Shown: positions 1-64,000 of the stretch, one piece after another
Layout of the letters: each line of letters starts with the position of its first letter
How positions within the stretch are numbered: the first letter of the stretch is position 1
Assembly: GCA_965232515.1 (NCBI GenBank)
Contig: CBDDPY010000002.1
Span: 416,001 to 480,000 of the forward strand
DNA length: 64,000 nt
Origin: Alphaproteobacteria bacterium
GTDB taxonomy: Bacteria > Pseudomonadota > Alphaproteobacteria > GCA-2731375
Direction of reading: 5' to 3'
Position numbers and translations under genes: made by a program
Notes under the pieces: model-generated
Seen by the model: the letters and a program-made list of their open reading frames with translations, nothing else
Databases searched by the model: none
Told to the model about the DNA's origin: nothing

Positions 1-28
1 GGCGTTCGCGCGGCTGCCGAAGAGCGCG

Positions 29-976
29 ATGCCGTTCGACTATTTTGAAGACCGCTACGCCCTGATGCTGCTGCACGACGCGCTGCCCGGCGAGGTGCCG
101 ATCCGCGCCCTCCGCACGTCCCGCTATGCGCGACTGCTCAAGCGTCCTCCGGTTGAGGCGCTGATCCGTGCCAACGGCAATGGCCGGCTTGGCCCTGCCG
201 ATCTCGGGCGCGCGCGGGCAGATCGGATCCTCAGCTACGAGTTGACGCTGGGTTTGTGGGGCCCAAGGCGGCGTCGACACTGGGATCGCAGCAAACATCA
301 GATGCTCCGCCCCGGACGAAACATGGTGTTGCAGCTCAACTTCTCGGCATCGGATGTGCGCGACTACCGCAGTCTTGTTCAGCCGAAGCGGATTTACCTC
401 ATGCAGCGCTACGGTCATCCGGTGGCGCGCCGTGGCTATCACACTCTTGCCTGGGCGCGGATTGACCTCGATCTGGACGGGCGGGAGGCGCTGATCGAGG
501 AAATTCAGACCGACTGGGTTCGTGAGGCGCACCGTGTTCTGGCATGGCCCAGATACAAACGGGCATCCATGGCGGGTCATCGACATCGGATCGAGACCTA
601 TGTCGAGCATGTTCTCCGTCCGCACGCGCTGATGTGGGACGAGGCGATGATGGCGGCTACGATCGAGGTTCTGCGTCGTTGCATGAAGATTCGTCGGATC
701 TACTACTACGACTTCGAGACCGGTAATCGTTGCAAGGGGATCGGCCGGCGCGGGGCGAAACCGCCACGCTCGCTGTACACCGACCTGCCGCGCCGCTTCG
801 GCTTCGAGCGGGGCGAATCCATACCGGCTTTCGCGTCCTCTGAGTTCAGCGGCAGGCTTTGGGAGGTGTTTAAGGACCAACCGCCCGTGTTCTGGCAATT
901 GCCGCCGGCGCCGGACCCAGAGTTGATGGCAATCAGAAGCGGACCGAAAAGATCAACCCGCCGGATGGCGGGCTGA
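29..976 (+). CDS. Hypothetical protein, probably 5'-truncated by the window edge
   Basis: 315-aa ORF whose frame stays open back to base 2. It contains a conserved-looking block HTLAWARIDLD...LIEEIQTDW; no family assigned with confidence. Confidence 0.65.
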   Translation: MPFDYFEDRYALMLLHDALPGEVPIRALRTSRYARLLKRPPVEALIRANGNGRLGPADLGRARADRILSYELTLGLWGPRRRRHWDRSKHQMLRPGRNMVLQLNFSASDVRDYRSLVQPKRIYLMQRYGHPVARRGYHTLAWARIDLDLDGREALIEEIQTDWVREAHRVLAWPRYKRASMAGHRHRIETYVEHVLRPHALMWDEAMMAATIEVLRRCMKIRRIYYYDFETGNRCKGIGRRGAKPPRSLYTDLPRRFGFERGESIPAFASSEFSGRLWEVFKDQPPVFWQLPPAPDPELMAIRSGPKRSTRRMAG

Positions 977-1017
977 TCGGGTCGGCATTCGGCGCCGCTG
1001 GCGGCGCGCGGGTTGGC

Positions 1018-2376
1018 TTACTTCGGCACCGAGGCCTGGAACTTGGTCAAGGCCGCGACGAACCCTTGCGGCTTGTATTCCTCATCCTTGGCCACGGCGT
1101 CGTAAAGCCCGTTGACGGCCTTGTTCATGGCGTCGAGCTGGCCGCCGTCGACATAGCCGGCATTGCCCATGGCGTTGATGATGGCCGAGATCGCCATCGT
1201 CGCCTGCTCGGCGGCCGCATATTCGACGTATTCGCCCTTGCGGCCGTCGGTCAGGACGCCGTTCAACAGGGCCTGCATGGTCTCCTTGTTGAACTTATGC
1301 TTGGCGAAGACAGTCACCAGACGGTCGGAAATCTCCTTCACCTTGGCGGCGGCCGTCGCCATTTCCTTCGGGCCCTGCGTCGACGCCTTGTGCATCGCCA
1401 GGCCGGCGTCCCGCAGGCCCTTGCCGCTGTCGGGATCGATCTGCCGCGCCAGGATGTAGAGCATGATCATGTTGGCGTCGTTGATCTTCGGCACGCCCGG
1501 GCCGAGGCCGGTGGAGGCCCGCGGTTGCCAGCGCAGATTGCTCATCGGGTGATGGCAGGCGTGGCAGTCGAACAGCACCAGCTCGGGGAAGATGCCGTCG
1601 CGGCCCCGCTTCGGATCCATCATCGCGTCCATCATCTCGGACAGCGCCACGGCCTGGCCGATGGCCCAGGTCTGCACGCCGTTCGAGACCTGCTTGCGCT
1701 TGCGGTAGTCGGCGTCGACCTTGTAGTGCGCCGGCTGCACGGCCGTGAAGGTATCGAGCTCGAAGGCCATGCGCGGATGGCCGGCGCCCATGATGCGGTG
1801 CGTGACGAACTTCTTGTCCACGCCGAAATGGCACGACAGGCACAGTTTGGCGCGCGCGATCGGCTCCTCGGTCGGATAGAGGCCGGCCGCGATGTTGTCG
1901 GCATGCGTCGCGGTGCCGGACACGTGCAGGCCGAGCCAGCGCACGGCGCCGCCGTGACAGGCCTCGCAGCCGACGCCGTCGCTGATCTGGAAGGTCTTGC
2001 CGCGCAGGTTTTGGGGTGGATTGTTGGCATGGCAGTCGAGGCAGAGGTCCGCCGTGTGCGCGTCCTTCAGCCCGAGATTGGCGGCGATCCGCTTGGATTG
2101 CTCGTTCAGCAGAACCGCATAGGCCTTGGCGTGCTTATCGTTCTTCTGCCAGGTGATGTATTCGTTCTGCAGAACCGTCGAGTCGGGCCAGGTCTGCACC
2201 GAGCCGTGACAGGTGCTGCCGGCGCAGGTGACCACGCCCAAATGCGTATCTTTCGCATATTGCGGCAGCACGGGGTCGGCGGCGTTGGCGGGCAGGGCGG
2301 CTAGCATGCCCCCCGTCACGAACATAGCCACGACCGTATCCCTGATGGCTGATCGCCATCCGTAAAGAATCGCCAT
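1018..2376 (-). CDS. Exported multihaem c-type cytochrome (c554-like), five haem-binding motifs
   Basis: Signal peptide ending ANA-A; motifs CAGSTCH (CX4CH), CLDCH, CEACH, CLSCH and CHACH. Confidence 0.85.
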   Translation of the reverse strand: MAILYGWRSAIRDTVVAMFVTGGMLAALPANAADPVLPQYAKDTHLGVVTCAGSTCHGSVQTWPDSTVLQNEYITWQKNDKHAKAYAVLLNEQSKRIAANLGLKDAHTADLCLDCHANNPPQNLRGKTFQISDGVGCEACHGGAVRWLGLHVSGTATHADNIAAGLYPTEEPIARAKLCLSCHFGVDKKFVTHRIMGAGHPRMAFELDTFTAVQPAHYKVDADYRKRKQVSNGVQTWAIGQAVALSEMMDAMMDPKRGRDGIFPELVLFDCHACHHPMSNLRWQPRASTGLGPGVPKINDANMIMLYILARQIDPDSGKGLRDAGLAMHKASTQGPKEMATAAAKVKEISDRLVTVFAKHKFNKETMQALLNGVLTDGRKGEYVEYAAAEQATMAISAIINAMGNAGYVDGGQLDAMNKAVNGLYDAVAKDEEYKPQGFVAALTKFQASVPK

Positions 2377-2526
2377 CCTCTGAAGCCTCCCCCTTCCGAA
2401 TCACGCCTCCAGTTTATATTGAGAATTATGGAATCTCGATGATAGGCAGGTAAACCCTCGTCTCGGCAAATTAGCGAATTCGCGGGATGCCATCGGGGGT
2501 TGAGTACGAGCACTCGCGCCAGGAAA

Positions 2527-2931
2527 TCAGTTCTCTTCGTCGTGCGCGCCGCGTTCGCGGGCCATGTTTTGTAGCTGCATCAGCGCACCACGGACCTCGG
2601 CGTCATTGGGCATGATCTGCGATGCGCGGCTATAGGCGGCGACGGCCTCGGTCAATCGCCCCATCGCCATCATCGAGCGGCCCAGCATCTTCCAGCCCTC
2701 GCCGTCGTCGGGATCCGCCAACAGGCGCTGGCGCAACGCCTCGACCCGGGCCTCGATCTCGGCCTGGGTCGGCCGGGTGTTGTTGGCCGGGGCGGTCGCC
2801 GCTGGTGTGGCCGGCGTCGCCGCCGGCGTGATCGGAAAGCTGGTCGGGCGCGTCAGCAGGGCCGCCGCGGCCAGCGATCCGGCCACCGAGACAACGGCCA
2901 ACAGGCCGATCAGAAAATTGTTGGCGTTCAT
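2527..2931 (-). CDS. Membrane-anchored TPR protein, CycH/CcmI C-terminal-like
   Basis: N-terminal hydrophobic helix, Ala/Pro linker, then LRQRLLADPDDGEGWKMLGRSMMAMGRLTEAVAAYSRA, typical of CycH/NrfG TPR units. Confidence 0.75.
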   Translation of the reverse strand: MNANNFLIGLLAVVSVAGSLAAAALLTRPTSFPITPAATPATPAATAPANNTRPTQAEIEARVEALRQRLLADPDDGEGWKMLGRSMMAMGRLTEAVAAYSRASQIMPNDAEVRGALMQLQNMARERGAHDEEN

Positions 2932-3012
2932 CTTCGCTCGTCTCAGATTCGCGCGAACATACCACGCGGACGGCTTGGTCTTTCAAGCGACCGATGCCAG
3001 GGTGGGGCCGTA

Positions 3013-3768
3013 ATGCCCGACACGCTGACGCTCCTTACCAACCTGATGCCGGTCGTCGCCGCGCCGTTTATCGGCAGCTTCCTGACGACGGCCGCGCTGC
3101 GTTCGGCGACGGCGCAGCCGGTGGTCTGGGGACGCTCGGCCTGCCCGGCCTGCCATCAGCGACTGGGGCCGATAGATCTGTTGCCGGTGCTGAGCTGGCT
3201 GGCGACGCGTGGCCAGTGCCGTTATTGCCGGGCGCGGGTGTCGGTATTCTATCCGGCCGTTGAGGTCGCCGCGCTCTCGGTCGCTGCCTGGGCCGCTCTG
3301 TGGCTGGATGGTCCGGGCCTGTGGATTGCCTGCGGCCTCGGCTGGCTGCTGCTGCTCCTGGCGGCGATCGATTGGCGCTATCGCTTGTTGCCCGACGCAC
3401 TGACGCTGTCCTTGGGGATTTTCGGCCTGCTGATCGCCACCGTCGACGGCCGGATCGCGGACGCGGCGATTGGCGCCGCTGTCGGACTGTCGGTCTTTGC
3501 CGCCGTGCGCTGGCTCTATGCCCGGATCCGCCGGCGCGAGGGTCTAGGCCTGGGCGATGTGAAGCTTATTGCGGCGGCCGGCACATGGGTCGGCTGGGCC
3601 GGCCTGCCCAGCCTCGTGCTGATCGCATCGCTTGCGGCGCTTGCCGTGGTCGGTATCGGCGCCGTGGGCGGTCGGCGCGTCCGTCCCGATGACGCCGTGC
3701 CGTTCGGCAGCTATCTGGCTTTCGGCTGTTGGATCGTCTGGCTGCACGGCCCGCTGCGCTTCGCCTAG
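3013..3768 (+). CDS. gspO: Prepilin peptidase (A24 family, GspO/PilD)
   Basis: Two CxxC pairs (SACPAC, GQCRYC), IDWRYRLLPD, GLGDVKL and PFGSYL motifs; multiple TM helices. Confidence 0.92.
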   Translation: MPDTLTLLTNLMPVVAAPFIGSFLTTAALRSATAQPVVWGRSACPACHQRLGPIDLLPVLSWLATRGQCRYCRARVSVFYPAVEVAALSVAAWAALWLDGPGLWIACGLGWLLLLLAAIDWRYRLLPDALTLSLGIFGLLIATVDGRIADAAIGAAVGLSVFAAVRWLYARIRRREGLGLGDVKLIAAAGTWVGWAGLPSLVLIASLAALAVVGIGAVGGRRVRPDDAVPFGSYLAFGCWIVWLHGPLRFA

Positions 3769-3840
3769 GCCGTCCGCACGGGCTAGAATGCGCCTCGAAA
3801 TTCGGGGAGGTTTCCGGCCGGACGATGCCGGGCTGCTGAG

Positions 3841-5061
3841 ATGCCGATCTTCCAATACAAAGCCGTCGCCCCGTCGGGCGAGGTCACCGAAGGCCGCATG
3901 GAGGCGGCCAGCCGCGACGACGTGATCCGGCGGCTGCAGGCCGACGACTTCGTGCCGATCCGGGCGGACGAGCAGACGGCGGAGGATACGGGCCTCGGCG
4001 CCACGCTGCAGGCCGCGTTGCGACAGCCGATCGGCCGGTCCGGACCATTGCCGCGCGCGCTCGGGCTGTTCACCCACGAGCTTGCGACCCTCCTCGGCGC
4101 CGGCCTCACCGTCGAGCGCGCGCTCGCTATCCTTTCGAGTGTGGCCGGTGGACGATCTTCCGAGCTGGCGTGGGGCCTGCTGCAGCGTCTGCAGGCCGGA
4201 CAGGCGTTGTCCGATGCCATGGCGGCCCGATCCGACCTATTCGGTGGCTTCTACGTGGCCATGGTGCGGGCCGGCGAGGCCGGCGGCGATCTCGCGGCGG
4301 CTTTGTCGCGGCTCGCCGGCTATCTCGAACGCGCGCGCGCCGCCGCCGACAATTTGAAATCGGCGCTGATCTATCCGGCGATCCTGGTGGCTTTCGCCAT
4401 CCTGTCGGTGATGCTGCTGATGACCTTCGTCGTGCCGCAGTTCGAAGTCATGTTCCGCGAGGCCGGCCGCGAGCTACCGACGGCGACGCGGGCTCTGATC
4501 GCCGCCTCCGGATTCATGCGCGACTTCGGCTGGCTGCTGGTGATCGTGCTAGCGATCGTCTGGCTCGCCGCCCGGCAGCGGAAATTCGGCGCCGTCGTCG
4601 ATGGCTATTTGCTCCGGCTGCCGTATCTCGGCCGGCTGATCGCGCGGATCGAGACCGAGCGGTTCGCTCGTGCACTGGGCGCGCTGCTGTCGGGTGGCGT
4701 CGCCCTGCCGCCGGCATTGGATCTCGCCGCGGGCGTGCTGTCCAACCGGGCCATGGCGCGCGCCGCCGCCGAGGTCGCCGCCACGGTCCGCGAGGGCGGT
4801 AGATTTGGCGAGGCAATCACTGACGCCGGCCTGTTCCCGGGCGTCGCCGCCGAGTTGGTGAAGGTGGGCGAGGAGACCGGCCGGCTTGCCGACATGCTCA
4901 TCCGGACCGCCGATATCGAAGCCACCGAACTGGCCGCGAGCCTGCGCCGCCTGGTCGCCGTGGCAGTACCCGGCGTCACCATTCTGTTGGGCCTGTTCGT
5001 GGCCGCGATCATCCTGGCGGTGATGTCGGCCATCCTGGGCGCCTACGATCTGACGCTATGA
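3841..5061 (+). CDS. gspF: Type II secretion inner-membrane platform protein GspF
   Basis: MPIFQYKA start, FTHELATLLGAGL, MVRAGEAGG, ALIYPAIL and VGEETGRL motifs. Confidence 0.93.
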   Translation: MPIFQYKAVAPSGEVTEGRMEAASRDDVIRRLQADDFVPIRADEQTAEDTGLGATLQAALRQPIGRSGPLPRALGLFTHELATLLGAGLTVERALAILSSVAGGRSSELAWGLLQRLQAGQALSDAMAARSDLFGGFYVAMVRAGEAGGDLAAALSRLAGYLERARAAADNLKSALIYPAILVAFAILSVMLLMTFVVPQFEVMFREAGRELPTATRALIAASGFMRDFGWLLVIVLAIVWLAARQRKFGAVVDGYLLRLPYLGRLIARIETERFARALGALLSGGVALPPALDLAAGVLSNRAMARAAAEVAATVREGGRFGEAITDAGLFPGVAAELVKVGEETGRLADMLIRTADIEATELAASLRRLVAVAVPGVTILLGLFVAAIILAVMSAILGAYDLTL

Positions 5062-5447
5062 CATCGGACCGTCGGGCACGGAGCCGCGGCTTCACCTTGA
5101 TCGAGGTGCTGGTCGCCTTCGCGCTCGTCGCGCTGATCCTGGGCGCGGCGTTACGGTTGGTGTCGGGCGGCCTGAACGACAGCGATGCCGCCGAGCGGCA
5201 TACTCTCGCGGTTCTGGTGGCGGAGTCCCGGCTCGCCGAAGTGGGTGCGGCGGCGCCGCTGGAACCGGGCATCACCGAGGGCTCCGCATCCGACATCTAT
5301 CGTTGGCGACGGGAGATCAGATTGCTGGATGGCCAGACCGACGCCGACCCGCTGCCACTCTACGCGGTGACGGTCGATGTGACCTGGGACGATGGACCCG
5401 GCGTCCGCCTCGCCACGCTGCGACCGGGGCGGTCAGACCCGCCATGA
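5058..5447 (+). CDS. gspI: Minor pseudopilin GspI
   Basis: Class III signal RG|FTLIEVLVA; 129 aa; ATGA overlaps with both neighbours. Confidence 0.85.
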   Translation: MTSDRRARSRGFTLIEVLVAFALVALILGAALRLVSGGLNDSDAAERHTLAVLVAESRLAEVGAAAPLEPGITEGSASDIYRWRREIRLLDGQTDADPLPLYAVTVDVTWDDGPGVRLATLRPGRSDPP

Positions 5448-6040
5448 GCCGGGGATTCACGCTGATCGAGCTGCTGGTGGCGATGACGCTGCTGGCTTTG
5501 ATGTCCGCCGTGCTGTTCGGCGGCCTGCGGCTGGGCGGCAGCGCCGCCGCGCGCGTCGAGGCGCAAGCCGAGAGCCTGGAAGACCTGAGGCTGGTGCAGT
5601 CGTTTCTCCGCCGTCAACTGACATCGGCACAGCCGGTGATCTGGATCGTTAACCGCGAACCGGCGGTCGCCTTCGACGGCCGTTCGGATGGCGTGGATTT
5701 CATCGGTGAGCTGCCGGCCCATCTCGCGACCGGCGGCCGGCAGGCTGTTCGACTGCAAGCCGGGTCCGGCGGCGAGCTGTCGTTGACCTGGCATCCGCTC
5801 GGCGGCAACGAACAGGCCTTCGCGTTTGAGGATGGTCGGCGGCATCGTCTCGCCGACGGTTTGGGCAAGCTGCGTTTCGACTATTTCGGTCAACGGCCAA
5901 TCGACTCACCGGCGCAATGGCACGACACGTGGCAGGGCGCCGATGGCCTGCCGGAGTTGATCCGTGTGCGTAACGAGGACGACGAACCCTCTTGGCCCGA
6001 GCTCATCGTCGCCCCGCGCCTCGATCCGGGTCTGCGCTAA
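5444..6040 (+). CDS. gspJ: Minor pseudopilin GspJ
   Basis: MSRG|FTLIELLVAM; ATG at 5444 overlaps the gspI TGA; C-terminal W..W...LPELIRV...WPEL pattern. Confidence 0.87.
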   Translation: MSRGFTLIELLVAMTLLALMSAVLFGGLRLGGSAAARVEAQAESLEDLRLVQSFLRRQLTSAQPVIWIVNREPAVAFDGRSDGVDFIGELPAHLATGGRQAVRLQAGSGGELSLTWHPLGGNEQAFAFEDGRRHRLADGLGKLRFDYFGQRPIDSPAQWHDTWQGADGLPELIRVRNEDDEPSWPELIVAPRLDPGLR

Positions 6041-6043
6041 TCC

Positions 6044-6964
6044 ATGTGGCCCATCGCACCACCATCCGACAGTAGCCGTGGCTTCGCGCTGATCCTGGTC
6101 TTGTGGGCGCTGGCGCTGTTGTCGACGCTTGCCGTGGCCTTGTCGACGACGGGCCGGTCCGACGTGGCGCTGACCCACAATCTGGTGGAGACCAGCCGCG
6201 CTGCGCATCTTGCGGACGCCGGCATTTACGTCGGCATTCGGGCGTTGCTGACGCCGGAAAACCTGCCGGCGATCGATGACGACGGTCGCAGGCGGCTGGA
6301 TGTCCGCATCGACGGCGCCGAGGTGCGGCTCGTCCTGCAGGATGAGGGCGGCAAGGTCGACGTGAACCAGACGCCACAACGCCTGTTGCGCGGCGCTCTG
6401 TTGGCGGCCGGGGCTGCGGATGGTGAGGCTAACCGCCTTGCCGACGCGATCATGGATTGGCGCGACAGGGACGATCGGCGGCGCGATTTCGGTGCCGAGG
6501 CGTCGGCGTACGAACGCGCCGGACAGCCGGACCGGCCGCGCAACGGTCCATTCGAGCTGCTGAGCGAGCTACGGCTCGTGTTGGGTATGTCCGACGATCT
6601 GTATGCCCGGCTGAAACCGTTCGTCACCATCGACTCGCGGCAGGCCGGTCTCGACCCCGGCCAAGCCTCGGCGGCGCTCCTGCGCGCCGTGCCGGAGCTG
6701 TCGGGTGTCGACGTTCGGCGGTTGCTGGCGATGCGGGGGGATGCCGAACCGGGATCGGCTCTGCCCAACGTCGGTGGCGGCGCGGAGCTCCTGGTCGCCG
6801 GCCATGGCCTCGCCCACACGGTGACGGCCGATGTGGTCCTGCCGTCGGGCGTGGCGTACCGCAGCGAGGCCGTGGTGCTGATCAGCGACGCCGTCGACCG
6901 GCCCTATCGAATCCGGGCTTGGCGGTCGCCGGCCGTCGATGGTGCTGCGCTGGCGGCCCCCTGA
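6044..6964 (+). CDS. gspK: Minor pseudopilin GspK
   Basis: RG|FALILVLW with no Glu at +5 (typical of GspK); DEGGKVDVN, AIMDWRDRD and ELRLVLGM motifs. Confidence 0.9.
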   Translation: MWPIAPPSDSSRGFALILVLWALALLSTLAVALSTTGRSDVALTHNLVETSRAAHLADAGIYVGIRALLTPENLPAIDDDGRRRLDVRIDGAEVRLVLQDEGGKVDVNQTPQRLLRGALLAAGAADGEANRLADAIMDWRDRDDRRRDFGAEASAYERAGQPDRPRNGPFELLSELRLVLGMSDDLYARLKPFVTIDSRQAGLDPGQASAALLRAVPELSGVDVRRLLAMRGDAEPGSALPNVGGGAELLVAGHGLAHTVTADVVLPSGVAYRSEAVVLISDAVDRPYRIRAWRSPAVDGAALAAP

Positions 6965-6985
6965 AGAACGCCGTATAAGAATCGC

Positions 6986-8023
6986 ATGACGGCGACGCTT
7001 TCTTCCGGACCGGCGGCCGACGGCGGGTCGACGCTTCGGCGTTTCACGCGGTGGTGGGGCGGCGAGCTCGCTGCTCTGGTGCCGGGCGGCTTGCGTCGCG
7101 CGATCGGACTGGAAAGCCCCGAGCTGCTGATCCTGGCGCGGTCCGACGATCTTCGCCTGCGCCGCCGTCGGGGCGGCCGGTTGGAGGAACTGGGTGGCCT
7201 GGACGCCGTACCGGCCGGCGCGGACGATGCCCGTATCGTTCTGCAGATCCCGGCTGAACGGGCGTTTGTAAAGACCGTGCAGCTGCCGCTCGCCGCATCG
7301 GAAAACCTGCCCGAAGTCCTGGCCTTCGAGATGGACCGGCAGACGCCGTTCCAGCCCGACCAGGTTCATTTCGGATATTCCGTGCTTGCCCGTAACACGG
7401 CGGAGAAGACATTGCAGGTTCGCCTCTCGGTCGTTCCGAGATCCGTGGTCGCGGGCGCGCTCGAACAGCTCCGTCGACGGGAGATAACGGCCGACGCGAT
7501 CGAGATTGTCGATGCTGACCGCTTGATCGGCGTGCCCGCTGGTGCGCCGCAGACAACAGGCATCGGGCGTCTGAACGGCCTGCTGATGGTGCTGTGCCTG
7601 TTGCTTCTGATCGCGGCCGTCGCCTCACCGGCGGCCGTCCGCTACTACCGCATTGCCGAAATGGATCGGGAGATCGCGGCCCTGAAGCCGCGCGCCGAGG
7701 CGGCGCTGGCCCGGCGCGGCGATACCGACCGGCAGACCGAAGGCGCGATGCAGGCGATCGCCGCCCGCGCGGCGGCGCCCTTCGCGACCGCTGTGCTCGA
7801 GGAGGTGACGCGATTGCTGCCGGATGACACCTGGCTGGCGCAATTCAACATCGTCTCCGGACGGGTCGAGATCGAAGGTTCGACTGCGTCGGCAACGAAT
7901 TTGGTGCCGCTGCTCGAGGGCTCGCCGCTGTTTGCGGCCGTATCCTTCCGGGCCCCGCTGACAACCAATGCCGTGACCCGGCGCGAGCACTTCCAGTTCG
8001 TAATCGAGTTGTCGCCGCGATGA
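6986..8023 (+). CDS. gspL: T2SS protein GspL (PilN-type periplasmic domain)
   Basis: WWGGEL, LPLAASENL.EVL.FEMDRQTPF, a single TM helix and LLPDDTWL; XpsL-like. Confidence 0.85.
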   Translation: MTATLSSGPAADGGSTLRRFTRWWGGELAALVPGGLRRAIGLESPELLILARSDDLRLRRRRGGRLEELGGLDAVPAGADDARIVLQIPAERAFVKTVQLPLAASENLPEVLAFEMDRQTPFQPDQVHFGYSVLARNTAEKTLQVRLSVVPRSVVAGALEQLRRREITADAIEIVDADRLIGVPAGAPQTTGIGRLNGLLMVLCLLLLIAAVASPAAVRYYRIAEMDREIAALKPRAEAALARRGDTDRQTEGAMQAIAARAAAPFATAVLEEVTRLLPDDTWLAQFNIVSGRVEIEGSTASATNLVPLLEGSPLFAAVSFRAPLTTNAVTRREHFQFVIELSPR

Positions 8024-8574
8024 GCCGGATATTGCAGCGCCTGGCGGCCGTCGCCCTGCTTCTGCTTGTTGTGGTCGTCGGCTATGCGGGCCTCGCCGCG
8101 CCGTTGGCCGCGCATTATGCCGTGCTGGAACAGCGTGAGCGGCAGACGGCCCGGCTGTTGGAGCGTTACCGACGCATCGTCGCCCGAACGGAAGCGCCGT
8201 CAGCCGCGACCGGTACGCATAATCTCCCGCTGACAGAAATCTACCTGCCGGGTGAAAGCCCGGCTCAAGCCGTGGCGGCGCTGCAGGACCGTGTGAAGTT
8301 CGCGGCCGCTGACGCCGGCGCGCGGCTGGGCAGCGTCGAGGTGCTGGCGCCCCGCGCCGACGGCGGCCTGAACCGTCAGGCTGTCCGGGCCCGTTTCACC
8401 GCCGACACACAATCCCTGCAAAAGGTACTCCACAGCCTGGAATCGAGCCGGCCGCTGCTGCTGCTGAACAATCTCTACGTCCGGGCGCGGGATACGCGGT
8501 CGGACACGTCGCAGCTTCGGCTCGACATCCGAATCGACGTCGTCGGTTTCGCCGGCGGGGCGGCGGGATCGTGA
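8020..8574 (+). CDS. gspM: T2SS protein GspM
   Basis: N-terminal TM helix, coiled coil, LQKVLHSLESSRPLL motif; position after gspL. Confidence 0.82.
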   Translation: MSRILQRLAAVALLLLVVVVGYAGLAAPLAAHYAVLEQRERQTARLLERYRRIVARTEAPSAATGTHNLPLTEIYLPGESPAQAVAALQDRVKFAAADAGARLGSVEVLAPRADGGLNRQAVRARFTADTQSLQKVLHSLESSRPLLLLNNLYVRARDTRSDTSQLRLDIRIDVVGFAGGAAGS

Positions 8575-9077
8575 AGACGCGCGCCCGTCGAAGGCTCGGC
8601 CTCGTGCTGGGACTTGCCTGTCTGCTGTTCGGGCTGGCGACGGCCGTGCCGTGGCTGGGTGTCGCCGGCGGCCCTCCGCCGGTTTCTGCGGTCGGTGCGT
8701 CCGCCAACACCACCGACCGGCCACGGGTCGATCTCGCCGCGCTGACCGTGCCCGGCCTCGAGGCTTATTCGCAAACCCGCGAACGGCCGTTGTTCCTATC
8801 GACCCGGCGCGTGATCGCAGCCGCGCCAGACAACGCGGGCGATGCGCCCGCCGGGCTGATGGACCGCTATGTCTTCACGGGCGTCGTCATCGCGCCGGAC
8901 CAGCGGCTGGTCCTGCTGCGGCCGATTGGCGGCGGCGGCGTCCGGCGTGTCGCCGAGGGCGACGTGCTGGACGGCTGGCTGATCGAGGAGATCGCCAACG
9001 ATTTCCTGACCATTGTCGCCGACGGCCGGCGCGAGGTCGTACCGCTGGTCGGACAAAGCCCGGAAACGCGCCGATAG
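8571..9077 (+). CDS. T2SS protein XpsN/GspC-like
   Basis: Single TM helix, RERPLFLSTRR, FTGVVI and EGDVLDGW motifs; lies between gspM and gspD. Confidence 0.72.
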   Translation: MKTRARRRLGLVLGLACLLFGLATAVPWLGVAGGPPPVSAVGASANTTDRPRVDLAALTVPGLEAYSQTRERPLFLSTRRVIAAAPDNAGDAPAGLMDRYVFTGVVIAPDQRLVLLRPIGGGGVRRVAEGDVLDGWLIEEIANDFLTIVADGRREVVPLVGQSPETRR

Positions 9078-9136
9078 CGTTAACGCCGGCCTGCAAGTAA
9101 GATGACGTCGCATAATGTGTGGCGGGGCTGAACCCG

Positions 9137-11308
9137 ATGCGAGGCTTGGCGTTTAGGGGAGGGGTTGCGGCTGCGGCGATGGCGCTGCTGCTGACCGCCT
9201 GCGCGCTCGAGCCGGAGCGTCAGTCCGCCGCCGAGGCGCAGCCGCAAGCACAGCCCACCGGGCGTCAGGTGCTCGCTCCGGTACCGCCGCCGGTGACGCC
9301 GCCGGCCGCGCAACCCGTCTCGCGACCCGCCAACGAGCGGGGCGACGACGGGAAGATCGCCGAGATCTATCCGGCCACCGGCGGCACCATCGATCCGGCC
9401 GCCATCGGTACCGGCGCCGCGACGGCCCGGCGCGGCGATATCACGCTCAACTTCACCGATGCCGACGTCCGTCAGGTGGCCCAGGTGGTGCTACGCGACC
9501 TGCTGGGCGTGAACTACGTAATCGATCCGGATGTCCGGGGCACCGTGTCGGTTGAGACCGGCCGGCCGCTGGCGCGGCAGGACCTGATCCCGGTGCTGGA
9601 ATCGATCCTCGAGACCGTGAACGCAGCGCTGGTGCGCAATGCCGGCGTCTACCGCATCACCACGGTGGCGCGGGCGCCGGGCGGTGGCGATTCGCTGCAA
9701 TTGGGCGCCGACGGGCGCGGGTTTGCCGTCTCGGTCTATCCGCTCGCCTATATCGGCGCCGAGGAAATGGCCAGGATCGTGGCGCCGCTACTGCCGGATG
9801 GCCGCGTCGTGCGGGCGGATGCATCGCGCGGTCTGATTACGGTCGCCGGCACCGGTCGCGAGCAGAAGCTGGTGGCGGAGGCCATCGAGATCTTCGATGT
9901 CGATCAGATGGCCGGCACCTCGGTGCTGCTGGAATCGCTGAACAATGTCGAGGTCAACACGCTGGTGTTCGAGCTCGACAACGTCTTTGGCGGCCTGCAG
10001 AAGGGCCCGCTCGCCGGGTTGGTGCGGGTGATCCCGGTCGAGCGCATGAACGCCGTCATGGTGATCTCCAAGCAGCCGCAGTATCTGGACCAGGCCCGCA
10101 ACTGGATCGCCCGGCTCGACCGGACACGCAACGCCAAGGCGCGGCGGCTGTTCGTCTACTACGCCCAGAACGGCAAGGCGGTCGATCTGGCGCAGACCTT
10201 GCGCGGTATCTTCGATGCCGGTGAAGACGGCGCGACGCCGGTGACAGGCGTCAGCCTGGCGCCGGTGTTGGCGGCTGCCGCGGCCGAATCCACCGCCGAG
10301 ACGGCGACTGACGGGGCGCTGCCGACGCCGCCGGCCGCGAAGGCGGAGGACGTCGCCGTCCGCATCATGGCCGACGAGCCGAACAATGCCGTGCTGGTGC
10401 TGGCGACGCCTGCCGAATACGACATCATCGAGGAAGTGCTGGTGAAGCTGGATATCCAGCCGTTGCAGGTGCTGATCGAGGCGACGATCATCGAGATCAG
10501 ACTGCGCGATCAGCTGCGTTTCGGCCTGCAGTATTTCATCAAGTCGGGCGGCCTTGGCATCACTGACACCGGCAACACGGTGCTGACGCGAGGCACCAGC
10601 TCGCTGATCCAGTCCGCATTTCCGGGTTTCTCTTTCACGCTGGCCGATACCGACCAGGCCCGTGCGATCCTGGATACGCTATCGCAGCTCACCGAAGTGA
10701 AGGTCGTGTCGTCGCCGCAGGTCATGGTGCTCGACAACCAGCCGGCGAAGCTGCATGTCGGCGACCAGGTGCCGATCATCACCCAAAGCTCGATCAGCAA
10801 CATCACCGACGACTCTCGCACGGTGAATGCGGTCGAATATCGCGACACCGGCGTCACTCTGGAGGTCACGCCGCGCATCAACGCCAGCGGCCTCGTGACC
10901 CTCGAGATCGCCCAGGAAGTCAGCGACGTGGTCGAGACCGACACCTCGGGCATCGACTCGCCGACAATTCAGCAGCGCCAGATTCTTAGCACCGTCGCCA
11001 TCGCCGGCGGTCAGACCGTGGCCCTCGGCGGGCTTATCCGCGAGAGCTCGAACGACAGCCGTTCGGGTGTGCCGTTCCTGGTCGACCTGCCGGTGGTTGG
11101 GCCACTGTTCGGCGATTCCGCGGCCGACCTCAACCGCACCGAGCTGCTGGTACTGTTGACCCCGAGCGTGGTCCGCAACCAGCGCGAGGCCTATGACCTG
11201 ACGGCAAGCCTGCGCAACCGCTACCAGGCGCTGCTGGACCTGGAGCGCGACGGTGTGCGGCAGCCACGCCGCTTCGGCGACGCGCCTGAAATCAAACTTT
11301 TCGACTGA
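9137..11308 (+). CDS. gspD: T2SS secretin GspD (lipoprotein type)
   Basis: Lipobox LLTAC; N0 domain ITLNFTDADVRQV; QVLIEATIIE, LDNQPAKLHVGDQVP and GVPFL.DLPVVG.LF secretin motifs. Alternative GTG start at 9119. Confidence 0.95.
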   Translation: MRGLAFRGGVAAAAMALLLTACALEPERQSAAEAQPQAQPTGRQVLAPVPPPVTPPAAQPVSRPANERGDDGKIAEIYPATGGTIDPAAIGTGAATARRGDITLNFTDADVRQVAQVVLRDLLGVNYVIDPDVRGTVSVETGRPLARQDLIPVLESILETVNAALVRNAGVYRITTVARAPGGGDSLQLGADGRGFAVSVYPLAYIGAEEMARIVAPLLPDGRVVRADASRGLITVAGTGREQKLVAEAIEIFDVDQMAGTSVLLESLNNVEVNTLVFELDNVFGGLQKGPLAGLVRVIPVERMNAVMVISKQPQYLDQARNWIARLDRTRNAKARRLFVYYAQNGKAVDLAQTLRGIFDAGEDGATPVTGVSLAPVLAAAAAESTAETATDGALPTPPAAKAEDVAVRIMADEPNNAVLVLATPAEYDIIEEVLVKLDIQPLQVLIEATIIEIRLRDQLRFGLQYFIKSGGLGITDTGNTVLTRGTSSLIQSAFPGFSFTLADTDQARAILDTLSQLTEVKVVSSPQVMVLDNQPAKLHVGDQVPIITQSSISNITDDSRTVNAVEYRDTGVTLEVTPRINASGLVTLEIAQEVSDVVETDTSGIDSPTIQQRQILSTVAIAGGQTVALGGLIRESSNDSRSGVPFLVDLPVVGPLFGDSAADLNRTELLVLLTPSVVRNQREAYDLTASLRNRYQALLDLERDGVRQPRRFGDAPEIKLFD

Positions 11309-12478
11309 TCAGGGCGTGAAGGTCGCGGTGACGGCGTAGTCGCCCGTGCCCGCGCAGCAGTGGCTGATCCTGAGATAGTAGGTGCCGGCGCCCAGCGTCT
11401 CGGAGATCGAGAAGTTGTACCAGGTGCCGTCGTCGTCGCTGCGGGCGATCACGTTGCCGACGCCGTCTTCCAGCGTCGCCACCAGGTCGCTGCCGCCGCT
11501 CGACGACGCGTTGACCGTGCCGCCGCTGGTCGTAATCCGGAACAGATCGACATCGCCATCGGTGCCGATGCGGCCGGCCGTCACGTTGCCCGTGGTCAGC
11601 GCCGTCGCCGAACCGGTCGTCGCCGCATGGTCGTCGGCCGGCGCGCCGACGCTGCCGGTGCCGTCGGTAACGAAGATCTCGAATGCGTCGAGCGCCGTCA
11701 TGCTGGAATTGCTGCCGAACACCAACAGCTTGCCGGCGCCGAGCGGTGTGTCGGCCGGTACCCGGACCGTGGCCGTGATCCGGTCGTTCGCCACGCGCTG
11801 GGCGTTCTCGATGACAATGTTGTCCGGACCCTGCAGGTGCGGCGTGCTGCCGGCGCTGCTGTAGTCGCCGCCGGAAAGCGTCATCGTCGTCGTCGTGCCG
11901 CGCGCGATGAAGACGCGGCTTTGCAGCAACGCGTCCCGCGCCGTGGCGACCACGGTTTCCAGGTCGTTGCCGTTCAGCCCGGCGATCGCGTCGCGCACCG
12001 AAGCGGGCAGCTCGATGCTGCGCTGGATCAGCATCTTCAGCATGTATCCCTGTGCATCGGCCGACGAATCGAACCATTTGCCGCCGACAGAATCGAGCGC
12101 CACGTAGAAGCGTCCGTTCTGGTGCTGGTAGACCTGCCGCAGGTCGATTGCGTTCCCCCCGAGCCGCTCGTAAAGGTCATAGACCCGCAGGTTCGACTTC
12201 GCCCACTGCGTCTCCTCGACCGTGCGATTGACGCTGCCATACAGGCCATTGCGATCCTGGATCGGGTTGTACCACTGCAGGGAGCTGCGTCCCGCGACAT
12301 TGACTTGGGCAAAGTGATCGGACGACTGTGCGCGGTAGGCATCGATGCCGCCGTTCAGCTGCTGGAGGAAGTTGTCGCGGCCCCCAGTATCATCCACGGC
12401 GATCGTGCCAGCCGTCGCCCAGGACGAGGTCAGCAACAAGCAAATAACGGTCAGCGATCCCAGCCGTGTCATGCGCAT
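11309..12478 (-). CDS. Secreted protein with an Ig-like (IPT/TIG-like) domain and a C-terminal PPC-like domain
   Basis: Sec signal (..SSWATA|G); ITATVRVPADTPLG Ig-like segment; DDHA...GRIGTDGDVDLFRI...ARSDDDG...LGAGTYYLRI PPC-type pattern. Confidence 0.7.
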   Translation of the reverse strand: MRMTRLGSLTVICLLLTSSWATAGTIAVDDTGGRDNFLQQLNGGIDAYRAQSSDHFAQVNVAGRSSLQWYNPIQDRNGLYGSVNRTVEETQWAKSNLRVYDLYERLGGNAIDLRQVYQHQNGRFYVALDSVGGKWFDSSADAQGYMLKMLIQRSIELPASVRDAIAGLNGNDLETVVATARDALLQSRVFIARGTTTTMTLSGGDYSSAGSTPHLQGPDNIVIENAQRVANDRITATVRVPADTPLGAGKLLVFGSNSSMTALDAFEIFVTDGTGSVGAPADDHAATTGSATALTTGNVTAGRIGTDGDVDLFRITTSGGTVNASSSGGSDLVATLEDGVGNVIARSDDDGTWYNFSISETLGAGTYYLRISHCCAGTGDYAVTATFTP

Positions 12479-12565
12479 CCCCTGAATGCCCCCATGCCGC
12501 AACGCGTTTCGGGGAAAATTTACCCTATTCGACTTGATGGGACAAAGGTTCCGATGCCACCTCTG

Positions 12566-14008
12566 TCAGCCTTCGAGGCGCCCGATCGGCGCGATCACAT
12601 AGCCGTCCGCCGTCTCCTGAAGGTCGGCGCCGTTTGCCTGCAACTGTTGGCGGAGGGCGGACAGCAACTCGGCGGCGTCAATGGCCCGGCTCGGCGCCAA
12701 TGAAATCGTTCCGCGGACGCCCGGCGCCACCCGATAGGGACGGCGCAGCAGGTCCCCGAAGATCGTCGCGGCCGCTTCCTCGATCGGACTGTTCCGCAGA
12801 TCTACATTGTATCGGCCGCCGAGGCGCAGACCCGGTGTCGCGACCGCCGCCCGCGCCGGTGCGGTCGTCGTCGGCGTCGGTTTGGCGCCGGGCGTTGGCG
12901 GCGTCAACCGGATCCCAGGCTGAACCGGCGCAACTTGTGGCGCCGGCGGCGCACCGGCGAAGTCGGCATCGGTCAGAACCATGATCGGCTGGCCCGTCGG
13001 TGGCCGCTGCAACGGCGACAGCGGTTCGTGTCGCGCCGGGCCATAGCCGATCGGCACGGCGCCGGGGCGCACCGGCCGTGGGCCGGCGGAAGGCGTCACG
13101 CCGCTCAGCGCAAGCCGCTGTGTCGTCCGCGTGCCCGGTGGCGTCAGCTGGATGCGCTGCGTCGGAGGTGGCGAGACGCCACTGTACGGGCGGCTGCCGT
13201 TGCCGCCGATCACGACGGTGTCGAATGGCGGGGCAAGGCCGGCGGTCGGCGCCGGCGGTCGCAGCTGCGGCCGGGTGGCGGGCGCGGCCGGCCGCAGGCG
13301 CGGCTGCGGGACAACGGCAGCTATCGCCCTCTGTGGCGTGGCCGTAGCCGCGGGCGGCGGCGGCGGGGCGGGCGGTGCGGCCGCGGTTGAAGGGGGTGGT
13401 GCCGGCGGTGACGGCGTCGGTGCGGGTGCCGCCGAGGGCGGTGACGTTGCGATTGCGGGCGCGGGACGGGGCGGCGCCGGCGGCTCGGTCCGCAGGGTCG
13501 TGGTCAGCGGCCGGCCCTGATTTGCCGACTCAGCCGTCCGTTGGGACGATTTGGCGGCGCGGAACGCCGCCACCTGATCGGCCGTCATCTCGCGTTCGGA
13601 GACGAAGGCGCCTTCGCGGTAGACCGCCTGCACCAACCGGCCGTCCGGCGATTCGATGACGAACGCGCCGTCCCGGACGCCGTCGCGATAGGTGCCGTAG
13701 ATGCGGTTGCCGTTGGCGAAGGTGATGGTGGCCTCGCCGTGCAGTTCGCCGTCCTTGAACGTGCCCTCGTCGCGCTCGTATTCCCGTCCGTCGGCATACC
13801 AGGTCAGCACGCCGGGACCGGACAGCTTGCCGTCGCGGCAACGACCGGTCCAGCGGATGCTCTCGTTCGGCCGAGGAAAGGGATTGCTGGTCGCACAACC
13901 CGATTCCGGGTCGCGGATCAGACTGCCGGATTGCGCCTGGGCGTCCGCGGCCAGCAGCGCCAGGACCGGCGCAGCGACGATGAACGATATTTGTGCGGGC
14001 CGCCCCAT
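12566..14008 (-). CDS. Exported protein: MORN-like repeats, Pro-rich linker, C-terminal secretin N0-like domain
   Basis: Signal peptide (AQA|Q); WTGRCRDGKLSGPG, EGTFKDGELHGEA and YGTYRDGVRDG repeats; long Pro/Ala/Thr tract; the last ~80 aa align without gaps to the GspD N0 domain in this window. Confidence 0.75.
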   Translation of the reverse strand: MGRPAQISFIVAAPVLALLAADAQAQSGSLIRDPESGCATSNPFPRPNESIRWTGRCRDGKLSGPGVLTWYADGREYERDEGTFKDGELHGEATITFANGNRIYGTYRDGVRDGAFVIESPDGRLVQAVYREGAFVSEREMTADQVAAFRAAKSSQRTAESANQGRPLTTTLRTEPPAPPRPAPAIATSPPSAAPAPTPSPPAPPPSTAAAPPAPPPPPAATATPQRAIAAVVPQPRLRPAAPATRPQLRPPAPTAGLAPPFDTVVIGGNGSRPYSGVSPPPTQRIQLTPPGTRTTQRLALSGVTPSAGPRPVRPGAVPIGYGPARHEPLSPLQRPPTGQPIMVLTDADFAGAPPAPQVAPVQPGIRLTPPTPGAKPTPTTTAPARAAVATPGLRLGGRYNVDLRNSPIEEAAATIFGDLLRRPYRVAPGVRGTISLAPSRAIDAAELLSALRQQLQANGADLQETADGYVIAPIGRLEG

Positions 14009-14072
14009 CGCGCGTCAGTATAGCGGAACTCACGCGAACGTCATGGTTGTCGCACTTGTCTGCGCCGCCGGG

Positions 14073-14705
14073 ATGTCCAAATCTGCCGTCATGACCGAAC
14101 TCGACAGCCTGCTCAGCGAGATTCGCGCCTGTCGCGTGTGCGAGGCGCACCTGCCGCTCGGACCGCGGCCGGTGCTGCGCGCCAGTTCTGGCGCCCGAAT
14201 CCTGATCGCCGGTCAGGCGCCAGGCACGAAAGTGCACGAATCGGGCATTCCCTGGAACGACGCCAGCGGCGACCGCCTGCGCGACTGGCTCCAGATCGAC
14301 AACGATACGTTCTACGACGAGCGCCGCATCAACATCGTGCCCATGGGCTTCTGCTATCCCGGCCGCGACGCCCGGGGCGGCGATCTGCCGCCACGACCCG
14401 AATGCGCGACGCACTGGCACACGCGGCTGATGCCGTTGTTGGACCGATCCGAGCTGGTCCTGCTCGTTGGGCAGTACGCGCAAGCCTGGCACCTCGGCAA
14501 GGCGCGCAAGCGGTCGCTCACCGAAACGGTGCGAGCCTGGCGCGACTATGGTCCGCGATATCTGCCGCTGCCGCACCCGTCCTGGCGCACCACCGGCTGG
14601 CAGAAGAAGAACCCCTGGTTCGAGGCCGAGGTGCTGCCCGAATTGCGGGCGCGGATCTCGCCTCTGCTGAAACGACCTAGGGGTAAGGCTGCTTCTGCAC
14701 GTTGA
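14073..14705 (+). CDS. Uracil-DNA glycosylase superfamily protein
   Basis: CRVC, IAGQAPG..VHESG.PWND, FCYPG, PPRPEC and LPHPS motifs. Start at 14073 or 14091. Confidence 0.88.
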   Translation: MSKSAVMTELDSLLSEIRACRVCEAHLPLGPRPVLRASSGARILIAGQAPGTKVHESGIPWNDASGDRLRDWLQIDNDTFYDERRINIVPMGFCYPGRDARGGDLPPRPECATHWHTRLMPLLDRSELVLLVGQYAQAWHLGKARKRSLTETVRAWRDYGPRYLPLPHPSWRTTGWQKKNPWFEAEVLPELRARISPLLKRPRGKAASAR

Positions 14706-15303
14706 AGGCCACCGAGATCCGCGGCCGTTCGCCCCAATAGGGGTGGACGAGATGCTGTAGGTAGCTCGGAAACAGCACCATTCGGCCGGTCTCCGGCGTC
14801 ACCGCGATCCGGTTCGGCAGCGCCTTTGGAAAGAACGTGGCCGCCGAGGCCAGGTTCGGATTGATGAATGTCAGCACGCCGTTGTGCGGCTGATCAGTCG
14901 GTCGTTCGCTGGCATCGACGTAGTAGACCCCCGACCAGGTCGAGCCGGGATGGATATGGATCTGATTGTATTGGCCGCGCCGGTTGACGTTGGCCCAGAT
15001 CGCGATCTTCCAGCCGATTTCCTCCCGCGCGCCGTAATGCTCCAGCAGCTGGCCCGTGGCGTGGTTCACCAGCGCGATGGCCCGCTCGATCAGGGCCTGG
15101 CCGGCATCGCCGGTCCATTTCTGGAAATCCTCGGTCGACTGCCAGCCGCCGACATTGGTTTTCGACTGGCCCGGGGAATCTTGCTCCTGCGCCAGGATGC
15201 GCGTGCGCAGCTCGGCATTGAGCGCGTCGCTTTCGGGCCAGAGATAGTTCAGCATCGGCACGAAGAACATCTGCATCATGCCGGCGTCGTCGAGCGTCGC
15301 CAT
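14677..15303 (-). CDS. TIGR02466-like putative 2OG-Fe(II) oxygenase
   Basis: GGWQS, WANVN, HIHPGSTWSGVYYVD and FPSYLQHLVHP...RISVAFN motifs. Confidence 0.82.
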   Translation of the reverse strand: MATLDDAGMMQMFFVPMLNYLWPESDALNAELRTRILAQEQDSPGQSKTNVGGWQSTEDFQKWTGDAGQALIERAIALVNHATGQLLEHYGAREEIGWKIAIWANVNRRGQYNQIHIHPGSTWSGVYYVDASERPTDQPHNGVLTFINPNLASAATFFPKALPNRIAVTPETGRMVLFPSYLQHLVHPYWGERPRISVAFNVQKQPYP

Positions 15304-15416
15304 GACGGCGTCTCCCAGCAAGCCCCGTGAAGCCAGGCCCAATGTAGCGGTTTTCGGGGATGGGCGTCAGCACCGCGGATATTGAGATCGCGGCGCGGGA
15401 CGGCCATATTCGCCCC

Positions 15417-16424
15417 ATGATCGGATCTGTCATTCGGCGCTGGCCGGCGCTCGGCGCGGCGCTCCTGTTCGCTGCCGCTTGTACGCCGCGGGTTCAGGAG
15501 TTCGGCCCTGAGTTCAGCGAGCCGCGGCTGGAGCCGACGCATCTTACGACGGTCGATAGCAAGCGGCTGCCGGTCGCGGTCTGGCCCGTCAACAGCGAGC
15601 CGGCGGCGGTGATTGTCGCCCTGCACGGCTTCAACGATTACCGCAACACCTTCGACATGCCGGGCGCCTGGTGGGCCGAGCGCGGTATCACCACCTACGC
15701 CGTCGATCAGCGCGGCTTCGGCGACACGGCCGACCGCGGCATCTGGGGTGGCGCCGCGGCCATGGTCGCCGATGCGTCTGCGCTGGTCGATTTGGTCCGC
15801 AAACGCCATCCCGGCAAGCCGGTCTATCTGTTGGGCAATTCCATGGGCGCGGCCGTTACCTTGCTGACGCTTGCCTCGGATAATCCGCCGGACGTAGACG
15901 GCGCGATCCTGGTCTCGCCGGCGGTCTGGGGCGGGCCGGGCCTGAACCCCGTGGCCAGGGCCTCGTTGTGGCTCGCCGCGCACACCATGCCGTGGAACGT
16001 GGGCACCGGCCAGGGCCTGCGCCGCTGGCCGTCCGACAATATCGAGATGCTGCGGGCGCTCGGCCGCGATCCGCTGATGATCAGGAAGACACGGGTCGAT
16101 GCCGTCTACGGCCTGACCAACCTGATGGGCGAGGCGCAGACGTCGGCGCGCGACGTCGAGGTGCCGATGTTCGTGCTTTACGGCGGCCGCGACGAGATCG
16201 TGCCGAACGCGCCGGTCGAGTTGATGATCGACAGCCTGCGAGCGCCGCACCGCGTGGCGTTCTATCCCGACGGCTATCATATGTTGCTGCGCAGCCTCGA
16301 TCGGGAAACCGTTTGGCGCGATATCCGGGCCTGGATCGCCGACCCCAACGCGCCCTTGCCCTCGGGCCAGGAGCGGGCGAAAGACATCGAAACGGAAGCC
16401 GGGGCAGGGAGGACACGCTCATGA
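15417..16424 (+). CDS. Alpha/beta hydrolase (lysophospholipase-like), putative lipoprotein
   Basis: Lipobox-like FAAAC; ALHGFND, DQRGFG, nucleophile GNSMG, GGRDEIVP and GYHML motifs. Confidence 0.88.
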   Translation: MIGSVIRRWPALGAALLFAAACTPRVQEFGPEFSEPRLEPTHLTTVDSKRLPVAVWPVNSEPAAVIVALHGFNDYRNTFDMPGAWWAERGITTYAVDQRGFGDTADRGIWGGAAAMVADASALVDLVRKRHPGKPVYLLGNSMGAAVTLLTLASDNPPDVDGAILVSPAVWGGPGLNPVARASLWLAAHTMPWNVGTGQGLRRWPSDNIEMLRALGRDPLMIRKTRVDAVYGLTNLMGEAQTSARDVEVPMFVLYGGRDEIVPNAPVELMIDSLRAPHRVAFYPDGYHMLLRSLDRETVWRDIRAWIADPNAPLPSGQERAKDIETEAGAGRTRS

Positions 16425-17174
16425 AAGTATTGGTCGAGAAGGACGGTCCGGTCACCACGGTCATCATAAACCGGCCAGAGGTGCGCAATGCCGTCGATGC
16501 CGAGACGGCGGACCTGCTGCGTCAGGCCTTCCAGGCCTTCGCGGACGACGATGACGCCCAGGTCGCGGTGCTGGCCGGCAACGGCGGCTATTTCTGCGCC
16601 GGTTATGACCTGAAATTCGTTTCCGAGGGCGGCTTACGGACCGGCGATCTGGAACGCGACGGTCCGATGGGGCCGAGCCGCATGCTGCTGGACAAGCCGG
16701 TGATCGCCGCCGTTGACGGTTACGCCGTGGCCGGCGGCTTGGAACTGGCGCTCTGGTGCGACATGCGGGTCGCGGCTGACGACGCCGTTTTCGGCGTCTT
16801 TTGCCGGCGTTGGGGCGTGCCGTTGATCGACGGCGGCACCGTGCGTCTGCCAAGACTGATCGGCCACAGCCGGGCGCTCGACATGATCCTGACCGGCCGA
16901 CCCGTCGAAGCCGACGAGGCGCTGTCCTGGGGCCTCGCCAACCGTGTCGTGCCGGCAGCCGACGTGCGCGCGGCGGCGCAAACGCTGGCGCTCGAGATCG
17001 CGCGGTTCCCGGCGCTTTGCATGCGCACCGACCGGATGTCGTCCTATCGGCAATGGGACCTCGACTTGGCCGCGGCGTTGATCAACGAGGCCCATCAAGG
17101 CGAAGCGCCGTTGCGCGAGGAGGCCGTCGGCGGCGCCAGCCGCTTCGCCGGCGGCAAGGGCCGCGGCGGCAGCT

Positions 17175-17188
<14 letters not shown>
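16421..17188 (+). CDS. Enoyl-CoA hydratase/crotonase family protein
   Basis: INRPEVRNAVD, FCAGYDLK, KPVIAAVDGYAVAGGLELAL; ATG 16421 overlaps the upstream stop. Confidence 0.92.
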
Positions 17189-18734
<1,546 letters not shown>

Positions 18735-18747
18735 GGCCGCGACCGGC

Positions 18748-19911
18748 TCAGTCCGAGCCGCCGGCGTCGAAACGGTCGGGCCGATATGGCCGCAACATCT
18801 CGGACACCTGTCCGTCAACGATCTCGTCGGCCGCCAGATCGCCCAGCAACGGGCCCAGCGTGACGCCGCTATGCGTCACCATCACGTATAGACCGTCGAG
18901 CTGCGGCAGCGGCCCAACGATCGGCCGGCCGTCGCGGGGCATCGGTCGCACGCCGATCCGGGCCGTGGTTCGGCCCAGCACGTCGTCGGCACGCAGCGCC
19001 GGCAGGTACCGCTCGACCCGTCGCAGCAGCCAGGCCGGACCGTCGGCGCGGATCGCCTCTTCGTCGCCGTCCGCCAGCTCGTCCGTCATGTTCTCGGCGC
19101 CGATCCGCATGCCGCCGTCCGGGGCCGGCCGGAAGTGAATGCCGCCCGGCTCGGGCGGGTGGATGATATGGCGCACCAGACCGCCGGCGCCGTCCGCCGG
19201 CGCATCGACCAACAAGCCCTTCACGCCCGACATCGGCACCGCGTCCTCGATGCCGGTCGCCAGTGTTGCCAGCGCGCCCGTCGCGGGGCCGGCCGCCAGC
19301 ACGGCCTGGCCGGTGGCGATCGTGCCCTGGTCGGTGACCACGCCGGTCAACCGGCCGGCGTCGGTCTGGAACCCTGTGACGGCGCAGTTCTCCAGCACGG
19401 CGCCGCCGAGCGCGCGCAGCCGTTCCGCGCAGAAGCGCACATAGTGCGGCGCGTCGAGCCACCGGTCGTCCATGGCCAGCAGCCCGACCGCCTCGTCGGG
19501 AAAGGTAATATTCGGCTCCAGCTCTGTGAGCTGCTGTCTGTCGAGCAATTCGTGCCGATAATTCAGCTCGTGCATCCTCTCGGAAACCGCTCGTAAGTTG
19601 CCAATCTGGCTGACATTTTCGGCATCGGACCAATCGATGTTTCCGCGGCCGTGCATGCCAATGTGGTTGCTGCCGTATGTCGCCGCCAGGTCGCGGTAGC
19701 GCGCCATGCCGGCGGCGTTCAGGTGGTGATAATGGGCATCGTCCAGCTTGGTGGTGGCGTTCAGCCAGGCAAAGCTGTTGCTCGTGGTGCCGCCGGCCAG
19801 GGCACCCTGCTCGACGACCGCGATCCTTAGGCCGCGCCGGGCCAGCGCATGGGCGGTCGACAAGCCGATGCTGCCGCCACCCACCACAACGATATCCGCA
19901 CGATCAATCAT
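18748..19911 (-). CDS. FAD-dependent oxidoreductase (DAO/glycine oxidase family)
   Basis: VVGGGSIG Rossmann motif; GVRPMPRDGRPIVG; THSGVTLGP. Confidence 0.88.
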   Translation of the reverse strand: MIDRADIVVVGGGSIGLSTAHALARRGLRIAVVEQGALAGGTTSNSFAWLNATTKLDDAHYHHLNAAGMARYRDLAATYGSNHIGMHGRGNIDWSDAENVSQIGNLRAVSERMHELNYRHELLDRQQLTELEPNITFPDEAVGLLAMDDRWLDAPHYVRFCAERLRALGGAVLENCAVTGFQTDAGRLTGVVTDQGTIATGQAVLAAGPATGALATLATGIEDAVPMSGVKGLLVDAPADGAGGLVRHIIHPPEPGGIHFRPAPDGGMRIGAENMTDELADGDEEAIRADGPAWLLRRVERYLPALRADDVLGRTTARIGVRPMPRDGRPIVGPLPQLDGLYVMVTHSGVTLGPLLGDLAADEIVDGQVSEMLRPYRPDRFDAGGSD

Positions 19912-19950
19912 AGAGACGCCAAGTTCGTTTCCAACTGGTCTGGGCGGGGC

Positions 19951-19981
19951 TTGAGCTTCCAGCAGGTGGAAGCGCTACATC
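19951..19981 (+). promoter_or_regulatory. MerR-type (CueR-like) promoter/operator
   Basis: -35 TTGAGC (19951-56), 19-bp spacer, -10-like TACATC (19976-81). The dyad GCTTCC-N7-GGAAGC (19955-19973) matches the CTTCC-N7-GGAAG core of CueR boxes. Confidence 0.65.
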
Positions 19982-19997
19982 CAAGCGACGAACAGAC

Positions 19998-20456
19998 ATG
20001 CCCAAGAGTAGACAGCGAAAGAAAAAGCCGACAAGCCAAACCGCCCCACGCGGCGGCTGGACCGGCCGGATTGTTGCCATCGTCCTGGCAATAGGGGTCG
20101 GCGTCGGCATCTACCTGTGGCAGCAATTCGGTGGCGCGGGCGGCACGCATGTCGACGTCGTCGTGCCGGAACTGAGCGGTCAGGCGTCCCGCGGCGAGGC
20201 GGCGTTCGCGCAGGCTTGTGCGCAATGTCACGGTCCCAACGCCGGCGGCTCCGACCGAGGACCGCCGCTCGTGCACAAGATCTACGAACCGAACCACCAC
20301 GCCGATTTCGCGTTCTACAACGCCATTGCCAACGGCGTGCGCGCACATCACTGGCCCTATGGCAACATGCCCCCGCAACGTCACGTCGACCGGGCAACCG
20401 CGCAAGCGATCGTTAGTTACGTCCGCGCCTTGCAGCGCGCCAACGGCATCCACTAA
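19998..20456 (+). CDS. Membrane-anchored monohaem cytochrome c
   Basis: TM anchor, CAQCH, His-rich YEPNHHAD and HHWPYGNMPP (candidate Met axial ligand). Confidence 0.88.
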   Translation: MPKSRQRKKKPTSQTAPRGGWTGRIVAIVLAIGVGVGIYLWQQFGGAGGTHVDVVVPELSGQASRGEAAFAQACAQCHGPNAGGSDRGPPLVHKIYEPNHHADFAFYNAIANGVRAHHWPYGNMPPQRHVDRATAQAIVSYVRALQRANGIH

Positions 20457-20504
20457 TCGATATCAGTATCATCTAACCGACATCCGACCGGAGGTTCATG
20501 GAGA

Positions 20505-20948
20505 ATGACAACGTTGCGTCTCGCGTCCGCTCTCGCCGTTGTTTCGCTGCTGGCCACGCCGTTGGTCCAGGCGCATGACGAGAACGATCCTCGTCACAAG
20601 GCCATGACGTCGCTCGCCGACAACATGAAGGCGCTGGCCAAGATGGCGAAGGCGGGCGACATGAATCAGGACAAAGCCGTCACGCACGCCGATGAGATCG
20701 CCGAGACCGCGCGGCGAATGCTGGCGCTGTTTCCGGAAGGCTCGGCCGGCCACGGATCGCGCGCCAAACCCGAGATCTGGACCGACTGGCCGGGGTTCGA
20801 GAAGGAGGCGGCGGACTTCGAACGCGCCGTCGACACGTTGCGCGCCGCGGCGCAATCGGGCGAGCAGGCGCAACTCGGGGCGGCGCTCACCGACGTCGGC
20901 AAGACCTGCAGCAGTTGCCACAAGCAATTCCGATTACCGAAGACCTGA
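20505..20948 (+). CDS. Cytochrome c' / c556 (class II)
   Basis: Signal peptide; LFPEGS, AKPEIW; C-terminal CSSCHKQFR. Confidence 0.9.
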   Translation: MTTLRLASALAVVSLLATPLVQAHDENDPRHKAMTSLADNMKALAKMAKAGDMNQDKAVTHADEIAETARRMLALFPEGSAGHGSRAKPEIWTDWPGFEKEAADFERAVDTLRAAAQSGEQAQLGAALTDVGKTCSSCHKQFRLPKT

Positions 20949-20985
20949 GCATGGCTCGATCAGCGGCAAGGAGGGCAATCGACCG

Positions 20986-21525
20986 ATGCGAATAGCCATC
21001 TGTTCGGCCGCTTTGGCGGTCATTGGCCTTGGTTCGGCGGTGACCGCCGATACCAGTTCACCCTATAGCGGCTGGGAGACGCGTCAGATCAAGGCGCTCT
21101 CGCACCAGGAAATCCAAGACCTTCGCGCCGGCCGGGGCATGGGCCTGGCGCTGCCGGCCGAGCTGAACGGCTATCCCGGTCCCCGGCATGTCCTGGACCT
21201 TGCCGACGCGCTCGACCTGACGCCCGACCAGCGGCGCGCCATCGAGGCGCTGTTCAACGAAATGCAGGTCGAGGCAGCCGCGCTCGGCGAACAGATCATC
21301 GTGCTCGAGCAGCGGCTTGACGCCGCCTTTGCCGGCGGCGCGGCCGACAAGACAGCGATCGGCGCCCTGGTGGTCGATCTGGCCAAGCTACAGGGCGATC
21401 TGCGTTTCGTGCACCTGAAGACGCACCTGCCCATGCGCGCGCTGCTGACGGACGCACAGATCGAACGCTACGCCCAGCTGCGCGGCTATGCCGGCCAGCA
21501 CGGCGGCGGCCACTCACATCATTAG
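20986..21525 (+). CDS. Periplasmic Spy/CpxP-like (LTXXQ) protein with His-rich tail
   Basis: Signal peptide; LTPDQ and LTDAQ motifs; C-terminal HGGGHSHH. Confidence 0.78.
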   Translation: MRIAICSAALAVIGLGSAVTADTSSPYSGWETRQIKALSHQEIQDLRAGRGMGLALPAELNGYPGPRHVLDLADALDLTPDQRRAIEALFNEMQVEAAALGEQIIVLEQRLDAAFAGGAADKTAIGALVVDLAKLQGDLRFVHLKTHLPMRALLTDAQIERYAQLRGYAGQHGGGHSHH

Positions 21526-21527
21526 CG

Positions 21528-22334
21528 TCAGGGTTGCCGGGCGGCTGCAAGGCGGTCGAGGCGCAGGCGGTGGCGCGGATCGGTCAGGCGGTAGACGCCC
21601 AGCAGGACCGCCAGCAGCACGCCGAGCCCGGTGGCGCCGGCGATCAGGAACATGATCAGCAGCTGGTACTTGACCGCTTCCGCCGGGGCCACGCCGGCCA
21701 GGATCTGTCCGGTCATCATGCCGGGCAGGAAGACCAGCCCCGTCGCCGACATGGCGTTGATGGTCGGCATCAGTCCGCTGCGCAAGGCCTGTCGCGTCAC
21801 CCCGCGCAGCGCCTGCCAGCGGGTCGCGCCCAGCGCCAATTGGGCCTCGATGGCGCCGCGCTCGCGCGCCGCCGTCGTGGTCAGCGTATTCAGGCCCAGG
21901 CTGATGCCGGTCATGGCGTTGCCGAGGATCATGCCCAGCAGCGGGATGGCGTAGCGCGGATCGTACCAGGGATCGGGCCGGACCTGCGTCGTCAATGCCA
22001 GCAGTGTCACCAGCACGGCCGCCACGGTCATGGTCGACGCGCCCAGACCATAGGCCCACCAGCCGGTCAGCCGCCGGTCCTGTCGCGCCATCACCTCGCG
22101 GCCGGCGAACAGCAGCATCACCAGCGCCGCCAACGCCGTCCACCAGGGCGACGCCAACGAAAAGAGCGTCGTCAGAATGGCGCCGACCAGCACGAGCTGA
22201 ACTGTCATGCGCAATGCCGCGATCAGCAATTGCCGCTCAAGCCGCAGCTCCAGAACCAGCGAGATCGCGCCGTTGATCAGCAGCAGCAGGGCCGCCACGG
22301 CCAGATCCAGATAGCTGAGTTCGATGGCGTTCAC
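21528..22334 (-). CDS. fetB: ABC transporter permease, FetB/UPF0014 family
   Basis: RMTVQL, YAIPLLGMILGNAM and LPGMMTGQILAG...AVKYQ motifs. Confidence 0.85.
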   Translation of the reverse strand: MNAIELSYLDLAVAALLLLINGAISLVLELRLERQLLIAALRMTVQLVLVGAILTTLFSLASPWWTALAALVMLLFAGREVMARQDRRLTGWWAYGLGASTMTVAAVLVTLLALTTQVRPDPWYDPRYAIPLLGMILGNAMTGISLGLNTLTTTAARERGAIEAQLALGATRWQALRGVTRQALRSGLMPTINAMSATGLVFLPGMMTGQILAGVAPAEAVKYQLLIMFLIAGATGLGVLLAVLLGVYRLTDPRHRLRLDRLAAARQP

Positions 22335-22927
22335 ACCGGGCGCTCCTCGACCGCGCCGTCGGCGATGAAGAGCGTGCGCTTGGCCAACCGTCGCGCCTGC
22401 GCCGCATCGTGGGTGACGAGCAACATCGCGCGGCCGGCATCGAGCTCCCGCAGCAACAGGCGTTCGACGGCCGCAACCGCGTCCTCGTCCAGCGCCGCCG
22501 TCGGCTCATCGAGCAGCAGCACTGGTGGTTTCAGGCAAAGCGCGCGCGCCAGCGCGATGCGCTGACGCTCGCCAGTCGACAACCGCGAGATAGGCCAGTT
22601 CAGGCAATCTTCCGGCATCTGCAGGGGCTCAAGGACCGGGCGAGCCGCATCGCGGTCAGCGAAATGCTCTTCCACCGTGTCGGCCCACCACCCGGACTCC
22701 GCGGCGACATAGACCACCTGTCGCCGCCATTCGGGCGCGGGCATAGCTGACCGCAGTGCGCCATTCAGGCGCACCTCGCCCTCATTCGGATCGAGATCGG
22801 CGATGGCGCGTAAGAGTAGCGATTTGCCAGACCCTGACGGGCCCATGACGGCCAGGCACGCGCCCGCCTCGACACCGAAGCTCGCCGCCGTCAGGCCGGG
22901 GCGTCGGAGTCCGTCGATTTCCAGCAT
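22331..22927 (-). CDS. fetA: ABC transporter ATP-binding protein, FetA-like
   Basis: Walker A GPSGSGKS, LSTGERQR, LLLDEPT, VTHD; start placed at MLEIDG. Confidence 0.83.
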   Translation of the reverse strand: MLEIDGLRRPGLTAASFGVEAGACLAVMGPSGSGKSLLLRAIADLDPNEGEVRLNGALRSAMPAPEWRRQVVYVAAESGWWADTVEEHFADRDAARPVLEPLQMPEDCLNWPISRLSTGERQRIALARALCLKPPVLLLDEPTAALDEDAVAAVERLLLRELDAGRAMLLVTHDAAQARRLAKRTLFIADGAVEERPV

Positions 22928-22999
22928 TTGTTTGCGGGGGGCGAAGGGTCGCCGGCTTGTTGGGTGTTTCTCGATATTGTCCGGCGAATGACTGCTCCA

Positions 23000-23091
23000 G
23001 TCCTCCTTCGCTAAAGCTTCGGAGGACACGCCTTCGCCCGAGTTGCGTTTTCGGGTGGCTTGCCACCCGAAGCCCGCAGGGCGAAGGGTGG
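23000..23091. repeat. Palindromic REP-like doublet abutting the tRNA 3' end
   Basis: GTCCTCC-TTCGC-TAAA-GCTTC-GGAGGAC (+, 23000-23027) and CCACCC-TTCGC-CCTGCGG-GCTTC-GGGTGG (-, 23091-23063) share one core in opposite orientations. Confidence 0.7.
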
Positions 23092-23165
23092 TGGGCGCAC
23101 GTGGATTCGAACCACGGACCTCTGCGATGTGAACACAGCGCTCTAACCAACTGAGCTATGCGCCC
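23089..23165 (-). tRNA. tRNA-Val (anticodon CAC)
   Basis: Reverse complement GGGCGCATAGCTCAGTTGGTTAGAGCGCTGTGTTCACATCGCAGAGGTCCGTGGTTCGAATCCACGTGCGCCCACCA: cloverleaf, GTTCGAA T-loop, encoded CCA. Confidence 0.97.
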
Positions 23166-23182
23166 GCCCAGGCAAGAGCCAC

Positions 23183-23212
23183 GCTATAGTGCCGCCGGCC
23201 GTTCGCTGTCAA
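23183..23212 (-). promoter_or_regulatory. Sigma70-type promoter for tRNA-Val
   Basis: TTGACA, 17-18 nt spacer, (C)TATAGC on the minus strand just upstream of the tRNA. Confidence 0.6.
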
Positions 23213-23233
23213 GCGGGCGGGGCGGCGATCGGC

Positions 23234-23905
23234 TCAGGCGAGCGCCGCCAGCGCCGCCGGCAGCTGATCGAAATGGTCGATAACCGCATCGGCGCCGAGC
23301 TCGGCCGCCGGCACCGTCGTATAGCCGAAGCTGACCACGACCACCGGCACGCCCGCGTTGCGGGCGGTGGCGACGTCGTTGGCGCTGTCGCCGATCATCA
23401 CCGCGTCGGCCGGCGACACCGACAGGGCGTCGAGCACGGCCAGCAGGTGCCGTCGATCGGGTTTGCGCACCGGCAGGCTGTCGCCGCCGAGGACGGCGTC
23501 GAAGTGGCGGGTGAGGTCGAGCTGCGCCAGCAGCCGTTCGGTTGACCCGATCATCTTGTTTGTGCAGACGCCGAGCTTGATGCCGTCGGCCTGCCAGCCC
23601 GTCAACAGCTCGACAATGCCGTTGAACGGATGGCTATGGTCGGCGATGTGGGTGTTGTAGTAGGCGAGCAAGGTCTGGAAGCTGGCCTCCATCTCATCCG
23701 CCGACGGCTCGACGCCGGATGCCTCCAGGCCGCGCCGCAGCAGCGCCCGCGCGCCGTCGCCGATCATGTGCCGCACGTCGGCAAGCTCGACCGGCGGCAC
23801 GTCCATACGGCCAAGCGTGTGGTTGAGCGCGGCGCAGAGATCGGGCGCGGTTTCGACCAGCGTGCCGTCGAGGTCGAGGACGATCGCCTTGAACCGGTGC
23901 TGCAT
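23234..23905 (-). CDS. gph: Phosphoglycolate phosphatase (HAD family)
   Basis: LDLDGTLVET, VCTNK, RKPD and MIGDSAND motifs. Confidence 0.88.
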   Translation of the reverse strand: MQHRFKAIVLDLDGTLVETAPDLCAALNHTLGRMDVPPVELADVRHMIGDGARALLRRGLEASGVEPSADEMEASFQTLLAYYNTHIADHSHPFNGIVELLTGWQADGIKLGVCTNKMIGSTERLLAQLDLTRHFDAVLGGDSLPVRKPDRRHLLAVLDALSVSPADAVMIGDSANDVATARNAGVPVVVVSFGYTTVPAAELGADAVIDHFDQLPAALAALA

Positions 23906-23910
23906 CGCTG

Positions 23911-25689
23911 TCAGCCTCCCCAGACCATCAGGATCAGCGGCACGGCGATGACCACGATGGCCACCTCCAGCGGCAACCCGACCCGCCAGTAATCGCCGAA
24001 GCGATAGCCGCCCGGTCCCAGCACCAGCGTGTTGCACTGATGCCCGATCGGGGTCAGGAAGGCGCAGGAGGCGCCGACCGCAACAGCCATCAGAAACGCG
24101 TCGACGCTGGCCCCGATGGCGTTGGCGATGCCGACGGCGATGGGCGCCATGACCACGGCCGTCGCCGCGTTGTTCATCACATCCGACAGCGTCATGGTCA
24201 CCACCAGCACAATCGCCAGGCTGAACCAGGTCGGCATGTGGCCCGCGATATCGGCGATCTGCGTCGCCAATAGCGCCGCCGTGCCGGTGGTTTCCAGCGC
24301 CGCGCCGACCGGCAGCATGGCCCCCAGCAGCACGATCACCGGCCAGTCGATGCTCTCGTAGAGCTCGCGGGTCGAGATCAGCCCGGTCAGCACGAAGACG
24401 ACGCTTGCCGCCGTCAACGCCACCGCCGCCGGCAGCAGCCCGAAGGCGGCGGCGGCCAGCGCCACGGCGAAGATGCCGAGCGCCTGCAGGATCCGCTGCT
24501 CCTGGCCCAGGCGCAGACCGCGCGCCATCAGCGGCAGGAACTGCAGCCGGGCCAGCGTGTCGGGCAGCGTGTTCGTGTCGCCCTGCAGCAGCAACACGTC
24601 GCCGGGCTGGAACCGCATGTTGTTCAGCCGCGCCGTAATCGTGCTGGACCGGCGGGCCGCGGCCAGCAGGTTCAGGCCGTAGCGCCAGCTCAGGCCGATG
24701 CCGACCGGGCTGCGCCCGACCGCGGGCGAGTTATGCGTCACCACGGCCTCGATCAGCGCCACGTCGTCGGACCGCAGCTCGCCGACTTCCGGCACCACGT
24801 CGCCGACCAGCTCCAGGCCGGCCTGCTTCAGCAGCGCCGACAGCTCGCTCGGATCGGCGTGCAGGATCAGGATATCGTCGGTCCGCAGTTTCGTACGGCG
24901 CGACGGCGCCGGCCGGCGTTCCTCGCCGCGGATCAGGCCGCCGACGGTGATGGCATCGCCGGTCAGCTCGGCGAAATCGTTCAGCGTCTTGCCGACAAGC
25001 TGTGAGTCCTCGCCGACCCGCGCCTCGCTCATATAGGCGTCGATCTGGAACAATGCCTCGGGCGGCGTCTTGGCGCGCCGGGCCTTAGGGATCAGGTGCC
25101 GGCCAAGAAACACCAGGTAGACCACGCCAATCGCCGCGACGACGACGCCCACCGGCGAGAAATCGAACATGCCGAACGGTGTTTCGCCTATGTCGGCGCG
25201 ATAGAGGGCGATAATCACGTTGGGCGGCGTGCCGATCATCGTCATCAAACCGCCCAAAATGGCGCCGAAACTGAGTGGCATCAGGATCGCGGCTGGCGAA
25301 TGCCCGCTGCGCTGGGACATCTCCAGCGCCACCGGCATCAGGATCGCCAGCGCGCCGACATTGTTCATGAAGGCGGACGCCACCGCGCAGAGGAGTGTCA
25401 ACGCACCGACATAGACGGCCGGATGTCCGGTCAGCGGCTCCAGCCGGTCGGCCAGCAGGCCGACGATGCCGGAGTTCCTGAGGCCCTGGCTGATCACCAG
25501 CACGGCGGCCACCGTGATCACGGCCGGATGGCCGAAGCCGGAAAACGCCGTTGCCGGCGGCACCAGGCCGGCGATCACCACTGCCAGCAATGTCAGCAAG
25601 GCAACGATGTCGTAACGAATACGGCCCCAAATAAACAACCCAACCGCGCCCAATAAAACAGAGCAAACGACAATCTGATCGATCGACAT
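23911..25689 (-). CDS. SLC13-family permease with TrkA-C domains
   Basis: SAFMNN, IGTPPN, two soluble RCK-C-like domains, FLTPIGHQCN...GGYRFGDY. Confidence 0.88.
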   Translation of the reverse strand: MSIDQIVVCSVLLGAVGLFIWGRIRYDIVALLTLLAVVIAGLVPPATAFSGFGHPAVITVAAVLVISQGLRNSGIVGLLADRLEPLTGHPAVYVGALTLLCAVASAFMNNVGALAILMPVALEMSQRSGHSPAAILMPLSFGAILGGLMTMIGTPPNVIIALYRADIGETPFGMFDFSPVGVVVAAIGVVYLVFLGRHLIPKARRAKTPPEALFQIDAYMSEARVGEDSQLVGKTLNDFAELTGDAITVGGLIRGEERRPAPSRRTKLRTDDILILHADPSELSALLKQAGLELVGDVVPEVGELRSDDVALIEAVVTHNSPAVGRSPVGIGLSWRYGLNLLAAARRSSTITARLNNMRFQPGDVLLLQGDTNTLPDTLARLQFLPLMARGLRLGQEQRILQALGIFAVALAAAAFGLLPAAVALTAASVVFVLTGLISTRELYESIDWPVIVLLGAMLPVGAALETTGTAALLATQIADIAGHMPTWFSLAIVLVVTMTLSDVMNNAATAVVMAPIAVGIANAIGASVDAFLMAVAVGASCAFLTPIGHQCNTLVLGPGGYRFGDYWRVGLPLEVAIVVIAVPLILMVWGG

Positions 25690-25831
25690 GAATGAAACGC
25701 CCGACGACGGTGGCCAAATTGTGGCCCGGAAATGTGGAAATCCTTCGTTACAGGTTGTGACTTTGCTCACTGACGGCCGCTATGGCAATGTCGAATTGTG
25801 TGAATCGCCAATGTTTTTGGGCATTTAGCTA

Positions 25832-27193
25832 ATGACGGACGCAAACCTCGCGGCAATTGTGCTGGCCGCCGGCCAGGGCACGCGGATGAAGTCGGATCTG
25901 CCCAAGGTTCTGCATCCGTTGGCCGGCCGGCCGATGATCAGCCATCTGCTCGACAGCATCGGTCGCCTGAATCCGGCACGTATCGTCACCGTGTTGTCGC
26001 CGGCGGTGCGCGCGCAGGTCGAGCCGGCGGTGGCCGACACGCTGATCGCCGTGCAGGACCCGCCCAAGGGCACCGGCCATGCCGTCATGGCGGCGCGCGC
26101 GGCCATGGCCGGCTTTACCGGCGACGTTCTGATCATGTTCGGCGACACGCCGCTGGTGACCGAAAAGACGTTGCGGGCGATGCAGGCCGCGCGTCGGGGT
26201 GGCGGCAACCCGGCCGTCGCGGTGCTGGGCTTCCGCCCGGACGATCCGGCCGAATACGGCCGTTTGATCCGCGGCGCCGACGGCAATCTGAACCGCATCG
26301 TCGAATATCGCGATGCCGATGCCGACGAGCGCACCGTGGGGCTGTGCAACGCCGGCGTGATGGCCGTCGACGGCGAGGTGCTGTTCGATCTCTTGGACGC
26401 CACCGATAACGACAACGCCAAGGGCGAGTATTACCTGACCGATATCGTCGCCGCGGCACGGACCGCCGGCCGCGTTTGCACGGTGGTCGAGGGCGATCCT
26501 GACGAGGTGCTGGGCATCAATTCGCGGGCCCAGCTCGCCGGCGCCGAGGCGATCCGGCAGAACCAATTGCGTGCTGCCGCCATGGAGAATGGCGCGACGT
26601 TGATCGACCCGGCGACGGTCTACTTCAGCTTCGATACCGCTCTCGGCCACGACGTCACCGTCGGGCCCAACGTCGTCTTCGGCCCCGGCGTCAGCATCGC
26701 CGACGGTGTCGAGATCAAGGCCTTCTGCCACCTGGAGAATTGCAACGTCGCCGCAGGCGCGACGATCGGACCGTTCGCCCGGCTGCGACCGGATGCCGAT
26801 ATCGGACCGGGCGCACGGGTCGGCAACTTCGTCGAGGTCAAGAACGCCGTCGTCGAAGAGGGCGCCAAGATCAACCACCTGACGTACGTGGGCGACGCCC
26901 ATATTGGCGCCAAGGCCAACATCGGCGCCGGCACGATCACCTGCAATTACGACGGCTTCTTGAAATGGCGGACCGAGATCGGTCCCGGCGCCTCGATCGG
27001 CTCGAACACCTCGCTGGTGGCGCCGGTCACAGTCGGCGCGGGTGCCATTACCGGCGCCGGCAGCGTGATCCGCGACGACGTGCCGGCCGACGCGCTGGCG
27101 GTGTCGGCGGGACCGCAGACGAACAAGGACGGCTTCGCGGTCGGCTACCGCGAGGCGAAGGCGGCGGAAAAGGCCGCGAAGCGTAAATCGTAA
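25832..27193 (+). CDS. glmU: Bifunctional UDP-GlcNAc pyrophosphorylase / glucosamine-1-phosphate acetyltransferase
   Basis: LAAGQGTRMKS, EYYLTD, hexapeptide repeats, GNFVEVK, NYDG. Confidence 0.97.
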   Translation: MTDANLAAIVLAAGQGTRMKSDLPKVLHPLAGRPMISHLLDSIGRLNPARIVTVLSPAVRAQVEPAVADTLIAVQDPPKGTGHAVMAARAAMAGFTGDVLIMFGDTPLVTEKTLRAMQAARRGGGNPAVAVLGFRPDDPAEYGRLIRGADGNLNRIVEYRDADADERTVGLCNAGVMAVDGEVLFDLLDATDNDNAKGEYYLTDIVAAARTAGRVCTVVEGDPDEVLGINSRAQLAGAEAIRQNQLRAAAMENGATLIDPATVYFSFDTALGHDVTVGPNVVFGPGVSIADGVEIKAFCHLENCNVAAGATIGPFARLRPDADIGPGARVGNFVEVKNAVVEEGAKINHLTYVGDAHIGAKANIGAGTITCNYDGFLKWRTEIGPGASIGSNTSLVAPVTVGAGAITGAGSVIRDDVPADALAVSAGPQTNKDGFAVGYREAKAAEKAAKRKS

Positions 27194-27213
27194 GCTTGAG
27201 GAGTTGACGACGG

Positions 27214-29037
27214 ATGTGCGGCATTATCGGCATCATCGGCGAGGGCGCGGTCGCACCGCATGTCCTCGAAGGCCTGAAGCGGCTTGAATATCGTGGCTAC
27301 GACTCGGCCGGCATCGCCACGCTGGTAAACGGCCATATCGACCGGCGGCGGGCCGAGGGCAAGCTCAGTTGCCTGGCGTCGCTGCTTGACGACGATCCGC
27401 TCGATGGCGATATCGGCATCGGGCACACCCGCTGGGCGACGCACGGCGTGCCGAACGAGACCAACGCCCATCCGCATGCGACGACGCGCGTGGCGCTGGT
27501 CCATAACGGCATTATCGAGAACTTCCGCGAGCTTAGGGCCGAGCTCGAGGGACGGGGCGCCAACTTCGCCTCCGACACCGACAGCGAGGTCGCGGCGCAC
27601 TTGGTGACGGCCTACCTGAACGACGGCCTGTCGCCCGTCGAGGCGGCGGAGAAGACGCTGCAACGGCTCGAGGGCGCCTTCGCGCTGGCCATTATCTTCA
27701 ACGGCGAGCACGACCTGATGATCGGCGCCCGACGCGGCTCGCCCCTGGTCGTCGGCTACGGCGACGGCGAGATGTTCCTCGGTTCGGACGCCATCGCGCT
27801 GGCGCCGATGACCCGCCGCATCTGCTACCTGGAGGAGGGCGACTGGGTCATCGTCCGCCGGTCCGGCGCCGAGATCCGCAACCACGAGGGCGCCAAGGTC
27901 GAGCGCGAGATCAAGCTGACGGCAGCCTCGGCCGCGGCCATCAGCAAGGGCAATCACCGCCACTTCATGCTGAAGGAGATCTACGAGCAGCCGACGGTGA
28001 TCGGCGAGACCATCCATGCCTACTTCAATCCGCTCGAGCGCACGATCCAGATGCCGGATCTGCCGTTCGATTTCGCCGACGTGCCGAAGCTCAACATCGT
28101 CGCCTGCGGCACCTCGGCCTATGCGGCCATGGTGGCGAAATACTGGTTCGAGAGCGTTGCCCGGCTGCCGGTCGAGATCGATATCGCATCAGAATTCCGC
28201 TACCGCGATCCGCCCCTGGTCGACAGCGGCGCGGCGCTGTTCATTTCGCAATCCGGCGAGACCATGGACACGCTTGAGGCCCTGCGGCTGGCCAAACGCG
28301 AAGGGCAGCGTATCCTCTCCATTGTCAACGTGCCGGAAAGCACGATGGCGCGCGAAAGCGACGTGGTGCTGCAGACGCTGGCCGGGCCCGAGATCGGCGT
28401 CGCCTCGACCAAGGCCTTCACGACCCAGTTGGCGACGCTCGCCTGCCTCGCCATCACGGCGGCCAAGCAGCGCGGCGTGCTGACGCCGGAGCGCGAGGCC
28501 GAGCTCAGTCTCGCCATCGCCGAGGTGCCGTCGCGCGCTGCTGAGGTCCTGAACCACGACGAGACCATCAAGGATCTGGCGCACGACATCTTCAAGGCCC
28601 GCGACGTGCTCTATATCGGCCGCGGCATGTCCTATCCGATCGCGCTGGAAGGCGCGCTGAAGCTGAAGGAAATTTCTTATATCCACGCCGAGGGCTATGC
28701 CGCCGGCGAACTGAAGCACGGGCCGATCGCGCTGATCGACGAGGTCGTGCCGGTCATCGTCGTGGCGCCCGCGGACTCCATGTTCGACAAAACGGCGTCG
28801 AACGTTCAGGAGGTCGCGGCCCGTGGCGGCCGCGTCGTGTTGTTCAGCGACGCCAAGGGCGTGGCGCATGCCGGGGACAAGGCGACGGCCGCCATTGAGC
28901 TGCCCGACGTGCATCCCTTCGTCGCGCCGATCCTCTATTCGATCCCGGTGCAGCTTCTGGCCTATCACGTGGCCGTGCTGAAGGGCACGGACGTCGACCA
29001 GCCGCGCAACCTGGCGAAGTCCGTCACCGTGGAGTAG
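27214..29037 (+). CDS. glmS: Glutamine-fructose-6-phosphate aminotransferase
   Basis: MCGIIG, GHTRWATHG, SQSGET and C-terminal PRNLAKSVTVE. Confidence 0.98.
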   Translation: MCGIIGIIGEGAVAPHVLEGLKRLEYRGYDSAGIATLVNGHIDRRRAEGKLSCLASLLDDDPLDGDIGIGHTRWATHGVPNETNAHPHATTRVALVHNGIIENFRELRAELEGRGANFASDTDSEVAAHLVTAYLNDGLSPVEAAEKTLQRLEGAFALAIIFNGEHDLMIGARRGSPLVVGYGDGEMFLGSDAIALAPMTRRICYLEEGDWVIVRRSGAEIRNHEGAKVEREIKLTAASAAAISKGNHRHFMLKEIYEQPTVIGETIHAYFNPLERTIQMPDLPFDFADVPKLNIVACGTSAYAAMVAKYWFESVARLPVEIDIASEFRYRDPPLVDSGAALFISQSGETMDTLEALRLAKREGQRILSIVNVPESTMARESDVVLQTLAGPEIGVASTKAFTTQLATLACLAITAAKQRGVLTPEREAELSLAIAEVPSRAAEVLNHDETIKDLAHDIFKARDVLYIGRGMSYPIALEGALKLKEISYIHAEGYAAGELKHGPIALIDEVVPVIVVAPADSMFDKTASNVQEVAARGGRVVLFSDAKGVAHAGDKATAAIELPDVHPFVAPILYSIPVQLLAYHVAVLKGTDVDQPRNLAKSVTVE

Positions 29038-29963
29038 CCGCCGTTCGGCCGGCAAGCACGTCGGCCTCGGCTTGGAACAGCGTGGCCAGCGCGTCGACGA
29101 CAGCGCGGATGCGCGCTGTCCGTTGCAGATCCGCGTGCGTCACCAGCCAGATGTCGAGCGATGGAATCCGGAGCTCGGGCAGCAGGCGTCGCAGATCGGG
29201 CTCGGCGTCACCCAGCACCTTGGCGATGATGGCGATCCCCCAACCGGCCTTCGTGGCGGCGATCTGGGCCAGCAGGTTGTTGCTGCGATAGACGGTGCGC
29301 GCCGGCTTTGTCAGCTGCGAATACCAGGCCGCGTAGTCGAGCCGAGACTCGCCTTCGTCGAAGCCAATGGTTTGATGTGAGGCAAGATCGGCCGGCGTCT
29401 GCGGCGCGCCGTGGCTGTCGAGGTACGCGGCCGAGGCGTAGAGGCCGAATGCCAGCACGCCGACTTTTTGCCCGACCAGCGCCGGTTGATCGTCGAACCC
29501 ACGCCGACGCTCGGTCGGGTCATGACGCAGCCGGACGGCAATGTCGGCCTCGCGTTTCGACAGGTTCACCGCCGCATTGTCGATCACCATCTCGATGTCG
29601 ATCCCGGGCAATGTCTCGCGCAGACCGGCAAGGCGCGGGGTGAGCCAGCCGACGCCCAGGCCTTCCGTCGAGGAGATCCGGACGCTGCCCGTCAATTGCC
29701 GGTCATGTCCCGCCAGTTGCCGGCTCACCGAATCCGCCTCGGCCTCCATGCGCCGGGCGGCCTCGACCATCACCTCGCCCGCGGGCGTCAGCGTCATGCG
29801 CCGGGCCGAACGGTCGAACAGCCGCGTGGCGAGCTCCATCTCGATATCGGCGATGCGGCGGCCGACCGTCGGTTGGCTGATACGCAGGCGCCGGGCCGCC
29901 GCCGAGAAGCTCCCCCCCCTCGGCCACGGCCAGAACCACGCGCAGGGCGTCCCAATCCATCAT
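29024..29963 (-). pseudogene. LysR-family regulator split by a +1 frameshift in a G8 tract (or a sequencing error)
   Basis: MMDWDALRVVLAVAEGG in one frame continues as SFSAAARRLRISQPTVGRRIADIE in another. The switch is at C8 (29912-29919); seven would be in frame. Confidence 0.8.
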
Positions 29964-30073
29964 CTGTTCAAATATGAACAGTATGCCTGCAAATTTCGAG
30001 AATTTCTGTTCCCAGATGTCGACATTAGATTGCCGGTCACGCCGCAATCACTGACCGAAAGGCAGGCAACGCC

Positions 30074-30604
30074 ATGGATACGCTATCGACAGACCACCGC
30101 CGACACACCTTTGTTTGGGACGATCCGGCCGCGACGGCGGCGGCCGGCCGCAAGCTGCGGCCGCTCGACTATCTCGAGGCCATCCGGGCTGGCGAATTGT
30201 CGCGGCCGCCGATCGGCGGCCTGATGGGGTTCGATCTCGTCGAGGTTGCGCCCGGCAAGGCTGTCTTTGTCTGCGCGCCGCAGGAGTTCCACTGCAATCC
30301 CATGGGATTTGTGCATGGCGGGCTCGCAGCAACGCTGATTGACTCCGCCACCGGCATCGCCGTCTACTCAACGCTTGGTGCCGGCGAATGGTTCAGTACC
30401 ATCGATTTGACGACGAATTTCATTAAGGCCATGCAAGCCGGCATGGGGGAAATTCGCTGCGAGGGCAATGTCGTGCATGCCGGACGGTCCATCGCCACGG
30501 CCGAAGCTCGGATCACGAGCGCCGACGGCGATCTCGTCGCCTATGGACATGCCGCCTGCCGTCTCTTCCGCCAGCCAGCGAAAGGAACTGTCGAAAGGGA
30601 CTGA
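30074..30604 (+). CDS. PaaI-family thioesterase
   Basis: NPMGFVHGGLAATLIDSATG hot-dog fold motif. Confidence 0.9.
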   Translation: MDTLSTDHRRHTFVWDDPAATAAAGRKLRPLDYLEAIRAGELSRPPIGGLMGFDLVEVAPGKAVFVCAPQEFHCNPMGFVHGGLAATLIDSATGIAVYSTLGAGEWFSTIDLTTNFIKAMQAGMGEIRCEGNVVHAGRSIATAEARITSADGDLVAYGHAACRLFRQPAKGTVERD

Positions 30605-30607
30605 AAG

Positions 30608-31210
30608 ATGACCGTGCCAACGCCACGGACTCTGCTTCAGATGGCCGGCGTCAACGCCGCGGCGCCGGCCGTCGGGGATTGCATCCTGCTGCTGATCGAC
30701 ATGCAGCGGGAATATGTCGATGGCGGCCTGCCGCTGACCGGCGTCGACGCGGCGCTGGCCGAGGCGGAACGCCTGCTGACCTGGGCGCGCGGGGAAAGCG
30801 TGCCGGTCGTGCATATCCGCCATCGCGGCCAGCCGGGCGGCCTGTTCGATCCGGCCGGGCCGTACTTCGCGCTGCATGAGATCGTCGCCCCGCGTGAGGG
30901 CGAGTTGGTGATCGACAAAGCCAAGCCGAACGCCTTCGCCGACACCGATCTCGCCGAACGGCTGCGCGAGACCGGCCGCGCGACCCTGGTCGTGGCCGGC
31001 TTCATGACGCATATGTGCGTCAGCTCGACCGTGCGCTCGGCCCTCGACCACGGCCTGCAATGCGTCGTCGTCTCCGGCGCCTGCGCCACGCGAGATTTGC
31101 CTGATGTGAACGGCGGCACGCTCGCGGCGTCGGCCCTGCAGGCGGCCGAGCTGGCCGGGCTCGCCGATCGGTTCGCGACCATTCTGCCCGACGCCAAGGC
31201 CGTCGCCTGA
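30608..31210 (+). CDS. Isochorismatase-family cysteine hydrolase
   Basis: LLIDMQ, IDKAKPNAF and GFMTHMCVSST give the D-K-C triad. Confidence 0.9.
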   Translation: MTVPTPRTLLQMAGVNAAAPAVGDCILLLIDMQREYVDGGLPLTGVDAALAEAERLLTWARGESVPVVHIRHRGQPGGLFDPAGPYFALHEIVAPREGELVIDKAKPNAFADTDLAERLRETGRATLVVAGFMTHMCVSSTVRSALDHGLQCVVVSGACATRDLPDVNGGTLAASALQAAELAGLADRFATILPDAKAVA

Positions 31211-31255
31211 ATTCACTTGCCAACCGTCGCGCCTGCCGGTCAGGCTAGCGGCGCT

Positions 31256-32464
31256 ATGACAACTCAAGGTTGGCGCACCGCGACGGTCGTCCTGATCTGC
31301 GGCGGCATCGTTTTGTCGCTGTCGATCGGCATCCGGCAGTCCTTCGGCCTGTTTCTGGCGCCGATGAGCACGGACCTCGGCTGGGGCCGCGAGGTCTTTG
31401 CCTTCGCCATCGCCGTGCAGAACATCCTCTGGGGCGCGACCCAGCCGTTCTTCGGCATGGCGGCCGACCGCTGGGGCGGCGGGCGTATTCTCGCCGTCAG
31501 CGGCGCGCTCTACGCCCTCGGCCTCTATCTGATGTCGACCACCTCAGGTGTCGCCGAGTTCAATATCAGCGCCGGTATCCTGATCGGTCTGGCGTTGAGC
31601 GGCACCAGCTTCGCCGTGGTGCTGGGCGCCGTCGGCCGCGCCTTCAGCCCGGAAAAACGCAGCGCCGCTCTCGGCATCGCCAGCGCCGGCGGCTCGTTCG
31701 GGCAGTTCATCATGGTGCCGCTGGGCCAGGCCGTCATCGACGCCTACGGCTGGAGCCTGACCTTCGTGCTGCTGGCTTGCCTCGCCGCATTGATGGTCGC
31801 GCTGGCGGCCCCGCTTGCCGGCAAGCCGCAGGTCGCCGTCGACGCCGGCGGGTCCCAGAGCATGGGCGAGGCACTGGCCGAGGCGCGGCGGCATCCGGGC
31901 TTTCTCTATCTCAACGCCGGCTTCTTCGTTTGCGGCTTCCACATCACCTTCATCGGCACCCACCTGCCGGCCTATCTGACCGATCTCGGCCTGTCGGCGA
32001 CGGCGGCCTCGGTGTCGCTCGCGCTCGTGGGCCTGTTCAACATCATCGGCTCGCTTGCCTGCGGCGCGGCCGGCGGGCGCTACAGCAAGAAGTATCTGCT
32101 GAGCGGCGTCTATCTCGCCCGCTCGGTCATCATTCTCGTGTTCCTGCTGGCGCCGGCGTCAAACGTCTCGGCCTATCTGTTCGGCGCGGGCATGGGCCTG
32201 CTCTGGCTCGGCACCGTGCCGCTGACCAGCGCGCTCGTGGCCCAGATCTTCGGGCCGCGCTACATGTCGACGCTATTCGGCATCGTCTTCTTCAGTCACC
32301 AGGTCGGCGCCTTCCTCGGCGTCTGGCTCGGCGGTCGGATCTACGACACCTCCGGCTCCTACGACACGGTCTGGTGGATCGCCATCGTCCTTGGGCTGCT
32401 TGCGGCCGCGCTGCACCTGCCGATTAACGAGCGGCCGGTGCCGCGGCTGCGTCCCGCCCTTTGA
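31256..32464 (+). CDS. MFS transporter
   Basis: About 12 hydrophobic helices; GMAADRWG loop; GFFVCGFH and SHQVGAFLG motifs. Confidence 0.9.
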   Translation: MTTQGWRTATVVLICGGIVLSLSIGIRQSFGLFLAPMSTDLGWGREVFAFAIAVQNILWGATQPFFGMAADRWGGGRILAVSGALYALGLYLMSTTSGVAEFNISAGILIGLALSGTSFAVVLGAVGRAFSPEKRSAALGIASAGGSFGQFIMVPLGQAVIDAYGWSLTFVLLACLAALMVALAAPLAGKPQVAVDAGGSQSMGEALAEARRHPGFLYLNAGFFVCGFHITFIGTHLPAYLTDLGLSATAASVSLALVGLFNIIGSLACGAAGGRYSKKYLLSGVYLARSVIILVFLLAPASNVSAYLFGAGMGLLWLGTVPLTSALVAQIFGPRYMSTLFGIVFFSHQVGAFLGVWLGGRIYDTSGSYDTVWWIAIVLGLLAAALHLPINERPVPRLRPAL

Positions 32465-32532
32465 ACGCCGGCAATCGGCACGATATCCTTGTTGAAGGCG
32501 CGGCCGCCGCGCATGCAAAGGGATTCCAAACC

Positions 32533-33990
32533 ATGCAACTGAACGATTCCAGCCTGTTTCGTCAGCAGTGCTATATCGACGGCGCCTGGGTCGACGCCGA
32601 TAGCGGCGAGACCATCGACGTCGCCAACCCGGCGACGGGCGACGCCCTTGGCACGATTCCGAAGGCCGGCGCCGCGGAGACCCGCCGCGCCATCGAGGCG
32701 GCCCAGGCGGCCTATCCGGCCTGGCGCGCCAAGACCGCGAAGGAGCGTTCGGCCATCGTCCGGCGCTGGTACGAGCTGGTGCTGGAGAATGCCGACGATA
32801 TCGCCGTGCTGATGACCTCGGAGCAGGGCAAGCCGCTGGCCGAGGCCAAGGGCGAGGTGGTCTATGCCGCCAGCTTCATCGAATGGTTCGCCGAAGAGGG
32901 CAAGCGGGTCTACGGCGACACCATCCCCAGCCACGGCGCCGACAAGCGCATCGTCGTCGTCAAGGAACCGGTCGGCGTCACCTGCGCCATCACGCCGTGG
33001 AACTTCCCGGCGGCGATGATCACCCGCAAGGCCGCGCCGGCGCTGGCGGCCGGCTGCCCCATGGTGGTGAAGCCGGCGACGGCGACGCCTTACACCGCGC
33101 TGGCGCTGGCCGAGCTTGCCGAACGCGCGGGCGTGCCCAAGGGCATCTTCAGCATCGTCACCGGCGCGTCCGGCGCCATCGGCGGCGAGATGACGTCGAA
33201 CCCCATCGTCCGCAAGATCACCTTCACCGGCTCCACCGAAATCGGCAAGAAGCTGATCGCGCAATGTGCCGGCACGGTGAAGAAGATGTCGATGGAGCTC
33301 GGCGGCAACGCGCCGTTCATCGTCTTCGACGACGCTGACCTCGACGCCGCCGTCGAGGGCGCGATCGCGTCCAAGTTCCGCAATACCGGCCAGACCTGCG
33401 TCTGCGCCAACCGCCTGATGGTGCAGGACGGCGTCTACGAGGCCTTCACACAGAAGCTGGGCGAGGCCGTCGCCGCCATGAAGGTTGGCAACGGCTTGCA
33501 CGACGGCGTCGTGCAGGGGCCGCTGATCGACATGGCGGCCGTCGAGAAGGTCGAGGAGCACATCTCGGACGCCGTCGCCAAGGGCGCCCGCGTCGTTGTC
33601 GGCGGCGGCCGTCACGCGCTCGGCCACAGCTTCTTCGAGCCGACGGTGCTGGCCGACGTGCCACGGGATGCGGCGGTTGCTCGCGAGGAGACCTTCGGGC
33701 CCATGGCGCCGATCTTCCGGTTCAAGACCGAAGAAGAAGCCATCGAGATGGCGAACGACACCGAGTTCGGCCTTGCATCTTATTTCTACAGCCGCGATAT
33801 CGGCCGCATATGGCGGGTCGCCGAGCAGGTCGAATACGGCATGGTCGGCATCAATACCGGCCTGGTTTCGACCGAGGTCGCGCCGTTCGGCGGCATGAAG
33901 GAATCCGGCTTCGGCCGCGAGGGCTCGAAGTACGGCATCGAGGACTATATCGAGGTCAAATATCTCTGCATCGGCGGGATCGACAAATAG
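32533..33990 (+). CDS. gabD: Succinate-semialdehyde dehydrogenase (NAD(P)+)
   Basis: ITPWNFP, FTGSTEIG, ELGGNAP, GQTCVC, EETFGP and PFGGMKESG motifs. Confidence 0.93.
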   Translation: MQLNDSSLFRQQCYIDGAWVDADSGETIDVANPATGDALGTIPKAGAAETRRAIEAAQAAYPAWRAKTAKERSAIVRRWYELVLENADDIAVLMTSEQGKPLAEAKGEVVYAASFIEWFAEEGKRVYGDTIPSHGADKRIVVVKEPVGVTCAITPWNFPAAMITRKAAPALAAGCPMVVKPATATPYTALALAELAERAGVPKGIFSIVTGASGAIGGEMTSNPIVRKITFTGSTEIGKKLIAQCAGTVKKMSMELGGNAPFIVFDDADLDAAVEGAIASKFRNTGQTCVCANRLMVQDGVYEAFTQKLGEAVAAMKVGNGLHDGVVQGPLIDMAAVEKVEEHISDAVAKGARVVVGGGRHALGHSFFEPTVLADVPRDAAVAREETFGPMAPIFRFKTEEEAIEMANDTEFGLASYFYSRDIGRIWRVAEQVEYGMVGINTGLVSTEVAPFGGMKESGFGREGSKYGIEDYIEVKYLCIGGIDK

Positions 33991-34104
33991 ACGACGGCAG
34001 GGCAAAGGGATGACCGGGCGGCGGGCGTAACCGCCCGCGCGCTCGCGGCATCTCACCAGTTCAACGATAGCGACCAGCGGACGCGGGTCAGGGGACATTG
34101 GGAC

Positions 34105-35481
34105 ATGAGCGACGACAATTTCGATCTTTTCGTCATCGGCGGCGGATCCGGCGGCGTGCGCGCCGCCCGTATCTCGGCGACGTACGGGGCGCGGGTTGGC
34201 ATTTGCGAGGAGTACCGCTACGGCGGTACCTGCGTGATCCGCGGCTGCGTGCCGAAGAAGCTGCTGGTCTACGGATCGCACTTCCACGAGGACTTCGAGG
34301 ACGCGGCGGCCTATGGCTGGGACGTGCCGGCCCCGACCTTCAACTGGTCGCGGCTGATCAAGAACAAAGATGTCGAGATCGATCGCCTGAACGCCGTCTA
34401 CCATTCGCTGCTCGAGGGGGTGGGTTGCACGCTGTTTCATCACCGCGGCGTGCTGAAGGATGCGCACACCATCGAGGTGGGGGACCGCCAGATCACGGCT
34501 GAGACCATCCTGATCGCGACCGGCGGGTATCCGGTGAAGCCGGAGATCCCCGGCATCGAGCATGCCATCACCTCGAACGAGGCCTTTCACCTTGAAAGCC
34601 TGCCGTTGCACATCACCGTTGTCGGCGGCGGCTACATCGCCGTCGAGTTCGCCGGAATCTTCAATGGCATGGGCGTCGACGTGACCCAGCTCTATCGCGG
34701 CGAGCAGATCCTGCGTGGCTTCGATCTGGATGTGCGCAACCACTTGGCGCAGGAGATCGTCAAGAAGGGCATTGACCTGCGCGTCGGCAGCAATCCGGCC
34801 CGGATCGATGTCGCGGGCGACGGTTACCTCGTCACGCTCGAGGACGGCGGCACCTTCGAAACCGGCCTGGTCATGTACAGCACCGGCCGCAAGCCCAATA
34901 CATCGGACCTCGGCCTCGAGGCGCTCGGTGTCGAACTCGCCGGGAACGGCGCCGTCAAGGTCGACGAATGGTCGAAGACCTCGGTCGAGCACATCTATGC
35001 CGTCGGCGACGTCACCGACCGCATCAACCTGACACCGGTGGCGTTGATGGAGGGGCACGCCTTCGCCGACACGGTCTATGGCGGCAAGCCGCGCACGCCG
35101 GACCACGAAGACGTCGCGTCGGCCGTGTTCAGCCAGCCGAGCGTCTCCACTGTGGGTTTGCCCGAGCACGAGGCGCGCGAACGCTACGGCGCGGTCGACA
35201 TCTACCGCTCGACCTTCACGCCCATGAAGCACACGCTCTCGGGGCGCGACGAGAAGACTCTGATGAAGCTGATCGTCGACCAGGCGAGCGACCGCGTCGT
35301 CGGCGTGCACATGGTTGGTCCCGACGCGGCCGAGCTGATCCAGGGCATCGCCATCGCCATCAAGTGCGGCGCCACCAAGGCCCAGTTCGACGCCACGGTC
35401 GGCATCCACCCGACGGCGGGCGAGGAGTTCGTCACGATGCGGAGCAAGGTCGAGCCGCCGCGCGCCGAGGCCGCCGAATAG
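34105..35481 (+). CDS. gor: Glutathione reductase
   Basis: GGGSGG, GGTCVIRGCVPKK redox disulfide, GGGYIAVE, HPTAGEE. Confidence 0.95.
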   Translation: MSDDNFDLFVIGGGSGGVRAARISATYGARVGICEEYRYGGTCVIRGCVPKKLLVYGSHFHEDFEDAAAYGWDVPAPTFNWSRLIKNKDVEIDRLNAVYHSLLEGVGCTLFHHRGVLKDAHTIEVGDRQITAETILIATGGYPVKPEIPGIEHAITSNEAFHLESLPLHITVVGGGYIAVEFAGIFNGMGVDVTQLYRGEQILRGFDLDVRNHLAQEIVKKGIDLRVGSNPARIDVAGDGYLVTLEDGGTFETGLVMYSTGRKPNTSDLGLEALGVELAGNGAVKVDEWSKTSVEHIYAVGDVTDRINLTPVALMEGHAFADTVYGGKPRTPDHEDVASAVFSQPSVSTVGLPEHEARERYGAVDIYRSTFTPMKHTLSGRDEKTLMKLIVDQASDRVVGVHMVGPDAAELIQGIAIAIKCGATKAQFDATVGIHPTAGEEFVTMRSKVEPPRAEAAE

Positions 35482-35625
35482 CGATAAGCATTCGATAACC
35501 ATACCGACGGCTTGTCCGGACGTGCGCCGCCCGGGGCGGGCACGCTTGGCATCGGCCCGCGTTAATGCGTATATAACGCTGTCGTAACTAATATGGTCGC
35601 CCGAATTGGGGCGAGGGCAAATCCA

Positions 35626-37020
35626 ATGGCAAGCACTTGGCAACCCGGCGGCTGGCGTGGCCTGCCGGCGCAACAGCAACCTGAATACCCGGACGCGGCG
35701 GCGTTGGACGCCGTCATCGACAAGCTGCGGACGTTTCCGCCGCTGGTATTTGCAGGTGAGGCAATGGCCATGCGCCGCAAGCTGGCCGACGTCTGCGAGG
35801 GTCGTGCGTTCCTGCTCCAGGGTGGCGATTGCGCCGAGAGCTTTGCCGAGTTCCATCCGGACAATATCCGCGACACGTTCCGCGTGCTGATGCAGATGGC
35901 GGTCGTGCTGACCTATGGCGCCTCGGTGCCGGTCATCAAGGTTGGCCGCATGGCCGGCCAGTTCGCCAAGCCGCGTTCGGCGCCGACCGAGGTGATGGAC
36001 GATGTCGAGCTGCCGAGCTATCGCGGCGACATCATCAACGGCATCGATTTCAATGAGGCCGCGCGCGTGCCCGATCCGGCTCGCCTGCTGCAGGCCTACA
36101 GCCAGGCCGCGGCGACGCTGAACCTGCTGCGCGCCTTCGCGCAGGGCGGCTATGCCGACCTGCACGCGGTGCAGCGCTGGAACCTCGGATTCGTTGAAGG
36201 TACCGAGGCGGCGGCGCGCTATCGCGAAACCGCCGAGCGGATCGCCGATGCCCTGAAGTTCATGGAAGCCTGCGGCATCACCGGCGAGGCCGTCCAGGAA
36301 GTCCGCCACACAGACTTCTACACCAGCCACGAGGCCCTGCATCTGCCGTTCGAGGAGGCGCTCACGCGTCAGGACACCATCACCCAGAACGGCGGCTGGT
36401 TCGCGACCTCGGCGCACATGATCTGGATCGGCGACCGTACGCGGCAGCTCGATGGCGCGCATGTCGAGTTCGCCCGTGGCGTCAGCAATCCGATCGGCAT
36501 GAAGGCCGGTCCGTCGCTGGAGCCGGACGAGTTGATCCGGCTGATCGACCGGCTGAACCCGGAGAACGAGCCGGGCCGGCTGACGCTGATCTGCCGCATG
36601 GGCGCCGACAAGGTGCTGGAGCACCTGCCGCCGCTGGTGCGAAAAGTGGCCGCCGAGGGCCGCAAGGTCGTCTGGTCCTGCGACCCCATGCACGGCAACA
36701 CGTTGAAGAGCGGCAACGGCTACAAGACCCGGCCGTTCGACCGCATTCTGGCCGAGGTGCGCGGGTTCTTCGCCGTGCATCAGGGCGAGGGTACCTATGC
36801 CGGCGGCATCCATGTGGAGATGACCGGAAAGGACGTGACCGAGTGCATCGGTGGCGCGCAGCTGATCGACGAGAGCCGGCTGGGCACGCGCTATCACACG
36901 CACTGCGATCCGCGTCTCAACGCCAGCCAGAGCCTTGAGCTGTCCTTCCTGATCGCCGAGATGCTGAAGCAGCGCCGTGTCGCGGAACCGCCGCTCAAGG
37001 TGGCCGGCGCCGCGGAATAG
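35626..37020 (+). CDS. Class II DAHP synthase
   Basis: [36 protein letters not shown] and CDPRLN motifs. Confidence 0.95.
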
Positions 37021-37057
37021 TCCGTCGATCCCAGACAACTTCGCGGGAGAGTCCGTC

Positions 37058-38185
37058 ATGGATCTCGAGACGGATATCGCCCGTCAGGTCGATCACTATT
37101 TCAAGCGCACCAAGGAGACCGTGCATCGCTTCGGCGATGTCACGGTCACCTATGCCGTGTTCATGCGCCGCCCGGTGATCTTCACGCCGCGGCTGATGCA
37201 GGACTGGCTGAAGAGTGTGGCCGCGACGCGCGGCATCGAATTCGACATCAAGCTCTGCTTCGAGGAAGGCGACTGGGTCGGCGCCGGCGACCCCTTGCTC
37301 TACATCACCGGCTCGTTCGAACATCTGGTCGATCTGGAGACCCAGTATCTGCAGAAGCTGGGCCCGCCCTGCGTTGCCGCCTACAACGCCTTCGCCATGT
37401 GCAGCGCCTTGCCGGACTCCGCCTTCCTGGCCATGGATGCGCGGCACTGCGCCGGCGCCGAGATGGCCGAGATGATGGCGTACGCCGCCAGCGTCGGCGG
37501 TGCGGCGGCGAAGCGCGAGAACAACGCCAAGGGCTTCATCGGCAACGCGTCCGATTTCACCGCGCACTACTTCGGCAATCAGAGCGGCATGGGCACCATG
37601 CCGCATGCGCTGATCGGCTATGCCGGCTCAACGCTCCGGGCCGCCGAGATGTACGCCGAGACCTTTCCCGACGAGCCGATGACCGTGTTGGTCGACTATT
37701 ACGGACAGGAGATCACCGACGCTCTCGAGGTCTGCCGGCGCTTTCCGGAGATCGCCCATTCGGGGCGGCTGTCGATCCGGCTCGACACCCATGGCGGGCG
37801 GTTCGTCGAGGGACTCGACCCGGCCAATTCCTATGCCGTGCTCGAGCGGCATATGCCGAAGGCGATCCGGCAATACCGCACCGAGGACGAGCTGCGCTGG
37901 CTGGTCGGCACCGGCGTCTCGGCGGCCGGCATCTACTGGATGCGGGAGTCGCTGAACGAGGCCGGGTTCAAGTCCGTCAAGATCGTCGCCAGCTCCGGCT
38001 TCAACGCCGCGAAGTGCCGGGTGATGGGCAGCGTGAAGGCGCCGATCGACGTGGTCGGCACCGGCTCTTACCTGCCCGAGAACTGGCGCGAGACATACGC
38101 CACCGCCGACGTCGTCGCCTATGACGGCAAGCCCAGCGTCAAGATCGGCCGCGAGTTCCTGCTGCAGAAGTTGAACGGCGGCTGA
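37058..38185 (+). CDS. Nicotinate phosphoribosyltransferase-like protein
   Basis: DHYF, MDARH, GTMPHALIG (phospho-His motif), IRLDT, IVASSG, VGTGS. Confidence 0.75.
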   Translation: MDLETDIARQVDHYFKRTKETVHRFGDVTVTYAVFMRRPVIFTPRLMQDWLKSVAATRGIEFDIKLCFEEGDWVGAGDPLLYITGSFEHLVDLETQYLQKLGPPCVAAYNAFAMCSALPDSAFLAMDARHCAGAEMAEMMAYAASVGGAAAKRENNAKGFIGNASDFTAHYFGNQSGMGTMPHALIGYAGSTLRAAEMYAETFPDEPMTVLVDYYGQEITDALEVCRRFPEIAHSGRLSIRLDTHGGRFVEGLDPANSYAVLERHMPKAIRQYRTEDELRWLVGTGVSAAGIYWMRESLNEAGFKSVKIVASSGFNAAKCRVMGSVKAPIDVVGTGSYLPENWRETYATADVVAYDGKPSVKIGREFLLQKLNGG

Positions 38186-38199
38186 CGGCTGCTGGCGGC

Positions 38200-38400
38200 A
38201 TGGCGGATCGAAGCGAGCTCGCCAGGCTGCAACAGGAGCGCCGCCGTCTTTCCGAAATGATCCGTCAGTTCGACGACGCGCCGGTCGGCGCGGACAGCCG
38301 CGTGCGCGAGGTCATGGAGGAGCACAAGCGCAAGCTCGACCAGCGCTTCGCCGAAGCCTTGCGTCGGGCGAACATCCCCGTCGCCGAAGCTTCGGACTAG
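38200..38400 (+). CDS. Small hypothetical coiled-coil protein
   Basis: 66-aa ORF filling the gap after the PRTase, with host-like codon usage. Confidence 0.55.
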   Translation: MADRSELARLQQERRRLSEMIRQFDDAPVGADSRVREVMEEHKRKLDQRFAEALRRANIPVAEASD

Positions 38401-38404
38401 ATAG

Positions 38405-39421
38405 TTAGAGCTCGTCGACCTTCACCAGCTGCTTGCCGAAGTTCTCGCTGTTCAACAGACGCAGGAACGCGGCCGGCGTCTGTTCCAGGCCGTCGGCCAC
38501 GTCCTCGCGGTGCTTCAGCTTGCCGTCGCGGTACCAGGCCGCCAGCTCCTGGCGCGCCGTGTCGTAGTGTTCCTGATAGTCGAACAGCAGGAAGCCCTCG
38601 ACCCGGGCGCGGGCGACCATGATCTGACGCAGAAACCGCGGTCCGATGTCGGGCTGTCCGAACTTGTCGGCGAGCGCGATGGTGCCGCAGACGATGACGC
38701 GCGCCTTCACCGCCAGGTTCTGCATGGCGGCGTCGTGGATCGGTCCGGCCGTGTTGTCGAAGAACACATCGACGCCGCCCGGGCAGGCGTCCGCGATGGC
38801 CGCGACCAGGTCGTCCGACGTCCGGTAGTTGATGCCGGCGTCGTAGCCGAGGTCGCGGCACCAGGCAAGCTTCTCGTCCGAGCTGGCGATGGCGACGGGC
38901 CGGCAGCCTTTCAGCTTGGCGATCTGGCCCGCGACCTGGCCGACGGCGCCCGACGCGGCCGAGATCAGCACCGCCTCGCCGGACTGGATCCGGGCCTGAT
39001 GCAGCAGCGCGAAATAGGCCGTCAGACCCGGCAGGCCGAGATAGCTGAGCGCGCTCTGGATCGGCGCCAGGTCCGGATCGACTTTCCGCGTGCCGTCGGC
39101 CTGCAGCACCGGAAAGTCCTGCCAGCCGAACTGGAAGCTCTCGACGATATCGCCGGCCTTGAAGTCGGGATGGTTCGAGCGGATCACCTCGCCGACGCCG
39201 CCGCCTGTCATGACGTCCCCGATGCCAACGCCCTGGGCGTAATTCTTGGTCGGGCTGATCCGACCGCGCATATAGGGATCGACCGAGAGATAAAGGCTGC
39301 GCACCAGGATCTCGCCGTCGGCCGGTTCCGGCACCGGGCTCTCGGCCAGTTCCCAGTCATCCAATGTCGGCATGCCCTCGGGAAAGGATTTCAACCGCCA
39401 TTGCCGATTGCTATTCCGCAT
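38405..39421 (-). CDS. NADP-dependent oxidoreductase (PTGR/CurA family)
   Basis: YLSVDPYMRGR, LGLPGLTAYF, SAASGAVG and NFGKQLV motifs. Confidence 0.92.
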   Translation of the reverse strand: MRNSNRQWRLKSFPEGMPTLDDWELAESPVPEPADGEILVRSLYLSVDPYMRGRISPTKNYAQGVGIGDVMTGGGVGEVIRSNHPDFKAGDIVESFQFGWQDFPVLQADGTRKVDPDLAPIQSALSYLGLPGLTAYFALLHQARIQSGEAVLISAASGAVGQVAGQIAKLKGCRPVAIASSDEKLAWCRDLGYDAGINYRTSDDLVAAIADACPGGVDVFFDNTAGPIHDAAMQNLAVKARVIVCGTIALADKFGQPDIGPRFLRQIMVARARVEGFLLFDYQEHYDTARQELAAWYRDGKLKHREDVADGLEQTPAAFLRLLNSENFGKQLVKVDEL

Positions 39422-39659
39422 CGTCCGTCCCTCCCGTTGGATATCGGCCGGTGTCCAGGATGATGGACGTCAGCTCGCGATAGCTGATGCCCAATGCCTT
39501 GGCCCGCCGTATCCGCAAGCGGACGATCTCGATGGGCGGGTTCTTCCAGGCTTCCTTGTGGGCCTTCGTCCAGCAATGCAATTGCCACTGCGGGACAAGC
39601 GGCGGTCCCATATTGTGACCGACGCCGGCCGATCCTGATGCTTCACCGTCTCTGTACAT
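39411..39659 (-). CDS. Small hypothetical protein
   Basis: GHNMGPP...W..AH..AW..PPIEIVRLRIRRAKALG; overlaps the start of the downstream gene. Confidence 0.6.
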   Translation of the reverse strand: MYRDGEASGSAGVGHNMGPPLVPQWQLHCWTKAHKEAWKNPPIEIVRLRIRRAKALGISYRELTSIILDTGRYPTGGTDDAE

Positions 39660-39733
39660 GACGCCGACAGTCGTTGACGCTCAAAGCCGGCGATGTTAGC
39701 GAACGAAAACAACGCAGAACAGGGGGAATGGGC

Positions 39734-40672
39734 ATGGCCCCGCGACCCATTATCATCGACACCGATCCCGGACAGGACGACGCCATCGCAATCCTGCTGG
39801 CCCTGGCCTCGCCGGAGCTCGACATCCTCGGCATTACCGCGGTCGCCGGCAACGTACCGCTGGCCCTGACCGAGCAGAACGCGCGCAAGGTCTGCGAGCT
39901 GGCCGGGCGGAGCGAAATGAACGTTTATGCCGGTTGCGCGCGACCGATGTTGCGCCCGCTGGTGACGGCCGAATACGTGCACGGCCGCACCGGCCTCGAC
40001 GGCCCGGACCTGCCGGCGCCGAGCATGCCCTTGCAGGCACGGCACGCCGTCGACTGGCTGGTCGAGACCCTGATGGCCGCGCCCGACGGCGAGATCACGC
40101 TCTGCCCGATCGGGCCGCTCACCAACATCGCCACGGCGATCGTGCGCGAGCCGCGCATCCTGCCGAAGATCCGCGAGATCGTGCTGATGGGCGGCGGCTT
40201 CTTCGAGGGCGGCAACACCACGCCGACGGCGGAATTCAATATCTATGTCGATCCGCACGCCGCGCACGTGGTGTTCGACAGCGGCGTCAAGCTGACCATG
40301 ATGCCGCTCGACGTCACCCACAAGGCGTTGATGCGGCACGACTGGATCGAGCATGTCGACCGCCTCGGCACCCCGGTCGGCAAGGCGGCGGCCGCCATGA
40401 TGTCGTTTTACGAGCGCTTCGACATGGAGAAGTACGGCGAGGCCGGCGGCCCTCTGCACGACCCCTGCGTCATCGCCTACCTGCTGCAGCCGGAGCTGTT
40501 TGAGGGCAAGGACTGCAACGTCACGGTCGAGACCGGCTCCGAGCTGACCATGGGCATGACCGTGGTCGACTGGTGGGACGTCACCGACCGGCCGTCCAAC
40601 TGCCAAGTCATGAACCGCATCGACGCCGACGGCTTCTTCGGCCTGATCCTGGAACGATTGGGGCGCTTGTAG
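39734..40672 (+). CDS. Nucleoside hydrolase (IU-NH/RihA-like)
   Basis: DTDPGQDDAIA, VHGRTGL, GPLTN, AEFNIYVDP and LHDP motifs. Confidence 0.93.
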   Translation: MAPRPIIIDTDPGQDDAIAILLALASPELDILGITAVAGNVPLALTEQNARKVCELAGRSEMNVYAGCARPMLRPLVTAEYVHGRTGLDGPDLPAPSMPLQARHAVDWLVETLMAAPDGEITLCPIGPLTNIATAIVREPRILPKIREIVLMGGGFFEGGNTTPTAEFNIYVDPHAAHVVFDSGVKLTMMPLDVTHKALMRHDWIEHVDRLGTPVGKAAAAMMSFYERFDMEKYGEAGGPLHDPCVIAYLLQPELFEGKDCNVTVETGSELTMGMTVVDWWDVTDRPSNCQVMNRIDADGFFGLILERLGRL

Positions 40673-40700
40673 CAGCAGGCCATCGATTTTCTCACTGGCC

Positions 40701-40772
40701 CTGGATGCCCGTGTCAAGCACGGGCATGACGCTCAACCAATCGTCATTGCCGGGCTTGACCCGGCAATCCAG
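40701..40772. repeat. REP doublet, family B (CGTC-ended)
   Basis: CTGGATGCCCGTGTCAAGCACGGGCATGACG and CGTCATTGCCGGGCTTGACCCGGCAATCCAG; second copy at 63316-63404. Confidence 0.85.
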
Positions 40773-40793
40773 AACTCCAGTTCTGCCGGTGCC

Positions 40794-41816
40794 TTACCGC
40801 GTCGGATCGTCCGTGATCTGCACCACCTGCTTGCCGAAGTTTTCGCCCTTCAGCATGCCGATGAAGGCGGCGGGCGCGTTCTCCAGCCCCTGGGCGATGT
40901 CCTCGCGGTACTTGACCCGGCCTTCCTTCAGCCAGCCGCTCATGTCCTTGGTGAAGGCGGGCAGACGGTCCCAGTGGTCGCTGACGATGAAGCCGTGGAT
41001 CTTGGCCTTGCAACGCACCAGCGACATCAGGTTATGCACGCCGTCGGGCTTTTCCTTGTTGTATTGCGAGATCATGCCGCAGGCGACGATGCGGGCGAAT
41101 GGGTTGATCCGGTTCAGCACCGCGTCCAGCATCTCACCGCCGACATTCTCGAAATAGACGTCGATGCCGTCGGGGCAGGTCTCGCGCAATCCGGCGTCCA
41201 GCGACTCGACCGTGCGGTAGTTGAAGGCGGCATCGAACCCCAGCTCGTCGCGGATATAGGCAACCTTGTCGTCCGAGCCGGCGCTGCCGACGACCCGACA
41301 TCCTTTGATCTTGGCGATCTGGCCGACGATCTGGCCGACGGCGCCCGAGGCGGCCGAGATATAAACGGTGTCGCCCTCCTTCGGTTCGCCGATGTCCAAC
41401 AGGCCGACATAGGCCGTCATGCCGGGCATGCCCAGCACGCCCAGATAATAGGAGAGGGGGGCGATCGACGGATCGACCTTGGTCAGGCCCTTGCCGCCCG
41501 GCACCAGACTGTAGTTTTCCCAGCCCAGCATGCCGTTGACGTAATCGCCCTCGGCAAAGGCGGGGTTGTTCGAGGCCGCGACCTGGCCGACGACGCCGGC
41601 CATCATCACTTCGCCGAGCTGAAAGCCGCTGATATAGGACTTCCCCGCGTTCATGCGGCCGCGCATATAGGGGTCGAGCGACATATAGATGTTGCGCACC
41701 AGAACGTCGTCGGGGCCGGGCTCCGGCGCGTCGGCGGTGACGATCTCGAAATTCTCCGGCGTGACCCACCCGGTCGGGCGGCTCTTGAACATGATGCGGG
41801 TGTTGATCTCAGCCAT
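40794..41816 (-). CDS. NADP-dependent oxidoreductase (PTGR/CurA family), second paralogue
   Basis: YMSLDPYMRGRM, LGMPGMTAY, SAASGAVG and GENFGKQVV motifs. Confidence 0.92.
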   Translation of the reverse strand: MAEINTRIMFKSRPTGWVTPENFEIVTADAPEPGPDDVLVRNIYMSLDPYMRGRMNAGKSYISGFQLGEVMMAGVVGQVAASNNPAFAEGDYVNGMLGWENYSLVPGGKGLTKVDPSIAPLSYYLGVLGMPGMTAYVGLLDIGEPKEGDTVYISAASGAVGQIVGQIAKIKGCRVVGSAGSDDKVAYIRDELGFDAAFNYRTVESLDAGLRETCPDGIDVYFENVGGEMLDAVLNRINPFARIVACGMISQYNKEKPDGVHNLMSLVRCKAKIHGFIVSDHWDRLPAFTKDMSGWLKEGRVKYREDIAQGLENAPAAFIGMLKGENFGKQVVQITDDPTR

Positions 41817-41976
41817 TGCGCCCCTTTCCCTCCTTGCGCTAGATGCTTCTGCGCAGACGTTTTGTGATGACCTGACGGCAGGTTAGCACTCTTCGGCCGG
41901 CCGTCGCATGGGGCATATGGGCGTTTCGGCGGCCGTTGTCCATGCCGTGGGTGCGGTTCTGTGAGGTGATGAGTAG

Positions 41977-43638
41977 ATGACGGATCGATTGGCGATAGCG
42001 CTGGCCCAGCTCAACCCGACGGTGGGTGATATCGAGGGCAACGCGGCGAAAATCCGCGACGCCCGGGCCGAGGCCGCCCAGCTGGGCGCCGACCTCGTGG
42101 TTTATTCCGAGCTGGTCCTGGTCGGCTATCCGCCGGAGGATCTGGTGCTGAAGCCCGCCTTCCAGGACGATGCCGAGGCCGCCATCAAGGCGCTCGCCGG
42201 GGACACGGCGGACGGCGGCCCGGCCATGCTGGTGGGCACGCCCTGGCGCGACTCCGGCAACCTGCACAACGCCGTCGTGCTGCTGGACGCCGGCGAGGTG
42301 GCCGCGGTGCGGCTGAAGAACGACCTGCCAAACTACGGCGTCTTCGACGAGAAGCGGGTGTTCGCCGCGGGCCCGTTGCCGGGGCCGGTGAATTTCCGCG
42401 GCGTTCGCTTGGGCGTGCCGATCTGCGAGGACATCTGGACGCCGGATGTGTCGGAGTGTCTGGCCGAGACTGGCGCCGAAATCATCGTCGTGCCCAACGG
42501 CTCGCCGTTCGAGGCGGACAAATCAGATGTACGTCTGAACATGACAGTCGCCCGGATCAACGAAACCGGTCTGCCGTTCATCTATCTGAACCAGGTCGGG
42601 GGCCAGGACGAACTGGTCTTCGACGGCGGCTCGTTCGTGCTCAACACCGACCACAGCCTCGCCGTCCAGATGCCGATGTTCGAGGAGGCGATCCAGCTCA
42701 CGGTCTGGCAGCGCGACGGCGACGGCTGGCGCTGCGAGCCCGGCGCCCGGGTCGAGCCCACCAGCGGCCTGGAAGCGACCTATCTGGCCATGACGCTGGG
42801 TCTGCGCGACTATGTGAACAAGAACCGGTTTCCCGGTGTCGTGCTCGGCATGTCGGGCGGCATCGACTCCGCGCTCAGCGCCGCCGTGGCGGTCGACGCC
42901 CTCGGCCCCGGCCGGGTCTGGTGCGTGATGATGCCGTCGAAATACACCAGCCAATCCAGCCTGGACGACGCGGCGGCGGCGGCGACCCTGCTTGGCGCCC
43001 GGCTCGACACGGTCTCGATCGCGCCGGCCGTCGATGCCTTCGACGCCATGCTGGCCGACGTGTTCGCGGGCAAGGACCCGGACATCACCGAGGAGAATAT
43101 CCAGTCGCGTGCTCGCGGCATGTCGCTGATGGCGCTCTCCAACAAGTTCGGCCACATGCTGCTGACCACCGGCAACAAGTCCGAGATGTCGGTCGGCTAC
43201 GCCACGATCTATGGCGACATGGCAGGCGGCTATTCGGTCTTGAAGGACATCTACAAGACCGCGGTCTTCAACCTCTCGTCCTGGCGCAACCAGCGCAAGC
43301 CGGCTGGCGCGCTCGGCCCGGACGGCCGCGTCGTGCCCGAGAACATCATCACCAAGCCGCCGTCGGCCGAGCTCCGGCCCGATCAGAAGGACGAGGACTC
43401 GCTGCCGCCCTACGACGCGCTGGACGACATCCTGGAGTGTCTGGTCGAGAAGGAGATGGCGTTCGAGGAGATCGTCGCCCGCGGCCACGCCACCGATACG
43501 GTCAAACGCATCGAGCACTTGCTCTACATCGCCGAATACAAGCGCCGCCAGGCCCCACCCGGCGTCAAGGTCACCAGCCGCAACTTCGGCCGCGACCGCC
43601 GCTACCCCATCACCAACGCCTTCCGCGACGCGCGGTAA
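41977..43638 (+). CDS. nadE: Glutamine-dependent NAD+ synthetase
   Basis: Nitrilase domain (ELVLVGYPPEDL, PICEDIW) plus SGGIDSA, TGNKSE and PPSAELRPDQKD. Confidence 0.95.
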   Translation: MTDRLAIALAQLNPTVGDIEGNAAKIRDARAEAAQLGADLVVYSELVLVGYPPEDLVLKPAFQDDAEAAIKALAGDTADGGPAMLVGTPWRDSGNLHNAVVLLDAGEVAAVRLKNDLPNYGVFDEKRVFAAGPLPGPVNFRGVRLGVPICEDIWTPDVSECLAETGAEIIVVPNGSPFEADKSDVRLNMTVARINETGLPFIYLNQVGGQDELVFDGGSFVLNTDHSLAVQMPMFEEAIQLTVWQRDGDGWRCEPGARVEPTSGLEATYLAMTLGLRDYVNKNRFPGVVLGMSGGIDSALSAAVAVDALGPGRVWCVMMPSKYTSQSSLDDAAAAATLLGARLDTVSIAPAVDAFDAMLADVFAGKDPDITEENIQSRARGMSLMALSNKFGHMLLTTGNKSEMSVGYATIYGDMAGGYSVLKDIYKTAVFNLSSWRNQRKPAGALGPDGRVVPENIITKPPSAELRPDQKDEDSLPPYDALDDILECLVEKEMAFEEIVARGHATDTVKRIEHLLYIAEYKRRQAPPGVKVTSRNFGRDRRYPITNAFRDAR

Positions 43639-43661
43639 CGGGCGGTGATAAGCGTCGTCGC

Positions 43662-43766
43662 CATGCTTCGAGACGCCCGCTAACGCGGGCTCCTCAGCAT
43701 GAGGCCATTGCCTAGTTTCCTCGGCCTTGTGCTGAGGAGCGCCCGTAGGGTGCGTCTCGAAGCATG
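43662..43766. repeat. REP doublet, family A
   Basis: CATGCTTCGAGAC-hairpin-CTCCTCAGCATGAGG (43662-43704) and an inverted copy (43725-43766). Confidence 0.88.
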
Positions 43767-43885
43767 TCGCACCCATGGACCGCTTCGGTAGAATTTGCTA
43801 ACACTCACCGGTTCCGCCGGACGGATATTGCCGTCCCGCGGAAGAAACGTGATTAAATTCAATAGCTTAGACTGGAACTTCAGCC

Positions 43886-45207
<1,322 letters not shown>

Positions 45208-45211
<4 letters not shown>

Positions 45212-46827
45212 GCCGGGAACGCCTGTATCTGTTCGACACGACGCTGCGCGACGGCGCCCAGACTTCGGGCGTCGATTTCAGCGTCGAGGACAAGCGCGCC
45301 ATCGCGCTGGCGCTCGATGCGGCCGGCATCGACTATGTCGAGGGCGGCTGGCCCGGCGCCAATCCGACCGATACGGCGTTCTTCGAGCAGGCGCCGACAC
45401 TCGGTCGCGCCAAGTTCACGGCCTTCGGCATGACCAAGCGGCCGGGCCGCAGCGCCGCCAACGATCCTGGCCTCGCCGCCGTGCTGGGCGCTGGTTCGCC
45501 GGCCGTCTGCCTCGTCGGCAAGACCTGGGATTTCCACGTCGATGTCGCCTTCGGCATTCCGCTCAACGAGGCCGTCGATCTGGTCGGCGACAGCGTCGCC
45601 GCAACCGTCGAACGGGGCGCCGAGGCCCTCTTCGACGCCGAGCATTTCTTCGACGGCTACAAGGCGAACCCGGACTTCGCGCTGTCGTGTCTCAAGGCCG
45701 CGCTCGAGGCCGGCGCCCGTTGGGTCGTGCTCTGCGACACCAATGGCGGCACGCTGCCGCATGAGGTCGAGCGCATCGTCGGCGATGTCGCCGAGCAGCT
45801 GCCACACGACCGCCTCGGCATCCACACCCACAACGACACCGGCAACGCGGTCGCCAACAGCCTCGCCGCCGTGCGGGCCGGCGCCCGGCACGTGCAGGGC
45901 ACCATAAATGGCCTCGGCGAGCGCTGCGGCAACGCCAACCTGGTCTCGCTGATCCCGTCGCTGATGCTGAAGGACGGTTTCGCCGACAAGTTCGAAACCG
46001 GGATCGGCGAGGATCAACTCAAGCGGCTGACCTCGGTCTCGCGCCTCCTGGACGAGCTGCTGAACCGGGCGCCCGACCGGCACGCGCCTTACGTCGGCGC
46101 CGCCGCCTTCGCGCACAAGGGCGGCCTGCATGTCTCGGCCGTGCTGAAGGATCCGCGCAGCTACGAGCACGTCCAGCCCGAGGCCGTCGGCAACCAGCGC
46201 ACGGTGCTGGTCTCGAACCAGTCCGGCCGGTCCAACATCCTCTCGCGTCTGGCCGAGATCGGCATCGAGCTCGATCCTAAGCACCCGAAGATCGACCGCC
46301 TGCTGGAGGAGGTGAAGCAGCGCGAGTTCGAGGGCTATGCCTACGACGGCGCCGAGGCCAGCTTCGAGCTGATGGCCCGCCGCACGCTGGGCGATGTGCC
46401 GAATTACTTTGAGGTCGAAGGTTTCCGGGTCTCGGTCGAGCGTCGCTTTAACGCGCTCGGCAAGCTGGTGACGGTCTCGGAAGCCACCGTGAAGGTCACC
46501 GTCGACGGCCAGCAGATCATGTCCGTCGCCGAGGGCAATGGCCCCGTCAACGCCCTCGACCAGGCGCTCCGCAAGGACCTCGGCCGCTATGCGGCGGCGA
46601 TCGAGGACCTGCGGCTTGTCGACTACAAGGTGCGTATCCTCGACGGTGGCACCGAGGCCGTGACGCGGGTGCTGATCGAGAGCGCCGACGCCGCCGGTCA
46701 CCGTTGGTTCACGGTCGGCGTGTCGCCGAACATCGTCGACGCCTCGTTCGTCGCGCTTACCGACTCCATCGTCTACAAGCTCTACCGCGAGGGCGTGCGG
46801 GCCGTCGCCGACGCGGCCGCGGAGTAG
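45208..46827 (+). CDS. cimA: Citramalate synthase (LeuA/CimA family)
   Basis: DTTLRDGAQ, EGGWPGANP, DAEHFFDG, HTHND, GERCGN and AHKGGLH motifs. Confidence 0.88.
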
Positions 46828-46848
46828 CGCGCCGCCATCGCAAGAGCC

Positions 46849-47613
46849 ATGGCCGGCACCGATTCCACCCGCGATCCCGTGCTCGGCGGGCCGGCGATCA
46901 TCCTGGTCAAGCCGCAGATGGGCGAGAATATTGGCGCCGTCGCCCGCGCCATGCTGAATTTCGGCCTGACCGAGCTGCGCATCGTCGCGCCGCGCGACGG
47001 CTGGCCGAATGACAAGGCCTACGCCATGGCGAGCCGCGCCGATCAGGTGCTCGACGCAGCGCAGCTGTTCGACACAACAGAGGCGGCGATCGCCGACCTG
47101 ACCCGGATTTACGCCACGACCGCCCGGCGGCGCGACATGGTGAAGCCGGTGATGACGCCGCACGCTGCCGCCGCAGACATGGCCGCGACCCTGTCGGCCG
47201 GCGGCCGGGCAGGCGTGCTGTTCGGCGGCGAGCGGGCCGGGCTCGACAATGACGATGTGGCGCTCGCCGCGGCCATCGTCGAGGCGCCCACGAATCCCGC
47301 CTTCTCGTCGCTCAACCTGGCCCAGGCCGTGCTGCTGGTCGCCTACGAATGGTTCCAGGTCGGCGACGACCGGCCGCCGGTCATGCTCGACGCCGGCCGC
47401 ACGGCGGAAGCCGTCTCGGCCGCCGATCTGCTGATATTTTTCGAGCGTCTCGAGCGTGAGCTCGATGCCGGCGGATTCCTCAAACCGCCGGAAAAGCGGC
47501 CGACCATGATCCGCAACATCCGCAACATGTTCCAGCGCGCCGGCCTTACCGATCAGGAGGTCCGCACGCTCCAGGGCATCGTCTCGGCCCTTATCCGCCG
47601 GCGCGGCGATTAA
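46849..47613 (+). CDS. trmJ: TrmJ/LasT SPOUT RNA methyltransferase
   Basis: ENIGAVARAMLNFG, FGGERAGL and SLNLAQAV motifs. Confidence 0.88.
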   Translation: MAGTDSTRDPVLGGPAIILVKPQMGENIGAVARAMLNFGLTELRIVAPRDGWPNDKAYAMASRADQVLDAAQLFDTTEAAIADLTRIYATTARRRDMVKPVMTPHAAAADMAATLSAGGRAGVLFGGERAGLDNDDVALAAAIVEAPTNPAFSSLNLAQAVLLVAYEWFQVGDDRPPVMLDAGRTAEAVSAADLLIFFERLERELDAGGFLKPPEKRPTMIRNIRNMFQRAGLTDQEVRTLQGIVSALIRRRGD

Positions 47614-47627
47614 CCATGGGTAACCGT

Positions 47628-47656
47628 TTGACAACACAGCCGCTTCGGGCTATGAC
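47628..47656 (+). promoter_or_regulatory. Sigma70-type promoter of rpsD
   Basis: TTGACA, 17-nt spacer, TATGAC. Confidence 0.62.
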
Positions 47657-47725
47657 CCGGCGTCCGCGCCGCCATAGGGCCGCGCGCGCTGCTGCTTGCA
47701 TCCATACGTCCGGAAAGAACGGTTA

Positions 47726-48340
47726 ATGACGAAGCGTCTACAGTCGAAATACAAGCTCAATCGGCGCCTGGGCCAGAACCTCTGGGGTCGCCCGAAGAGC
47801 CCCGTTAACAAGCGCGAATACGGCCCTGGCCAGCACGGCCAGCGCCGCCGTAAGCCGTCGGATTTCGGCGTTCAGCTCGCCGCCAAGCAACAGCTCAAGG
47901 GTTACTACGGCAACATCACCGAACGGCAGTTCCGTCGTGCCTATCAAGAGGCGGTCAGCGCCCGGGGCGACACGGTCGAAAACCTGATCGGCTTGCTCGA
48001 ACGCCGGCTCGACGCCGTGATCTATCGCATGAAGTTCGTGCCGACGGTGTTCTCGGCCCGGCAGTTCATCAACCACGGCCATGTCAAGGTGAACGGCCAC
48101 CGCGTTAACATCCCCAGCTACCGGGTGCGCGAGGGCGACGTGATCGAGGTCAAAGAGAAGTCGCGCGAGCTGCCGCTGGTGCTGGAGGCGGTCGAGTCGT
48201 CCGAGCGCGACGTGCCGGAATACATGGACGTCGACTTCAAGAAGATGGTCGGCACCTTCGTGCGCACGCCGAAGTTCGCCGACGTGCCCTATCCGGTCCA
48301 GATGGAACCCAATCTGGTGATCGAGTACTACTCGCGCTGA
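47726..48340 (+). CDS. rpsD: 30S ribosomal protein S4
   Basis: [31 protein letters not shown] and VIEYYSR motifs. Confidence 0.98.
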
Positions 48341-48361
48341 TCCGGATAAGTCACTGATCTC

Positions 48362-48389
48362 AAAGGGCCGCCACGACGCGGCCCTTTTT
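48362..48389 (+). terminator. Rho-independent terminator of rpsD
   Basis: AAAGGGCCGC-CACGAC-GCGGCCCTTT stem-loop ending in a T run. Confidence 0.85.
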
Positions 48390-48418
48390 CGTTTCGGTGC
48401 CGTCGAACTTTCTGCACG

Positions 48419-48516
48419 CACCCTTCGAGACGCGACTTCGCCGCTCCTCAGGGTGAGGGAGGTTGTCTAATGCTCCTCGCCCTGAGGAGGCCCCGCCAGG
48501 GCCGTCTCGAAGGGCG
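48419..48516. repeat. REP doublet, family A (left flank of the GIY-YIG gene)
   Basis: CACCCTTCGAGAC..CTCCTCAGGGTGAGG (48419-48458) and an inverted copy (48475-48516). Confidence 0.9.
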
Positions 48517-48808
48517 ACGTGCCGGATGTTCTCCGCCTAGAAAGCGCTTTCAGAGCCGCAAAGTCTCCGCGTATCAGAGCCTCTTTCTTGGCACGGCTCC
48601 ATCCCTTCAGTTGCCGCTCGGCGGCGATCGCATCGGTGATGCGTTCGAAGTGCCGATGAAAGACGGGCTCGACGGGACGCCGGCGCTTTGTATAGCCGCC
48701 GTATGTGCCAGCGTTGTGTTCTGCGACTCGACTTTCGAGGCTGGTTCGGGTCGAACCGACATAATAGCTCCCGTCGGCGCAGCCCAGGATTTAGACGAAG
48801 GCCGTCAC
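48467..48808 (-). pseudogene. GIY-YIG nuclease (UPF0213/YhbQ-like) with an in-frame TAA at codon 6
   Basis: Manual translation from GTG 48808: VTAFV*ILGCADGSYYVGSTRTSLESRVAEHNAG..YTKRRRP..AIAAERQLKGWSRAKKEALI..; the stop replaces the Tyr of the VYIL motif. Confidence 0.88.
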
Positions 48809-48830
48809 TACTCTGCCAATGTCTCGCCAG

Positions 48831-48937
48831 CACCCTTCGAGACGCGGCTTCGCCGCTCCTCAGGGTGAGGGAATGCTTTTGATATCAACACGTTACCTCA
48901 TGCTGAGGAGCCGGCGAAGCCGGCGTCTCGAAGCATG
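48831..48937. repeat. REP doublet, family A (right flank of the GIY-YIG gene)
   Basis: Unit at 48831-48870 and an inverted copy at 48896-48937. Confidence 0.9.
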
Positions 48938-48967
48938 CGATATCAGTCACCGGCAACGGCCGCTCGC

Positions 48968-49990
48968 TCACCCTGCCAGCGTCTGCCGCAGGTAGTCGGC
49001 GATCTCGCCGAGCGCCCGGTCACCTTCCGGGATCACGCGGGTGAGGATCACGAAGGCGTGGATCTGGCCGTCATAGTCGAGGCGTGTCACCGGCACGCCG
49101 GCGGCACTCAGCTTGTCGGCATACTGCCGGCCCTCGTCACGCAGCGGATCGAAGCCGCCGGTCAGCATCAGCGTCGGCGGCAGCCCCTTCAAGTCTTCGG
49201 CCAGTAGCGGCGAGGCCCGGAGATCGGTCAGCTCGGACGGATCGTTCAGGTATTGCGCCGCATACCAGTCCATGCGGTCGCGCGGAATGATGTAGGCCTC
49301 GCGCAGTTCGTCATGGCTGGGCGTCGACATGGTGAAGTCGGTTGCCGGATAGATCAGTACCTGGCAGGTGGGCACCTGCTCGCCGGCCGCGGCCGTCTGC
49401 TGCGACACCACGGCCGCCAGGTTGCCGCCGGCGCTGTCGCCGCCGACGCCGATACGCGCCGGATCGCCGCCGATCTCGGCCGCGTTCCGCGTCAGCCATC
49501 GGTAGGCCGCGAGACAGTCGTCCACCGCCGCTGGAAACTTGTGCTCGGGCGCGAGGCGGTAATCGACCGCCATGATCAAGCAGTCGCTGCGGTGGGCGAG
49601 CTTCAGGCAGGCCTGGTGATGCGTTTCCAGATCGCCTTGCACCCAACCGCCGCCGTGAAAGAAACACAAGACGGGCAGGGGAGGTCCATCACTAATCGGC
49701 GGCGTATAGATCCGCACTGGCAGATCGCCTGCTGGGCCTGGGATCGTTCGATCCTCTGTCGCGACCGTGGCCGGTCCCGGCGCGTCCATCAGTTCGACCA
49801 TACGCCGGGTCTGCGCCCGGCCTTCTTCCGGCGTCGGGACCTGGCCTGGCACCCGGATCGACTGGCTGAACTGACCGACCAGCTGCGCCTTGGGGTCCAT
49901 GGCGTGGCCGTTCAGGCGCTCACGCCGGCCCAGCAGGTACACCGGCGCCAACCACGCCGGCATGCGCGTCAGCGCGAACCCAACCATCAT
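48968..49990 (-). CDS. HSL-family esterase/lipase
   Basis: HGGGW, DYRLAPEH, GDSAGGNL, DPLRDEG and H(AF) motifs. Confidence 0.92.
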   Translation of the reverse strand: MMVGFALTRMPAWLAPVYLLGRRERLNGHAMDPKAQLVGQFSQSIRVPGQVPTPEEGRAQTRRMVELMDAPGPATVATEDRTIPGPAGDLPVRIYTPPISDGPPLPVLCFFHGGGWVQGDLETHHQACLKLAHRSDCLIMAVDYRLAPEHKFPAAVDDCLAAYRWLTRNAAEIGGDPARIGVGGDSAGGNLAAVVSQQTAAAGEQVPTCQVLIYPATDFTMSTPSHDELREAYIIPRDRMDWYAAQYLNDPSELTDLRASPLLAEDLKGLPPTLMLTGGFDPLRDEGRQYADKLSAAGVPVTRLDYDGQIHAFVILTRVIPEGDRALGEIADYLRQTLAG

Positions 49991-50051
49991 GTCGACGACC
50001 TCCGCGGCGTTTTCGCCTTATGTGCCGCGGAGTATAGCGTCGGGCGGGCGT

Positions 50052-50402
50052 TCAGTCCTTCTCGAACATGCCCAGGTTGAGATCGACTTGTTTGCCCATC
50101 CAGATCGGGGAGTCGCGATGATCGATCAGGTCGTCGCCGGTCTGCGGGTGTAGGAAGACCGTCAGACCCTCGCGGTTCAGCATCAGCCACGGCACGATCT
50201 GATCGAAGATCTCGGGTTGAAAGTGGATCTGATAGCTCCACATCGGATGCGGGCCGATCGGCTTTTCGTGCCAGCGGCCCATGCGCACGTCGAAAAGTTC
50301 TTCGACGCGCTTGCGCACGCGCTGCGCCTCGTCGCGGTGGTCCGCATCGAAGTAGACGTGCGCGTGATAGTCCTTGATGTCGGACGCAGGCGCTTCAGCC
50401 AT
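50052..50402 (-). CDS. DOPA 4,5-dioxygenase family protein
   Basis: YHAHVYFD, PIGPHP, WLMLNR..LTVFLHP.TGDD..DH...W.G motifs. Confidence 0.88.
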   Translation of the reverse strand: MAEAPASDIKDYHAHVYFDADHRDEAQRVRKRVEELFDVRMGRWHEKPIGPHPMWSYQIHFQPEIFDQIVPWLMLNREGLTVFLHPQTGDDLIDHRDSPIWMGKQVDLNLGMFEKD

Positions 50403-50404
50403 GG

Positions 50405-50743
50405 TCAGGCCGCGACGGTCGCCACGCCCTTCTGACCCATCATGGTCTGCAGTTCGCCGGCCTCGAACATCTCGCGGATGATGTCGCAGCCGCCGACGAA
50501 CTCGCCCTTCACATAGAGCTGCGGGATCGTCGGCCAGTTGCTGAATTCCTTGACGCCCTGGCGCAGCTCGGGGTCCTGCAGGATGTCGATGCCCTTGAAC
50601 TTGACGCCCATGTGGGTCAGCACCTGCACAACGACGGCGGAGAATCCGCACTGCGGAAACACCGGGGTGCCCTTCATGAACAGCACGACGTCGTTGCCGT
50701 CGATCTCCTGCTGGATGCGGTCGAAGACGGGATTCTCGCTCAT
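50405..50743 (-). CDS. grxD: Monothiol glutaredoxin Grx4
   Basis: [26 protein letters not shown]. Confidence 0.96.
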
Positions 50744-50771
50744 ATCAGATCTCTCCTGTTCCGGCGGCCAA

Positions 50772-51008
50772 TCAGGATTCCGGCACGGCCGTCTGCAATG
50801 CCAATGCATGCAACTGGCCGCCCATGCGGCCCTGTAGCGCCTGATACACCATCTGATGCTGCTGCACGCGGGTCTTCCCTTCGAAGGCGGCGGATACGAC
50901 ATGTGCGGCGTAATGGTCGCCGTCGCCGCGAAGGTCCTCGATCGTCACCTTCGCGTCGGGCAGACCCTCGCGGATCAGCCGTTCGATCTCCGCCGCATCC
51001 ATCGCCAT
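50772..51008 (-). CDS. bolA: BolA-family protein
   Basis: [18 protein letters not shown] and LHALAL motifs; adjacent to grxD. Confidence 0.92.
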
Positions 51009-51025
51009 GTCTAGATCCCTTCGGT

Positions 51026-53224
<2,199 letters not shown>

Positions 53225-53229
53225 GGGCG

Positions 53230-53913
53230 TCAGGCGAGGGCGGTCGCGAGGCCGTCGAACAGCGTCCGCCCGTCGTTGCCACCGTGCGTCGGATCGGCGG
53301 CCCGTTCCGGGTGCGGCATCATGCCGAGGATGGTCCGCTCGGTATTGAAAATGCCGGCGATGTCGCGGGCCGAGCCGTTTGGATTGGCGTCTCCGACGGC
53401 GTCGCCGTCGCAATAGCGAAAGGCGATCTGGCCGTTGTCGGCCAGGCGGTCGAGCGTGTCGTCGTCGGCGTAATACTGGCCGTCGTGGTGGGCCACCGGA
53501 ATGCGCAGCACCTGGCCCGCCTCGTAGGCGCTGGTGAACATGGTCTGGCTGTCCGCGACGGCGATATTCACGTCCCGGCTGACGAATTTCAGGCTGGCGT
53601 TCGGCAGCAGCGCGCCCGGCAGCAGGCCGGTCTCCAACAGCACCTGGAAGCCGTTGCAGATGCCCAGTACCGGCACGCCGCGTTCGGCCCGCGCCTTGAC
53701 CTCGCGCATCACCGGCGACTGCGCCGCCATGGCGCCGCAGCGCAGATAGTCGCCATAGGCGAAGCCGCCCGGCAGCACGATCAGGTCGACATCCGGCAGC
53801 TCGCTGTCGGCATGCCAGACCATCTCGACCTTCTGGCCGGTACTGGCCTCGAGCGCGACCTGGACGTCACGGTCGCAGTTTGAGCCGGGAAATACGATGA
53901 CGGCTGCTTTCAT
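53230..53913 (-). CDS. purQ: FGAM synthase glutaminase subunit PurQ
   Basis: [23 protein letters not shown] and GMMPHPER motifs. Confidence 0.97.
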
Positions 53914-54031
53914 GAACGTTCCCGCTTTAGGCAGATCCGGACGAGATCGATGTTTCCGTCGGCCGCCGAGGCCGGTCGACAGGCCGAACTGAACACGAGA
54001 AAAGCGTTATCGGTGATTCGACTGCCCGCGC

Positions 54032-54274
54032 TCAATCGACCAGCTCGATGGCGTAGTCTTCGATCACCGTGTTGGCCAGCAGGCGGTCGCACATCTCGGC
54101 CACGCGCCGTTCGGCGGCGGCCCGGTCGGTCTCGCTCAGCTCCAGCTCGATCAGCTTGCCTTGCCGGACCTCGCCGACGCCGTCGAAGCCAATGTTTCCA
54201 AGGGCATGCGCGATGGCCTTACCCTGGGGGTCGAGAACGCCGTGCTTCGGATAGATATGGACGCGTGCCTTCAA
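54032..54274 (-). CDS. purS: FGAM synthase subunit PurS
   Basis: GVLDPQG, VRQGK and LLANTVIEDY motifs; TTG start. Confidence 0.95.
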   Translation of the reverse strand: MKARVHIYPKHGVLDPQGKAIAHALGNIGFDGVGEVRQGKLIELELSETDRAAAERRVAEMCDRLLANTVIEDYAIELVD

Positions 54275-54283
54275 GCCCGGGAC

Positions 54284-55048
54284 CTATTGCATGATCGCCG
54301 GCCCCTTCAGGTCGCGGGGGCCGCCCTCGGGCAGGATGCCCAGGCGCCGCGCCACTTCCTGGTAGGCTTCGGCAACGCCGCCAAGATCGCGGCGGAAACG
54401 GTCCTTGTCCAGCTTTTCGTTGCTTTCGATGTCCCACAGCCGGCAGCTGTCCGGGCTGATCTCGTCGGCCAGCACGATCCGCACGTCGTCGTTCTGGTAG
54501 AGGCGGCCGAACTCGCACTTGAAGTCGACCAGCCGGATGCCGACGCCGATGAACAGACCATAAAGGAAATCGTTGATCCGGAGCGCCAGCGACATCACCT
54601 CGTCCAGCTCCGACGGGCTCGCCCAGCCAAAGCAGGTGATGTGCTCCTCGGTCACCAGCGGATCGCTCAAGTCGTCGGATTTGTAGCAGTACTCCACGAT
54701 CGACCGCGGCAGCGGCGTGCCTTCGGTGATGCCGAGGCGCTTGGTGATCGAACCGGCGGCGACGTTGCGCACGATGACCTCGATCGGGATGATTTCAACT
54801 TCTCGAATCAATTGCTCGCGCATATTCAACCGGCGCACGAAATGCGTCGGCACGCCGATCTCGCTGAGCCGCGTCATGATATATTCGGAGATGCGGTTGT
54901 TCAGCACCCCCTTGCCGGTGATGATGCCCTGCTTTTCGTTGTTGAAAGCGGTGGCGTCATCCTTGAAATACTGCACCAAAGTGCCGGGTTCGGGCCCTTC
55001 GAAGAGTACCTTCGCCTTGCCCTCGTAGACCTTGCGGCGCCGTGCCAT
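54284..55048 (-). CDS. purC: SAICAR synthetase
   Basis: [24 protein letters not shown] and [14 protein letters not shown] motifs. Confidence 0.97.
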
Positions 55049-55275
55049 GGAAGCTGTCCTCGAACGAGGTTAATAGGACGTAAGGCCGCCGGTCGGCAGC
55101 CACATCCCTCAATTCCGATATAGCCTATTCGTCTTGACGAAACAACGATACGCGAGCGTGATTAACCTTTTATGCCCGCGCATCGGCACCAGATATGAGG
55201 TTGAACACAGGTCGGGACAAGGTTATGCGTTGCAGAGCGTTGCGCCCGCAAAATTTCGCGAGGGAGATCCGGTAA

Positions 55276-55596
55276 ATGAACAGCTTCAACGATAGGGAAA
55301 AGGCGTTCGAGGCGAAATACGCGCACGACCAGGAGACGAATTTCAAGATCAATGCCCGGCGCAACAAGCTCCTGGGCCTCTGGGCCGCGGCCGAGATGGG
55401 CCTGACGGGCGATGCCGCCGACGCCTATGCCAAGGACGTGATCAAGTCGGATTTCGAGGAAGCCGGCGACGAAGACGTGTTCCGTAAAGTGTGGGGCGAC
55501 CTTCAGGCCAAGGGTTCGGACATCTCCGAGCACCGCCTGCGCCAGCGCATGGCCGATCTGCTGGAAGAAGCGCGGCAGCAGATCACCAGCGAGTAG
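55276..55596 (+). CDS. DUF1476 protein (alphaproteobacterial ATP synthase zeta inhibitor)
   Basis: F.DREKAFEAKYAHDQE..FK..ARRNKLLGLWAA signature. Confidence 0.9.
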   Translation: MNSFNDREKAFEAKYAHDQETNFKINARRNKLLGLWAAAEMGLTGDAADAYAKDVIKSDFEEAGDEDVFRKVWGDLQAKGSDISEHRLRQRMADLLEEARQQITSE

Positions 55597-55600
55597 AACC

Positions 55601-56077
55601 GTGGCCGGCCTGCCCAGGTTCTGGTCCGCCGGACTGGCGGCCGTCTGTCTGACGGGGGTGCTGGTCGGCTGTTCTTGGGGGCCGGGCACGCGGATCAGCG
55701 ATCCGGTGTTGCCCGGCGCCGACATCCTGTCGCTCATGCACGGCAATACCTTCCGGGCCCGCACCGAGGCCGGCGCCGATGTCGCCATTTATTACCGTGA
55801 TGACGGCGAAGTCTTCATGCGTGGTCTGAAGAATTCGGGCGAACCCATTATCGATTCAGGGATTTGGTCTGTCGAATCCGATCGGCTCTGCACCCGCTGG
55901 AACAACATCCGCCGCCAGGCCAAGACCTGCGAGTGGGTGACCAACCGCGGCGGCGTCATCCGCACCTACGATCCCATCGGCAACCCGACCGCCAGCGGCC
56001 GTCTCTACGCCGGCAACCCCAACCGCGCCGACACCCTGCCGCAGGTCCCGCCGATCAAGGAACGCGCCGGGGGCTAG
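55601..56077 (+). CDS. Putative lipoprotein (DUF995-like)
   Basis: Lipobox LVGC; GNT..., YYRDDG, G.WSV....LCTRW and a second Cys. Confidence 0.65.
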   Translation: MAGLPRFWSAGLAAVCLTGVLVGCSWGPGTRISDPVLPGADILSLMHGNTFRARTEAGADVAIYYRDDGEVFMRGLKNSGEPIIDSGIWSVESDRLCTRWNNIRRQAKTCEWVTNRGGVIRTYDPIGNPTASGRLYAGNPNRADTLPQVPPIKERAGG

Positions 56078-56339
56078 CCCGGATTTCTCACCCCCATCAC
56101 GGTCTGCGTCGCGCACAGGCGTTCGATCCGCCAGGAGCGGGCCGAAAAGCGTAGTGGGACTACGGTTGAGGGCCGCGACGCCGCGGGGGGACGCCTGCGC
56201 GCGACCCTTCGGGCGGCGCCGTGCTGCCGACAGCGTGCGTCGCGCCGCTTGCCCGATGCCCCACATCGCGCCGCGCAGCGCTCCTGCCCTGTCGGCAGCA
56301 CGACGCCGCGCAGACCATGATGGAGGTGAGAAATCCGGG
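56078..56339. mobile_element. 262-bp MITE with 31-bp terminal inverted repeats and a CTAG target duplication
   Basis: Left end CCCGGATTTCTCACCCCCATCACGGTCTGCG; right end (reverse complement) CCCGGATTTCTCACCTCCATCATGGTCTGCG; CTAG at 56074-77 and 56340-43. Confidence 0.85.
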
Positions 56340-57635
56340 CTAGTCGCCGAAGACGCGGGCGAAGATCGTGTCGACGTGTTTCAGGTGATAGCCGAGGTCG
56401 AAGATGCCCTCGAGGGTCTGGGCCGATAGCGCCGCCGAGACGTCCGGATCGGCCTTCAAGAGATCCAGGAAGCTGCCGCCTTCGCGCCAGACGGTCATGG
56501 CGTTGCGCTGCACCAGCTCATAGGCGTCCTCGCGGCTGACGCCGGCCTGGGTCAGCGCCAGCAGCACGCGCTGCGAATGCACCAGGCCGCCGAGCCGGTC
56601 GAGGTTGGCGGCCATGTTCTCGGGATAGACCACCAGCTTGTCCATGACGCCGGTCAGGCGCGCCAGCGCGAAATCGAGCGTCACCGTCGCGTCGGGGCCG
56701 ATATTGCGCTCGACGCTCGAATGCGAGATGTCGCGCTCGTGCCACAGCGCCACGTTCTCCATGGCCGGCAGGGCCATCGAGCGCACAAGGCGGGCGAGCC
56801 CGGTCAGGTTCTCGGTCAGGATCGGGTTGCGCTTGTGCGGCATGGCGCTGGAGCCCTTCTGGCCGGCCGAGAAGTATTCCTCGGCCTCCAGCACCTCGGT
56901 GCGCTGCAGATGGCGAATTTCCGTCGCCAGCCGCTCGACCGAGGAGGCGATGACCGCCAGCACCGAGAAGAACATGGCGTGCCGGTCGCGCGGGATCACC
57001 TGCGTCGAGACCGGCTCCGGCGCCAGGCCCAGCGCCTTGGCGACATGCGCCTCGACCGCCGGCTCGATGTTGGCGAAGGTGCCGACGGCGCCCGAGATGG
57101 CGCAGGTCGCGACCTCCGCCCGGGCCTGGGCCAGCCGGGCCCGGTTGCGGTCGAACTCGGCATAGGCCTGGGCCAGCTTCAGGCCGAAAGTGGTTGGCTC
57201 GGCGTGAATGCCATGACTGCGGCCGACACAGACCGCATCTTTGTGCTCGTAGGCCCGCCGCTTCAGCACAGTCAGCAGGTCGTCCAGATCCTTCAGCAGG
57301 ATATCCGCCGCGCGCACGAGCTGGACGTTGAAGCAGGTGTCGAGCACGTCGGACGAGGTCATGCCCTGGTGCACGAAGCGGGCGGCTGGCCCGACATGCT
57401 CGGCGAGATTGGTCAGGAACGCGATGACGTCGTGCTTGGTCTCGCGCTCGATTTCGTCGATGCGCGCGATCTCGAACGTGCCCTTGTCCCAGATTTCCTT
57501 CGCGGCCTCGCGCGGGATCACGCCCAGCTCGGCCAGCGCGTCGCAGGCATGCGCCTCGATCTCGAACCAGATCTGGAACTTCGTCTCCGGCGACCAGACG
57601 GCCACCATTTCGGGTCGGGAATAGCGTGGAATCAT
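56340..57635 (-). CDS. purB: Adenylosuccinate lyase
   Basis: MIPRYSR, GRSHGIHAEP and GSSAMPHKRNP motifs. Confidence 0.97.
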   Translation of the reverse strand: MIPRYSRPEMVAVWSPETKFQIWFEIEAHACDALAELGVIPREAAKEIWDKGTFEIARIDEIERETKHDVIAFLTNLAEHVGPAARFVHQGMTSSDVLDTCFNVQLVRAADILLKDLDDLLTVLKRRAYEHKDAVCVGRSHGIHAEPTTFGLKLAQAYAEFDRNRARLAQARAEVATCAISGAVGTFANIEPAVEAHVAKALGLAPEPVSTQVIPRDRHAMFFSVLAVIASSVERLATEIRHLQRTEVLEAEEYFSAGQKGSSAMPHKRNPILTENLTGLARLVRSMALPAMENVALWHERDISHSSVERNIGPDATVTLDFALARLTGVMDKLVVYPENMAANLDRLGGLVHSQRVLLALTQAGVSREDAYELVQRNAMTVWREGGSFLDLLKADPDVSAALSAQTLEGIFDLGYHLKHVDTIFARVFGD

Positions 57636-57676
57636 CTGACCGGCTTTCTAGCCCATGCCGCGCTGCAACAAAAGCC

Positions 57677-59266
57677 TCAGTCGCCCTCCAACCGCGTCCG
57701 CAGTTCCGCCTTGGCGATCTTCTCCAGGGTCGAGCGCGGCAGTTCGTCGACGACGTGCACCTCGCGCGGCACCTTGAAGTCGGCCAGCATCCGTTTGCAG
57801 GCCGCCAGCACGTCGTCGGCGAGCGTCGGCGGCGGGTTCTTCGACAGCACGAACGCCACCGGCACCTCATTCAGCATGCTGTGCCGCTTCGCCACCACGG
57901 CCACCTCGTCGACGCCGGGCAGCGGCGCGATCACCCGCTCGACCTCGGACGCGGCGACGTTCTCGCCGCCGACCTTCAGCATGTCCTTGTCGCGGTCGGC
58001 GAACTGGATATAGCCGTCCTCGTGCAGGGTCACCCGGTCGCCGGTGATGAACCAACCCTGGTCGTCGAAGCTGGCGGCCGTCGCCTCGGGATTGTTGAGG
58101 TATTCTTTGAACAGCGACAGCCCCCGCACGCCCAGGACCCGCAGATGCCCGGTCTCACCCGGCGCGACCGGATTGCCGTCGTCATCCAGGACGGCGATGC
58201 CGTATTCCGGCGCCGCCTTGCCGATCATCATCGAGCGGTTCGGGTGATGCGCGTCGCCGACGATGCCGTGCGTCATGGTCTCGGTCATGCCCCACCAGCC
58301 GATGGTCTTGACCCGAAAATACTCGTCGCTCGGCGGCGAGCACATGGCGTTGCCCCAGAGCCGGTAATGGTGTTCTGCCGGCACGTCGTGGCGCATCAGC
58401 GCGGTCTGACAGAACCAGACCATCGAGGTCCAGGTGCAACGATGTTTCAGCGACACGTCCCAGAACCGGCTGGCCGAGAACCGCGGCTGAACCACCACAG
58501 AACAGCCGGCCCACAGGCTCGCCAGCACCGAATAGGCCTGGGCGTTGGTGTGGAACAGCGGCAGATAGCAGAGATGCACGTCGTCGGCGCGCAGGTCCTG
58601 GTGCAGGGCGTTGATTTTGGCGCCCCAGAGCGCGTTGGCGTGCGTCCAGACCACCCCCTTCGGCCGCGACGTGGTGCCGGACGTGTACTGAATGCCGACC
58701 GGCGCCATTGGTTCGGGGGGCCGCGCCGGCAGGTCGGCGGGATCGCCCTTCAGGCCTGCGAAGCCGCTCGCCGCCTCGGGCGCCTGGCCCTGCGCCGGCG
58801 GGACGCCGGCATCGGTCTCGGTCACCGCCAGCCAGCGCAGACCGGGGCAGCAGCCGTTCACCAGCTCGGCGAATTTCGGCTGCGTGATGCCGGCCACGAC
58901 CTTGGAATGCTCGGCGAAGTACGTCAGCTCATCGGCCGACGAACGGGCGTTCGTCGTCACCGCCACCGCGCCCAGCCGGGCGCAGGCATACCACGCCGCG
59001 ACCGCCTCGGGCGCGTTGTCCATATGGATCAGCACCCGGTCGCCGGCCGCGATGCCGCGCGCCGCCATGCCGGCCGCGACCCGGTCGACCCAGGCGGCGA
59101 ACGCGGCGAAGCTCCAGACCGCGCCCGGCCCCTCGAACGGCTCCCAGATCAGGAACGGATGTTTGGCTCTGGTTTTGGCGCGGCTTTCCAGCAGCCGCGG
59201 CACGTCCCAGCCGGAAAAGGGATGGATGTCTGGATGGCGCAGGCGGTTCATCGCTGTCGACCCCAT
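57677..59266 (-). CDS. Acyl-CoA ligase (CaiC-like AMP-binding enzyme)
   Basis: YTSGTTSRPKG, WGMTET, WFITGD and DRDKDMLKVGGENV motifs. Confidence 0.9.
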   Translation of the reverse strand: MGSTAMNRLRHPDIHPFSGWDVPRLLESRAKTRAKHPFLIWEPFEGPGAVWSFAAFAAWVDRVAAGMAARGIAAGDRVLIHMDNAPEAVAAWYACARLGAVAVTTNARSSADELTYFAEHSKVVAGITQPKFAELVNGCCPGLRWLAVTETDAGVPPAQGQAPEAASGFAGLKGDPADLPARPPEPMAPVGIQYTSGTTSRPKGVVWTHANALWGAKINALHQDLRADDVHLCYLPLFHTNAQAYSVLASLWAGCSVVVQPRFSASRFWDVSLKHRCTWTSMVWFCQTALMRHDVPAEHHYRLWGNAMCSPPSDEYFRVKTIGWWGMTETMTHGIVGDAHHPNRSMMIGKAAPEYGIAVLDDDGNPVAPGETGHLRVLGVRGLSLFKEYLNNPEATAASFDDQGWFITGDRVTLHEDGYIQFADRDKDMLKVGGENVAASEVERVIAPLPGVDEVAVVAKRHSMLNEVPVAFVLSKNPPPTLADDVLAACKRMLADFKVPREVHVVDELPRSTLEKIAKAELRTRLEGD

Positions 59267-59276
59267 TGTTCTTGGT

Positions 59277-60179
59277 TCAGCCGCCTCGACGGCGCACGCC
59301 CTCGCGGTAGGCGATATAGCTTCCGCTGGCGACGATAATGGCCGCGCCGACCCAGGTCCAGAAATCGGGGAACTCGGCGAAGATCAGATAGCCGAGCAGC
59401 ACCGCGCCGACGAGCTGGCCATAGCCGAACGGCGCCAGCAGCGAGGCCGGCGCATAGTCCAGCGACTTCACAACGCAGAGATGGCCGAAGCCGCCGAAGA
59501 AGCCGAGGCTGAGGAACAACAGCCAGTCCCAGCCCTGCGGCGTGATCCAGTCGAACGGCGCGACCACGCTCGATACGACCACGCCGACGACGGCCGTGAA
59601 CGTGATCGTGGTCGAGGCATCGTCGTGGCCGGACAGCTTGCGCGTGAAGATCTGATAGAACGAATAGCTGGTGGCGCTGCCCAGCACCAGCAGCGCCGCC
59701 CAATGCCCGAAATCGCTGCCTGGGCGGATGATGATCACCGTGCCGACGAAACCGATCAGCACGGCGATCCAGCGCCGCGGCCCGACGCTTTCACTCAGCA
59801 TCAGCACCGACAGCACGGTGATGATGAAGGGCGAGGTGAAGCTGATCGTCGCCGCGTTCGCCAGCGGAATGTAGTTGAGGGCGGAGAAATAGAACGCCGT
59901 CGCGGCGAACAGCAAAAGCGAGCGGAAGATCTGCATGCCCGGCCGGCTGGTGCGCAGCAGGCCAAGGCCGCGTTTGGGCATGAACACCAGCAGCATGAAA
60001 CCGAGATGGCCGAGGTAGCGCAGCCAGACGATCTGCGTCGTCGCGTAGTCGGCGCTCAGGTACTTGACGGTCGCGTTCAGGATCGGGAACAGCGATACCG
60101 CCAGGCACATGAAGAAGATGCCGCGCAGGATCTGGCCCTGGTCGGTCCCGCCCGCGCCGGGCGGCGCGGCGTCAGGCAT
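59277..60179 (-). CDS. DMT/EamA-family transporter
   Basis: About 10 TM helices; FTSPF....LS...L.E.VG.RRW and LAPFGYGQL motifs. Confidence 0.9.
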   Translation of the reverse strand: MPDAAPPGAGGTDQGQILRGIFFMCLAVSLFPILNATVKYLSADYATTQIVWLRYLGHLGFMLLVFMPKRGLGLLRTSRPGMQIFRSLLLFAATAFYFSALNYIPLANAATISFTSPFIITVLSVLMLSESVGPRRWIAVLIGFVGTVIIIRPGSDFGHWAALLVLGSATSYSFYQIFTRKLSGHDDASTTITFTAVVGVVVSSVVAPFDWITPQGWDWLLFLSLGFFGGFGHLCVVKSLDYAPASLLAPFGYGQLVGAVLLGYLIFAEFPDFWTWVGAAIIVASGSYIAYREGVRRRGG

Positions 60180-60840
60180 CGACGATCTGGAACTGCTTCA
60201 GGCGAATGTTGAAGGCGACGACGATGCGTTCGCCGGTGCCATGAAAGGGATGCACCATGTGCAGGTGCCAGGACGGGAACATCAGCATCATGCCCGCCTG
60301 CGGGTGCACCGTGAACTTGTAGCCGAAGTCGAAGCCCGGAACGGGCGAGGCCGTAGCCCCGCCGCGCGGATCGTGGAACTCGAACATGCCGCTCAACGGA
60401 TGCGCCGGGTCCGGCAGGCCGGCATCGACATAATAGACGCCCGACCAATGGTGGCCGGGATGGTTGTGCAGCACGTTGTAATCGCCGTCGCGATTGATGT
60501 TGGCCCAGGCGGCGATCTGCGGCTCCAGCCGGATGCGCTTGTCGCCGGCATTGGGCCCCAGCGCTAGCCGCGTGATCTGGCTGACGCCGGCGATCATCAT
60601 CGACTTCAGCTGCTCGATCTCGGGGCCCGGCCAGTCCATCACATTGGGATCGGACTGCCAGCCGCCGGCGCTGCTGCTTTTCAGACCCTGCTGGCCGAAT
60701 TCGGGATGCGCTTGCTCCTGGGCCAGGATCAACCGCTTCAGACTGGCGTTGAACGCCTCGGTGTTGGGCCACTGCCGCCGCAGGATCGGCGTCGCATAGG
60801 TCAGCAGCACATCGTCGCCGATCGGCACGTCAAGCAGCAT
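60172..60840 (-). CDS. TIGR02466-like putative 2OG-Fe(II) oxygenase (second paralogue)
   Basis: GGWQS, WANIN, HNHPGHHWSGVYYVD and FPSWHLHMVHPF...RIVVAFN motifs. Confidence 0.82.
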   Translation of the reverse strand: MLLDVPIGDDVLLTYATPILRRQWPNTEAFNASLKRLILAQEQAHPEFGQQGLKSSSAGGWQSDPNVMDWPGPEIEQLKSMMIAGVSQITRLALGPNAGDKRIRLEPQIAAWANINRDGDYNVLHNHPGHHWSGVYYVDAGLPDPAHPLSGMFEFHDPRGGATASPVPGFDFGYKFTVHPQAGMMLMFPSWHLHMVHPFHGTGERIVVAFNIRLKQFQIVDA

Positions 60841-60908
60841 CGGGCACTTCCGGTTCGGCCGTGGGGGATCGACGTCTTGCGTAGCAAGAATTGGGCGCGG
60901 CCGGCAAC

Positions 60909-61589
60909 CTAGATCAACCCCAGCGCCTTGAAGCTGGCGTGGCGCTCGCGGCCGACGATGACGTGGTCGTGCACGACGATGCCGAGCGACTTCGCCGCCT
61001 CGACGACCTGCTTGGTCATGTCGATGTCGGCCCGGCTCGGCGTCGGGTCGCCCGAGGGATGGTTGTGCACCATGATCAGCGCCGTGGCGCCGACCTCCAG
61101 CGCGCGCTTCACCACCTCGCGCGGATAGACCGGCGTGTGGTCGACCGTGCCCCGCTGCAGCACCTCGTCGGCGATCAGCACGTTTTTGCGGTCGAGGTAG
61201 AGCACGCGGAATTCCTCGATGCTGCTGTGCCCCATGCTGGCCCGGCAATAGTCCAGCAGCGCCTGCCAGGACGACACGGCCGGCCGGTTCATGATCTGGC
61301 CCTGCACCAGCCGGACTGCCGCGGCCTGCACGGCCTTCAACGTCGCGATCGTGGTCTCGCCGACATCCTCGACCTCGGCCAGGCGCTCCGGGTCTGCCGT
61401 GATGACCTGGCTGAAGCTGCCGAAACGATCGATCAGCCGCTTTGCCAGCGGCTTCACATCGCCACGTGGCTTGGCGCCGAACAGCACCAGTTCCAGCAGT
61501 TCGTAGTCCGCCAGCGCCTCGGGCCCGGCCCGCACGAAGCGTTCGCGCAGCCGCTGCCGGTGACCGTGATAATGCGGTTTGTCAGCCAT
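60909..61589 (-). CDS. radC: RadC-family JAB-domain protein
   Basis: [37 protein letters not shown] and DHVIVG motifs. Confidence 0.95.
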
Positions 61590-61614
61590 TGCGGCCGTTC
61601 CGCAATGCCGGCGT

Positions 61615-61714
61615 CACCCTTCGAGACAGCCCCTTCGGGGCTTCCTCAGGGTGAGGCTTATCATTTGATACCCTCACGCTGAGGAGCCCGCGAGAGCGGG
61701 CGTCTCGAAGCGTG
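61615..61714. repeat. REP doublet, family A
   Basis: CACCCTTCGAGAC..TTCCTCAGGGTGAGG (61615-61656) and inverted CCTCACGCTGAGGAG..GTCTCGAAGCGTG (61672-61714). Confidence 0.88.
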
Positions 61715-61902
61715 GCGTGCGGCGTGACTGGACATCTCATCGACGTGGATTGTAGGTCGCTGGCCCGTCTGGCGTCACGTCTCGATTGAAACTCGCGGGC
61801 CGCCACGCAACCCGAAACAACGGAAACAAAACCGGCTTTGCGGCCATGCCCGCCCTGCGGCTATTCTCCGGCCGCGACGAAATCGCTTGCGGAGATGTGA
61901 AC

Positions 61903-63288
61903 ATGGGCCTGTTGGACTGCCGTGGCGTGGATGTGTCGACCGACGACCGGCGCCTGATCGACGCGTTGGAGGCGGCGCACGAGGATAGCCTGACATTTCA
62001 AGGCGATGCCGTCGCCCGCGTCAGCGCGGTACTGGACGAGCATCCCGACTTCGTCATGGGTCACTGCTTCAAGGCCGGGCTGCTGACCCAGGCCATGGAG
62101 ACCCGGATCTACGACGATATGCTGGCCAGCGTCGAGGCGGCCGAGGCGTTGGCTGACAAGGCCAACGTCCGCGAGCGCGGCCATATGACGGCGCTCCGGG
62201 CCTGGGTCGACGGCGGATTCCACGAGGCGGTCGAGCATTGGGAAGCGGTCCTGGTCGACTACCCCCACGACCTGCTGGCGCTGCAGCTCGCGCACCTCTC
62301 CGACGTGCTGTTGGGCGACACCATCAATCAGCGCGACCGTGTCGCCCGCGTGCTGCCGACCTGGGACGAGGGCGTGCCGGGCTACGGTTACGTGCTCGGC
62401 TTCTACTCCTTCGGCCTGGAGGAATGCCGCGACTTCGCCCAGGCCGAGGAGGCGGGTCGCCGCGCCGTCGCCATGAATCCGAAGGACGCCTACGCCATCC
62501 ACGCGGTCGCCCACATCATGGAGATGCAGGGCCGGCAGCAAGGCGGCATCGTCTGGATGAACAGCCGCGTCGACGACTGGGCGCCCGGCAATTTCTCGAA
62601 CCATCTCTGGTGGCACTTGTCGCTCTACCATCTCGATCTCGGCCAGTTCGACCGCGTGCTCGAGATCTATGACAACCAGTTACGTTCCGGCGGCGCCAAG
62701 GGCGACAAGTACGAGGAGCTGGACGCGACGGCCCTGCTATGGCGGCTCAAGCTGCTCGACGTCGATGTCGGCGACCGCTGGCGCGAGCTTGCCGATCGTT
62801 GGGAGCCGGCGGCCACCGATACCCTCTACGCCTTCAACGACGTGCACGCGATGATGACTTTCGTCTCGGACGACCGCGCGGACGCGGCCGAGCGGGTGTT
62901 GACCGCGACAGAGCGCTATGTGAACCAGGCAACCGACGCCAACGTCGCCATGACCCGCATCATCGGTTTGCCGTTCTGTCGTGCGCTGCAGGCCTTCGCC
63001 AAGGGCGACTACGAATCCACGGTGGATCAACTGCTGCCGATCCGCTATCGCACGCACCGCCTTGGCGGCAGTCACGCCCAGCGCGACATCATCGCGCTGA
63101 CGCTGCTGGAGGCGGCGCTGCGATCAGGCCGTTTTAGGCTGGCCCGGGCGCTCGCGGCAGAGCGCACCGCGGTCAAACCGACCAGCCCGCAGAACTGGAA
63201 GTTCATGTCCCGCGCCCTCGACGGGCTCGGCGACACGGGTGGCGCCACCCGCGCCGCGGCCCGCGCCGACTCGCTGCCCAGCCTCTAG
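61903..63288 (+). CDS. TPR protein, TTC38-like
   Basis: P.DLLALQLAH, FGLEEC, AIHAVAHIMEM, HLWWHL and GGSHAQRD motifs. Confidence 0.8.
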   Translation: MGLLDCRGVDVSTDDRRLIDALEAAHEDSLTFQGDAVARVSAVLDEHPDFVMGHCFKAGLLTQAMETRIYDDMLASVEAAEALADKANVRERGHMTALRAWVDGGFHEAVEHWEAVLVDYPHDLLALQLAHLSDVLLGDTINQRDRVARVLPTWDEGVPGYGYVLGFYSFGLEECRDFAQAEEAGRRAVAMNPKDAYAIHAVAHIMEMQGRQQGGIVWMNSRVDDWAPGNFSNHLWWHLSLYHLDLGQFDRVLEIYDNQLRSGGAKGDKYEELDATALLWRLKLLDVDVGDRWRELADRWEPAATDTLYAFNDVHAMMTFVSDDRADAAERVLTATERYVNQATDANVAMTRIIGLPFCRALQAFAKGDYESTVDQLLPIRYRTHRLGGSHAQRDIIALTLLEAALRSGRFRLARALAAERTAVKPTSPQNWKFMSRALDGLGDTGGATRAAARADSLPSL

Positions 63289-63315
63289 GAACTGCCAACG
63301 CATGCGCCGGCGGCC

Positions 63316-63404
63316 CTGGATTGCCGGCTCAAGCCCGGCAACGACGAATTGTTGCAGGTATCGAACGCTTCTTCGTCATGCCCGTGCTCGACACGGGCAT
63401 CCAG
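63316..63404. repeat. REP doublet, family B (CGTC-ended)
   Basis: Both units match the 40701-40772 units with 1-2 mismatches, in inverted orientation. Confidence 0.85.
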
Positions 63405-63477
63405 AGGCAACGAGTGCGGCCGGCAACGTTTTTCACCTGTCTCTGGATCGTTAACCCGACCTGTGTAAGATGCCGCC

Positions 63478-64000
63478 ATGTCGGCGTTGATTCCGCGGCT
63501 CCCGAAGGCCGAGTTGCATATCCATATCGAGGGCAGCCTCGAGCCCGAGATGATGTTCGCGCTGGCGCAGCGAAACAATGTGACGCTCGCTTACAACAGC
63601 GTCGCGGCGATCCGCGCGGCCTACAACTTCGGCCAGCTGCAGGACTTCCTCGACCTCTACTACCAGGGCATGTCGGTCCTGCTCACCGAGGAAGACTTCT
63701 ACGACCTGACATCAGCCTACCTGAAACGCGTCGCGGCCGACGGCGCGGTCTACACCGAGATTTTCTTCGATCCCCAGGGCCACCTCGAGCGCGGCGTCGC
63801 GTTCGAGACGGTGATCGACGGCATCCACCGCGCAACATCGGACGCCGCCCGCGACCTGGGCGTCGAAAGCCGGCTGATCATGTGCTTCCTGCGCCACCTC
63901 GACGAGGCCGACGCGGAACGTACGCTCGATCTGGCGCTGCCGCACAAGGACCGCATCGTCGCCGTCGGCCTCGACTCCTCCGAGGTCGGCCATCCGCCCG
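63478..64000 (+). CDS. Adenine/adenosine deaminase (3'-truncated by the window edge)
   Basis: [26 protein letters not shown] and VGLDSSE.GHP motifs. Confidence 0.92.

Follow-up and report, generated by a model that had tools for sequence, protein, structure and literature searches.

A predicted exported MORN-repeat protein carrying a paralogue of the secretin N0 domain is encoded beside type II secretion genes in an alphaproteobacterium

How does a type II secretion system (T2SS) select its cargo, and what couples its secretin to the inner-membrane platform? For questions of this kind, free-standing copies of machine domains can serve as natural probes. One such copy appears in the 64,000-nucleotide stretch of alphaproteobacterial DNA analyzed here (hereafter designated as the window), in which a gene encoding MORN repeats, a Pro/Ala/Thr-rich linker and an N0-like domain (P0001) lies close to the secretin gene gspD. 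The question raised by this locus is what a protein that carries an N0 domain outside a secretin would do next to a T2SS. The features considered below are as follows.

3013..9077 (+), remainder of the T2SS operon, namely gspO, F, I, J, K, L and M and a C-like gene (Pfam, NCBIfam)
8571..9077 (+), GspC-like P0020, with an N-terminal membrane helix, a conserved RPLF motif and an HR-like beta domain at the C-terminus
9119..11308 (+), gspD secretin gene (N0, Secretin_N and Secretin by Pfam), convergent with the P0003/P0001 pair
11309..12472 (-), PPC-domain gene P0003, exported, 387 aa, downstream of P0001, ORF readable from 12502 (Pfam and NCBIfam matches below cut-off)
12566..14008 (-), MORN-linker-N0 gene P0001, 480 aa plus stop (ORF and translation)
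12569..12823 (-), N0-like C-terminal domain of P0001, residues 396-480 (sequence, profile, predicted fold)
12824..13558 (-), Pro/Ala/Thr-rich linker of P0001, residues 151-395 (composition, motifs)
13559..13933 (-), MORN-repeat domain of P0001, residues 26-150 (Pfam MORN and a PDB MORN1 match)
13934..14008 (-), signal peptide of P0001, residues 1-25 (by eye from the translation; AQA/QS, typical of signal peptidase I)
14017..14044 (-), promoter-like site lying 9 nt upstream of the P0001 start codon (consensus scan)

The translation bore out both the gene coordinates and the signal peptide given in the initial annotation. The ORF is real and encodes 480 aa, its stop codon occupying positions 12566-12568, and its N-terminus, read by eye from the translation, comprises a hydrophobic stretch followed by AQA/QS. 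No lipobox is present in the translated sequence. The promoter-like site was the only one found near the gene by the consensus scan (0.4 expected), and hints weakly at a promoter. Pfam and NCBIfam searches found no enzymatic or adhesin domain in P0001, and no peptidoglycan-binding part was identified in it. The best reading of the sequence is that P0001 is probably an exported, soluble protein that belongs to a small alphaproteobacterial family.

The affiliation of the C-terminal domain was assessed first at the level of sequence. The initial annotation had aligned this segment without gaps to the N0 domain of the nearby GspD and counted 21/75 identities by hand, and BLASTP yielded a gapless alignment between residues 398-477 of P0001 and residues 106-185 of GspD with 22/80 identities and an E-value of 3e-6. 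The best gapless offset of the 80-mer along GspD was exactly the N0 position, and in none of 2000 shuffles of the 80-mer did the count rise to 22 (best per shuffle, 14.6 on average and 21 at most). Pfam type_II_gspD_N0 (PF21305) matched residues 403-469 with 21.3 bits and an E-value of 2.4e-4, under the cut-off of 27 bits, which was passed by the relatives L035 (36 bits) and P0022 (33.6 bits). A single-sequence phmmer search with the last 94 aa of P0001 found no match in PDB, while a profile of 11 family domains placed T2SS N0 domains first (LspD and XcpQ; 7pmp with an E-value of 7e-4). An HMM search of this domain had been suggested in the initial annotation, and the family profile indeed retrieved secretins when run against 1.84 billion representative proteins. 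There were 1693 matches at E<=1e-3, and the secretins came after eight rows of family members, starting at an E-value of 1e-16, with true secretins at about 1e-14. Of the 150 rows listed (1693 matches in all), 32 were scanned with Pfam, and 25 of the 32 contained the GspD N0 alongside Secretin_N and/or Secretin; five of the seven rows without that combination were family members or fragments.

The predicted structure gave the same answer. The AlphaFold model of the domain (pLDDT 80) displays the order beta-alpha-beta-beta-alpha-beta-beta, and its eight best VIA matches were all N0 domains of T2SS secretins, with Z of 11.1-12.2, rmsd of 1.4-2.7 and 74-83 residues aligned. Foldseek agreed with VIA on the T2SS N0 fold, so that the fold proposed from the letters alone is the one that the model matches. 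In a tree of 12 accessory N0 domains and 14 GspD N0 domains from the same loci, a single split (support 83/78) separated the former from the latter, which fits one origin of the accessory copies. The C-terminal 85 residues of P0001 are a true paralogue of the secretin N0 domain (GspD, XcpQ, LspD; PF21305), homologous in sequence and of the same predicted fold. In secretins, however, N0 precedes N1-N3 and the secretin domains, whereas in P0001 it comes last, behind the MORN domain and a linker of 245 residues. Pfam matched neither Secretin_N nor Secretin in P0001, of which the chain stops three residues past the aligned N0.

The N0 fold is shared with domains that act elsewhere, and P0001 might instead be a sensor resembling those of cell-surface signalling, in which the N0/STN-fold domain contacts an anti-sigma factor or another regulator and thereby controls secretion genes. 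The model also matched signalling-domain complexes and anti-sigma proteins, namely PupR/PupB (6ovk, Z 8.6), 4m0h (Z 9.3) and FpvA (Z 8.5), and such a role has been proposed for VreA of the PUMA3 system, which according to PMC2729926 is a soluble periplasmic two-domain protein that, like P0001, includes a domain of the STN/N0 fold and is encoded beside the Hxc T2SS of Pseudomonas aeruginosa. VreA resembles the signalling domains of TonB-dependent transducers and works with the adjacent VreR/VreI pair. In contrast to VreA, the domain of P0001 is nearest to the secretin N0, and both the profile and the best fold matches (Z 11-12) point to T2SS secretins rather than to STN signalling domains. Besides, the genome has 11 FecR-family matches, all of them outside the window and the nearest more than 200 kb off, and the neighbors scanned with Pfam (1-16.4 kb) included no gene for a sigma or anti-sigma factor. 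We thus regard a sensory role as highly improbable.

Likeness to parts of type IV secretion systems (T4SSs) is also found at the level of fold. DotD of the Legionella Dot/Icm system and VirB7 of Xanthomonas bear an N0 fold after a flexible segment and are peripheral parts of a secretion machine, an arrangement that P0001 may share, and the model matched T4SS structures with Z of 9.8 (7mud), 8.5 (3ady) and 6.8 (3ov5). On the other hand, DotD and VirB7 are lipoproteins of T4SSs and less similar to the P0001 domain than the T2SS N0 is, P0001 carries no lipobox, and no T4SS genes were seen among its Pfam-scanned neighbors.

At the other end of P0001, the MORN-like repeats noticed initially were recovered by both Pfam (PF02493; 31 bits, above the cut-off of 22.5) and a comparison with PDB, in which residues 26-150 matched the solved MORN1 chains (6t4r) in four stretches with an E-value of 1.1e-12. 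Several repeats of MORN1 (6t4r, 6t6q) are thus matched by the N-terminal domain of P0001. Nevertheless, MORN1-type proteins are eukaryotic and cytoplasmic, whereas the MORN domain of P0001 is predicted to be exported and comprises just three to four repeats. It also possesses a Cys-containing N-terminal cap that is common to other alphaproteobacterial MORN proteins, unlike MORN1-type proteins, and two Cys residues of the MORN domain (38 and 57) are invariant in the columns of the family alignment.

The linker, which had been put at more than 200 Pro/Ala/Thr-rich residues, measures 245 residues, of which Pro (26%), Ala (18%) and Thr (11%) make up 55%. Small conserved islets stand in it, namely FDTVVIGG at 265 and I/L-x-L-T-P-P at 286 and 366. 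In four close homologues, the identity to P0001 was 89-96% in the MORN domain and 84-94% in the N0-like domain but 63-82% in the linker; the two ends are conserved above the segment between them, as far as sequence identity tells. A Pro-rich spacer followed by a small C-terminal domain is reminiscent of TonB, but this candidate was rejected, as P0001 has no membrane anchor and no TonB_C match and its C-terminal domain is an N0.

Among the neighbors, P0003 carries a C-terminal PPC domain, for which the Pfam E-value of 0.0032 was below the cut-off of that model, and a match to the NCBIfam DVUA0089 family with 25.3 bits, below the cut-off of 29. In ESM Atlas, P0003 hit only PPC-type clusters (0.87-0.91), and no PDB sequence matched it at E<=1. 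Its database family comprises ten proteins, none of which carries any name but 'hypothetical protein' in a source, and the database form is 387 aa in length. The candidate GspC, P0020, was assigned weakly from its position after gspM, its topology and one profile match to OutC (6hcg, E-value of 0.054), itself found among chance matches to beta-trefoils. gspE, gspG and gspH are absent from the local operon and lie elsewhere on this contig, at a distance of approximately 2.9 Mb.

Contigs from the RNA libraries of one study (X1-X4), derived from a strain that is ~97-98% identical, cover gspD, P0003 and P0001. The gap between P0003 and P0001 is bridged by two contigs, record 6 of X1 (11747-12886) and record 12 of X2 (12419-12576); the depth is flat at ~5, and contigs of this kind cannot show a transcript, so that neither expression nor co-transcription is read from them.

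We then examined whether the proximity of P0001 to gspD extends to its relatives. The database family contains 17 proteins including the query, none of them with any name but 'hypothetical protein' in a source, and the literature on MORN or accessory N0-like proteins with type II secretion yielded nothing on this family, in keeping with the view that the protein is uncharacterised. Linkage of the homologues to a T2SS had been proposed as a check, and gspD was found within the fetched flank in 16 of the 20 informative genomes with the family, usually with the PPC-domain gene in between. The MORN and PPC genes stand between gspK and gspD in five genomes (G030, G021, G023, G060 and L039). The cluster of G030 has the full set, with gspO, E, F, G, H, I, J and K followed by the MORN and PPC genes, and D, C, M and L on the opposite strand. 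In a phyletic survey of 61 relatives, ten possessed the family and 51 did not. A close GspD orthologue was detected in nine of the former, while a full-length GspD match (42-44% identity) was detected in two of the latter (G003 and G048) and more distant or partial secretin matches in another four (G004, G010, G013 and G047). Assemblies are often broken at the GC-rich Pro-linker, so that the family probably has more members than were counted. Altogether, the MORN gene remains with gspD, usually together with the PPC gene, across genera and cluster rearrangement, and the genomic linkage of the P0001 family to the T2SS, as read from gene order, is strong.

Could this neighborhood have simply been inherited within one lineage, with P0001 being an envelope protein unrelated to the T2SS and its N0 a generic protein-binding module? 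The genomes with the arrangement are mostly those of related Alphaproteobacteria, and kin are not independent; both gene orders can be derived by inverting the block L-M-C-D-PPC-MORN once, as we infer from synteny; and the gene is present without gspD in the flank in four genomes (G002, L037, L046 and L047). Against this explanation, the linkage is retained as the identity of the MORN domain falls from 84% to about 43% and spans records labelled Sneathiellaceae, Kiloniellales, Acetobacterales and Rhodospirillaceae, and the nearest relatives of the P0001 domain are the N0 domains of exactly such secretins. We regard this explanation as improbable.

The domain architecture of the family is far less constant than its position. 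A genome scan recovered 12 complete ORFs, in which the N0 domain alone was found once and neither C-terminal domain once, while eight had only a domain with four Cys residues (4-Cys domain) and two had both. In most relatives, a TPR-like segment and the 4-Cys domain replace or accompany N0; P0001 itself lacks the 4-Cys domain. The N0 module is optional in the family; what is conserved is the MORN domain, joined in most members by the C-terminal 4-Cys domain. Being dispensable within the family, N0 is not needed for whatever function the family as a whole performs. The 4-Cys domain, to which the P0001 family provides an introduction, is unannotated and had no usable match in ESM Atlas. The Oceanibacterium member has the order MORN-N0-TPR-Cys and is encoded next to gspD; for its C-terminal region (267-aa model), VIA listed only N0 and TPR-like matches, which barely covered the 4-Cys part (190-267). 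The linker varies roughly from 100 to 500 residues, and the anchoring varies as well, as a lipobox (L/V-S/A-G-C, then A or S) occurs in the five genomes with the genes between gspK and gspD, in contrast to the soluble form of P0001. Secretin pilotins of the GspS/AspS type are small secretin-binding lipoproteins of the outer membrane, from which P0001 differs by the absence of a lipobox, albeit not these five relatives.

Such wide variation in architecture, linker and anchoring is easier to reconcile with a peripheral or exported protein than with a part of the machine. The main rival to an accessory role is that P0001, and probably P0003 too, are cargo of the T2SS, exported or displayed on the surface by the neighboring machine, as happens in other bacteria to lipoproteins or soluble exoproteins whose genes adjoin gsp clusters. 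In this case the N0 copy could serve as an intrinsic handle through which P0001 engages GspC while being targeted. The signal peptide, the two invariant Cys residues of the MORN cap and the four Cys residues of the alternative C-terminal domain suit an oxidising extracytoplasmic site, and the long Pro-rich linkers and the variable domain content and length also speak for cargo. Surface lipoproteins such as pullulanase exist among T2SS substrates, so that the lipobox of the five relatives also suits cargo, as do the PPC domain of the partner gene, which is typical of secreted proteins, and the T2SS-bearing genomes that are devoid of the family. The same explanation has to accommodate a secretin-derived domain that has no known role in substrates, the lack of any enzymatic or adhesin domain mentioned above, and a gene position kept across alphaproteobacterial families and orders, even inside the operon. 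Positional conservation of this kind is tighter than usual for cargo, yet not exclusive to machine parts. We regard cargo as a genuine possibility, although not a likely one.

We tentatively favor, with a confidence slightly short of even, that P0001 is a peripheral T2SS accessory that would dock via its N0 on the HR domain of the GspC-like protein. An N0 copy on a tether, encoded beside gspD, is probably an undescribed add-on or a dedicated client of the T2SS. Counting against an accessory role, besides the optional N0 and the variable architecture, are G003 and G048, which have a close GspD orthologue but not the family, and the four genomes with the family whose flank lacks gspD. As reported in PMC3169554, the HR domain of GspC attaches to GspD's N0 domain via strand beta1 and helix alpha1, and PMC9239104 describes the binding of secretin N0 by the HR domain of GspB/OutB. 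Because HR of GspC or GspB binds N0 by beta-strand augmentation in the solved T2SSs, a free N0 copy would most likely dock likewise, on the HR-like domain of P0020, or otherwise pack against the N0 ring of the secretin itself. The MORN module, at the far end of the flexible tether of ~245 residues, would hold a second partner, most plausibly the co-encoded PPC-domain exoprotein or, failing that, a component of the outer envelope. P0001 would then either bring a further component to the T2SS or modulate the way in which GspC and the secretin join.

The closest parallel to such an accessory is the scaffolding protein GspB/OutB of Dickeya dadantii, which likewise combines a module of the GspC-secretin junction with a long extension. 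In P0001, that module is N0, the other side of the junction, instead of HR, and fold searches identified its C-terminal domain as N0 and found no HR-like domain. The inner-membrane anchor of GspB/OutB is absent as well, given the cleavable-type signal peptide seen by eye.

The initial annotation had offered a substrate adaptor, an N0 decoy or regulator, and a tether as possible roles, and any choice among them would be one that we infer. The most specific version, in which the tethered N0 plugs into the HR domains of the inner-membrane GspC beside or instead of the secretin N0 ring while the MORN domain delivers the PPC exoprotein to the machine's entrance, would make P0001 a substrate adaptor that mimics the machine. 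We consider this version unlikely; if true, it would offer a concrete handle on cargo recognition by the T2SS, whereas plain cargo would be of modest interest.

The P0001 family places half of the N0-HR junction, the best characterised one, on a polypeptide of its own, linked in the genome to a compact, Xps-like T2SS. One member, L035, belongs to Oceanibacterium hippocampi CECT 7691, a strain available in culture, in which deletion, localisation and binding work would be straightforward.

P0001 is an exported, two-ended protein: its MORN domain and its secretin-type N0 domain are both constrained, and the long linker between them is less so. The following parts were recognized in the ORF translation (480 aa).

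12566-14008, minus strand: P0001 gene, comprising four parts
Residues 1-25: putative cleavable signal peptide, read by eye (hydrophobic stretch followed by AQA/QS; no lipobox)
Residues 26-150: MORN-repeat domain (Pfam and PDB MORN1 matches)
Residues 151-395: linker (26% Pro, 18% Ala, and 11% Thr)
Residues 396-480: N0-like domain (BLASTP, profile, and fold model)

The signal peptide, the MORN repeats, and a Pro/Ala/Thr-rich linker of more than 200 residues had been proposed in the initial annotation, and all three are retained here. With the Pfam MORN model P0001 scored 31 bits (cut-off 22.5), and solved MORN1 chains matched the domain in four stretches (E 1.1e-12). Cys 38 and Cys 57 of the domain were invariant in the family alignment. 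Among four close homologues, the MORN and N0 domains were 89-96% and 84-94% identical, respectively, and the linker was the least conserved (63-82%). Just before N0, the linker of P0001 carries two copies of a motif, [ILV]-x-[ILV]-[RT]-P-P, within residues 286-370 (window 12899-13153). Of 10 N0-bearing proteins examined for the motif, 8 had at least one copy, further copies were seen by eye in the homologues P0026 and P0058, and none was found in the six Cys-only proteins (P0014-P0019, see below). This may be a strand-forming binding motif.

The likeness of the C-terminus to the N0 domain of GspD, noticed earlier from the sequence, was confirmed by alignment, profile, and predicted fold. In BLASTP, residues 398-477 of P0001 aligned to residues 106-185 of the adjoining GspD with no gap (22/80 identities, E 3e-6); this position was the best among all gapless offsets along GspD, and none of 2000 shuffles reached 22 identities. 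The Pfam GspD N0 model hit residues 403-469 with 21.3 bits, under its 27-bit cut-off, and positions 3-72 of the NCBIfam GspD model matched residues 404-474. The N0 domains of two relatives scored above the Pfam cut-off (36 and 33.6 bits). A search of the PDB with the single C-terminal sequence gave no match, and a profile (A1) made from the alignment of 11 family domains retrieved the N0 of Legionella LspD (7pmp, E 7e-4) and four XcpQ N-terminal entries on top. Against 1.84 billion representative proteins, the same profile yielded 1693 matches at E<=1e-3, of which 228 reached E<=1e-10. Among the matches listed, the top eight were family members or their fragments, and from E 1e-16 on the domain lay at approximately residues 90-190 of proteins of 650-800 aa. 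The Pfam scan took in 32 of the 150 matches listed: 25 contained GspD N0 with Secretin_N and/or Secretin, and the remaining seven were family members or fragments (P0021, P0022, P0023, P0026, and P0058) and two N0-only proteins (P0034 and P0039). AlphaFold predicted the last 95 residues of P0001 as beta-alpha-beta-beta-alpha-beta-beta with a pLDDT of 80 (86-91 in the core blocks). Foldseek with this model placed the N0 domains of LspD, XcpQ, and ETEC GspD on top (4jtm: TM 0.82 on target, rmsd 1.7 over 77 columns), and the modelled N0 of the Oceanibacterium homologue matched ETEC GspD N0 at Z 11.5. Judged from profiles and models, the C-terminal domain of P0001 is a real N0.

Free-standing N0-fold domains are already known in DotD, Xanthomonas VirB7, and VreA, the last described in PMC2729926. 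In VIA-align, eight T2SS N0 structures matched the P0001 model at Z 11.1-12.2, followed by DotD (9.8), PilQ N0 (9.6), and anti-sigma/signalling domains (8.5-9.3). A VreA-like signalling role for P0001 is thus highly improbable, as the fold is nearer to secretin N0 than to the signalling domains and no FecR-type gene was found in the window.

Searching 5.8 billion proteins by word index identified 17 family proteins including the query, none with a source name other than 'hypothetical protein'. Common to all 17 is the MORN domain, whose cap is conserved (D33, C38, TSNP, W53, C57, and others). Their C-terminal ends were N0 in eight, N0 followed by a 4-Cys domain in two, and a 4-Cys domain only in six (in most of them preceded by a short helical segment of TPR type); one protein was partial. 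Scanning one genome per species with a sequence pattern gave 16 loci, in which 12 ORFs ended inside their locus: one with N0 only, two with N0 and the Cys domain, eight with the Cys domain only, and one with neither. The fullest form (MORN, linker, N0, TPR-like segment, and 4-Cys domain) was found in Oceanibacterium hippocampi CECT 7691 (L035), P0026, and P0058; the C-terminal 267 residues of the L035 protein were predicted with confidence to form three distinct modules (pLDDT 84.7, pTM 0.42). The 4-Cys domain was located as follows.

L035 11750-11989, and the last ~80 aa of P0014-P0019, P0009, and P0011: 4-Cys domain, unannotated

This domain comprises ~75-80 residues with the pattern C-x12-C-x32-C-x20-C, is predicted to be a small beta domain (pLDDT ~95), and had no match in Pfam or Atlas. 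Neither full-text literature searches nor the source names revealed a MORN-tether-N0 (TPR, 4-Cys) family linked to T2SS clusters.

In the tree of 26 N0 domains, one branch (support 83/78) split the 12 accessory copies from the 14 GspD copies of the same loci, and the copy in the window fell inside a well-supported, more diverged subgroup of eight (97/92). This split is consistent with the accessory domains descending from one ancient copy of the secretin N0; the order of the later gains and losses of N0 is a matter of inference only. Other exported alphaproteobacterial MORN proteins (L031-L034; G033, G010, G024, and G019), some with at least 10 repeats, bear the same Cys-containing N-terminal cap (C-x-V-W-N ... 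W-x-G-x-C). No T2SS genes were seen near them, and the cap is therefore a general feature of such periplasmic MORN domains.

P0001 is genomically tied to the T2SS and to an exoprotein with a PPC domain (P0003). The neighbouring T2SS genes in the window are as follows.

3013-11308, plus strand: upstream T2SS operon (gspO, F, I, J, K, L, M, the gene for the GspC-like protein P0020, and gspD)
9119-11308, plus strand: gspD, convergent with the P0003 gene

P0003 is exported (387-397 aa, PPC domain at the C-terminus), and its stop codon begins one base past the end of gspD (11308). The P0001 gene lies 93 bp upstream on the same strand; the gap contains no terminator-like site, and a promoter-like site ends 9 nt ahead of the P0001 start. 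The operon lacks gspE, gspG, and gspH, which form an island ~2.9 Mb away on the same contig (7484-10555 of L051, G000:C2:3335000-3353000; gspG on the plus strand, gspH-gspE on the minus strand), flanked by unrelated gamma-glutamyltranspeptidase and P450 genes.

The survey of co-localization with gsp clusters, which the initial annotation had proposed for the MORN+N0 architecture, showed the family linked to gspD in 16 of the 20 informative genomes, which are kin. Among 61 related genomes, 10 had a family orthologue, nine of which also had a close GspD orthologue; G003 and G048 had the latter and no family member. The gene order of the window recurred in G007 and G005. The MORN-N0 gene of G008, split over two contig ends, adjoined gspD with no PPC gene, and the N0-coding end in G001 was 1.3 kb from gspD. 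In G030, G021, G023, and G060, the MORN and PPC genes lay between gspK and gspD with D-C-M-L inverted, and the G030 cluster held the full T2SS gene set, including gspE, G, and H, all together. The family gene of G002 had no T2SS genes within 20 kb. In the species-wide scan (13 further genomes), gspD was in the flank in seven (L035, L039, L041, L043, L045, L048, and L049) and absent in L037, L046, and L047, with at least 2.7 kb of downstream sequence present; the flanks of L042, L044, and L050 were cut by contig ends and not counted as informative.

Two gene orders were distinguished: K-L-M-C-D followed by convergent PPC and MORN genes (the window, L026, and L027) versus K, MORN, PPC, and inverted D-C-M-L (L022, L023, L024, L028, and L039). 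A single inversion of the L-M-C-D-PPC-MORN block accounts for both, so the two arrangements are not independent evidence. We regard it as unlikely that P0001 stands beside the T2SS purely by neighbourhood descent. Assemblies often break within the GC-rich Pro-linker (L025/L029, i.e., G008 contigs C27 and C44; L040, L042, L044, and L050), and 4 of the 16 species-scan loci stop inside the MORN gene. The family is thus likely under-called in short-read assemblies.

The HR domain of GspC binds GspD N0, mainly by antiparallel beta1-beta1 pairing together with helix alpha1 (PMC3169554), and the HR domain of GspB/OutB binds secretin N0 (PMC9239104). When aligned, the accessory and secretin N0 domains retain alternating hydrophobic residues along strand one, which is compatible with, and not proof of, beta1-type HR binding. 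In P0020 (168 aa), a membrane helix and an RPLF motif were recognized together with a C-terminal domain rich in beta structure; its sole profile match was OutC in 6hcg, a weak one (E 0.054). We tentatively propose, at somewhat less than an even chance for the whole, that the free N0 of P0001 would dock either on P0020, through the HR-like domain of the latter, or against the secretin N0 ring, that the MORN end would hold another partner (most plausibly the PPC protein encoded alongside), and that P0001 would so recruit cargo to the machine or modulate the junction. Among known T2SS accessories, GspB/OutB employs the opposite half of the N0-HR junction. It is less probable that P0001 itself is a T2SS cargo, for which N0 could even be the targeting handle. 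The variable architecture, the cysteines, the PPC partner, and the lipoprotein forms would suit an exported or surface protein; a lipobox replaces the signal-peptidase-I site in five relatives (G030, G021, G023, G060, and L039). In all five genomes with the second gene order, the family protein is of the lipoprotein form and lacks N0.

Divergent from gspO lies a gene (1018-2376, minus strand) for a multihaem c-type cytochrome of 452 aa with Cytochrome_C554 and C7 matches, and its orthologues (54-71% identity) keep this position in six related loci (L022, L023, L024, L025, L028, and L039); it may be a cargo or partner of this T2SS. Outside the window, at G000:C2:6506334-6508373 (minus strand), a 1006-aa open frame contains another secretin gene with 36% identity to the window GspD. 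Antisense to the MORN gene, and overlapping it at 13701-14008, is a plus-strand ORF (13701-14705) whose residues 164-316 form a uracil-DNA glycosylase domain. Its first ~90 residues were rejected as a real extension, as their tblastn matches elsewhere mirror MORN conservation, and the true start is probably near 14090.

Follow-up and report, generated by a model that had tools for sequence, protein, structure and literature searches.

A decaying repeat-nuclease-repeat cassette in an alphaproteobacterium and its probable place in a second family of small GIY-YIG nucleases with a cognate hairpin repeat

The locus described here, a broken gene for a small GIY-YIG nuclease between two inverted doublets of a hairpin repeat, lies in a 64,000-nucleotide stretch of an alphaproteobacterial genome (the window). 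We regard it as rather probable that this is a decaying repeat-nuclease-repeat cassette of a second cognate nuclease/hairpin family, which would work like Ssn/SRM without being Ssn. The branch to which the gene belongs and the repeat are a cognate pair that co-occurs both at individual loci and across genomes. The concept is not new: cognate hairpin repeats on either side of small GIY-YIG nuclease genes, and the comparison with RAYT/REP systems, were published in 2025 (Chenal, PMC11893778); the window has another branch and another repeat. What this study adds is the presence of two orthogonal pairs in a single genome, sites both filled and empty, an account of how a direct repeat arose, and the condition of the pseudogene. 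The original prediction of a REPtron-like cassette is borne out by the tie between gene and repeat, by the repeat-rich hosts, and by turnover at syntenic sites, but its concept had already been published for Ssn/SRM, and the spreading of the repeat is something that we infer.

The pseudogene (48467-48808, minus strand) encodes in 113 codons a single-domain GIY-YIG nuclease of a UPF0213/YazA-like branch outside Ssn. Its frame starts with GTG at 48808 and ends with TAA at 48467, and it matches the Pfam GIY-YIG domain with an E value of 4.5e-13, in agreement with the minus-strand gene that had been proposed between the two doublets. As was also proposed, the frame runs through one repeat unit (48475-48516) and terminates in the spacer of that doublet. 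Codon 6 is an in-frame TAA (48793-48791, minus strand) in place of the first conserved tyrosine, which is present in 75 of 76 scored homologues, and the motifs YVGST, R..EHN, and AERQLKGW are present downstream. An internal stop codon is absent in 78 of 79 homologues (the best 79 of 190 confirmed).

Contigs from two sequencing runs of one sample, possibly the source of the window (X1 and X2), are identical to the window over 48200-48861 with zero differences, which excludes an assembly slip at the TAA. A 380-bp contig from a run of another study (X3, RNA data; the cover there consists of contigs only) has seven differences from the window and a tyrosine at codon 6. Five of these differences are listed, four of them coding (codons 6, 9, 26, and 52) and one silent, and at each of the four codons the X3 residue agrees with that of the copy in the congener G001. 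The identity of the X1/X2 contigs, together with the tyrosine in the near-identical X3 contig, indicates that the stop codon at 48791-48793 is real and recent, as had been supposed. However, the gene does not stand a single change away from an intact one: compared with X3, it has also lost the consensus residues at codons 9, 26, and 52, and these additional losses show that it is decaying. The window gene is thus a recently broken, drifting copy. Among four close copies of the gene family, dN/dS was 0.06-0.12, indicating strong purifying selection. No match to a sigma-70 promoter was found at the locus. One X1/X2 contig joins across 48524-48811 of the window with undetermined letters between, and may represent the intact paralogue described below or a deletion variant.

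An intact paralogue with 73% DNA identity to the window gene is found in the same genome (G000:C2:5570397-5570738), flanked by units of the same repeat family. Only three pairs of repeat clusters in this genome (n = 64 clusters) lie less than 1 kb apart, and two of these pairs enclose the two paralogues.

The window contains eight repeat units in four doublets (43662-43766, 48419-48516, 48831-48937, and 61615-61714). The unit at the 5' end of the cassette (48831-48870, minus strand) directs its CCTCA tag away from the gene, and so does the tag of the unit at the 3' end (48475-48516, plus strand), which is translated as the tail of the protein. The upstream doublet is completed by an A/T-rich spacer of the standard doublet type (48871-48895) and an outer unit (48896-48937, plus strand), and the downstream doublet by a short spacer holding the stop codon (48459-48474) and an outer unit (48419-48458, minus strand). 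The doublets at 43662 and 61615, which had been described as free of any gene, are both members of the same family, with tags inward. Counting by sequence patterns, which took the place of the genome-wide covariance search proposed earlier, gave 96 strict units in 60 clusters, with 36 doublets, in the genome of 7.39 Mb, compared with 1 and 0 units in two block-shuffled genomes.

Read on the tagged strand, a unit combines a tag (CCTCA in 77/96) with a short outer stem, a TGAG...CGAA core that does not vary, and a variable inner hairpin. The outer stem has 5 bp and is broken by the GA/GA core, and its first pair is A:T in 73 of the 96 units. Both stems covary, with Watson-Crick pairs in 91, 93, and 96 of 96 units against shuffled means of 48, 46, and 44, although these counts are not a probability because the copies are related. 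The core fits the tandem sheared G-A motif known from DNA oligonucleotides. Units are located just 3' of stop codons, and peptides encoded by the repeat (motifs chosen by eye) occur in 59 of 150 distant proteins versus 4.1 after shuffling. An Rfam search with seven loci returned no family that accounts for the repeat.

The tags point inward in all 36 gene-less doublets, and the spacer is equally long in 23 of the 36, with a GATATCAA-like motif at its center. An exact match to the IHF consensus was present in 5 spacers and a match with at most one mismatch in 16 (shuffles, 0.02 and 0.53), and the spacer of the upstream doublet in the window matches exactly at 48883-48895; because the copies are related, the matches point to a conserved IHF-type motif, a putative site only, and not to binding. 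In the BIMEs of E. coli, an IHF site lies between two REPs. The fixed-length A/T-rich spacer between inverted units, with the IHF consensus in some copies, resembles this arrangement; however, the repeat sequence is unrelated, and the IHF site here is a putative one. Binding of IHF to REP elements is mentioned in PMC1525189, and in a table of PMC6907758 the IHF consensus stands in the H-NS row, apparently swapped.

The 43-bp direct repeat reported between 48418-48460 (plus strand) and 48830-48872 was confirmed, with one mismatch. Near rpsD, G001 has a tandem array in the order unit-gene-doublet-gene-unit. The first copy of this array shares both spacers with the window, the short spacer of the window resembling the junction spacer of the array, and the outer unit of the window ends where the leader of the second cassette starts. 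The unit at 48419-48458 is orthologous to the first unit of the second cassette in G001, which explains the direct repeat: it is what is left of a second tandem cassette, namely its first unit, and so a relic of a head-to-tail pair. A second copy is rare (2/199 loci). An empty rpsD-esterase site with a single doublet, which had been anticipated in relatives, was not seen: the region after rpsD has neither gene nor unit in 18 other relatives, two of which have the esterase directly behind rpsD. Between rpsD and the tandem cassette, G001 (L107) also has a segment of about 150 bp with a terminator-like hairpin, present twice, and about 1 kb of A/T-rich DNA.

The association of gene and repeat was analyzed in several sets of homologues. 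With a pattern derived from the window genome only, a unit was found within 200 bp in 35 of 79 loci (the best 79 of 190) and on both sides in 27, and 84 units were counted in 31 kb of near DNA compared with 18 in 279 kb of far DNA. A general pattern, built after inspection of the flanks of these loci, found a unit at 79 of the 79 and two-sided flanking at 60, at densities of 6.9 versus 0.13 per kb (same best 79 of 190), the tags facing outward at 51 of these two-sided loci. In later sets the values were 22/23 (two-sided, 18/23; this set includes the two genes of the window genome and one plasmid match) and 14/20 (7/20), and among distant metagenomic members they were 78/80 (55/80; the best 80 of 563). 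The REP enrichment expected near homologues was therefore found in each set, and within 200-250 bp it amounts to about 40- to 50-fold over distant DNA, the loci being partly kin or from the same genome and the near DNA being intergenic where the far DNA is mostly coding. Plasmid matches to the gene comprised 22 records, only 3 of which exceed 50% identity, and viral contigs carrying one distant member yielded no locus.

The same association is seen across 250 genomes of the class, in which profile members scored at least 112 bits and all others at most 76 (two fragments left out). The gene was present in 18 of 40 repeat-rich genomes (at least 8 units; one of the 40, G051, is marked unpublished and is also a row of the tree described below) versus 2 of 210 others, an odds ratio of 85, compared with 24/40 versus 53/210 and an odds ratio of 4.4 for Ssn as a control. 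One of the two gene-bearing, repeat-poor exceptions has 23 units of a tag variant, and when this variant is counted, only 1 of 20 gene-bearing genomes has fewer than eight units. In 20 gene-bearing genomes (five untyped or mixed ones left out), the units next to the gene and the dispersed units tend to be of one subtype (six short, nine long, one discordant; p 0.011), although p-values overstate the case because the genomes are kin, and the short-subtype pattern also matches inside long units, which blurs the comparison. Repeat subtype on the protein tree requires 13 changes versus 25.9 when shuffled, a weak result because gene and flanks are inherited together.

The gene was missing in 22 of the 40 repeat-rich genomes, and a wider profile search of the five richest of these found no gene or remnant. 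It had been considered that such genomes might hold a cognate RAYT instead of the nuclease. The absence of the gene from these 22 agrees with the first half of that possibility, but not one of 10 Y1/RAYT loci (two in the window genome and eight in four of the five repeat-rich gene-less genomes) carries a unit, which, for these loci, speaks against RAYT as the partner of the repeat and supports the proposal of a system without one.

Comparison with G001 showed that the repeats and the cassette turn over between congeners, where an absence may reflect loss as well as gain. The paralogue cassette is missing at the syntenic site of G001, which has 128 bp of other DNA where the window genome has 561 bp. 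G001 has 134 units in total, and 70 of its repeat loci were compared with the window genome. Of these, 26 mapped on both sides, with the unit absent from the window genome at 25, and 54 mapped on at least one side, with the unit absent at 46 (a degenerate unit being adjacent at one of them). Another element, bounded by terminal inverted repeats, encloses six of the 25 filled sites, and some doublets may therefore be carried by a DDE transposase; the other 19 sites have no such inverted repeats. At about 10% divergence, the filled/empty junctions showed no consistent target duplication and no fixed boundary. The 79 loci (best 79 of 190) fall into 53 gene contexts, the largest of which has 14 loci (L012, L015, L018, L019, L052, and nine more; the neighbors of L012 are presumably gatA and gatB), pointing to either old vertical residence or a preferred site. 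Nested elements were also noted, in which an SRM-type doublet lies inside a window-family doublet (G000:C2:6769167-6769468; L341, L342, L345, and L358), and in G001 both nested doublets are enclosed by an element whose terminal inverted repeats are of the CAGGCTG type.

These data also bear on the main rival explanation, namely, that the enzyme cuts the repeat but serves the host, by limiting recombination of incoming ssDNA, like SsnA in Neisseria, or by clearing extruded hairpins, and that the repeats are spread by other enzymes, as passengers of MITEs, or by recombination. We consider it unlikely, although it is the alternative that survives best. A host function would agree with the strong purifying selection, with the one context shared by 14 of the 79 loci, and with the only in vivo role shown for SsnA in the accessible part of the Ssn report, which is to lower transformation (PMC11893778); against it, the cassette occurs in 53 contexts, is missing at a syntenic site, and forms tandem copies. 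Spread by other enzymes would account for the repeat-rich genomes that have no gene and for the six filled sites in a terminal-inverted-repeat element, but 19 of the 25 sites are without those inverted repeats, and gene-bearing genomes are almost never repeat-poor.

According to the accessible part of PMC11893778, SsnA of Neisseria meningitidis is a 94-residue GIY-YIG protein of cd10448 that binds the NTS hairpin only as ssDNA and cuts a few bases upstream, an SRM is nearby in 71% of SsnA homologues, and the criteria for Ssn are cd10448 as the top CDD hit and a BLAST E value below 1e-10 to Neisseria SsnA. Its Discussion likens NTS-ssnA-NTS to IS200/IS605 and REP-associated transposases, and a mobile origin of the Ssn pairs was raised but not tested; UPF0213, cd10456, and YhbQ are not mentioned in the same part of the text. 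In this study Ssn denotes likeness to the SRM-flanked protein of the window genome, so that membership is judged by proxy. Both systems have a single-domain GIY-YIG gene of about 95 residues between tagged hairpins that are also dispersed in the genome; proteins of the window branch have 94-150 amino acids with Pfam GIY-YIG as their only domain (model pLDDT, 87). Unlike Ssn, the window branch lies outside the SRM-flanked clade and nearer UPF0213/YazA, and its repeat, with an interrupted stem and an invariant TGAG...CGAA core, has no SRM match; the anchored SRM pattern with two substitutions allowed matched none of the four local units. The orientation also differs, neighboring units of the window family having tags inward in 36/36 cases and neighboring SRMs of the same genome having tags outward in 13/13.

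An SRM was found beside the window branch in 0/79 (best 79 of 190), 0/23, 0/20, and 0/80 (best 80 of 563) loci, whereas of 40 Ssn-like loci, 21 had an SRM and 2, which belong to a divergent Ssn-side branch, had the window-family pattern. The window genome has a true Ssn pair as well (C2:3988675-3988968, L002), an intact gene between two SRM doublets with four SRM matches, and the flanks of this gene have no unit of the window repeat family. The two nuclease/hairpin pairs are thus kept separate across loci, and also within this one genome. In a tree of 45 rows and 97 columns (rows hand-picked for spread from 90; three fragments and the pseudogene left out), all Ssn-like rows, including the divergent Ssn-side branch, lie across a branch of about 1.3 with 100/99 support and the window family lies outside; an earlier tree, whose careful search was unfinished, gave the same split. 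The window family and YazA/YhbQ are separate groups, and the fork between them has no clear order.

The paralogue scored 64 bits against B. subtilis YazA, 51 bits over 73 residues against the local Ssn, and 34 bits against E. coli YhbQ in BLASTP. The closest structures by sequence were 1ywl (E 1e-12) and 1zg2 (E 1e-11), both UPF0213, and the top two in Foldseek were UPF0213 proteins, followed by Slx1. Among solved structures, the UPF0213 proteins (YazA, YhbQ, BH0048, and EF2693) are thus the closest in sequence and fold, but YazA/YhbQ-type genes lie in operons without repeats, and eight such loci had neither an SRM nor the window-family repeat. NCBIfam has no model for the window branch, and the open-access literature contained no report of this branch with its repeat, which older closed papers or figures may catalogue.

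These comparisons make it improbable that the window family is a divergent member of Ssn (cd10448) with an SRM variant missed by the published pattern. The 51 bits to the local Ssn are near the cutoff of PMC11893778, but YazA scores higher, and the nearest solved structures are UPF0213. The window repeat does retain a C-TCA tag and the A:T first pair, and repeats of the Ssn-side branch share the TGAG...CGAA core at two loci; these similarities stand against the long, well-supported branch and the lack of any SRM in the four sets.

Several further loci were noted. Two CGTC/SRM-type doublets with tags inward lie in the window (40691-40772 and 63316-63414). A third kind of small GIY-YIG gene (G000:C2:836400-836620, L004) is situated directly 3' of a tRNA gene with other hairpin motifs upstream, and its relatives L111, L117, and L127 have similar upstream hairpins. 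The divergent Ssn-side branch (L114, L161, L123, L118, and L129) has repeats with a TGTCA tag, some of which share the TGAG...CGAA core, and this branch is possibly a link between both systems.

Returning to a second nuclease/hairpin family, we consider it very likely that the enzyme recognizes its repeat, and there is good reason, by analogy with SsnA, to expect that it would act on ssDNA, cutting the tagged strand on the 5' side of the tag; for a role in spreading the repeat, the arguments are evenly balanced. The nearest functional model would be SsnA, which acts on ssDNA and cuts beside a hairpin, and not SLX1 as in the original prediction. The enzyme would bind the tagged strand in its single-stranded or extruded state, and its cut would lie a few bases to the 5' side of the tag. 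Where the tags face outward, this would place the two cuts beyond the ends of the cassette, one on each strand; in gene-less doublets, both cuts would lie within the spacer, which forms the loop once the hairpin is extruded. GIY-YIG enzymes hydrolyze DNA and are not known to have a joining step; host repair of the cuts could move or copy cassettes and doublets. The intact paralogue might supply the enzyme in trans, so that the repeat population would keep turning over, as is thought for RAYT and REPINs.

It is also conceivable, but quite improbable, that gene and repeat form an RNA-level pair, in which the hairpins are transcript elements bound or cut by the protein. TTCG is a stable RNA tetraloop. 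Many inner loops read TTCG, units stand directly after stop codons, and covariation fits RNA and ssDNA equally; however, with respect to the gene, units lie on either strand, the closest structures are DNA-acting or uncharacterized GIY-YIG domains, and SsnA shows neither RNA binding nor RNA cutting in the accessible part of PMC11893778. That a dispensable small gene merely collected repeats like any intergenic-rich site can hardly be upheld, for although repeat-permissive genomes hold more of both nucleases (Ssn odds ratio, 4.4), the near-total flanking, the fixed orientation, the SRM exclusion, and the lack of repeats beside YazA/YhbQ, SLX1-like, or Y1 genes all speak against chance.

If the family is a cognate pair of the proposed kind, it resembles REPtrons (bioRxiv 10.1101/2021.07.10.451892, as far as accessible) in that gene-less inverted doublets are scattered in intergenic DNA, the enzyme gene lies between units of an identical family, repeats persist in gene-less genomes, and dispersed gene-less doublets differ between relatives (36 doublets; 46/54 sites unshared with G001). 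It differs in that there is no HUH/Y1 enzyme, the tag is CCTCA (77/96) and not GTAG, and the gene occurs at many sites and in tandem copies; RAYT, by contrast, has been characterized as non-jumping. A CGTC-tagged REP superfamily was reported to "apparently lack a dedicated transposase" (Di Nocera 2013, PMC3733652). In the accessible part of that paper, these REPs are likewise alphaproteobacterial, with a CGTC/TGTC/CCTC tag and an A:T first pair, but their 8-9 bp stem, 4-5 nt loop, CCA tail, and tags-outward dimers are absent here. Three core motifs of the window repeat were not found in the supplements of PMC3733652, a comparison that covered the supplements and not the consensus sequences of its Figure 2.

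How CGTC-type repeats spread without a transposase is a question left from 2013 (PMC3733652). We tentatively suggest, as something that falls a little short of an even chance, that small GIY-YIG nucleases may be the missing movers of non-GTAG REP families, with several orthogonal pairs per genome: a UPF0213-derived branch without transposase chemistry would spread cassette and doublets by cutting ssDNA beside the tandem-GA hairpin, with host repair joining the ends and IHF bending the spacer. If so, this branch would mark a step from housekeeping YazA/YhbQ to Ssn. The window branch extends the nuclease/hairpin partnership past cd10448 and adds to it nucleases that probably act on ssDNA in a sequence-specific way and recognize a different target. 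In the window genome, both kinds of enzyme are present in intact form together with their respective repeats, and the congener offers filled and empty sites.

The repeat itself is a target of insertion. Eight copies of a 1.18-kb IS with DUF772 and DDE_Tnp_1, which we take to be IS5-like, all lie at one position in the outer stem (G000:C2:310570, 1209177, 2049235, 3237311, 3350275, 4328490, 4628114, and 5273059) and are accompanied by a 5-bp duplication, perfect in five of the eight. IS elements that target REPs are known (PMC1525189).
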